IMG/VR virus record: IMGVR_UViG_3300017565_000033
Span: 1-36,213 of that record
DNA: 36,213 nt
DNA from: a virus
Taxonomy: Duplodnaviria > Caudoviricetes
Direction: 5' to 3' (one strand)
Shown here: one piece after another, positions 1 to 36,213 of the stretch
How the letters are laid out: every line of letters begins with the position of its first letter
How positions within the stretch are numbered: the first letter of the stretch is position 1
The notes under the pieces: model-generated
What the model saw: the letters and a program-made list of their open reading frames with translations, nothing else
Told to the model about the DNA's origin: nothing
The model's database searches: none
Program-made: the position numbers and the translations under genes

Positions 1-1595
1 GGGTACAGCAAGTGCTGGAAGCCGACCGCGGATTCGCTCAGTGACGCGCCTTCGAGCTGCTTCGGAGTGACAGCGAATTGAGGCGACGCGTTCCCCCGGT
101 TGCCGAAGCTATCCCGAGGCACCACGCGCACGAAGTACGTCGTCCCCGGCATCAGGTCGGCCACGCCGAAAGCCGTCGTGTCGAACGTCCCCCGCAGGGT
201 GGAGCTGCTCGGCGTGAAGCCGCTGGACGTCGAAACGTGCAGCTCGTACCCGGACGCAGCCGGGCCACTCGAAGCAGGGGTGAGCGACAGCGAGAAGCCA
301 TTCACGACGGCCGTCACGTTGATGTTGAGCGGGTCGAGTGGCGGGGACATGTGCGCGGGCTCGCCCAGCCCGGGACGCGTGTCCATCTCCAGCCACATGG
401 AGACGCCAAAGGAGGGCTTCCCGCGCGTTGTAAGCGTGGTGCGTGCGTCGCCTTCCGAGGTGAAGACGTGTCGAAACCCCGTGACTGCCAGGTTCTGCGC
501 GTCCGAGTAGTGAACGCCGTTGGGGAGGAACCGAAAGAGGTCGCCCAGCTCCACCGGCAGGAAGAAGTCGAGGTCGATTTCCTGCTCGGCGAGCGGCTCG
601 CACAAGTCGGACAGGGCCGCGTCCGCCATCCTCCGCGCCTCAACCTCGCTGTTGATGTTGCTCGAAGCGCCCTCGGCAATCTGCATGTAGCGCACGCCGT
701 AGGCGGCCTGACTCGCGGCATCCTCGACGACGACGCTCTTCGTCTTGGCCTGCCCGGTGACGTCCAAGTCCCCCGCGTCCGCATAGACGACCTCCACCTT
801 GTTCCGGACGTCCGTCCTACTGACGGCGAGCTTCGCGACGTCGCGGTAGTCGTCCGGGCCGAAGGTCCACGCGAGCGGCGGATTCGTGCGGTTGGGCTCG
901 GTGAAGGTCAGGGCGAATGTCCCGCTCGACTCGCGCCAGCGATAGCGCGCCTCCCAGCCAATCTGCTGAGCCAACTCGCGAATGGCGTCGAGGACGCTCG
1001 CCTTCTTCTGCGCGTACTGACGAAGCCTCCACCCAGGAGACACCGGGGTATGGAGCACCACGCCCGTCCCGTTGTCCGTCAGGATGGACTGCATCACCGC
1101 TTCGACGGCAACGCCTTGGGCGTCCTCCCCGTAGGCCCGCTCAACCTCGATGAAGGTGTCCTGGAGCCGTCCGCCCAAGTCACGTCCACGGAAGACGAGC
1201 TGTTCGCCTGCGAAGTCGACTTCGTCGATGTCCCCGTGAAAAAGCGTGTGCCACTCGCTCTCGCTGGGCGACATGCCGATGGGCGAAACCGCCGCCTCGA
1301 CGGTGAACTCGCGCCCCGGCCGGATGAGCTGCCCGCTTGCGGCATTCAGCTTCGAGTCGGCCCGAAGCGGGGCCACGCTGAAGAGTTCAATCTGCCGCTT
1401 GAGTGTCACCGTCGCGGCCGACACGGGGTGGTCAACGTCCTCGTCCACCTCGACGGCATCGAGGAAGTCTCGCCCTTCAAGCTGGCTCAGATTCCGCCAC
1501 GTCCCCGCGTCGTCGAGCACCTTCACCCGGACATGGGAAGCGTGCCCGGCCGCACTCGTGAGCGCCGCCATCCCCTGAGACGACATGCTGCGCAT
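1..1595 (-). CDS. Tail tip/hub protein with fibronectin type III-like domain (partial, runs off left edge)
   Basis: Not in the ORF track because there is no stop in the window. Read by hand from ATG 1595 (MRSMSSQGMAALTSAAGHASHVRVKV...), open for 531 codons. FN3-like segment ...YELHVSTSSGFTPSS...LMPGTTYFVRVVPRDSFGN at about 70-345. Lies after the tape measure and Dit-position genes. Confidence 0.8.
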   Translation of the reverse strand, partial: MRSMSSQGMAALTSAAGHASHVRVKVLDDAGTWRNLSQLEGRDFLDAVEVDEDVDHPVSAATVTLKRQIELFSVAPLRADSKLNAASGQLIRPGREFTVEAAVSPIGMSPSESEWHTLFHGDIDEVDFAGEQLVFRGRDLGGRLQDTFIEVERAYGEDAQGVAVEAVMQSILTDNGTGVVLHTPVSPGWRLRQYAQKKASVLDAIRELAQQIGWEARYRWRESSGTFALTFTEPNRTNPPLAWTFGPDDYRDVAKLAVSRTDVRNKVEVVYADAGDLDVTGQAKTKSVVVEDAASQAAYGVRYMQIAEGASSNINSEVEARRMADAALSDLCEPLAEQEIDLDFFLPVELGDLFRFLPNGVHYSDAQNLAVTGFRHVFTSEGDARTTLTTRGKPSFGVSMWLEMDTRPGLGEPAHMSPPLDPLNINVTAVVNGFSLSLTPASSGPAASGYELHVSTSSGFTPSSSTLRGTFDTTAFGVADLMPGTTYFVRVVPRDSFGNRGNASPQFAVTPKQLEGASLSESAVGFQHLLY

Positions 1596-1601
1596 GGATT
1601 C

Positions 1602-2363
1602 CTAAACCTCTCGCAACGTGAATTCGAGCCGCTCGCCGACGACGCGGGCGCCCTGGTGGATGAATTCGACGAACTCGCCGTCCCGCACTTCGCCAAGCAC
1701 CTTCGTCTCGCCGACGGAGAAGGCCCCGCCCGCCGTCAGGTGCGGCAGCGCGCTCCAGGCGCGATTCGAGTGCCACGCCGCCACTTCCGGAATCCACGAG
1801 TCCGGGACGATGAACGGCAGGGCGACGACGTCGTCGAAGCGCCGCGAGTTGACTGCGCCCGTCAGTGCGAGTGAGCCACCGGAGACGCGCAGCCCGCCCG
1901 TGCTCGGCGCAGGCGTCCCCTCAATCCAACGCGCTCCATCGCTCCGGTTGATGACCTGGAGCCAGACGCCCCCTGCCGCGTCGAAGAGGTGGTGCAGCGT
2001 CGTCCAGGGGAGCTTGAGCTGCATCGACCAGGAGCACGACACACCGATGGGAAGTTCAAAGCCGCTACCGAAGCGGGCACCTTGGAAGATGCTCCCCGTC
2101 GCCATGGATGCGGCAAGGCCCCGGCTCGTGAAGGTGTCGCCGTCGAACGCGAGTGCATGGCCGTCCCCGGCAATCAGCCCACGAAAGGCCAGCGCCTCGG
2201 CGGAAGACAGCGGCCCCGTCTTAAACTCCCACTCCTGGCGCGTCGCCCGGCGCCCGAGCCGGTAGACGCCGCTGAACGAGCGCGAGTCGACGCCGATGCT
2301 CACCTGCCTACGCCGTCCCTCGACAACGGGCACGGTGATGCCATTCAAGCTCAGGAAGGGCAT
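1602..2363 (-). CDS. Putative distal tail (Dit-position) protein
   Basis: Immediately follows the tape measure gene; ATG 2363 is 1 nt after the TMP stop, with GGGAG upstream; beta-rich. Function inferred from synteny. Confidence 0.6.
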   Translation of the reverse strand: MPFLSLNGITVPVVEGRRRQVSIGVDSRSFSGVYRLGRRATRQEWEFKTGPLSSAEALAFRGLIAGDGHALAFDGDTFTSRGLAASMATGSIFQGARFGSGFELPIGVSCSWSMQLKLPWTTLHHLFDAAGGVWLQVINRSDGARWIEGTPAPSTGGLRVSGGSLALTGAVNSRRFDDVVALPFIVPDSWIPEVAAWHSNRAWSALPHLTAGGAFSVGETKVLGEVRDGEFVEFIHQGARVVGERLEFTLREV

Positions 2364-2364
2364 C

Positions 2365-4743
2365 TCAATATCTCCCATTCAGCCATTCGCCGTTGCCGCG
2401 ACGTCGGCCCGCCTCGCGCTTCATCTCGATGTAGACCTGCCGGGCTGTCTCGGCCGGGTCATTCGCGGCCTGAATCACAATCTGCCCAACGGTGACGTTG
2501 CCGCCACTCACAGGGACAACGGGGCTCGGCGTGACAGGCGAAGCGCCGTGAAGACTCTGCGACTGCCCAGAAACCGGGTCCTGTGCGTTGAAGCGAGCGA
2601 GGGCCACCTTGAACCCGGAAGGAACGTTTGTGAGTGCCTCGGTCGCCTTCTTCGTGGCGTTGGCGTTTTCCCACTGAGCGACAGCGGCGGCTGAATTCGC
2701 GGCGGCCGACTCGTAAGTCGTATCGCGCAGCGTGTTCAACGCACCGTCGACTTGGTCCATGGGGACTTTCATGCTGTCGAGCCCCCGCGCCATCTTCTCG
2801 AAGGCACCACCGACAAGCGGAATCTTGCTGAGCGCGCGGAAGACGCCGGCAATGAAGCTGATGATGCCGTTCCACACCGTTCCGACACCCTTCACCACGT
2901 AGAGGATTCCCATCGCCACGATTCGAACGACGGCGAAGAACGCCTTCATGATGGGGCCTGCGAGCAGCGCGAGCGGCTGCGTCAGTGCGACGAGAATCTG
3001 TCCCAAGACGGTGATGAGCGGGGCGAGGCCCTGGAAGAGCGTTCCGAGCACCTCCAGCACCGGGGCAATCGCCTGGAGCGGCGCGAGCAGCATTTCGAGC
3101 ACCGGCACGAGTGCGTCGAGCAGCGGCGCCACCATGTTGAAGGCGGACGCGAGGAGCGGGAGCACCGGGGCCAGCACGCGTCCGACGGCATCGGCAACGA
3201 ACTGGATGAAGCCCGCCGTCATCTGAATCAACGTGGCGAACGTCGAGCTTTGCGCGAGCAGCTCGGCAACAACGGCGATGACGCCGCCCCACACGCCGCC
3301 CACGAGCATCCCTTGCTCGAAGCGTTCGAACAGCTCGTAGAGCCCTCCAAGGGCCTGCGTGAATCGGCTCGTGAGGGTTCGCTTCGCTTCGTCGACGGCC
3401 CTGGCCAATGCATCCGCGAGTTCCTTTGCCTTCTTCCGGGCGACTTGCTCGATGACGGCCGCGACGTTGCCGACGCTCGTCAGGAACTCCTTCGCGTTGA
3501 AACTCCCGATTTTGACGCGGCCCGCTTCGATTTCCGGCCCAGCGGACGGCTTGCGCAGCTTGCCCTTCGGCCCGCCGAGCATGTCGTCGAAGACGCCGCC
3601 GAACTTCTCACGGAGGAACGCGGCAGCGTCACCGCCGAGCTGCTTCACGCCATCGAAGGCGTAGCCCGCGCCATAGGAGACGTCCGCCCAAACGGAATCG
3701 AAGCCGTCCTTCAACTTGCCGAGTGCGCTGTCGGCGAAGCCCTTCAGCCCGCCGAGCAGCGCGTCGCCGTTCAGGTTCTTCAACCCTTCGAGCGAGGCCG
3801 CGACACCGTCGAGGTTGAGCGCGCGGGCCAGCGGCGCCGCCATGCGAGCCAGGTTGCGCACGACGAAGGCGAACGTTTCGAGCTGCCCGCGCGCCCACGT
3901 CCCGACAATTGCCCCAAGCCCCGTGAAGAGTTCCCGGAAGAAGGCCACCGCGCGCCCAGTAACCTCGGTGACGCCCCTCCAGGCCGACACGAAGGCGTCG
4001 CGCATGCCGGTGCTCGCGTCGTTCCACGCCTTGTAAAGCGTGCCCGCCAGCATGACGACGCCAGCAACCGCGAGCGCGACAGCGGCCAGGGGCGCCGCCA
4101 CCACGAGGATGCGAGCGGCGGCATTTCGGAAGGCCGCAGCAAAGCCCGCGTCGACCTGCTCAGCGCCCTTCGCGACTTTCTTCAGGTTGCCTTCGACTGC
4201 GGGCGTCTCTCTCCCAACGAAGGCGGAGAAGCGCACGACGGCCTTTCCCGCACCGTCCAGCGCCGGGACGACAACCGTACCCACAATTTCGGCTGTACTC
4301 TTGACGACGCCAGCGGCCTTCCCCAGCGCACCACCCGCGAGCGCCGCCGCAGTCCCCCACACCAGCATGGTTCCGACGGACTGCTTCACCGACGGGTCAA
4401 GCCGTTGGAACCACCCGAGCGCACGTTCCAAGGCGTCGGAGAGTCGCTCAATGTGCGGAAGGATGGCTTCGCCGATTTCAGCGAAGACATTGGTGAAGAT
4501 GAGCTTGATTCTGTCCAAGCGCTCGGTGACGCCGCTATCGAAAACGGCCACGGCGGCAAGCGCGCCATACAGGCCCACGCTGAACAGCCCGCCGATTGCG
4601 CCAATCTTCTTCCCGAGCTTCTCGACTTTGTCGGCAGTCTGAGCGACGTCCGCGACAACGCGCCGCATGGACTTCGAGAATTCGCCAACGGCGGCTGTCA
4701 CGACGACATACAAGTCGCCAACTTTCAAACCGCCGCCAGCCAT
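2365..4743 (-). CDS. Tail tape measure protein
   Basis: 792 aa, Ala/Gly/Leu-rich helical repeats, typical N-terminus (VGDLYVVVTA), downstream of the tail chaperone. Confidence 0.9.
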   Translation of the reverse strand: MAGGGLKVGDLYVVVTAAVGEFSKSMRRVVADVAQTADKVEKLGKKIGAIGGLFSVGLYGALAAVAVFDSGVTERLDRIKLIFTNVFAEIGEAILPHIERLSDALERALGWFQRLDPSVKQSVGTMLVWGTAAALAGGALGKAAGVVKSTAEIVGTVVVPALDGAGKAVVRFSAFVGRETPAVEGNLKKVAKGAEQVDAGFAAAFRNAAARILVVAAPLAAVALAVAGVVMLAGTLYKAWNDASTGMRDAFVSAWRGVTEVTGRAVAFFRELFTGLGAIVGTWARGQLETFAFVVRNLARMAAPLARALNLDGVAASLEGLKNLNGDALLGGLKGFADSALGKLKDGFDSVWADVSYGAGYAFDGVKQLGGDAAAFLREKFGGVFDDMLGGPKGKLRKPSAGPEIEAGRVKIGSFNAKEFLTSVGNVAAVIEQVARKKAKELADALARAVDEAKRTLTSRFTQALGGLYELFERFEQGMLVGGVWGGVIAVVAELLAQSSTFATLIQMTAGFIQFVADAVGRVLAPVLPLLASAFNMVAPLLDALVPVLEMLLAPLQAIAPVLEVLGTLFQGLAPLITVLGQILVALTQPLALLAGPIMKAFFAVVRIVAMGILYVVKGVGTVWNGIISFIAGVFRALSKIPLVGGAFEKMARGLDSMKVPMDQVDGALNTLRDTTYESAAANSAAAVAQWENANATKKATEALTNVPSGFKVALARFNAQDPVSGQSQSLHGASPVTPSPVVPVSGGNVTVGQIVIQAANDPAETARQVYIEMKREAGRRRGNGEWLNGRY

Positions 4744-4749
4744 GACGAA

Positions 4750-5318
4750 TCACCTCTTGCGCAAACGCCGAATGGACTGCTGGCCCGGCGACGACGTGCC
4801 TGGAGCCTGTTGGTTGGAAGAGCGCCTTTCGAGTTCGTCAGCCTCTCTTCGCACATAGGCGACGAGCCCGACGACATCCTCGTAAGGCATTTCACGGACT
4901 GCGTCGGGCGGCAATTTCAGGAGAGAGGCGACCCCGTAGAGCAGGCTCGCTTCGGGGTCGCTGTCTATTTTCCCCGCATCTTCTCTTCGCTCACGTTGAA
5001 GACGTCCGTCAGGTCCGTGGCGAGGTCTTCAAGCCACGACTCGTCGAGCAGCTCGTCGATGTCGTTGACGGAGAACATCGGGCGGCCCGTCTCCGCGTCG
5101 TGAAGCACGCAGACGGCAATGCGCCCCAGCATCCGCGCCCCGGCCCTGTCCCCCGTCGGCTCGTTCTTCTCCGTCATCTCCCCAGCCTCGCGGGCCTGCT
5201 CAATCAGCCGCAGCCGGTCGCCCATCGTCGGCTTGATGATGTTCACCTTGACGCCGTCCACCTCCACCGACTTCAGGACGCGACGATTCTTCGCAAGCAG
5301 CTTGTGCTTGTTCGACAT
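4750..5318 (-). CDS. Tail assembly chaperone, -1 frameshifted form (gpGT-like)
   Basis: The -1 frame after G GGA AAA is open (IDSDPEASLLYGVASLLKLPPDAVREMPYEDVVGLVAY...RRLRKR) to TGA at 4752-4750, 6 nt before the TMP ATG. Confidence 0.8.
4965..5318 (-). CDS. Tail assembly chaperone (gpG-like)
   Basis: 117 aa between the tail tube genes and TMP; ends CGG GGA AAA TAG, containing a slippery heptamer. Confidence 0.85.
   Translation of the reverse strand: MSNKHKLLAKNRRVLKSVEVDGVKVNIIKPTMGDRLRLIEQAREAGEMTEKNEPTGDRAGARMLGRIAVCVLHDAETGRPMFSVNDIDELLDESWLEDLATDLTDVFNVSEEKMRGK
4968..4974 (-). other. Programmed -1 ribosomal frameshift site GGGAAAA
   Basis: X XXY YYZ heptamer in the correct phase directly before the gpG stop codon. 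Confidence 0.85.
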
Positions 5319-5350
5319 GGACTCTCCTTTGGGTGTGAAAAGTGGGTGGC

Positions 5351-6007
5351 TCAGGGCGTGCCGTAGCCCCAGGCAAAGACGGCACCGTCATCCGCCTGGA
5401 AGGCGAAGCCGAGGAACTTCACGGTGTGCTCGTACAGGGCCCCAGGCGTCAGCTTGTGAGACAGCTCGGGCACCTTGACCCACGCGCGGAAGACTTGAGC
5501 TCCAGCGGCCTTATCAACCTCGATGAGCAGCGGCGCCCCATCAGCCAGCGCTTCGGCCACACGCTCCGTCAGCGCCAGCCCCGTCAGCTCCCCCGAGAAG
5601 TCCCGGAGCGACACCGAACGCCGCTTGTAGCCGTCCCCCATGACTTGCAGCTCGACGGCATCGTTCGTCACCGTGAGGGAGACGGAGCGCACCAGCGCAA
5701 CCGGCTGGACGGGCAGCGAGTAGCCCGAGACGCGCACGAGGGCGGACGGGCCCGGAGCGCTGGCGAGGTGGACGTCGCCAAAGAGTGGGTCGACGAAAGC
5801 TTCGGCAGGCGCCCAGGCGTCGGCGTCCCCGCTGGGGGAAACCTCGACGAACACGGATGCTCCGGGATTGAGTCGGCGAAGCTCGGGGTCCGCGATTCGA
5901 AACTCGGTCCCCGTGAAGTCGGGCGCGGGCACGGCTTCGGCTTCGAGGAACTCTTCGGGCTCGCCCGCGACAGACAGGGAGCCGACATGTGCAGCGATAG
6001 CGGACAT
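5351..6007 (-). CDS. Second tail tube-like protein (paralog with inserted domain)
   Basis: N-terminus (AIAAHVGSLSV) and C-terminal half (GYKRRSVSLRDFSGELTG, KLTPGALYEHTVKFLG) align by eye with 6007..6432; TGATG overlap. Confidence 0.65.
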   Translation of the reverse strand: MSAIAAHVGSLSVAGEPEEFLEAEAVPAPDFTGTEFRIADPELRRLNPGASVFVEVSPSGDADAWAPAEAFVDPLFGDVHLASAPGPSALVRVSGYSLPVQPVALVRSVSLTVTNDAVELQVMGDGYKRRSVSLRDFSGELTGLALTERVAEALADGAPLLIEVDKAAGAQVFRAWVKVPELSHKLTPGALYEHTVKFLGFAFQADDGAVFAWGYGTP

Positions 6008-6432
6008 CAGACGGCCACCGGGGCGCCATTGCCCAAGAGCTTGCAGGTGAACTCGACGACGCCGCCCGGGGTCAGCTTCTCGTCGTAGCTGTTGACGACC
6101 ATGGGAATGCGCTTGCCCTTGGAGCCAGCGGAGGCGCTGGGGTCGAAGATGAACGTCACGTAGACGGTGCTGCCGTCATCGCGTGCGTCGCGCAGCACCG
6201 CCTGCGGCGCGTCTCCCTCCATGAAGTGTCCCGACAGGTCAGCGCTGGTGTCCTTCAACGTCTGGACGCGGGACTTGTAGCCCGAGCCGCCGAGGTAATT
6301 CGTCTCGACGAAGTCGCCCGTCTCACTGAGCGACGCATCCGTCAGGCCGTCGACGCGGTCAGCGGACTGCGCGGCGTTCGCGTCCGAGCGCACCGAAACA
6401 CTGTCGAGGTGAGCAGCAACAGGGGTTGCCAT
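6007..6432 (-). CDS. Major tail tube protein
   Basis: 141 aa, motifs GYKSRVQTLKDTSADLSG and PGGVVEFTCKLLGNG resemble siphophage tail tube proteins; synteny. Confidence 0.75.
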   Translation of the reverse strand: MATPVAAHLDSVSVRSDANAAQSADRVDGLTDASLSETGDFVETNYLGGSGYKSRVQTLKDTSADLSGHFMEGDAPQAVLRDARDDGSTVYVTFIFDPSASAGSKGKRIPMVVNSYDEKLTPGGVVEFTCKLLGNGAPVAV

Positions 6433-6443
6433 TCGTAGTTTCC

Positions 6444-6860
6444 CTATCGACTCGGAAAGAGTCGCGAAAGCGTGGCAAGAATCTGAGCGGCAACCGCCTT
6501 GCGGAACTTCGCGCGCCCCCGTCGGGCTGGTTTGCGCAGGAAGTGGACAGGCGTGGCGAAACGTTGCTCGCCCCAGTGAAACCCTTCGTGGATGGCGCCT
6601 GCGGCTTCGTGGGCATACCCAGCCGTCGCGGTGACGCTCGCCTTCGCGTCGTTCCGCTCCGGGCCGTCGATGAACCCGGACGTGCTGAGCGGCGGCTTGC
6701 CGTCCGTGTCCCGAGCGCCCACGGGCACCAGGGCGCGGCTCGCCTGGAGCACCGTCGACGCGTGTTCGCGAGTCAAAGGCGCCAGGTCGGCGAGTACGGG
6801 CCGCTCTACCTTCCGCAGCTTGTCGAGCAGCCTGAAATCAAGAGCAACCTTGAGTGGCAT
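6444..6860 (-). CDS. Neck/tail completion protein (HK97 gp10-like)
   Basis: Motifs SRALVPV, IHEG and HFLRKPA; basic; located in the head-tail connector block. Confidence 0.65.
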   Translation of the reverse strand: MPLKVALDFRLLDKLRKVERPVLADLAPLTREHASTVLQASRALVPVGARDTDGKPPLSTSGFIDGPERNDAKASVTATAGYAHEAAGAIHEGFHWGEQRFATPVHFLRKPARRGRAKFRKAVAAQILATLSRLFPSR

Positions 6861-6865
6861 CGCTC

Positions 6866-6899
6866 CCGGTAAATGCGTGTGACTTTCGCGAGTGGCTCA
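6866..6899 (-). promoter_or_regulatory. 34-bp phage motif copy L1
   Basis: TGAGCCACTCGCGAAAGTCACACGCATTTACCGG; TGA is the stop of 6897..7316; ATG 9 nt after CATTTA. Confidence 0.8.
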
Positions 6900-7316
6900 C
6901 GCGCCCGGGTGAATGAAGGAGGCATTCACGGTGAAGGTCCACCAGTGGCGGTCGCTCCCGTCGGTGCCGATGTAGTTGGGACTGGCTTCGTCCACCTCAA
7001 TCAGCACGTAGGGCTCGGCATTCGCGAGGTGGAGCACGTCGAGGGCCGCGAGCGCGAGCGCCTGTCCCTCCCGGAAGCTCTCACGGGCGGAGCGCACGCG
7101 GACCTGACAGGTAACGGTCCGGTACGTCTTGCGCCCCCCGCCGATGTAGCTCTGCGGCGGGTCCCCTCCGGTTTGCAGCACGAAGCACGCAACGTCCGGC
7201 ACCGTGGCGTCGTCGTCTTCGAGCGTCGGGCCGAGAAACAGGTTGGCCCCGGCGCTCAGCCCGAGGCCCCCAGCGGCGAGAATCGTCGCGAGGTCGGCAG
7301 CGGTGTCGCGGGCCAT
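6897..7316 (-). CDS. Tail terminator / minor capsid-like protein
   Basis: 139 aa, QVRVRS and YIGTDGSDRHWWTFTV motifs; synteny; TAATG overlap. Confidence 0.65.
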   Translation of the reverse strand: MARDTAADLATILAAGGLGLSAGANLFLGPTLEDDDATVPDVACFVLQTGGDPPQSYIGGGRKTYRTVTCQVRVRSARESFREGQALALAALDVLHLANAEPYVLIEVDEASPNYIGTDGSDRHWWTFTVNASFIHPGA

Positions 7317-7639
7317 TAGAGCCAGACCTTCCGGTAGCGCAGGACGCCCGCCCCGTCGACGTGCTCGTCAACGGCGGCAGGGCGGCGGGCGTGGTTGAAA
7401 TCGGTGATGTCGTCGCCCTTGAACCAAAGCCGGTGACGCAGGGTGATGGGGGCCACGGTGTAGACGACGAAGGACGCGACGAACTCGGCGCCGTTGGCGT
7501 CGCGAATCAGCTTGCGACTCGGCTGGATGCGCGCGGGAGCTTCATGGATGGGGCCCAGCAGAGGAGTCCCCCAGGCGTCCCGGCCAATGACTTCGGCGTA
7601 GCTCACCCGCTGGCGGAAGAGGGAAGCGGGCCCGCTCAT
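7316..7639 (-). CDS. Head-closure / head-tail adaptor protein
   Basis: ATG 7639 overlaps the upstream TGA; DAWG and RKLIRDANGAE motifs; synteny. Confidence 0.65.
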   Translation of the reverse strand: MSGPASLFRQRVSYAEVIGRDAWGTPLLGPIHEAPARIQPSRKLIRDANGAEFVASFVVYTVAPITLRHRLWFKGDDITDFNHARRPAAVDEHVDGAGVLRYRKVWL

Positions 7640-8295
7640 CAACTCGCCCTCCACAGCACATGCGGCGCGACGAGCAACTCGGCGCGGGGGCTCGCAAGCC
7701 GCTGGCCCGCGCTCCGCTCCCGGTAGCTCACGGACCAATCCCCGAGGCTCTCGCTGGACACATCGGAGTCACGCCCCCGGCCCCGGTAGAGCGCGCAGGC
7801 TTCGAGGATGGCGGCCTCTTCGACTTCGGCGGGCAGGGTAACGGGGCCCTGAGACGCGTCGAGGGCCACTTGCCCAGGCGTCACGTAGCCGCCCGTGTAC
7901 GTCACCGCCAGCGCATCGGGGCGCCCCTGCCGCATCTCGACGGTCAGCGTGACGAGCCCGCCGACACGCCCCGTCACGGGCCAGAGGCCAGCAAGGCGGT
8001 AGAGGAGTCCCCCCGCCGCGAGGTCCCCGGCAAGGGTGTAGGCCGTGGCATCGAGCAGCTCGCCCCCTTCCGTCACCTGGAGGACTTCGACGAGCGGCGG
8101 GCGGCTCAGGAGGACGTAGGGGCGGCCGTAGCTGTCCGGGTACTCCGTCACCGTGGCCCGCTCGAAGGCCCGGCCGCACAGCCTCGCGATTGCACTGCTG
8201 GCGGCAGTGACGCAGCGCTCGACGTGTGAGTCGGAGGGCACGCCCAGGTCGGCGGCCACGGTGGCGGCAAGGCAGAGGTCAGTCGGGCGGGCCAT
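7639..8295 (-). CDS. Head-tail connector protein (gp6-like)
   Basis: VTYTGGY, LPAEVEEAAIL and SESLGDWSVSY motifs typical of connector proteins. Confidence 0.75.
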   Translation of the reverse strand: MARPTDLCLAATVAADLGVPSDSHVERCVTAASSAIARLCGRAFERATVTEYPDSYGRPYVLLSRPPLVEVLQVTEGGELLDATAYTLAGDLAAGGLLYRLAGLWPVTGRVGGLVTLTVEMRQGRPDALAVTYTGGYVTPGQVALDASQGPVTLPAEVEEAAILEACALYRGRGRDSDVSSESLGDWSVSYRERSAGQRLASPRAELLVAPHVLWRAS

Positions 8296-8319
8296 GGAAG
8301 GGGCTCAGGAGGGCGTAGG

Positions 8320-8358
8320 AACGACGAAGCCGGGGCCCCAGGGAAAGGGAGCCCCGGC
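8320..8358 (-). terminator. Possible intrinsic terminator/attenuator after the capsid genes
   Basis: 11-bp GC stem GCCGGGGCTCC / GGGGCCCCGGC followed by an interrupted U-tract TTCGTCGTT. Confidence 0.45.
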
Positions 8359-8383
8359 CCGGGAAATGCGTCGTGGCGCGGCG

Positions 8384-8797
8384 CTAGGTGGCCGGAATCT
8401 CGTCCGGCCCGCACAGGACAATCAGGCTGGACACGCCGAGCGTGGGGGACGTACCGCCCGTGAGGGCGACCGTCTCGACGACGCGGAGGTAGCGCTGCGC
8501 GGTAGGGAGGCGCACGTTGACCCGGGCCACCGCGTTGGGGGCTGTGAGGGGGACGATTGCGGCATCGGGCAGGTCCGCCCAGCCAGTCTGGCCGTCGGCG
8601 CTCTCCTGGAGCTTGGCGGCCAGCGACAGCGCCGTTGGGGCGCCCGTGGCTGCCCCCGTCGAGGCCGTCAGCACGCACGAGTCGAAGCTGAAGCGGTCGA
8701 CTGCGGCACTGTTCCGCGTCCCCGCGCTCACAGCGGCGGGCACAGTCCCGGGGCGAATGCCGACGAGTACGCCCGCGTCGGTGGAATTGGCGTTCAT
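8384..8797 (-). CDS. Capsid decoration/cement-like protein
   Basis: 137 aa, beta-rich (KLQESADG..W, RYLRVV), directly after the capsid gene. Confidence 0.6.
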   Translation of the reverse strand: MNANSTDAGVLVGIRPGTVPAAVSAGTRNSAAVDRFSFDSCVLTASTGAATGAPTALSLAAKLQESADGQTGWADLPDAAIVPLTAPNAVARVNVRLPTAQRYLRVVETVALTGGTSPTLGVSSLIVLCGPDEIPAT

Positions 8798-8808
8798 GGT
8801 GGAGCCTC

Positions 8809-9897
8809 TCAGGTGTAGGTGATGGAGCTGAACGCCTTCGGCTGGCGAACCTTGAAGTCGCCCTTCACGATGGCGCGCACGGTCGTCTCGTCGTACTCGG
8901 CGCGGACGTCGTGTTCCGACAGGATGAGGTCTTCGTCGATGCCGTAGATGAACTGTCGCCAGTCCGCCGAGAAGGTGATGCGCGACACCGGGACGCGGGT
9001 CGTCATCACGAAGGGGAAGCCGCGAATCGTCCCCCTATCCAGCATCTCCTGACGGAACACCCAGACGCCGGAATTCTGGAGCTGAAGCAGCGCCGTCGCC
9101 CGCGTCGGGTGAAGGACCCACGCCGCGTTGCCCATGCGGACATGCGCCGTCAGCGGCAGCTCGACGGCCTTGTCGATGTCGGCCAAGTAGGCGGCCGACG
9201 TCGTCCCCGTCGAAGCGAAGGTGTGCGCCGCGTCGAGCTGAGCGAAGAGCCCCTTCGGCGCGGCGCCCGTACCGTCCCCGTTGAAGGCCGCGTCGTCCAG
9301 GCCATCGGCCACCGTCGCCCGGATGTCCTCGCCGACGCCCGCGTCACCCACGCCCGGCGTGCGCAGCAAGTCGTTGCTGATGTCAGTCAGCACCATGCCC
9401 TTGTGCGCCTTGAGGACAATCTTCCCGTACTTCGGCGCGCTCTTCGGCACCGTCTCGCCTTCGCCGACCCACTTGAAGACGGACGTCCCGGTTTGCTTGC
9501 CCATGTGCAGCTCGCCCTTGAACGTCTGCGTGCGCACGCCCAGCTTGAGCATCGCCGCGTCGGGCCGCAGGAACTCAATCACTTCGCCGCTCTGCTGGAT
9601 GGGCACCAGCACACCGGCCGAGTCGAACTTGCTGAGCTGAACGGCCTTCTGGACGTCGACGTTGCCGAAGCGCTTCGCCGCGTCGACCAGTTCGGCAGCT
9701 CCGGTGCGGCGGCCCGCCGCGATGACGCTCTTCGCGAAGGCGCCGAAGTTCTCCGCGCTCGCATAGACGCCAGTCACGCGCGGCGCATTGCCCGGCTCAG
9801 CCCGGCCCGGGGCACTTCGAGCGGCGGCGTCCATCAGCTCTCGCGCGACCTCGGGGCCCAGCGCCTTCACCATTTCTGCGATTTGCTCGCGAGTCAT
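8809..9897 (-). CDS. Major capsid protein (HK97 fold)
   Basis: AGVLVP, WVGEG, FNGDGTG..PKG, WVLHP and GTIRGFP motifs; follows the protease with ATGA overlap. Confidence 0.93.
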   Translation of the reverse strand: MTREQIAEMVKALGPEVARELMDAAARSAPGRAEPGNAPRVTGVYASAENFGAFAKSVIAAGRRTGAAELVDAAKRFGNVDVQKAVQLSKFDSAGVLVPIQQSGEVIEFLRPDAAMLKLGVRTQTFKGELHMGKQTGTSVFKWVGEGETVPKSAPKYGKIVLKAHKGMVLTDISNDLLRTPGVGDAGVGEDIRATVADGLDDAAFNGDGTGAAPKGLFAQLDAAHTFASTGTTSAAYLADIDKAVELPLTAHVRMGNAAWVLHPTRATALLQLQNSGVWVFRQEMLDRGTIRGFPFVMTTRVPVSRITFSADWRQFIYGIDEDLILSEHDVRAEYDETTVRAIVKGDFKVRQPKAFSSITYT

Positions 9898-10706
9898 TCC
9901 TTCACTCCTCGGAGGTAGCCCTTGAATGCCTCGACGAAGCTCTTCGCGGCGTCGGCGGCGTTGAATCCCTTCGTCTCGTCCTCTTCCTCGTCGCCCTCCG
10001 ACGGCTCGGCAGGCGACGGCTCTTCCTCGTCGGGTTCGCTCTTGCGCGCGTCCTCGACGTCTTCTTCGTTCGCCGACTTCTCTTCGGGCTCGGCGTCCTC
10101 TTCGTCCGTCGACTTCGCTTCGGCCCGTGCGTCGAGCAGCTCGACAACGCGCGTTGCAATCCGCGCGACGACGTCGTCGGCCCCTTCGTCCAGGGACTTC
10201 GAGCGCACGGCCCGCGCGTTCCCCGGAATCGTCACGACGGAGACTTCGAGAAGTTCCTGCGCGTCGCAGTCGTAGCCGCCGCGCTCGTTCTGCCGGTACT
10301 GGCCAGGAAGCATGAGGTAGCGGACGGAGACGGCATTCAGGATGCCCTTCGAAACCTTGCGCTCGACCTTCTTCGCGAACTCGTCTTCGTCGTCGAATTC
10401 GATGTCGACCATCAGGGCATCGCCTTCGACGTAGACGCGCCCCTTGCCAATCGGCAACTGCGGCTCGGCGCCCGTCATCGCGGCGCTCGCCCCGTCGTCG
10501 TGGTTGTAGAGGACGACGCCATTCGCGTTGTAGCCGTCCACCCGCCAGCCCTTCACGTTGAGCCGGTCCGAGTAGCGGTCGAAGTCGCCGTCACTCGCTT
10601 TGAACTTGTAGACGCGCCGACCGCCCATGGACTCGACGGCGCTCAACGTCGCCGCGTCCTTTCGAACGGCGCTCAGCCGCAGGGAGCGTGTAATGGTTCC
10701 AAGCAT
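9894..10706 (-). CDS. HK97-family prohead protease with acidic C-terminal extension
   Basis: DRYSD, VLYNHD, PIGK and ELLEVSVVTIPGN motifs; ATG 10706 follows motif L2 (the ORF-track start overlaps the portal). Confidence 0.9.
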   Translation of the reverse strand: MLGTITRSLRLSAVRKDAATLSAVESMGGRRVYKFKASDGDFDRYSDRLNVKGWRVDGYNANGVVLYNHDDGASAAMTGAEPQLPIGKGRVYVEGDALMVDIEFDDEDEFAKKVERKVSKGILNAVSVRYLMLPGQYRQNERGGYDCDAQELLEVSVVTIPGNARAVRSKSLDEGADDVVARIATRVVELLDARAEAKSTDEEDAEPEEKSANEEDVEDARKSEPDEEEPSPAEPSEGDEEEDETKGFNAADAAKSFVEAFKGYLRGVKE

Positions 10707-10710
10707 GCAC

Positions 10711-10744
10711 CCGGTAAATGCGTGCGACTTCTGCGAGTGGCTCA
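10711..10744 (-). promoter_or_regulatory. 34-bp phage motif copy L2
   Basis: TGAGCCACTCGCAGAAGTCGCACGCATTTACCGG; TGA is the portal stop; ATG 8 nt after CATTTA. Confidence 0.8.
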
Positions 10745-12088
10745 GCCGTCCTTCGTCGCCTCGGCATGCGCTTCCGCCGAGCTGCCCTCGACGGGCGTCG
10801 GCGTCTCTCCGGGCTCGTTGGGCTTCTGCCCCGGAAGCAGCTCCACGAAGCCCTGGCGCTCGGGGTGCGGCTTGAAGCCCGCCTCGACTCGCCACTCGTC
10901 GAAGGTGAAGGCGCTCGGGAGCGTCCCCATCACCCGCAGCCGGTGCTCGCGGTCGGCAGGCACGGGAGAGTCGTAGGAGAGAAGCACGTCGTCTCCGAAG
11001 CGAGGTGCCAGGTGCTTCTGCATCGACGCGAGGAAGACTTCGGCGCGCGGCTTCGTCGCCTGCTCGGCGAGGTGCTCGCGCGCCGCGTAGCTCGTCGCCT
11101 TGTTGCTGCTTGTCACGTCGCCCACAATCTCCGGCGGCACCCGGTACACCATCCGCACGAAGTCCATGAGGAAGCGGCGCAGGTCGACGAGCTGCATGTC
11201 GCGGAAGGGCGTGTCGAGCCGGGCAAACGTCGTCCGACCGCTCGTAATCATCACCCGGCCTGCGTTGGCGGGGCCCCCGTACTCACGCGCGAGCGACTCT
11301 TTGAAGGCCCTGGCAGGCCCGGCTTGCCCCTCGTTGAAGCCCTCAATCGCGATGACGGCCCCCGGGAGCATGTTGTTGAAGAAGGCGTTCTTCGTGAAGC
11401 GCGCCGCGTGCTCGTCGGTATCGACTTCGTCGCCCAGCGAGTAGGCGATGCCGATGCCACGGCCGAGCGGGTCAGCCGGATTCTGACGCTTCACGTAAAT
11501 CACGCTCGCCGCAGGGAGGAGGAATGTCCGCCCGCCAGCGGCCACCGTGTATGTCCGTTCCGACTTCCCCTTGCTCAAGTCAGGCAGCGCGAGCACGCAA
11601 TCGGGCGGCACCGGCCACAGGCCCACCGGCACGCCCGCCAGCTCTTCGACGACGGCGAAGAACTCGCCCGTCAAGTCGTAGTGCAGACAGAAGAGCTTCG
11701 CGAAGTCGCGGCCCGTCATGTAGTCGTTCGGGTCTGCCAGCAGTCGCAGCAACGGGTGGTCGGGCAGCTCCACCGCGCCCCCCACCTCGACGAGCGACTT
11801 CAACCGCTCCCGGCGCACGTCGCCACAGGCGCGCCGCAGCGACACGTCGACGAGCGACTTCCGCGTCGACGGGTCCTGCCGCGTGAAGGCCCGCCACGTC
11901 ACGTCCGCGAAGGCGTCGCCCACCGTGTCGACGATAGTGCCGAGCCACGGCATTTCGGCGTAGGCCGCGAGCAGCGCGGGCACCTCTCGGCGTGGCGGGG
12001 CCGAAGCCCAGCGGCTCAGCTCCAGGCCCGTTCCCTTGCGCTTGCTGCCCCCGCGAAACGCGGCGCGCATCCTGTCCAACATCCCCAT
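10742..12088 (-). CDS. Portal protein (HK97 family)
   Basis: HPLLRLLADPNDYMTG, FFNNMLPG, GPANAG, DMQLV and YRVPP motifs. Confidence 0.93.
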   Translation of the reverse strand: MGMLDRMRAAFRGGSKRKGTGLELSRWASAPPRREVPALLAAYAEMPWLGTIVDTVGDAFADVTWRAFTRQDPSTRKSLVDVSLRRACGDVRRERLKSLVEVGGAVELPDHPLLRLLADPNDYMTGRDFAKLFCLHYDLTGEFFAVVEELAGVPVGLWPVPPDCVLALPDLSKGKSERTYTVAAGGRTFLLPAASVIYVKRQNPADPLGRGIGIAYSLGDEVDTDEHAARFTKNAFFNNMLPGAVIAIEGFNEGQAGPARAFKESLAREYGGPANAGRVMITSGRTTFARLDTPFRDMQLVDLRRFLMDFVRMVYRVPPEIVGDVTSSNKATSYAAREHLAEQATKPRAEVFLASMQKHLAPRFGDDVLLSYDSPVPADREHRLRVMGTLPSAFTFDEWRVEAGFKPHPERQGFVELLPGQKPNEPGETPTPVEGSSAEAHAEATKDG

Positions 12089-12096
12089 GGAGAACC

Positions 12097-13512
12097 TCAC
12101 ACCGCGAAGAACTGTTCGACGAAGACAAGGTCGTGAACGCCCCAACAGAAGGCGTCGGCCCTGTCGTCGCGGCGCCCGTTGATGCCGGTGAACTTGCTGA
12201 GCTGCGCTTCGAGCTTCGGGAACGTCCCGACGAACTCGACGCGGCCCGCTTCGGCCAGGGCGGACACCGGCTCGGCGCGCTTGCTCTTCGCGCTCGTCGC
12301 CCGCACCGGCTTCACGTTGACGCTGACGCCCATCTCGCCCGCGACAGTGCTGATGAGCGTTTCCACCATCTCCCCGCCCGTGTTCACTTCGACGACGAGC
12401 GCGTCACACCCCCATTCGAGATAGGCCCGGATGGCCGTCGTCGCCCACTCACGGGGGCTCGCTCGGCGCGACAGGTCCGCCAGCACCGAAACGCGCTTGA
12501 GCGGCACCCCGTCGGCCCCGAAGAGCACGCTCGACTTGCACCCCTGGACGATGATGCCCGTTTCGTCCGAGCCGGTTTCGCTCGTCGGGCTCGGGTCCAC
12601 GCTGACGATGCGCCGGTCGAGCTGCTGCGCGTACTCGTGCGGGTCGGCCTCCACACGGCCCCACTTCGCCGAGCCGAAGATGGCCCCGGGCACGTCGAAG
12701 AGCAGGCGGCCGAGAACCTCTTGCTGTCCCCACCGGGTGTTCGCCAGGGCCCGCATGTTCGCCACGGCCGATGGAGCCAGGTTCGCCGCGTTGCTCAGCG
12801 AAGAGCCCGTGCGAAGCACCACGCCCGGCTTGAGTTCCTGCGTCTCCGCGTTCGCGAAGAGCAGCTCTTCAATCTTCTTCAGCGGGCGCGGCGTCCCGGT
12901 GAGGAGGAGCTGCGGCGGGTCCTCTCGCGAGCCGATGCGCAACACGAGCGGCAGTTGGTCCACCGCCGCCATGTCGTGTTTCCAGCTCGCAGGCTCGTCG
13001 CCCCAGCCCCATCCGGCATTCGGGCCACGCAGCCGGTCGGGCTTATCCGCCGAGTAGCAGATGGCATAGACGCCGTTGGGCCACGTCACCCGGCGCTTGC
13101 TGGGCTCGTACTTGGGGGTAAACCAGGGGGGCGACAGGGCGAGGATGCCGGACGCGCCGCGAATCATCGTGTCGCGCACGTCCGCCGCCGTCGGGCCGAT
13201 GAGGGCTCCGACGCTCTTCGCCTGCCACGCCTTTTTGATGACCCACCGGGCCCCGCACCACGTCTTCCCGAAGCCGCGCCCGGCCATGACGAAGCACGTC
13301 GAGAACTTGTCCGGGGGCGACTGCTCGCGGCGAGCCCAGAAGTCGAGGTCGTAAACGAGCAGCTCGACTTCCTTGTCGTCGAGCCCGCCGAAGAGCTTCG
13401 CGAGCTGAGCGCGGGAACCGGCCGTCTGGACCATCCGGGACGCGGGGGACTCGTGCGGCGCGAGCCCCTCGGCGAACTTCCCCCATGCGCCCTTCGACAG
13501 AAGGCTACGCAT
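12097..13512 (-). CDS. terL: Terminase large subunit
   Basis: Walker A AGRGFGKT, Walker B WGDE, nuclease domain VSVDP...DETGI...DRADA. Confidence 0.95.
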   Translation of the reverse strand: MRSLLSKGAWGKFAEGLAPHESPASRMVQTAGSRAQLAKLFGGLDDKEVELLVYDLDFWARREQSPPDKFSTCFVMAGRGFGKTWCGARWVIKKAWQAKSVGALIGPTAADVRDTMIRGASGILALSPPWFTPKYEPSKRRVTWPNGVYAICYSADKPDRLRGPNAGWGWGDEPASWKHDMAAVDQLPLVLRIGSREDPPQLLLTGTPRPLKKIEELLFANAETQELKPGVVLRTGSSLSNAANLAPSAVANMRALANTRWGQQEVLGRLLFDVPGAIFGSAKWGRVEADPHEYAQQLDRRIVSVDPSPTSETGSDETGIIVQGCKSSVLFGADGVPLKRVSVLADLSRRASPREWATTAIRAYLEWGCDALVVEVNTGGEMVETLISTVAGEMGVSVNVKPVRATSAKSKRAEPVSALAEAGRVEFVGTFPKLEAQLSKFTGINGRRDDRADAFCWGVHDLVFVEQFFAV

Positions 13513-13981
13513 CGCTCGCCCCCTTGTCCTCGGGCTGCTCGGACGGGGAGGCTTCGGCAGGCGTCGACGCGGGCAGCTCGTCCGGGAGGAACTTCCCCAG
13601 CCGGTCAATCAGCAGCTCGCGCAGCGCGGCGGTGTCGGCGGCTTGGTCCTCGGGGCTCTTCGCCTCGACGTTGTCGCGTCGGCCGTACAGCTCCGGGAAG
13701 CGGCGGCTCAAGAGCCACTGGACGTGCTTCGGGTTCGTCGTCGCGGCGGCCTGAAGAGTCTCCGTTGCCCCCTGCATGAACTCCGCTTCGGCCCGGTTCA
13801 CCGCGACGAAGAACTCGCGGTAGAGCCCGCGCGCCTCACTCGCGCCCCGGTGAAACCAGCGGGAGATGGTCTGCTCGTCGACGCCCACGAGGCCCGCCGC
13901 CGCTCGACGGAAGAGGCCCGCGCGCAAGTGCTCGCAGATTTGCCTTTGAACCTCGGGGGTCAGCTTTGTCGGTCTAGCCAC
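13505..13981 (-). CDS. terS: Terminase small subunit
   Basis: MARPTKLT start with an HTH, WLLSRRFPELYG; overlaps the terL start. Confidence 0.8.
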   Translation of the reverse strand: MARPTKLTPEVQRQICEHLRAGLFRRAAAGLVGVDEQTISRWFHRGASEARGLYREFFVAVNRAEAEFMQGATETLQAAATTNPKHVQWLLSRRFPELYGRRDNVEAKSPEDQAADTAALRELLIDRLGKFLPDELPASTPAEASPSEQPEDKGASDA

Positions 13982-13983
13982 AC

Positions 13984-14017
13984 ACGGTAAATGCGTGCGG
14001 TTTCTCGAACTTTTTCA
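13984..14017 (-). promoter_or_regulatory. 34-bp phage motif copy L3 (divergent 5' half)
   Basis: TGAAAAAGTTCGAGAAACCGCACGCATTTACCGT; terS GTG 6 nt after CATTTA. Confidence 0.75.
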
Positions 14018-14183
14018 TCGGGGGCGCCCAACAAAACGCACCGGCCCCGGTTTTTTATCGAAGTTTTTCAAACGTGTGGGCACTCCGAGCAAGCCAGGAA
14101 TTCGTCGCAGACAGAAAATCCGAGCCGGGGGGGCCCTCCCAGGTCATTTCACTCCGACAGCAACCCCGCTTCACAGGCAGTGA

Positions 14184-14495
14184 TTACCATTGCGTGGCAC
14201 GAATCCGCGCGCCGCATGCCTGCGCTTCGACACACGTCGCGCGCCAGCTACGGCGCCACGTCCCATCAGGCGCCTGCCGCTCGTCGACGGTCAGCGCGCC
14301 CTGTCCACGCGACAGGCGCACGCCGCACAGCTCGCACGGCATCGGGTACACGTTCGTCCGGCGTGTGGGCGCGACGTCCGCACAAGCCGCGTGTCGAGCG
14401 CCGACGGCACGCTCGTAGGTGATGCACTCGCCCCGTTCGATGGGCAGAGAGCACACGGCACAGCGGCCCATTCGGTTCGAGACGACGACGGGCAC
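14184..14495 (-). CDS. Small Cys-rich (double zinc-finger-like) protein
   Basis: Two CxxC modules (CAVC..HAAC; CELC..C..C); starts 1 nt after the sigma gene stop. Confidence 0.6.
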   Translation of the reverse strand: MPVVVSNRMGRCAVCSLPIERGECITYERAVGARHAACADVAPTRRTNVYPMPCELCGVRLSRGQGALTVDERQAPDGTWRRSWRATCVEAQACGARIRATQW

Positions 14496-14496
14496 G

Positions 14497-15303
14497 CTAC
14501 ATCCCCAGGCTGGCCATCAGCTCGCGCAGCTCAGCCAGCGCACGCGCGAGCATCCGGTCAATGCGGCTCTTCGGCGCGCCCCATGCTTCGGCCACGGAGC
14601 GCACCGACTGCGCCGGGCGGTTGAGGCCGAACACGCGCGAGACGAGTTCTCGCTGCTGCGGGGCCAATCGACGCACGGCCTCCAACGCGAGGGCTCGACG
14701 CTCAGCCGCCAGCAGCTCCGCCTCGGGCGTGTCGCTGTCGGGCTCCAGGCATGACATTTCGCGGAGTGCGGATTCCAACTCGTCGACCCACGAATCATCG
14801 GCGGAAGCACCGTCCGAGAAGTGAGACGGTATGTCCATGCGGTGGACGCGCACGACGTTGCCTTCGTTGCTATGGATTGAACGCGCGGTGCGACGCTTGT
14901 GCGCGCCGTCGCTCAGGTGAACGTCGGTGCCGTGCAAGCGCGCGTACTGCTCGCAGGCAGCCCGCGCCCGGAAGTAGGCAACTTGGCCGAACGACTGCCG
15001 CCCCCTCATGGCGTCGTACTTGGACACCGCGCGAAGCACCGCCATGGCGGCAACTTGCGCGAGGTCATCAGGCGACAACGAGCCCGCGATGGGCAAGAGG
15101 GCCCCGACGATACGCCGGATGAGGGGCCTCACGGAGTCGAGCAACTCAGCGGACAACCGTCGTTCCAGCACGGCGTTGCCGCTCGCGCGGGCCGACAGGA
15201 TGCGGGATACGAGTTCGGATTGCCGGGCCGCTCGAAGGCCGTACGCACTGTGTGAAACATGCTTTTTCGCACTACCCTTGCGACAAATTGCTGCGTGAGA
15301 CAT
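14497..15303 (-). CDS. Phage-encoded sigma70-family RNA polymerase sigma factor
   Basis: Region 2 DDLAQVAAMAVLRAVSKYDAMRGRQSF; region 4 LAPQQRELVSRVFGL...SVRSVAEAWG...RALAELR. Start uncertain: ORF is open from ATG 15501. Confidence 0.85.
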   Translation of the reverse strand: MSHAAICRKGSAKKHVSHSAYGLRAARQSELVSRILSARASGNAVLERRLSAELLDSVRPLIRRIVGALLPIAGSLSPDDLAQVAAMAVLRAVSKYDAMRGRQSFGQVAYFRARAACEQYARLHGTDVHLSDGAHKRRTARSIHSNEGNVVRVHRMDIPSHFSDGASADDSWVDELESALREMSCLEPDSDTPEAELLAAERRALALEAVRRLAPQQRELVSRVFGLNRPAQSVRSVAEAWGAPKSRIDRMLARALAELRELMASLGM

Positions 15304-15429
15304 CGCCCCAACAAGAGCATGCCGCATGCCGACCACGCTCGATTCACAGACAGTCACAGACACGGTGATTGAACGCCTCGCCCGGAGTGGGCCACTCGAA
15401 CCCGGCCCTGCGGCACCACTGCCGCGCCC

Positions 15430-15539
15430 CCGGTAAATGCGTGTGGATTCCGTCAGCGGCTCACGCAAACTCGAAAGGTGGCGACGAAGGCGAGTCGGCA
15501 TGTCCCGAGTAGATGCGTGCGACTTCCGCGAACGACTCA
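15430..15539 (-). repeat. Two tandem leftward motif copies L4 (15430-15463) and L5 (15506-15539)
   Basis: TGAGCCGCTGACGGAATCCACACGCATTTACCGG and TGAGTCGTTCGCGGAAGTCGCACGCATCTACTCG, 76-bp period. Confidence 0.8.
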
Positions 15540-15566
15540 GGCATCAACGCCCCGTCATCAATCAAG

Positions 15567-15642
15567 CTCTCTTCCTATCCTCTCTCCTTCTTCTCTTTAG
15601 AAAAGATGGAGTAGTAGAAAGGAGGATAGGTAATAGAGAAGG
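15567..15642. other. Pyrimidine-tract/purine-tract imperfect inverted repeat at the arm divergence (candidate origin/control centre)
   Basis: CCTATCCTC (15574-15582) is the reverse complement of GAGGATAGG (15622-15630); AT-rich relative to the flanks. Confidence 0.5.
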
Positions 15643-15703
15643 CTAAGGATTTGGGGGAACGCGCTCCAGTGCCGCATGACGCCGGACGCCCCGCCGCGAC
15701 AGC

Positions 15704-15898
15704 CGAGCCATTCGCGAAATCCGCACTCATTTACCAGGGGCGGCGCGACTGCCTGCCGCATCCGCCCGGCTGACGACTCCGTGGGCCATTCGGAAAATCC
15801 GCACCCATTTACCGGATGCCATGCACGTACCCCACACGCCTCCTGCCTCCGTCGCGCGCCTCGCTGAGCCACTCACAGAATCCGCACTCATTTACCCA
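15704..15898 (+). repeat. Three tandem rightward motif copies R1 (15704-15737), R2 (15782-15815), R3 (15865-15898)
   Basis: CGAGCCATTCGCGAAATCCGCACTCATTTACCAG, TGGGCCATTCGGAAAATCCGCACCCATTTACCGG, TGAGCCACTCACAGAATCCGCACTCATTTACCCA; periods 78 and 83 bp. Confidence 0.8.
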
Positions 15899-15901
15899 GG
15901 T

Positions 15902-18250
15902 ATGAGCCACACGCCAGACACCACGCGCCTGCGCGCCCTTCGGCTGAAGGTCGCCTTCTACGCGTCCGCCCAGGACAACATCCCCCAAGCCGCTGAGCTG
16001 TCGTGGCCCGAACTGTCAGCGAAACTCGTCTCTCACCGTCGGAGTCAGTGCGCCACGTCGCCGTGCGTCCGTGGCTGCCCCGGCAAGAATGGCCCCGCGT
16101 GGAGCCCGGTGGACATCGTCGAGCGACGCCGCTCGGAGAACGTGCGCGCCGTCACGGTGGCCGTCTTCGACCTCGACCACCTGACGGCGGCGCAGCTCGC
16201 GTGCCTCGACGCCGTCGAGCGCCATGGACTCGCCTTCGCCGTCCACTCGACGCACAGCAATCGCCCACCCGACGACTACTGCCTGCGGCTGGTGATGCCG
16301 TTGTCCCGGCCCGTGCTCCCGCGCGAGTGGTCGTCCGTGCGCGAGGCCGCAATCCGGATGCTCGGACTCCCCGCCGACCCGGCCACGAAGGACTTGGCGC
16401 GCATCTACTTCCTGCCCGACGCGCCCATGGCTACGGAGCCCTACGCGGCAAGTGGAGACGGAGCGCCCCTCGACGTCGACGCGCTGCTCGCCATGTCCCG
16501 GGCTGGACTTCCCACGGTGGCGGCCCCGGTGCCTTCCCCGAAGACCGAGGAACCCGCCGACCTGTACGAGCTGCGGGCCCTCCTGCGTCGCATTCGCAAG
16601 CCCGAGCACCTCGCCATCGTCCGCCGCGCCCTTGCCGGTGAGCCCCTGGCCCCCGTCGGCGAGCAGGACACGACGCTGAACACGCTGATGTCGTGCGCGG
16701 CCTTCGTCCTGCCACTGTCCACGCCCGAGGCCGTCGTCATCGAGCTGTTCCGCGCGTCCTTCGCGGCAACGGACTGGCGGGAAGAGACAGAGCACCTGTG
16801 CGAACAGGCCGTCCTCAAGCTGCGGCGCCACCGCGAGCGTAGGAAGGCGCGGGATGCCGCACGGCTGGCGGACAACACGGCAATCTGGGAGGCCCTGGGC
16901 AGTCGCGCTCCCGAGGCCGCGTCGAGCGACGGCCCGGGATTCGAGGAGGACGCGCCCGACCCCGACGCGTGGATGAAGGAACTCTTCCTCGACATCACAA
17001 AGGACACCCGACGGCAGATTCGAAACTGCGAAGCGAACGTCGCCATCGTGCTCGGCAAGTCGCCCGAGTGGCGCGGCGTCTTCCGCTTCAATGAAGTCAC
17101 GAAGAAGCTGGAGGTGGATGGCGGCCCCCTCGGCCCCAACGTGGACATTGAGACGCTCGACGTCCTCGTGGCCAACTGGATTCAGCTCAGCAAGTACGGG
17201 CGGCTTGGGCTGATGCCGAAGGCGCACGTCGTCGCACAGCAAATCCTCGCCGTGGCAAAGGCCAATAGCTACGACCCTGTCGCCGACTACCTCGCGGGAC
17301 TCGTCTGGGATGGAACGCCACGGCTCGACGGGATGCTCGCGACGTACTTCGGCGCACAGGGGGATGCTCGATACCTCCAGGCCGTCGGCGCGAAGTTCGC
17401 CATCTCCGCTGTCGCGCGTGCCTTGCGCCCCGGGTGCAAGGTCGACACGGTCATGATTCTGGAGGGGCCCCAGGGCCTACGTAAGTCGACGGCGTTCAGC
17501 ATCTTGGGGGGCCGATACTTCAGCGACGCCCCCATCGACGTCACCAGCAGGGACAGCGCCATGCTCGCCTCCCAATTCTGGTTCATCGAGCTGGCTGAGC
17601 TGAGCACGTTCCGCAAGAGCGAAGACCAGGCTCTCAAGGCGTTCATCACCCGGACGGAGGACACCTACCGGCCGCCCTACGGACGCTCCAACGTGCAGGC
17701 CCCGCGACGCTGCGTCTTCGTCGGGACGACCAACGATGACGACTACCTGCGCGACCCCACGGGACAGAGGCGCTTCTGGCCGGTGAAGTGCTCCCGCATC
17801 GACACCGACGCCCTCAAGCGCGACCGGGACCAAATCTGGGCCGAAGCCGTCGTGCGCTTCCACCAGGGCGAGGACTGGTGGCTGAGCAACGAGGAAGCGG
17901 CAGGGGCCGAGCAGCAAGCCGCGCTGCGCATGGAGAACGTGGGGGACAGCCGGAAGGAAGTCATCCTGCGGTGGATTCTGGAGATGCCACCCGAAAAGCG
18001 ACCCTCGGACGTGACGCTTCTCCATGTGGGCATCGAAGCCTTCGCGCTCCACCAAGCGCAGGTTGACCACCGAATCTCCCGGGAAATCGGCGCAGCATTG
18101 AAGTCGCTAGGCTTCACCCGTGGCCAGCGTCGGATGGGAGACGGGAAGCGCCCGCTCGTCTACTACGTCCCGGACGAACTGAAGAACGCGCCTATGGAGA
18201 AGCGCGGCGAGCGGCATGCCGGGTTTGGCCCCCCTGCCGGTTGCGGGTGA
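15902..18250 (+). CDS. Primase-helicase (N-terminal primase-like domain, C-terminal VirE/VapE-type P-loop NTPase)
   Basis: VFDLD and HSTHS primase-like motifs; LEGPQGLRKST Walker A, ELAEL, YRPPYGR, FVGTTN, DPTGQRRFWP. Alternative in-frame ATG at 15821. Confidence 0.88.
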   Translation: MSHTPDTTRLRALRLKVAFYASAQDNIPQAAELSWPELSAKLVSHRRSQCATSPCVRGCPGKNGPAWSPVDIVERRRSENVRAVTVAVFDLDHLTAAQLACLDAVERHGLAFAVHSTHSNRPPDDYCLRLVMPLSRPVLPREWSSVREAAIRMLGLPADPATKDLARIYFLPDAPMATEPYAASGDGAPLDVDALLAMSRAGLPTVAAPVPSPKTEEPADLYELRALLRRIRKPEHLAIVRRALAGEPLAPVGEQDTTLNTLMSCAAFVLPLSTPEAVVIELFRASFAATDWREETEHLCEQAVLKLRRHRERRKARDAARLADNTAIWEALGSRAPEAASSDGPGFEEDAPDPDAWMKELFLDITKDTRRQIRNCEANVAIVLGKSPEWRGVFRFNEVTKKLEVDGGPLGPNVDIETLDVLVANWIQLSKYGRLGLMPKAHVVAQQILAVAKANSYDPVADYLAGLVWDGTPRLDGMLATYFGAQGDARYLQAVGAKFAISAVARALRPGCKVDTVMILEGPQGLRKSTAFSILGGRYFSDAPIDVTSRDSAMLASQFWFIELAELSTFRKSEDQALKAFITRTEDTYRPPYGRSNVQAPRRCVFVGTTNDDDYLRDPTGQRRFWPVKCSRIDTDALKRDRDQIWAEAVVRFHQGEDWWLSNEEAAGAEQQAALRMENVGDSRKEVILRWILEMPPEKRPSDVTLLHVGIEAFALHQAQVDHRISREIGAALKSLGFTRGQRRMGDGKRPLVYYVPDELKNAPMEKRGERHAGFGPPAGCG

Positions 18251-18281
18251 GCCACTCGCGGGAACCGCACGCATTTAGGGA
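18248..18281 (+). promoter_or_regulatory. 34-bp phage motif copy R4
   Basis: TGAGCCACTCGCGGGAACCGCACGCATTTAGGGA; TGA is the primase stop; GTG 6 nt after CATTTA. Confidence 0.8.
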
Positions 18282-18283
18282 GG

Positions 18284-19630
18284 GTGACGCCTCCCGTCGA
18301 CATCCCGAAGCATGGCCCCTCCGTGATTGCCGGGGTCATCCAGCGATTGAGCGTCTCGCAGCTCAAGCGCCACAAGCTGTGTCCGCGTGCGTGGTTCTTT
18401 CAGAAGGTCATGCGCGTCTCCGAGCCCAGCACGGGAGCGCAACAGGTCGGCACCGAAGGGCACGCCCAGCTTGAGCACTTCCTTTCGACGGGCGAAGACG
18501 TGCTGGGCACATTCGCCAGGGCAGGCGCCCATCTTCTGCCCACGCCCGGTCCCGACCTGCTTATCGAGCAGCCCTTGAATGGTGAACCGCCGCTGATGGC
18601 TGGCGGCATCCCGTTCACCGGCTTCATCGACCTCGTAGACGCTCGACGACTCGCCTCTGACGGCGTCCTTCGCATCACCGACCACAAGTTCACCAGCAAC
18701 GTCGCGACGAATGCCGCGAGCGCCGAGCAGCTCGCCGACGCCGACACCGAACCGGGCTTGCAGATGGTCGGCTATGGCGCGTGGGCACTCAGCCAGGTTG
18801 CGCGCTTCCCGGGGCTGCGCACGCTGGAGCTTGAACACCTCTACTACCAGACCCGGGGACAGCGCCTTGCCGCGTCCGTCGTCGCAACGGTGCCCGCCGA
18901 GCACGTCGCGCACGAGTGGCAGACAAAGGTCGAGCCCCAAGTCGAAGCGATGAAAGAGCACGCGCAAGCCGCCCGCGCTTCCGACGTGCCCGCGAACTAC
19001 GGCCCCGCCTGCGGCAAGTACGGCGGATGTCCGTTCATGGCGAAGTGCCTCACAGGAGAGAACAAGACGATGTCCCTGCGTGACAAGCTGCTCAACAAGG
19101 CTTCCGAGTCCGCCCCCCTTACCGTTGCCGCGGTCGAGCGCGACGCCCCGGAGCTGCCCGCCGTTCTTCCCCCGGACGCGCCCACACCTACGCCCGTGCA
19201 GACGGCTCCGGAGGTCGCCCAGGCCACTGAGCAGCCCGCGCCGAAGCGTCGCGGTCGCCCTCGCAAGGCGGCCGAGTCCGAGCAGCCCACCGACGCGGCC
19301 CCGTCGCCTCCGAGCGCGCTTCGGGTGCTCTTCGTCGACTGCATCCCGACGACCTTCGACGGACCGACGCCCGAGTCGCTTACGAGCTACGTCGACACCA
19401 TGCATCGCAAGGTGGCCGAAGCGGGCGGCGTCGACGACGTGCGCTTCGCGGGCTCCGACTCGGCGCTCGGGTTCGGCAAGTGGCGAGGGGCGCTTGCCAT
19501 GGCGGCGCGCGCCGAACCGCCCGCCCCCGGCGCATACCTCGCGCTCGGGGTCGCCCAGTCGGAGCTGATGCAGGTCATCGTTGAGGCGCTTGAGCCGGCG
19601 TTCGACGTGGTCGTTCGCGGCACACGATAG
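18284..19630 (+). CDS. Cas4-like PD-(D/E)xK exonuclease with AT-hook linker and C-terminal domain
   Basis: LSVSQL..CPR, GFIDL, DHKF, QMVGY, Cys cluster CGKYGGCPFMAKC; PKRRGRPRK at 19241-19267. Confidence 0.8.
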   Translation: MTPPVDIPKHGPSVIAGVIQRLSVSQLKRHKLCPRAWFFQKVMRVSEPSTGAQQVGTEGHAQLEHFLSTGEDVLGTFARAGAHLLPTPGPDLLIEQPLNGEPPLMAGGIPFTGFIDLVDARRLASDGVLRITDHKFTSNVATNAASAEQLADADTEPGLQMVGYGAWALSQVARFPGLRTLELEHLYYQTRGQRLAASVVATVPAEHVAHEWQTKVEPQVEAMKEHAQAARASDVPANYGPACGKYGGCPFMAKCLTGENKTMSLRDKLLNKASESAPLTVAAVERDAPELPAVLPPDAPTPTPVQTAPEVAQATEQPAPKRRGRPRKAAESEQPTDAAPSPPSALRVLFVDCIPTTFDGPTPESLTSYVDTMHRKVAEAGGVDDVRFAGSDSALGFGKWRGALAMAARAEPPAPGAYLALGVAQSELMQVIVEALEPAFDVVVRGTR

Positions 19631-19698
19631 CGACACTACGACCAGGAATTTTGGCCAATCGCATCGGAAGGAAATCTGAGCCCTCTACGGAGACAAGG

Positions 19699-20769
19699 CT
19701 AGCTATCTTCCAACTCCATCCTGGCAGCGAATGTACGCTGAAACTCTTGATAGCGCGACCACGATTCCTTTCGCAGCAAATCCAAATCGAGTTCAACATA
19801 GTTCGTCCGCAGATGCGCCATCAACTCAGAGTACCCAACGCGGAGTTCTTGAACTTCACGTTGCGCCTTCTTGAAGTCCACTTCGGAGGCACGCGTTGGA
19901 AATAGATCTCCAGGCGTATCCCAAACACAAAAATCACCAACACCGCTCTTATAATGCTCCCCATGAGACATGACACTGCCCCACTGAACATGAAGTTTAC
20001 CCACAAGTTCCCTGGCAGTTTCGTCATACAGATGCGTCGACGATGCAGTCCAGAGTGTGTTGAAGTCCTCCCAGAACGTCAACACACTATCCTCAATACG
20101 GCGTGGCGCCTCCCTGAGCAGGCCATCGATCACATCCGGATTGACATATATCAGCAAACTCTGAAGCATCTTCAGGTCACGTTGCCTTCTTACGGCAGCC
20201 TCATCAACAACGGCAACAACAGGGCGCTCGGGCGAGGCACTGACGATTCCCTCCAACGCTCGCGTCAGGAACTTAGTCAACTCCCCTAAAGCACTGGCTA
20301 TTGAGCCTTTGTCCTTTTGTGCATCATCGCTCTGAGGGGGACACCTGAATGGGCCAATGGTCTTCTGCTTGATGTCAAAAGGAAGGCTATCAATCACACC
20401 AAGACTCACATTGGCAACCATCACCACTCGTTTCCATCCGAGCAGACCCGCCGCATACCCAAGTTCAATCAGCACATTGGGGTTCGGCATCTTACGGCCA
20501 ACGTTCGCGCCGCTGTTCACGATTGAGACATCAGCGACAAAAATATCTGATGCGCCTATTTTCCGGAAAATCGTATTAGGGATATCTGGACTTCCGGTCT
20601 CACCGCGTGTCGCCTCATCGAGATTCAATTGGACACCAGGGATTTTTGCCTCAACAGCGCTCGCCGCATTTCTCAAAGCACTCCTGATAAGATTCCGGCC
20701 ATGGCCATCTGGCTTTATGTCTGACTGCCAGGAATAAAACACATTTAGAGTCTTCAAATCGCTATCCAT
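19699..20769 (-). CDS. TIR/nucleoside deoxyribosyltransferase-like domain protein (candidate defence moron)
   Basis: VFYSWQSD, GSPDI..TIFRKI..SDIFVADVS, NPNVLIELGYA, LPFDI; visibly lower GC, antisense to its neighbours. Start uncertain: ORF is open from 20946. Confidence 0.7.
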   Translation of the reverse strand: MDSDLKTLNVFYSWQSDIKPDGHGRNLIRSALRNAASAVEAKIPGVQLNLDEATRGETGSPDIPNTIFRKIGASDIFVADVSIVNSGANVGRKMPNPNVLIELGYAAGLLGWKRVVMVANVSLGVIDSLPFDIKQKTIGPFRCPPQSDDAQKDKGSIASALGELTKFLTRALEGIVSASPERPVVAVVDEAAVRRQRDLKMLQSLLIYVNPDVIDGLLREAPRRIEDSVLTFWEDFNTLWTASSTHLYDETARELVGKLHVQWGSVMSHGEHYKSGVGDFCVWDTPGDLFPTRASEVDFKKAQREVQELRVGYSELMAHLRTNYVELDLDLLRKESWSRYQEFQRTFAARMELEDS

Positions 20770-20972
20770 AATGGGAAGCCGCCTTTCGTGGGCTAATGAA
20801 TACCGCTCAATGGGACTTAGCATGCTCTCCTGAAGAGAGTGAATGGTGTCGAAATTGACACTGGTCATTCTGAGTCCGCAGTAACCCACGAAAGCTCTTC
20901 GCCCGCCGCACATGAAGTCGCCGTATTGCAGCATCCCGGTCGACATTCCGACTAGCTCTACCCCAATCCACC

Positions 20973-22886
20973 ATGAAACTTCTCCACCGGCTTCACCCGG
21001 GCGCGGCGACTTTCGCCGAGCGCCCCGCCACCGCTGCGCCCGCGTCTCTCGCGAAGCTCACTGGCGACCGCTCGACTATCGCGAAGGGGCAGCCCGTGGG
21101 CTGGTCGCCAGACCTCGCACGGGTGCTCAGCCTTCCGCGCCGCGACCTCGCGAGCACCTACGCCGCCGCCGACTTCGCCGCGTTGGAAGCCTCGCTGCGC
21201 GCCCCTGCCGACACGCGTTGCACTTGCGGGACGCTCGGGAAACGGTGCCCCTCCGCGTTGCTTCCCATCCAGCGCCTCGCCCTCCTGGAAGCCGCGCGCA
21301 CGGGTGGCGGGCTGTTCCCCATCGGCGTGGGGCATGGGAAGACGCTGGTCGACCTCCTGCTGCCGCTCGTCGTGCCTGGGTGCAAGGTCGCCGTCCTACT
21401 CCTACCGTCCAACCTTCGCGCCCAGCTTATCGACGTCGATTGGCAGTTCTACGGCGGGCACTGGCGCCTTCCCAACCTCGCTGGCGGCAGGTGGTTCCGC
21501 ACCGGCCTGCCTGTCCTTCACGTCATCACCTACGAGAAATTTTCGACCCAAGAGGGGACGGACCTCCTAACGCGCATCCGGCCCGACCTCATCATCTGCG
21601 ACGAAGCGCACAAGCTGAAGGACCGGAAGAGCGCCCGCACCGGCCGGTTCCTTCGCTACCTGGAGCTGAACCCCGAAACGCGTCTCGTAGCCCAGTCGGG
21701 CACGCTGGCGACGAGAACGGTCAAGGACTACGCCCACCTCGCGGAGTACGCGCTGCGTGACGGCAGCCCGCTCCCGTTGAAGCAGCACGTCGTCGAAGAG
21801 TGGGCGTCGGCGCTGGACCCCGGAACTACCGTCGCCCCTCCGGGAGCACTTCTTCAGCTCGTTGACCCGACGCACTCACTTGCCCCACTTGAAGGGGAGA
21901 ACGAAGCCGACCGTGAGCGCCGACGCGTGCGTGACGCCTATCGTCGGTGGCGCAACGCAACGCCTGGTGTCGTCGCCACGGACGACAGCGCCGTCGGCAT
22001 GCCGCTCGTCATTCGCACGCGCGACCCGGGCAAGGTCCCCGACGAGCTGCTCGCCCACATTCAGACGGCACTCGGCGGGCAACGCCCCGACGGCGAAGAG
22101 TTCGTCGACGAGCTGCAACGCGTGGTGTGTGCCCGACAGCTCGCGAGCGGCTTCTTCCACCGCTGGCGCTACCCCGACGTCCAGGGAGTTCCGCAGGCCC
22201 CCGAGCTGATCGTTCGGTGGTTCGCGCGTCGGCAGGAGTTCAACCGGGAGCTGCGCGAGCGCCTCAAGCGGCCCGCCGAGCATCTCGACTCACCCGGGCT
22301 GCTGGTGCGCGCCGCGATTCGCGCCCACCAGTCCCCGCCCTACGACGGGGAACTGCCGACTTGGCGCGCGGCGTCCTGGCCCGCCTGGGGCGAGATTCAC
22401 AAGCGCGTCGTCCACGTCACCGAAGCCGTGTGGCTCTCCGACTTCATCGTGCGTGACGCGGCGAAGTGGGCGCTACGCAAGGGGCAGCCGGGAATCGTCT
22501 GGGTTGAGTTCCCGGAGCTTGGCCAGCGCATCGCGAAGGCGGCAGGTTTGCCCTTCTACGGCGGCGGCCCGGAAGCGTCGGCGACCATCATCCGGGAGAG
22601 TGGGAAGCGGTCCATCGTCGCTTCGCTTCGTGCCCACGGCACGGGGAAGAACCTGACGATGTTCTCACGGATGCTGTTCGTGAATCCACCGGCCGACGGC
22701 GCTGCGTGGGAACAGGCCATTGGCCGGTGCCACCGACAGGGGCAGCTCACCGACGAAGTCGAGGTCGAGCTGTACCAGCACACCGACGAGCTAGTCGGGG
22801 CCTTCCAGAAGGCCCGCGATTTCGCCCGGTTCATCGAGCAGACGGAGGGCACACCACAGAAGCTACGCTGCGCGAACTACCAATGA
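20973..22886 (+). CDS. Superfamily 2 (SNF2-like) helicase
   Basis: GVGHGKT, DEAH, SGT, GTGKNL and EQAIGRCHRQGQ motifs. Confidence 0.9.
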   Translation: MKLLHRLHPGAATFAERPATAAPASLAKLTGDRSTIAKGQPVGWSPDLARVLSLPRRDLASTYAAADFAALEASLRAPADTRCTCGTLGKRCPSALLPIQRLALLEAARTGGGLFPIGVGHGKTLVDLLLPLVVPGCKVAVLLLPSNLRAQLIDVDWQFYGGHWRLPNLAGGRWFRTGLPVLHVITYEKFSTQEGTDLLTRIRPDLIICDEAHKLKDRKSARTGRFLRYLELNPETRLVAQSGTLATRTVKDYAHLAEYALRDGSPLPLKQHVVEEWASALDPGTTVAPPGALLQLVDPTHSLAPLEGENEADRERRRVRDAYRRWRNATPGVVATDDSAVGMPLVIRTRDPGKVPDELLAHIQTALGGQRPDGEEFVDELQRVVCARQLASGFFHRWRYPDVQGVPQAPELIVRWFARRQEFNRELRERLKRPAEHLDSPGLLVRAAIRAHQSPPYDGELPTWRAASWPAWGEIHKRVVHVTEAVWLSDFIVRDAAKWALRKGQPGIVWVEFPELGQRIAKAAGLPFYGGGPEASATIIRESGKRSIVASLRAHGTGKNLTMFSRMLFVNPPADGAAWEQAIGRCHRQGQLTDEVEVELYQHTDELVGAFQKARDFARFIEQTEGTPQKLRCANYQ

Positions 22887-22909
22887 CGAGGCCACATGAC
22901 GCCACGATG

Positions 22910-24091
22910 TTAAAACGGAATGTTGTCGTCGTCGTCCGCAGTCGGAGTCGGAACCGGAGTCACTTCGGGGCCGTCAGGAGGAATAGCGTTGAGAAGAAGG
23001 TCAGCGTGGGCCATAAGCCAGTCGTGAGCAGCATCTGTCAGGCGGTGCCCGAAAGCGCGCTCATCCTCATCGAAGAAGCCTTCAATGAAGCCACGGCGCT
23101 TCAGACCTATAAACCCAATATTAAAAAGAGCATGCTCCCCTCGCGGCATCTCATTTCTAATCGCATAATCTCGAAAAACATCGTTTGTCTCCTTGATTAT
23201 ATTCGTAAGCACCTTCAATTCCGCTGGATGCAATCCTTCCACATTCGAGTCTACCGCGTTACGTCCTGAGGCCCACTCGGCTCTCCGGCGAGCTTTGAGT
23301 TGAACCCTCACTTCTTGTAGCGCCGCAACCACCTCATCCATTGACTGCGGGCGTTCAGCGATTGTTATTGCCGTCATCTTATCGACAAGACTCTCCCAAA
23401 CACTCGGCACCTGATACCTAAACCCAGCCACAGGATGCTTCCCTGTCGTCATATACACGACGGCCTGCCCCAATCCATAGATATCGGCATGATAAGTTGC
23501 CTCATGCGCATCATACACCAGGATTTCAGGTGCCATGTAACCGGGAGTTCCAAGTATGCCCTGAGTCTTTGGCACACTCGACTGTCCTTTGGGCTTCTTA
23601 ACAAGCCCGAAGTCACTGACAACCCAACGCTCGCCCATGCGAAGAATGTTGTTGGGCGTTACGTCGCGGTGCACAAGCCCAACAGCATGGGCCGCTGCCA
23701 AGCCCTTCGCAGCTTGAGTCATCGCCTCAATTCGCTCTTCGTCACATAGTTCCGGAGCAAGACTCGTCAAGGTCCCATCCGCCAGTGGCATTGCATACCA
23801 GTCATCCCCCGCGTCTCGAATTTCGATAACATGCTGGTGATGCAATGCCTGGAGAATCACAATCTCGCGAGCAAACCGGCGAAGCTCTTCCCCGCCTGAC
23901 CAGTTCGGCACCTTCAGTGCGAGTTCCTCGCCAGTGCGGAGGTCGCGAACTTTAAAGACCTCGGCAAAGCCCCCGCTCCCGAGCGTGCCGATCTTTTTGT
24001 ACCGCTCCTCCCAGTTGAACCTGGGCGCAGATTCCGCCCCTGAGTGTTGAGAGGTCAGTGGAAGGCTAGCGCTTTTCGATTGGCTCCCCAT
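22910..24091 (-). CDS. Hanks-type Ser/Thr protein kinase with C-terminal winged-helix-like domain and DDDDNIPF tail
   Basis: LGSGGFAEV, ALK, HRDVTPNN, DFG, GTPGYMAPE, DIYGLG; lower GC, antisense. Start at ATG 24091 or GTG 24133. Confidence 0.9.
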   Translation of the reverse strand: MGSQSKSASLPLTSQHSGAESAPRFNWEERYKKIGTLGSGGFAEVFKVRDLRTGEELALKVPNWSGGEELRRFAREIVILQALHHQHVIEIRDAGDDWYAMPLADGTLTSLAPELCDEERIEAMTQAAKGLAAAHAVGLVHRDVTPNNILRMGERWVVSDFGLVKKPKGQSSVPKTQGILGTPGYMAPEILVYDAHEATYHADIYGLGQAVVYMTTGKHPVAGFRYQVPSVWESLVDKMTAITIAERPQSMDEVVAALQEVRVQLKARRRAEWASGRNAVDSNVEGLHPAELKVLTNIIKETNDVFRDYAIRNEMPRGEHALFNIGFIGLKRRGFIEGFFDEDERAFGHRLTDAAHDWLMAHADLLLNAIPPDGPEVTPVPTPTADDDDNIPF

Positions 24092-24309
24092 TAGGCGATC
24101 AACCGACCGCCCCTTCGGAAAGTCAAGGCGCACGCCCCCCCTATTGTTGCTCTGCTCATTTCGAACAGCTCGCTACGAAATCACGCGGCTCTACTGTCAC
24201 ATCAACTAACTGCCATAGCTGTCGGCACGGCGACCACCTAGCCCCACACTTAACGCATTGGGCTATGATAAGTGTGCTTCGCTCGCCACAAGTGGACGGC
24301 GCGTCACAT

Positions 24310-24343
24310 CGGGCCACTCCCAGAATCCGCACGCATTTACGTG
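24310..24343 (+). promoter_or_regulatory. 34-bp phage motif copy R5
   Basis: CGGGCCACTCCCAGAATCCGCACGCATTTACGTG upstream of the SSB-like gene. Confidence 0.8.
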
Positions 24344-24394
24344 GGGTCAGCGCACTTCGCCGCTGACGCAACCCCAGCCGAAAGGCCCACGTAA
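24337..24394 (+). promoter_or_regulatory. Structured mRNA leader (three-way junction) abutting ATG 24396
   Basis: Outer stem TTACGTGGG/CCCACGTAA, inner stem GTCAGCG/CGCTGAC, GCC-GAAA-GGC tetraloop. Confidence 0.55.
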
Positions 24395-24395
24395 C

Positions 24396-24926
24396 ATGAA
24401 CAACGCATTGACGAAGATTGCCACCGCGCAGGCTGCGGCTGGCGGACGCTACCCGCGCTTCGGTCGCTACCTGCTCGAAGTCGAGGTCATCCGCACGAAG
24501 GAGGGCTTCAAGGGCGACTCGGCCATCGCCGAGCTGAAGGTTCGCGAGTCCGAGGCCCTCGCGGGTGGCGAGACTCCGAGCCGACCGGGCGAGACGGTCG
24601 ACTACGTCGAGAACCTGAGCGACCAGAAGAAGGGCGGCGGCGGGCGCTTCAAGTCCTTCCTGATGACGCTCGTGGGGGCCGACGAGTACGAGTTCGCCAA
24701 CCCGGCCGCCCTGAAGAAGTTCTTCGACGAGCGGCAGGCGGGCACCCACCTCCTGATTCGCTGCGAGGTCTTCCCGAAGCAGCTCCCCGCAAAGGAGGGC
24801 CACGCCGGGAAGGTCATCAGCGGCTACCGCTGGTCGCACGTCGAGCTGAACGACGAGCAGCTCGCCCAGGTCGAGCACGCACGCAAGGCGAGCAAGCTCC
24901 CCGCGCTCGCCGACGCCCTCGCCTGA
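24396..24926 (+). CDS. Putative single-stranded DNA-binding protein
   Basis: 176 aa between helicase and DNA polymerase; beta-strand pattern (GRYLLEVEVI) compatible with an OB fold; no acidic tail. Mostly synteny-based. Confidence 0.5.
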   Translation: MNNALTKIATAQAAAGGRYPRFGRYLLEVEVIRTKEGFKGDSAIAELKVRESEALAGGETPSRPGETVDYVENLSDQKKGGGGRFKSFLMTLVGADEYEFANPAALKKFFDERQAGTHLLIRCEVFPKQLPAKEGHAGKVISGYRWSHVELNDEQLAQVEHARKASKLPALADALA

Positions 24927-25009
24927 CACCGGGCGGCGACTGACGGCGCGCTTCCGTCGGCGGATGGCCCACGACACGGGCCGCATCCCCATTCCCCGAG
25001 GCATCCTTC

Positions 25010-27019
25010 GTGAGTGTCTGGTCCTTCGACACGGAAACGTGGCTGATTCAGCCCGGCTTGCTCGCGCCCCCTCTCGTGTGCGGCAGCATCGCTGCGGCGG
25101 CTCCAGGCAGCGAACGACTGCTCGACAAGGCCCAAGCCCGGCAGTTCTTCCGCGAGGCCATCGCCGCACCTGACACGCACCTTGTCGGCGCAAACCTCGC
25201 CTACGACCTGGGCGTCATGGCGGCGGATGACCCGCGCTTCGTGGCGCCCATCTTCGCGGCGCTCGAAGCGGGCCGCCTGCATTGCGTCCAGATTCGCGAA
25301 GCGCTCATCGACATCGCGCGGGGGCTGTACGGCGTGGACCCGTCAACGGGGCGGAAGCTCGACGATGACGAAGGCGCCCGCTACCCGCTCGCGCTTCTCG
25401 TGCAGCGCTACCTGGGGTTCGACATCAGCGAGGACAAGAAGAACCCGAAGGCATGGCGGCTTCGCTACGCGGAACTCGACGGCGTGCCTGTCGAGCGCTG
25501 GCCGACGGAAGCTGCGGAGTACCCGAAGCGCGATGCCCGCTACACGCTCGACGTCTTCTTCCGGCAGGAGGCCGTTGCCCGCGAGACGTCCAACGACGGC
25601 AACCTGCACGCCGAAGCCGACCAGATGCGCGCCGCGTTCGCGCTCCACCTCGCTTCCATCTGGGGTCTCCGGACGAACGGCGACTCGGTAGCCGTGCTGC
25701 GGGAGCGGGTGGAACGGGAGTGGGGAGAGAACCGGGCCAAGTTCCAGGCGGCAGGCATCTACCGGGCCGACGGCACGAAGGATTCGAAGCGCCTTGCCGC
25801 GCTCGTCACTGCCGCCTACGACGGGCAACCGCCCATCACCGCGCCTAGCGACAGGTTCCCCGAAGGCCAGGTCGCGACCGACCGCGACACACTGCTGGGC
25901 TCCGGAGACGCACTTCTCGAAGACCTGGGGAAGAGCGGGCGCGTCGACAAGTACAAGTCCACCTACCTGGACGTCGTCGAGGCGGGCACTTCGCTCCCCA
26001 TCAATCCGCGCTTCAACGTGCTCGTCAGCACCACGCGCGTTTCGAGTGACTACCAGCAGCTCCCCCAGAAGGGCGGCATCCGTGAGGTCCACGAGGCCCG
26101 TCCCGGCTTCGTCTACTGCTCGGTCGACTACGGTGGGCTTGAGCTTCGCACCATGGCTCAGCGGGCCATCTGGGAACTCGGCTTCTCGAAGATGGCCGAA
26201 GCGCTGAACAGCGGGCTCGACGTCCACACCCTTGCCGCAGCCGAATTCCTCGGGGCGAGCTACGACGAGCTGCTTCCGAAGGTGAAGGCGAAAGAGCCCC
26301 TCGCGGTCGCCTTCCGGCAGCTCGCGAAGATTCTCAACTTCGGCAAGGGCGGCGGGATGACGGGCGGCTCGCTCGTCTACAACGCGCGCGCGAAGGACCG
26401 GGTTTCCTTCTGCCTGCTGGCGAAGCGCGCAGACGTCTGCGGCGTCGAGCGCGTCGTTGTCACCGTGCAGCGCAAGCCGAAGAGAGTCTGCCGGGCCTGC
26501 GTCGAGGTCGCGAAGGAACTGGACACGAAGTGGCTCAACGCGTGGCCCGAGCAGCGCGAGCTACAGCACCGGGCGAAGTCACGCACCTACGGGGGCGGGT
26601 TCGCCGACGTGATGATTCCGGGTGCGAACATCCTGCGTGGCGGGTGCGGCTACACGCAAATCCTCAACACGCCATTCCAGGGGCTCGGGGCTGTCGGGTG
26701 CAAGCTCGCCATGTGGCGCGTCAGCCGCGAGATGTACGTCGACCGCCGCTCGCCGCTCTACGGCTCGCGACTCGTCCTCATGGTGCATGACGAGCTGATT
26801 AGCGAGCTGCTCGCCGATGACGCTCAGCGGATGCACGACGCAGCCGAGCGCAAGGCGTACCTGATGCGCGAAGCAATGAAGGAAACGACTCCCGACCTGG
26901 CACCGGCAATCGAAGCTGAACCTGCGCTGTCTCGCATCATGTCGAAGGACGTCGCCACCGTGCGCGACAGCTCCGGGCAGCTGCTCGTCTGGGAGCCGCC
27001 CACGAAGCGTGCTGCCTGA
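25010..27019 (+). CDS. Phage family A DNA polymerase with 3'-5' exonuclease domain
   Basis: ExoI FDTET, ExoII NLAYD, ExoIII YPKRD; motif A DYGGLELR, motif B RQLAKILNFG, motif C VHDE. Confidence 0.93.
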   Translation: MSVWSFDTETWLIQPGLLAPPLVCGSIAAAAPGSERLLDKAQARQFFREAIAAPDTHLVGANLAYDLGVMAADDPRFVAPIFAALEAGRLHCVQIREALIDIARGLYGVDPSTGRKLDDDEGARYPLALLVQRYLGFDISEDKKNPKAWRLRYAELDGVPVERWPTEAAEYPKRDARYTLDVFFRQEAVARETSNDGNLHAEADQMRAAFALHLASIWGLRTNGDSVAVLRERVEREWGENRAKFQAAGIYRADGTKDSKRLAALVTAAYDGQPPITAPSDRFPEGQVATDRDTLLGSGDALLEDLGKSGRVDKYKSTYLDVVEAGTSLPINPRFNVLVSTTRVSSDYQQLPQKGGIREVHEARPGFVYCSVDYGGLELRTMAQRAIWELGFSKMAEALNSGLDVHTLAAAEFLGASYDELLPKVKAKEPLAVAFRQLAKILNFGKGGGMTGGSLVYNARAKDRVSFCLLAKRADVCGVERVVVTVQRKPKRVCRACVEVAKELDTKWLNAWPEQRELQHRAKSRTYGGGFADVMIPGANILRGGCGYTQILNTPFQGLGAVGCKLAMWRVSREMYVDRRSPLYGSRLVLMVHDELISELLADDAQRMHDAAERKAYLMREAMKETTPDLAPAIEAEPALSRIMSKDVATVRDSSGQLLVWEPPTKRAA

Positions 27020-27050
27020 GCCACGCCCGGAATCCGCACCCATTTAGGGA
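27017..27050 (+). promoter_or_regulatory. 34-bp phage motif copy R6
   Basis: TGAGCCACGCCCGGAATCCGCACCCATTTAGGGA; TGA is the polymerase stop. Confidence 0.8.
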
Positions 27051-27079
27051 GCAAACGCACTCCCTGAAAGGTGCAACGC

Positions 27080-27253
27080 ATGACCACGCCAACCGATGCG
27101 CTCGAACAGCTCCCGCCCGCCGTCTACCCGTATCTCGACGTGGACCTTGACGACGCGGTCGCCTTCGATGTCGCCGACTTCCACGAGCTGCGCTTGCTGT
27201 CCGCGCTTGTCGACGAATCCGCGCAGCCCTTCATCCTCGCGGTGGGTCTCTGA
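27080..27253 (+). CDS. Small acidic hypothetical protein
   Basis: 57 aa, AAAGGTG upstream, TGATG overlap with the next gene. Confidence 0.55.
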   Translation: MTTPTDALEQLPPAVYPYLDVDLDDAVAFDVADFHELRLLSALVDESAQPFILAVGL

Positions 27254-27846
27254 TGAAAACGGGACCTTGGATCCAGACCCGTAGCGGTCGGCGCTTCTAC
27301 CCACTCAACCCGCGAGCCGAAGACGTTGACCTCCACGACATCGCACATGCGCTTGCGCGTCAGTGTCGATTCAGCGGGCACACAAGCCGCTACTATTCGG
27401 TCGCAGAGCACAGCGTCAGGGTTGCGATGCGCGTCTATGAGCAGACCAGCGATCCCGCGTTCGCGCTGCTTGGACTGCTTCACGACGCGAGCGAGGCTTA
27501 CCTCATCGACCTGCCGCGTCCGCTCAAGCGCGATCCCGTCTTTGCGCCCTACGTGGTTGCCGAACGCGCTGTGATGGACGCGATCCTTCGGCACGTCGGT
27601 TTCACCTCTACAGACCTGCCTGAAGTCGTGAAGCGCGCCGATATGGCGCTGCTCGCCGCCGAAGCTCACGAGTTCATGGCGCCGGTCTCCGACGAGTGGC
27701 TCGCCGAGCTGCCCGAGGCGGAGCCCATGGAACACGCGCCGGGCTGGACCCCTGAGCACGCCGAAGCGGCATTCGGTCGCGCATTCGTCGCCTTCGCATC
27801 GCTGATTCTCGAAGGACAGGCCGCGCGACGCGGGGGCTTTCACTGA
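27253..27846 (+). CDS. HD-domain phosphohydrolase (YfbR/YfdR-like deoxynucleotidase)
   Basis: DIAHALA..CRF.GH, YSVAEHS and LLHDASEAY motifs. Confidence 0.88.
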   Translation: MKTGPWIQTRSGRRFYPLNPRAEDVDLHDIAHALARQCRFSGHTSRYYSVAEHSVRVAMRVYEQTSDPAFALLGLLHDASEAYLIDLPRPLKRDPVFAPYVVAERAVMDAILRHVGFTSTDLPEVVKRADMALLAAEAHEFMAPVSDEWLAELPEAEPMEHAPGWTPEHAEAAFGRAFVAFASLILEGQAARRGGFH

Positions 27847-28406
27847 TGCCGCCGACTCGGAATCTACTCGTGGCGCTCGACCCAGGGCTTCGCGAGTGCG
27901 GCGTCGCGCTCTTCGACTTGGACTCGGGCGAGCTGCTCGCAGCGGGTATGCCTACGAATCCCGAGCGGAAGGCCCGTGGGCTTGCCGCATGGTCGACTAT
28001 GGCGGGAGCGGTCGCCGCGTTCGTCTCGTCACTCCTGGAGCCGCTCAGGGCCGCTGGCGTGGCTGTTTCCATCACCGTCGCGAGCGAGTGTCCCCAGGTC
28101 TACACGGCCGGGAAGAGCAAGGGCGACCCGAACGACCTGATTGAACTCGCTGGCGTCGTCGGCCGGGTTGCCGGTGGGCTCGGCGCGACGAGTGAGCGCG
28201 GCTTCCTACCGCGCGAGTGGAAGGGGACGCTCGACGGTGACGTCATGGTCGAGCGCATCAAGGCGCGCCTCGGCGAGCGACCGCACGAACACCTGCGGGT
28301 GCAGCTCCCTCGCGCCCAGGACAAGCACCACAACGTTTGGGACGCCGTCGGCATCGGCCTTCACGTGGTCGGCCGACTCGCGCCCCGGAAGGTCTTCCCG
28401 AGGTAG
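27846..28406 (+). CDS. RuvC-like Holliday junction resolvase
   Basis: LVALDPG..CGVA, ECPQ, PREWKG, DAVGIG acidic catalytic pattern. Confidence 0.75.
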   Translation: MPPTRNLLVALDPGLRECGVALFDLDSGELLAAGMPTNPERKARGLAAWSTMAGAVAAFVSSLLEPLRAAGVAVSITVASECPQVYTAGKSKGDPNDLIELAGVVGRVAGGLGATSERGFLPREWKGTLDGDVMVERIKARLGERPHEHLRVQLPRAQDKHHNVWDAVGIGLHVVGRLAPRKVFPR

Positions 28407-28408
28407 CC

Positions 28409-28624
28409 ATGCCTGATAACCATGAAGCCGCCCCCGAGTTCCTGACGGTCGACGAGGCCGCAGCACTTCTGCGCGTGAACCGGAAGACGCTCTACGAGTC
28501 GATTCGGCTGGGGCAGCTCCCTGGCGTCGTTCGCATCGGAAAAGCGCTGCGCATTCGACGGGAGACCATCGTAACGTCGCCCTCGGGAAAGGGCCGCGAT
28601 TCTGCGCTCAGGAGTCGACGATGA
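28409..28624 (+). CDS. xis: Excisionase / HTH_17-type DNA-binding protein
   Basis: FLTVDEAAALLRVNRKTLYESIRLGQLPGVVRIG; ATGA overlap with the integrase. Confidence 0.85.
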   Translation: MPDNHEAAPEFLTVDEAAALLRVNRKTLYESIRLGQLPGVVRIGKALRIRRETIVTSPSGKGRDSALRSRR

Positions 28625-29841
28625 GCGTCAGGTTGCGGAAGTGGACGACGAAGGAAGGAAAGTCTGAGGAGGCGTGGCAAGTGGACTTCGTGTTTCAGCA
28701 CGCGGACGGACGGAAACAGCGAGTCGTGAAGGTCTCGCCCGTTCAGACCCGTCGGGGTGCCGAGCAATACGAACGCGAACTGCGCAACGCCCTGCTCAAC
28801 GGGACTTTCGGAAAGGAGAAGTGCGGCAAGGAAAGCGTCATCACGCTTGCCGACTACACGCCGCGATTCCTCACCTACAGCGAGAACAACAACAAGCACT
28901 CAAGCGTCGTGAGCAAGCGGCAGATTCTCGACGACCACATCCTGCCGTTTTTCGGGAAGATGGCGCTCGCGAGCATCGGCCCGGCCGAAATCGAAGACTT
29001 CAAGGCGCACATGCGCAAGAAGAAGTCGGCAGCTCGCGCCCGGAAGGAGGTCCCCACGCAGGCCGCCATCCGGAAGCGGAAGGACATCGAGCCCAATCCC
29101 CTGAGCTTGAAGACCGTCAACAACGTGCTGACGGTGCTTCACAAGCTGCTCGCTCTCGCGGAAGAGCAGCGGGTCATCCGGCAGGCGCCGCGCGTGAAGC
29201 TCTTCGGCAAGCTGCGAAAGCCGCCCTTCGACTTCCTGAGCTTCGAGGAAGCCGAGCGGCTCGTCGCCACCGCCGAACCGGAGTGGCGTCCGGTGCTGCT
29301 CGTCGCCGTCAAGGCAGGACTGCGGCAGGGGGAGTTGATTGGACTCCAGTGGAACGACCTGAACCTGACGCAGAAGCTTCTCCACGTTCGCCGAACCATC
29401 TGGCGCGGCGTGGAGGGACTGCCGAAGGGCGGACGCGAACGGACGGTCGACCTACCGGCCTCCGTGGTGGATGCGCTAAGGGCTCACCGGCACCTTCGGG
29501 GCCGCTTCGTCTTCTGCCAGGAGGACGGACAGCCGCTCACCGAAGGGAAGATGAAGGCTCCGCTTCGCCGAGCCCTCCGGGCGGCAGGCATCACCCGCGA
29601 AGTGGGGCAAATCGGCTGGCACGACCTGCGCCACACCTACGGCAGCCACCTCGCCATGCGGGGCGTTCCGCTGAAGGTGATTCAGGAGCTGATGGGGCAC
29701 GCGACCATCGAGATGACGAATCGCTACGCCCACCTGAGCCCCGACACGCGGAGAGAGGCGGTCGGTGTTCTCGACCGGCCCTCTGCTCCGACGTGCGACA
29801 TACGTGCAACACAGGTGGAAGGCACTGCTAACCACCTGTAA
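28621..29841 (+). CDS. int: Tyrosine integrase
   Basis: Catalytic residues GLRQGE (R), PKGG (K), HDLRH, MGH, RYAH; next to the att site. Confidence 0.95.
   Translation: MSVRLRKWTTKEGKSEEAWQVDFVFQHADGRKQRVVKVSPVQTRRGAEQYERELRNALLNGTFGKEKCGKESVITLADYTPRFLTYSENNNKHSSVVSKRQILDDHILPFFGKMALASIGPAEIEDFKAHMRKKKSAARARKEVPTQAAIRKRKDIEPNPLSLKTVNNVLTVLHKLLALAEEQRVIRQAPRVKLFGKLRKPPFDFLSFEEAERLVATAEPEWRPVLLVAVKAGLRQGELIGLQWNDLNLTQKLLHVRRTIWRGVEGLPKGGRERTVDLPASVVDALRAHRHLRGRFVFCQEDGQPLTEGKMKAPLRRALRAAGITREVGQIGWHDLRHTYGSHLAMRGVPLKVIQELMGHATIEMTNRYAHLSPDTRREAVGVLDRPSAPTCDIRATQVEGTANHL
29791..29811 (+). repeat. Candidate integrase arm-type binding sites
   Basis: Direct repeat ACGTGCGACA-T-ACGTGCAACA about 50 bp from the att core. 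Confidence 0.45.
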
Positions 29842-29857
29842 CCAATGAGAAAAACAG

Positions 29858-29886
29858 TGGAGGCGGCGGGAATCGAACCCGCGTCC
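29858..29886 (-). other. att site: 29-nt 3'-end fragment of tmRNA (ssrA)
   Basis: GGACGCGGGTTCGATTCCCGCCGCCTCCA = GGAC + T-arm + acceptor 3' strand + discriminator A; followed by CTG rather than CCA; 16 nt from the int stop. Confidence 0.85.
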
Positions 29887-31469
29887 TAAAGCCATTCAAA
29901 GACGGGGCCCAGGACGGGGTCCGTGGCGAGGATGAACGTGCCCTGGAGCATTTCAAACAGCTCCAGTGGACCCGCTACGGGATGTTTCGGTGACACCGGC
30001 GGACCTCGTTGCCCGGTGTGCATCAGCCTTCCGTCTTCCAGGAGAATGGCCCAGCGCACCTCGCCCGCACGCTCGGAGTGGGGTTGATGGCAGTGTCGTG
30101 CCACCGCCGCGCGGGCGTCCATGGGCAGCTCGGGCAGCGGCGTCATGCGCGGGGGCGCCGCGAGCCTGCCGTCCGCGCGGAAGCGGACCTCCGCCAGCAT
30201 GGGCTTCCGAAGATTCTTCAGCGACGCCGCCACCAGCGCGGCGTGGACGAAGCCCGCCTCATCAATCCAGATTCCCGGCTCGGACTTAGGAAGCACGCGC
30301 AGGCCGCGGAGGAAGGTGCTCGCCACGCGGCCCAGACGGCCGGCGCCCGTGGCTCGCACGTGCTGGATATCCAGACCGCCCTCGGCCTCACTCACGAGCA
30401 CGATGCTGATGCCGTTTCCCACGGCCGCGGGTTGAAGCGTGGCGCGAGCCGCCAGCGGCACCGAAGGAAGCCGCACACGTGCGACTTCCTTCCCAGGGGT
30501 GACCTGGGTGGCATCCATGCTCGACTGGAAGCGCAGGAGCCGCAGGTCCCGGCCCCCGGCGCCCACGACGGGGACGAAGAGCGCTCCGGCATGGGTCTCC
30601 AGGGGCGGACGCACGAGCATCTCAGGCGGCGCCTCCAGGTCGAAGCGGAAGGGCGCCGTGGTCGTCGCGGGGGGAGCCAGGGCGAGAATCGACGCGCCCT
30701 GGCGCCAGAGGACCCAGCTCACGGCCTCTCCGCCCGGGGCATCGTTGGTCCACGGCGCCAGCGCGTCGGAAGCGCCGGGCTCCACGGTCCCCAGTACCTT
30801 CGAGGCCCGCCGGGTGACGCCTTGTCCGTCCTCGTCCGTCTCGTCGACGAAGACGGCTTGCATCAGCAGTGTCCGCCCCTCCAATTGCTGGAGCCACACG
30901 GTACCAACCCCGGAGTACGGCCCCCCACCGAGCATCACCCCCGCCGACGCCGAGCCTGGCCGCCCTGTCACGACCTCGAACTCGACCGGCGTGGACAGCG
31001 CGTCGATGCCCGTGGCCTGAAGCCGAGCGGTCAGCTGGTAGTGGCCGGGTTGGCGGATGGGCAGCCACTCCTGGAGCGGCACCACGGACTCCAGGGACTG
31101 CCCGGAGGAGAGCCGGACGCGCGGCGGATCGAGCTCGCCTCCGGGCTGTGCGAGCTGCCGCTCGATGACGGCGCGGTGGTTGACGCCGTGGCCCTTCGGG
31201 TACTCGGGGCCGGTGATGGTGTACGTGAGGGATTGGTCCGCGTGACGAAAGGGGTCCGGGAACTCCAGCGGCGTGGCGCTCTCGTTGGAGAGACGGACGC
31301 GCACGTCCAGGTCCTCCGAGGTGACGAGCTGCGCCTTGGGCAGCTTGAGCTGGATGCGCATGGGGGCACCTCCTGACGCGGGGGTAGGGGCGTTCTGGGA
31401 CGGTGTGGCGGGGCTCGACGCGGTGAGGGTCATCATGAGCAGCCACGGAGAGGGAAGGAGGGCGCTCAT
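29886..31469 (-). CDS. Hypothetical protein (possibly exported, N-terminal Ig-like domain)
   Basis: 527 aa, hydrophobic N-terminus then Pro/Ser linker, PGHYQLTARL strand motif; ATGA overlap with the upstream gene; stop abuts att. Confidence 0.7.
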   Translation of the reverse strand: MSALLPSPWLLMMTLTASSPATPSQNAPTPASGGAPMRIQLKLPKAQLVTSEDLDVRVRLSNESATPLEFPDPFRHADQSLTYTITGPEYPKGHGVNHRAVIERQLAQPGGELDPPRVRLSSGQSLESVVPLQEWLPIRQPGHYQLTARLQATGIDALSTPVEFEVVTGRPGSASAGVMLGGGPYSGVGTVWLQQLEGRTLLMQAVFVDETDEDGQGVTRRASKVLGTVEPGASDALAPWTNDAPGGEAVSWVLWRQGASILALAPPATTTAPFRFDLEAPPEMLVRPPLETHAGALFVPVVGAGGRDLRLLRFQSSMDATQVTPGKEVARVRLPSVPLAARATLQPAAVGNGISIVLVSEAEGGLDIQHVRATGAGRLGRVASTFLRGLRVLPKSEPGIWIDEAGFVHAALVAASLKNLRKPMLAEVRFRADGRLAAPPRMTPLPELPMDARAAVARHCHQPHSERAGEVRWAILLEDGRLMHTGQRGPPVSPKHPVAGPLELFEMLQGTFILATDPVLGPVFEWL

Positions 31470-33568
31470 GGCCTCGCATTCCGTGCGCCGTCATTGTCCA
31501 GGACGTGGATGTTCCAGCCGCGCAGACGCAGGAGACAGAGCCCGCAGAGGCGCCGCTTCGCCGAGAAGTCGTAGCCCATCAGGCAGTCCCCTGCCGCCTG
31601 GTCGTGGTGCTTCGGCTGAGCGCCGCCAATCGTGCGGTCGGCGGGGAATGGGGCGTGTGGAAGGAAGAGCTGGTGCCCGATTTCATGGGCCAGCGTCTGC
31701 TCAAGCGTATTCTCCACACCGTGGTAGTTGCCCGCGGCGGCGCATTGGATGACGGCGCAGCGGTCTCGCTGCCGGGAGGGAAACTCCGAGGCGAAGCCAT
31801 TGACCATCCTGCCGCCTGCGTTGCGCTCCAGGTTGTAGAGGCCGGCGAACTGGAACAGCGCGATGCCCGGCGCCGCGCCCAGCGCCGAGTCCAGCGCCTG
31901 GGTGAGCAGCGTCTTCGCCCAGTCCTTGCACTGGCGGTGGTAGTCGTGCGCCTCCTGCAGGGGCAGCCTGCGTTCCCGCGTGGGGGCGAGCCATCGAGAA
32001 AGGTCCGCGTCCTCGCAGCGCTTCACGCGCTTCACTTCGGCCAGGAACTCCGAGTGGGGGCGGAAGGTGATGGCATGGCCTCCCGACGCATACTGGTCCA
32101 CCGTGGGGTCGATGGCCGCGCGGAGCTCCCAGTGACGGGACGCCGCTACCGCCGCCGCGATGCGCGTATTGTAGTCGTGGGCGCTCCATTCGGTGGCGCC
32201 GCTCGTCCGGTCTTCCAGGCGCAGGAAGGCGGGCTCGAAGTGGCCCTGGACGGAGGCGAGCATGAAGTCCGAGACACCCGCGCCCTTGCGCACGACGCGC
32301 GTGAGGTGGACCTCGCGCCAGGACTCGAAGGTGCCGGTGGCGGCACGCACGGCGGCCGGCAGCGGGGCGTCATCGTCCACGTCCAGCACCAGGGCGCCGT
32401 CCCTGCGCCGTTCGTAGGCGAGCTGCACGCTGACGCGCCAGGCGTCACCCGCGAGGCTCGACGGTTGGAAGACCACGCCCGTCCGGCCCGCGAAGGCCCC
32501 CGACGTCCAGGCCTCGCTGTAGGCGGCCCATCCTCGCTTGTTGCAGGCGGTGACGCGGAAGGGGAAGGCCCCGTCGCGAGGCTCGGCCTGGGGGGCGTAG
32601 CCGGCCTGTCTGGGAAACACTGCGGACGACGGGGCCCCCCGCTTGCCGCCCACGTCCCGGTGCGCGTTGTCGCCCTTGGGCCGCGACGTGGCGCGGTGCC
32701 GGTCCAGCGCGTGCGACAGGAAGGCACGGGCCGTGGGGGAATGGTGTTCGACGGCTTCCGTCTCGTCTTCCCAGTCCCAGAGGAAGCGCACGCGCCCGAG
32801 GGCGGCCGGCGCATCCACGAAGTTGCCACGCGAGTCCTTCAGCCACGCGCGGGCGAAGAGGGGAAGCTCCGGTCCGCTCCCCCAGTGCTTCCGGTGAAGC
32901 TGGTAGCCGGTCGCGTCGGTCATCTCCGAGGGCTTCGTCTTGAAGAGGTTGGCGGGCAGACGGAGCTCGGCCTTCTCTCCCGGCGCGGGGATGCGCTTCA
33001 GGGCCCGGGTGAGCTCGCGGTCCTGCTCCCGGGAGAGCACCCGGGGGTCGCCCAGCTCCAACTCCAGGCCCGCGACGAGGACATGGAAGTACGTCCATGC
33101 GACCGGTGCTTGCGCGAGGCCCTGCCCCTGGAGCGTCAGCTTCAGCTTGTACGGCGAGTGCTCCACCGTGACGACTCCGTCCGGAAAGGCCTCGCACTCG
33201 GGGATGCGGCCATCCCATTGCCACTGGTGCTCGCCCGGGACGAGCTCCTCCGGACGCAGCGCTCGCGACCACAGGGGTGCCTTGCGGTAGCGTGTGAAGA
33301 GCTCCAACGTGCCCGAGCGCACCAGGGCTCCCGCATCCTGCAGCCGCCACGTCAGCTCGATGGGCTCCACCCCCGGCGCGAAGTGGAAGCCGTCGTCTCC
33401 CCCGGCGAGCACGGGAGCGGGTGTGGGGCGGTGACAGCGGGATTGGGGCCCGCCCGGGCTGCGGAGCCGGAAGTCCGCCACGCCGTGGCTCGCCGGGCGC
33501 AGCCGGTTGCGGTTGCGGCCTCCAGGCGCAGCCAGGGCGACACTGGCCTTCAGGGGAATGCGTGCCAT
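31466..33568 (-). CDS. Large protein with C-terminal metzincin-like zinc peptidase motif
   Basis: HEIGHQLFLPH, CLMGY (Met-turn-like), LCGLC; ATG 33568 avoids overlap with the upstream gene. Confidence 0.7.
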   Translation of the reverse strand: MARIPLKASVALAAPGGRNRNRLRPASHGVADFRLRSPGGPQSRCHRPTPAPVLAGGDDGFHFAPGVEPIELTWRLQDAGALVRSGTLELFTRYRKAPLWSRALRPEELVPGEHQWQWDGRIPECEAFPDGVVTVEHSPYKLKLTLQGQGLAQAPVAWTYFHVLVAGLELELGDPRVLSREQDRELTRALKRIPAPGEKAELRLPANLFKTKPSEMTDATGYQLHRKHWGSGPELPLFARAWLKDSRGNFVDAPAALGRVRFLWDWEDETEAVEHHSPTARAFLSHALDRHRATSRPKGDNAHRDVGGKRGAPSSAVFPRQAGYAPQAEPRDGAFPFRVTACNKRGWAAYSEAWTSGAFAGRTGVVFQPSSLAGDAWRVSVQLAYERRRDGALVLDVDDDAPLPAAVRAATGTFESWREVHLTRVVRKGAGVSDFMLASVQGHFEPAFLRLEDRTSGATEWSAHDYNTRIAAAVAASRHWELRAAIDPTVDQYASGGHAITFRPHSEFLAEVKRVKRCEDADLSRWLAPTRERRLPLQEAHDYHRQCKDWAKTLLTQALDSALGAAPGIALFQFAGLYNLERNAGGRMVNGFASEFPSRQRDRCAVIQCAAAGNYHGVENTLEQTLAHEIGHQLFLPHAPFPADRTIGGAQPKHHDQAAGDCLMGYDFSAKRRLCGLCLLRLRGWNIHVLDNDGARNARP

Positions 33569-33578
33569 GGGGGAGGCC

Positions 33579-34172
33579 TCAGGCGTCGTGCAGGCGGATG
33601 AGATCGCGGGCGATGTCCGCGAGCTGCCCCGTCTCCGGCAAACCGTGGCGCCGCTGAAAGGCGCGCACCGCCGATTTCGTGGAGGTACCGGGGGCTCCCC
33701 GCTCACCTTCGATGCAGAAGCCCAGGTTGTGCAGCCGCTCCTGGGCCGCCATCAGGCCATCGGCTTCGAAGCCGGAGAGGGATTGGAGCTGCAAGGCCCA
33801 GTGCAGCGTCACTGGCTCGGACGCGGCGGTGGGCGTGGCGTCCGGAAAATCCTCGTCGATGACAGTGGGCGGGTAGGGGGGAGGCGCGCCTGCGTGAGGG
33901 GAAGCAGTACGGGCGGTGGCTCGGGGCGGTGGTGGAGGCGGGCGCACCTTCAGGAGCAGCTCTCCGGTGGCGAGGCCTGGCACTTCGTGGCTCAGCGAGC
34001 CATCCGCGGCTGTCCTTCCACAGTGCTCGGTGCGGCCCACGGTGAGCACGTACTCCTGATCCGCGTATGGCACCTCATGGGGATCCACCAGGACGAGATG
34101 CAGCCGCCGCTGCCTCAGGATGAAGGTGCTGGTGTTTCCTGTCCGGACGGGTGCTGTCCTCGGACTGACCAT
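33579..34172 (-). CDS. Peptidoglycan-binding domain protein
   Basis: C-terminal AQERLHNLGF...G..TKSAVRAFQRRHGLPETG; Pro-rich linker. Confidence 0.8.
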   Translation of the reverse strand: MVSPRTAPVRTGNTSTFILRQRRLHLVLVDPHEVPYADQEYVLTVGRTEHCGRTAADGSLSHEVPGLATGELLLKVRPPPPPPRATARTASPHAGAPPPYPPTVIDEDFPDATPTAASEPVTLHWALQLQSLSGFEADGLMAAQERLHNLGFCIEGERGAPGTSTKSAVRAFQRRHGLPETGQLADIARDLIRLHDA

Positions 34173-34476
34173 GTCGCGTCCCCCCTGTGCCTGGACTCGC
34201 GATGGTGTCGTCACGTCGTTGAAGGCCTGGTCAAAGTACGTGAACCCCGAGCGACCTCAATCACCGGAAGTTCTGGGATAACCCTGTTCTGTGCGTCGGC
34301 TTAACGGACCTCAACCTGGTGGGTCACTCAGAGGACGCAAGAGACGGCCAGCCGGGCAGCCCCGACTGCGTACTGGGCGACGGGAGGCTCCGAACCTCAT
34401 GCGGCATGCCCGCCTCTTCCGGCGTGCCTACCTTCCGCGGTGGAGTCACCTCTCGGTTTCGTTGGAGGAGCCACGC

Positions 34477-35370
34477 ATGGACAGCACGGTGATCGTCGGG
34501 CTGGACGATGTGAAGTGCGTGTGGCCCGCACGGGCGGAGCTCGGCGAGGGCCCCATGTGGATGCCCTCCGAGGGGGCGCTCTACTGGCTCGACATCAAGG
34601 GGCGGAAGGTCCACCGGCTGGCGCTGGTGGACGGCGCTCAGGAGAGCTGGGACACCCCGCTGCGAGTCACCGTCCTGGCGACCCGGCGACAGGGAGGCTT
34701 CATCGCTGGCACCGAGCGGGGGCTGGCCTTCTACGAGCCCCGCAGCGGCCGCCTGGAGCGGCTGTTGGACCTGGAGCCCGAGCGCCACCACAACCGCTGC
34801 AACGATGGGAAGGTCGACCCGGCCGGCCGCTTCTGGGTGGGCACCATGGATGACCACGAGCAGGCGCCCACTGGCGCGCTCTACCGGTTCGACGCGCGGG
34901 GGCACCTCGCTCGCATCGATGACGGGTACACGGTGACCAACGGCCCCGCGTTCAGCCCCGACGGCAGGGTCGTGTATGTGAACGACTCGCCCCTGCGCGT
35001 CACCTACGCCTTCGACCTGGACCTGGACGGCGTGCCGGGCCCTCGCCGGGTGTTCCTCCGCTACGAGGAGGCTCACGGCTACCCCGACGGCATGACGGTG
35101 GACGCGGAGGGGGCGCTGTGGATGGCCTTCAACGGGGGCGGCTGCGTGCGCCGCTTCTCCGCCGAAGGCCGGTGGCTGTCCGAGCACCGGCTCCCCGTCT
35201 CGAAGCCGACCAGCGTCGCCTTCGGCGGTGAGCGGTTGGACCGGCTGTTCGTCACCAGCGCCCGGGATGGACTGGACGCGGACGCGCTCACGGCGCAGCC
35301 GCTGGCCGGTGCGCTCTTCGAGCTGTCCCCTGGCGTGCGGGGCATCGAGCCGGTGCCCTTCGCCAGCTGA
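34477..35370 (+). CDS. SMP-30/gluconolactonase/LRE family protein
   Basis: LGEGP, RCNDGKVDPAGRFWVGTM, NGPAFSPDG, PDGMTVDAEG; GGAGG RBS before ATG 34477. Confidence 0.93.
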   Translation: MDSTVIVGLDDVKCVWPARAELGEGPMWMPSEGALYWLDIKGRKVHRLALVDGAQESWDTPLRVTVLATRRQGGFIAGTERGLAFYEPRSGRLERLLDLEPERHHNRCNDGKVDPAGRFWVGTMDDHEQAPTGALYRFDARGHLARIDDGYTVTNGPAFSPDGRVVYVNDSPLRVTYAFDLDLDGVPGPRRVFLRYEEAHGYPDGMTVDAEGALWMAFNGGGCVRRFSAEGRWLSEHRLPVSKPTSVAFGGERLDRLFVTSARDGLDADALTAQPLAGALFELSPGVRGIEPVPFAS

Positions 35371-35376
35371 CCCGGC

Positions 35377-36213
35377 TCAGCCTTCCTCTTCGTCTTCTTC
35401 GTACCGCGCGGGTAGCTCCTCGACGCGAGGAGCGCGCAGGTGCTGGATGGCGACGAAGCCCACCGCCCCCAGTCCGACGACGAAGGCGAAGGGGCCTGGC
35501 AGCAGGCGCATGTTCAACGCCGCGAAGGCCAGGGACAGGCCCACCGCGCCCGCGGGCACGTAGCGGGCCCAGGAGGGCCGCTCCACCTCCGGGCGGAGCG
35601 CCAGCAGCGCGAGCACCGCCAGCAGCGCCAGCTCCACCACCACCGAGGCCGGTAGATCCCAGCCGCGCACGGTGGTGACGCCGCCGCCGTAGCTGTAGAG
35701 CATGTCGTCGGTGGGGCGGTGCGAGGGGATGACGCGAAGCCCTGGCGGCCCCTGGGGCATCGGCGCGTTGTCCGGAACGCCTTCCAGGCCCAGCTTCACC
35801 GTCCCCCACGGCGCGAAGAGCGCCAGCAGGCACACCACGACGCCGCCCAGGCCCACCACCTCCGGCATCCACCGCAGCTGTCGCGGCTCGAAGGCGCGGC
35901 CCACGCCGTCCGGTCCGCCGATGACCTTGCGGTACTGGTCATGGGCCACCAGACCGGCGCCCGCCAGCCACAGCAGCGGCGTGAAGCCCAGGCTCAGGGA
36001 GCGCAGGGCCAGCGCCACCATCAGCACCGTGGCGGCGGTGGCGGCCTCTGGCGTCATCAAGACCGCGGGCATCCGTTCCGTGAAGCCGGGGGATTCACCC
36101 GCGTCGCGCAGCTCGCGCGCGACCAGCACCACGCCGCCCACCAGCGCCAGCAGCGTGCCGGGGACGCCCACGCCGGAGAAGAAGGGCAGGGCGGACAAGA
36201 GGAGGGCACACCC
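35377..36213 (-). CDS. Multi-pass membrane protein (5' end probably outside window)
   Basis: Several hydrophobic segments; frame appears open to the window edge. Confidence 0.65.
   Translation of the reverse strand, partial: GCALLLSALPFFSGVGVPGTLLALVGGVVLVARELRDAGESPGFTERMPAVLMTPEAATAATVLMVALALRSLSLGFTPLLWLAGAGLVAHDQYRKVIGGPDGVGRAFEPRQLRWMPEVVGLGGVVVCLLALFAPWGTVKLGLEGVPDNAPMPQGPPGLRVIPSHRPTDDMLYSYGGGVTTVRGWDLPASVVVELALLAVLALLALRPEVERPSWARYVPAGAVGLSLAFAALNMRLLPGPFAFVVGLGAVGFVAIQHLRAPRVEELPARYEEDEEEG

Follow-up and report, generated by a model that had tools for sequence, protein, structure and literature searches.

The window analyzed here, the whole 36,213-nucleotide stretch of viral DNA, encodes a temperate tailed phage with head and tail genes, a sigma-like gene, a VapE primase-helicase, an exonuclease, a helicase, an SSB-like gene, PolA, an excisionase, and an integrase. 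This myxobacterial prophage also carries a protein kinase with a C-terminal copy of the docking tip of bacterial SSB. The kinase gene occupies a minus-strand open reading frame at 22910..24133, which encodes 407 amino acids from a GTG codon and has the C terminus PEVTPVPTPTADDDDNIPF, followed by a TAA stop. Residue 15 is a Met at which the homologs and the Atlas record start, so the true start is probably nucleotide 24091, giving a product of 393 residues (22910..24091, minus strand). Residue numbers below refer to the 407-residue frame.

Architecture of the kinase and its cargo slot

The Hanks-type kinase domain (23348..24013, minus strand) has intact motifs: G-loop, K74, E90, HRD155-157, N162, DFG174-176, APE, D217, and R261. 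Among 24 aligned family proteins, K74, E90, H155-R156-D157, N162, D174-F175-G176, P202-E203, D217, and R261 are invariant (24/24), and the Pfam Pkinase profile matches residues 45 to 238 with 110.6 bits against a cut-off of 31.7. The catalytic loop reads HRDV[TS]PxN; Lys occupies the T/S position in most Ser/Thr kinases. Top Foldseek matches of the kinase model are ePK domains, including that of PknB, and a viral fold search with the model returned generic kinases only. Judged by these motifs, the protein is a Hanks-type (ePK-like) protein kinase with intact catalytic residues and predicted activity. Ahead of the domain, a Ser-rich motif (residues 19 to 30; 24044..24079, minus strand; consensus SxSxSIPLTxQH) lies in an arm predicted to be disordered (pLDDT <50). 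Its S21 and H30 are invariant in 24/24 aligned proteins and its column identity is 0.74, making it a possible autophosphorylation or docking element.

An AlphaFold2 model built on a 24-row alignment (mean pLDDT 80) places a helix (residues 265 to 297), a winged helix, and a disordered end (residues 385 to 407) after the kinase. The helix (23243..23341, minus strand) is 33 residues long, contains an invariant R283, and links the kinase to the winged helix domain, or wHTH (residues 300 to 382; 22988..23236, minus strand). This MarR-like domain is modeled with three helices and a beta wing, in the order helix-helix-helix-wing-helix over residues 303 to 382, resembles wHTH clusters in the Atlas (TM 0.52-0.62), and is homologous to the wHTH of a sister family of NDT-like proteins. 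The domain carries a net acidic charge, and acidic residues of its wing are conserved; the charge runs from -5 to +1 in the kinases and from -4 to -8 in the NDT sisters. The kinase wHTH also retains a basic patch (R50 of the profile, 15/16), and an Arg that follows the third helix is conserved. A Pro/Thr-rich, disordered, unconserved spacer (residues 383 to 399; 22937..22987, minus strand) then leads to the tip, DDDDNIPF (22913..22936, minus strand), which abuts the stop codon. A first-pass annotation made from the letters of the window had proposed this same succession of kinase, helical linker, winged-helix-like domain, Pro/Thr spacer, and DDDDNIPF-stop, and the open reading frame, the Pkinase match, and the AlphaFold2 model bear it out.

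The tip has what defines an SSB C terminus: a free terminal Phe, a penultimate Pro, an acidic run, and a disordered spacer. It follows the order described for SSB (PMC10164576), an acidic run, an aliphatic residue, Pro, and a free terminal Phe after a disordered spacer, but it is attached to an enzyme without an OB fold and has Asn at position -4. In single-chain models of both the kinase and the NDT-sister families the tail is undocked (pLDDT 37-50 and 43-54), and self-docking of the tail was seen in neither model.

The gene had been described as lower in GC than its surroundings, antisense, and divergent from an SSB-like gene ending PALADALA, and all of this is confirmed. Its GC content is 0.55 versus 0.66-0.71 in flanking phage genes, and it is convergent with the phage helicase (20973..22886, plus strand; phrog_62) and divergent from the SSB-like gene (24396..24926, plus strand). 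The latter is DUF669-like, lacks an acidic aromatic tip, and owes its name to DUF669-type phage clusters that it resembles in the Atlas (score 0.94-0.95); it has no Pfam or PHROG match. Compared with homologous loci L081, L167, and L169, the kinase gene shows a dN/dS of about 0.17-0.19. Scans for a sigma-70 promoter, terminator, tRNA/tmRNA, and Rfam families gave no match.

Helicase and SSB-like gene border a hypervariable, low-GC cargo slot (22887..24298). Across 17 related prophage loci, the interval between these two genes ranges from about 100 to 2,900 bases; one locus is empty, in one (L149) the kinase occupies the corresponding position in the same orientation, and the others hold different low-GC genes, among them NTPase, PIN, HNH, ResIII-helicase, and ParA-like genes. 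A PADLOC and Pfam scan of 30 chosen ORFs, the largest per slot, gave PADLOC matches for slot occupants in 8/17 loci, of which only PD-T7-3 (L137, 495 bits) was strong and full length. Slot occupants with neither a Pfam nor a PADLOC match (L134:4498-5664, L138:5708-6874, L139:5278-6318, L143:5709-6803, and L147:6115-6900) are candidates for new defense genes. A neighboring variable slot holds another low-GC cargo gene in the window (19699..20946, minus strand; 415 amino acids, GC 0.51), whose weak match to a CAP12-type TIR (PF10137, E 0.0015) falls below cut-off. In relatives this slot holds SieB or unknown genes.

Outside these 17 loci, kinase homologs keep similar company. Three of seven further metagenome loci of the family, two of them nearly identical, abut the same helicase end and are prophage remnants. 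Another of the seven lies antisense between the genes of a type I REase and MTase (L173; 805 and 707 bits), and a further homolog is near HNH, XRE-IrrE, and PIN genes (L001). Such context follows the pattern of accessory defense genes; we judge it probable, by a good margin, that the gene acts against phages.

Several features of these loci deserve separate mention. At L169:5643-7644 an intact kinase persists in a decayed prophage, flanked by short remnants of the integrase and helicase, as though the host had kept it. L173:2981-4138 (plus strand) encodes a divergent homolog in which the wHTH runs directly into SDPPF with no spacer. Six plus-strand copies of a motif with the core GAGCCAYTC-n3-GAATCCGCACnCATTTAC lie in the window at 15693-15734, 15771-15812, 15854-15895, 18237-18278, 24299-24340, and 27006-27047, preceding replication genes. 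The copy at 24299 marks where the slot ends on the right, and 10/10 aligned prophages retain it. This motif is likely a phage promoter or operator and perhaps serves the sigma-like gene at 14497-15501. The exonuclease frame (window 18284-19630, plus strand) continues into a second part from MSLRDKLL (nucleotide 19067) that is a separate ORF in L081.

Conservation of the tip and of its winged helix

Of the 26 top matches from the first family search, P0015 and P0020 stop short of the wHTH; the full-length alignment excludes them and comprises 24 proteins, query included, at 38-64% identity. P406 and F407 are invariant in 24/24, and column identity is 0.79 in the tip versus 0.32 in the spacer. 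As a query bearing the tail would bias any count of tails, a 16-row profile confined to the wHTH was built and run over 1.84 billion representatives. It gave 18 matches, 17 of them ending acidic-x-PF. Six had been found previously; of the 12 new ones, 11 have the tip, and the other, P0128, was rejected as an ankyrin false positive. L157 was discarded as a spurious frame, and an LKRNVV-like stretch in L138 was considered and rejected as an antisense copy of the tail.

The tail was checked in homologs, as had been proposed: the acidic-x-PF ending is present in 34/34 family proteins (a set that includes five N-terminally incomplete ones) versus 0/93 other kinases from the first search. Only 15 of 4,979 distinct frame ends (at least 150 amino acids, from the fetched loci) have such a tail, and all 15 belong to family kinases, sister NDT proteins, or SSBs. 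These comparisons of sequence indicate that the kinase tip is under selection. It varies within limits, with Asn at -4 in 7/34 (including the window kinase) and an APF ending in 7/34. The family is sparsely distributed. Full-length homologs occurred at one of 80 GTDB loci and one of 52 IMG/VR loci, phage collections gave no full-length match, and a word-indexed search with residues 290 to 407 found the query alone. Named close homologs come from Cystobacter, Stigmatella, and Myxococcus.

The tail-less profile also matched proteins of another type. A sample of 401 Myxococcota genomes gave three wHTH matches, namely the kinase of the center genome, L158, and one that was spurious, and the large search added P0130 and P0132. 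L158, P0130, and P0132 combine a nucleoside-deoxyribosyltransferase-like N-domain with the same wHTH and the same tip. Homology of the two winged helices is well supported (hhalign 97.8%, E 1.1e-12, 83 columns). A search with the L158 protein gave 1,818 proteins at E <=0.001, a number that may include matches to the N-domain alone; among the best 120 of these, 115 score at least 10 bits with the kinase wHTH profile, 98 end in PF, 109 end in F, and 9 end in neither F nor W. These last nine indicate that the wHTH may work without the tip. The sister protein is modeled as two folded domains followed by a loose tail: the N-domain has the MilB/NDT/TIR fold (best Z 14.5, rmsd 3.0, 131 aligned), and the C-domain matches a MarR protein (Z 11.3, rmsd 2.1, 92 aligned).

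Like the kinases, the sister proteins (the P0133 family) have this wHTH and tip, are accessory and low in GC, and occupy prophage slots or neighbor AbiGi-like or R-M genes; they differ in their effector, an NDT/MilB/TIR-fold domain with an invariant Glu in place of a kinase, and in a broader range, with named matches in Clostridium, Desulfomonile, and Proteobacteria. The genes are low-GC inserts in 7/7 viral contigs found, and L158 adjoins an AbiGi-like gene. Both families are rare per genome: NDT-wHTH carriers numbered 0/251, 0/251, and 1/201 (the one truncated) in genomes sampled across phyla, Bacteroidota being outside the sample, and plasmid and phage collections gave no NDT-wHTH match. 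The family as a whole (L158:1042-1839, plus strand; P0133-P0252; L159-L165; L279; L280) is widespread and uncharacterized, has an invariant NPNVWxELG motif, and is a strong defense candidate in itself.

Exchange is also seen on the kinase side. A kinase-domain tree of 40 rows contains a clade of 28 (support 100/96), 21 with the module and 7 without, and 6 of these 7 share another C-terminal domain. This domain, of about 180 amino acids, replaces the wHTH and tip in the close kinases P0028, P0029, P0032, P0033, P0035, and P0037 and probably in L002-L015; its carriers are Polyangia and probably also actinomycetes, and it is a candidate for an alternative sensor. Effector and C-terminal part thus recombine both ways, as would be expected of an effector and a sensor. 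The wHTH and tip, as their sequences indicate, form a portable module on two unrelated effectors, an arrangement that is new in this analysis, and fusion of the module to an unrelated enzyme makes it likely to be a portable sensor. The first-pass annotation had singled out the tail, which stands, and had missed that wHTH and tip travel together.

Host SSBs and known defense systems

The tail had been proposed to mimic that of bacterial SSB, and the comparison with myxobacterial SSBs agrees: among best-scoring loci, 32/32 parsed tails end acidic-x-PF (25 IPF, 4 VPF, 2 FPF, and 1 LPF), two further loci having failed to parse. Neither Asn at -4 nor an APF ending occurs in these 32 sampled SSBs (0/32), and in these two respects the kinase family follows the tip sequence less strictly than host SSBs do. 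Four genomes contain both an intact module and a parsed SSB, and the last three residues agree in 4/4. In G001, G035, and G368, module and SSB both end in IPF, which says little because that ending is common. In G349, an NDT-wHTH-tip protein and the host SSB both end DDFPF, and FPF ends only 1/31 other SSBs and 3/120 NDT sister proteins; this is the single informative host match. A host-matched tip would suit readers from host and phage equally well.

A PADLOC check, also suggested at the outset, found recognizable kinase relatives and no full-length match to a known defense kinase. The best score was that of PD-T4-6 (128.5 bits, residues 42 to 236), and no listed model passes residue 323. The Stk2 profile scored 68 bits over residues 46 to 300, covering model positions 127-382 of 500, short of full length. 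MAD6 (99.3 versus 460 bits) and PglW (31.9 versus 990) remained below their family cut-offs. Partner genes of KKP, MADS, and BREX are absent, as the kinase is a single gene in its slot, with no phosphatase there. By full-length, cut-off, and partner-gene tests, membership in the Stk2, PD-T4-6, MAD6, PglW, and KKP families was rejected.

Analogy may still be useful. Stk2 is likewise a stand-alone Hanks kinase, but the match to it is confined to kinase and helix, and the Stk2 literature consulted reports no wHTH-plus-SSB-tip module. Its proposed mode of action is phage-triggered, broad phosphorylation leading to cell death (PMC6532042), and it is cited as an abortive infection (Abi) system targeting phage recombinases (PMC11846896). 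933W Stk, PD-T4-6, and KKP share with the window kinase a prophage location; kinases of the 933W Stk/KKP type are described as prophage encoded and as produced by the lysogen to counter heterologous phages (PMC8008677, PMC11341870), although KKP needs two kinases and a phosphatase that are absent at the window slot. At most, the window kinase may work like Stk2 or 933W Stk without being a member of either family.

A parallel at the level of the tip is DRT10, whose activation is also tied to the SSB-tip interface. A phage SSB-like protein ending FDDDIPF is reported to be needed as its trigger, and competition with ExoI has been proposed (10.64898/2026.04.29.721553). In that system the phage trigger bears the tip, whereas here the putative immune protein does. 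The literature searched, with most subscription journals and supplementary tables outside it, describes no immune protein with an SSB-tip decoy; tables of large defense screens could list the NDT family.

Possible roles of the tip

The tip and its module are real and conserved, and it is their function that we infer. In the pockets that bind SSB tips, the terminal Phe is buried and the acidic residues are recognized (PMC10164576), and we consider it highly probable that the kinase tip is read by such a pocket. Phage annealases and recombinases are among the readers described in the literature: Red-beta binds the E. coli SSB tip with a Kd of about 10.6 micromolar, and binding is lost with F177A (PMC6393309); Sak4 requires the last six residues of its SSB (PMC5928155); the ring-forming Sak requires the last seven (PMC11846896); and RecT function has been mined by host tip identity (PMC13490951).

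Since phage annealases read SSB tips and Stk2 is cited as targeting phage recombinases, we favor, at a probability of about 0.45, a reading in which the kinase is a single-gene abortive infection defense whose wHTH and tip form a swappable sensor, the tip being bait for phage readers of SSB tails. The lysogen would make the kinase in a resting state. Host tip readers, taking one tip at a time and occupied by abundant SSB, would leave it quiet in uninfected cells. A superinfecting phage would make oligomeric SSB-tip readers, most plausibly annealases or recombinases of the RecT/Red-beta, Sak, or Sak4 types, that could bind several kinase tips at once. Clustering, aided by the wHTH and long helix, would then allow trans-autophosphorylation, and the activated kinase might phosphorylate host proteins broadly, causing growth arrest or death. 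Counting against such bait are the kinase tips that are looser than those of host SSBs, the 9/120 best NDT sisters without an aromatic end, the single informative host match with its equal fit to a host reader, and the single strong full-length hit among the eight slot occupants that PADLOC matched.

What the carrier phage itself encodes bears on this reading. It had been suggested that the tail-less SSB-like neighbor could allow self-avoidance. As an adaptation this is rejected, because the acidic aromatic tip is absent from the SSB-like gene in 17/17 relatives, 16 of which have no kinase; the tail-less neighbor is a background trait that may permit carriage and gives no sign of co-adaptation. 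If the tip is bait, what matters is the carrier's missing tip reader rather than the SSB-like tail. Scans of four overlapping sets of window ORFs (33, 27, 25, and 82 of the 220) gave no HMM match to RecT, ERF, Sak, or AAA_24, a blank result that is weakly compatible with a carrier that would not trip its own bait.

A pocket could also hold the kinase off. If the tip sat in a host SSB-interacting protein or in the kinase's own wHTH, a flood of phage SSB tips or loss of the host partner would release the enzyme, an arrangement that we regard as unlikely while taking it seriously. The winged helix of RecQ binds the SSB tip, and the kinase wHTH retains a basic patch (R50 of the profile, 15/16); moreover, the tip is of host type, and the SSB-like protein of the carrier, being tail-less, would leave such a latch closed. 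DRT10 offers a precedent for competition at the SSB-tip interface (10.64898/2026.04.29.721553). However, the wHTH is net acidic, the L173 tip directly follows its wHTH without a spacer, and the tail is undocked in the single-chain models of both families, although this last point is weak and speaks to self-latching only.

Host readers of SSB tips are numerous (PMC10164576), and the tip, which matches host SSB, might merely localize the enzyme to host replication and repair proteins, which it would phosphorylate once another element, perhaps the wHTH or the N-terminal motif, had sensed infection or DNA damage. Some NDT sisters keep the wHTH without the tip, as such an address might allow, but close kinases swap the entire wHTH and tip rather than the tip alone. 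The bait reading gains over an address because the same module is fused to an NDT/TIR-like domain, which is predicted to act on nucleotides and needs no docked protein substrates. We consider the address rather improbable.

Prophage kinases can control prophage induction (PMC11341870), and this kinase gene is amid replication genes. It could regulate lysogeny or host replication in favor of the prophage, something that the KKP kinase module does in part. Its presence in 1/17 related prophages, with nucleases and NTPases in its place elsewhere, the homologs in a type I R-M operon and beside HNH/PIN genes outside this phage, and the lack of a phosphatase partner in the slot make such a role quite improbable. 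That the tip is a stability or degradation signal or a solubility tag that never meets an SSB-tip pocket deserves very little credence: part of the family does depart from the host consensus at -4 and -3, but the terminal Pro-Phe is invariant in 34/34, the acidic run and flexible spacer are kept, the same tip is on the NDT sister family, and the rare FPF is common to the G349 module and host SSB.

Returning to the tip as bait, a generalization may be offered, more tentatively than the reading of the window kinase itself. Proteins that join an effector, a wHTH, and an SSB tip could be an unrecognized class of single-gene immune receptors with an integrated decoy, its tip tuned to the host lineage, that catch ring-forming phage recombination or replication proteins, the shared wHTH switching on interchangeable effectors (a kinase or an NDT/TIR-like nucleotide hydrolase). 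How single-gene defense kinases and other Abi proteins sense phages is mostly unexplained, and a host docking peptide on an immune protein would be a simple answer, one built from a small module found on two unrelated effectors. Phage annealases cannot easily stop reading SSB tips. Several unrelated defense systems are described as tripped by phage recombinases through unclear mechanisms (PMC11846896), and an integrated decoy, if that reading is true, would explain why. For the myxobacterial prophage family itself, the kinase gene marks a putative defense hotspot with largely unannotated cargo.
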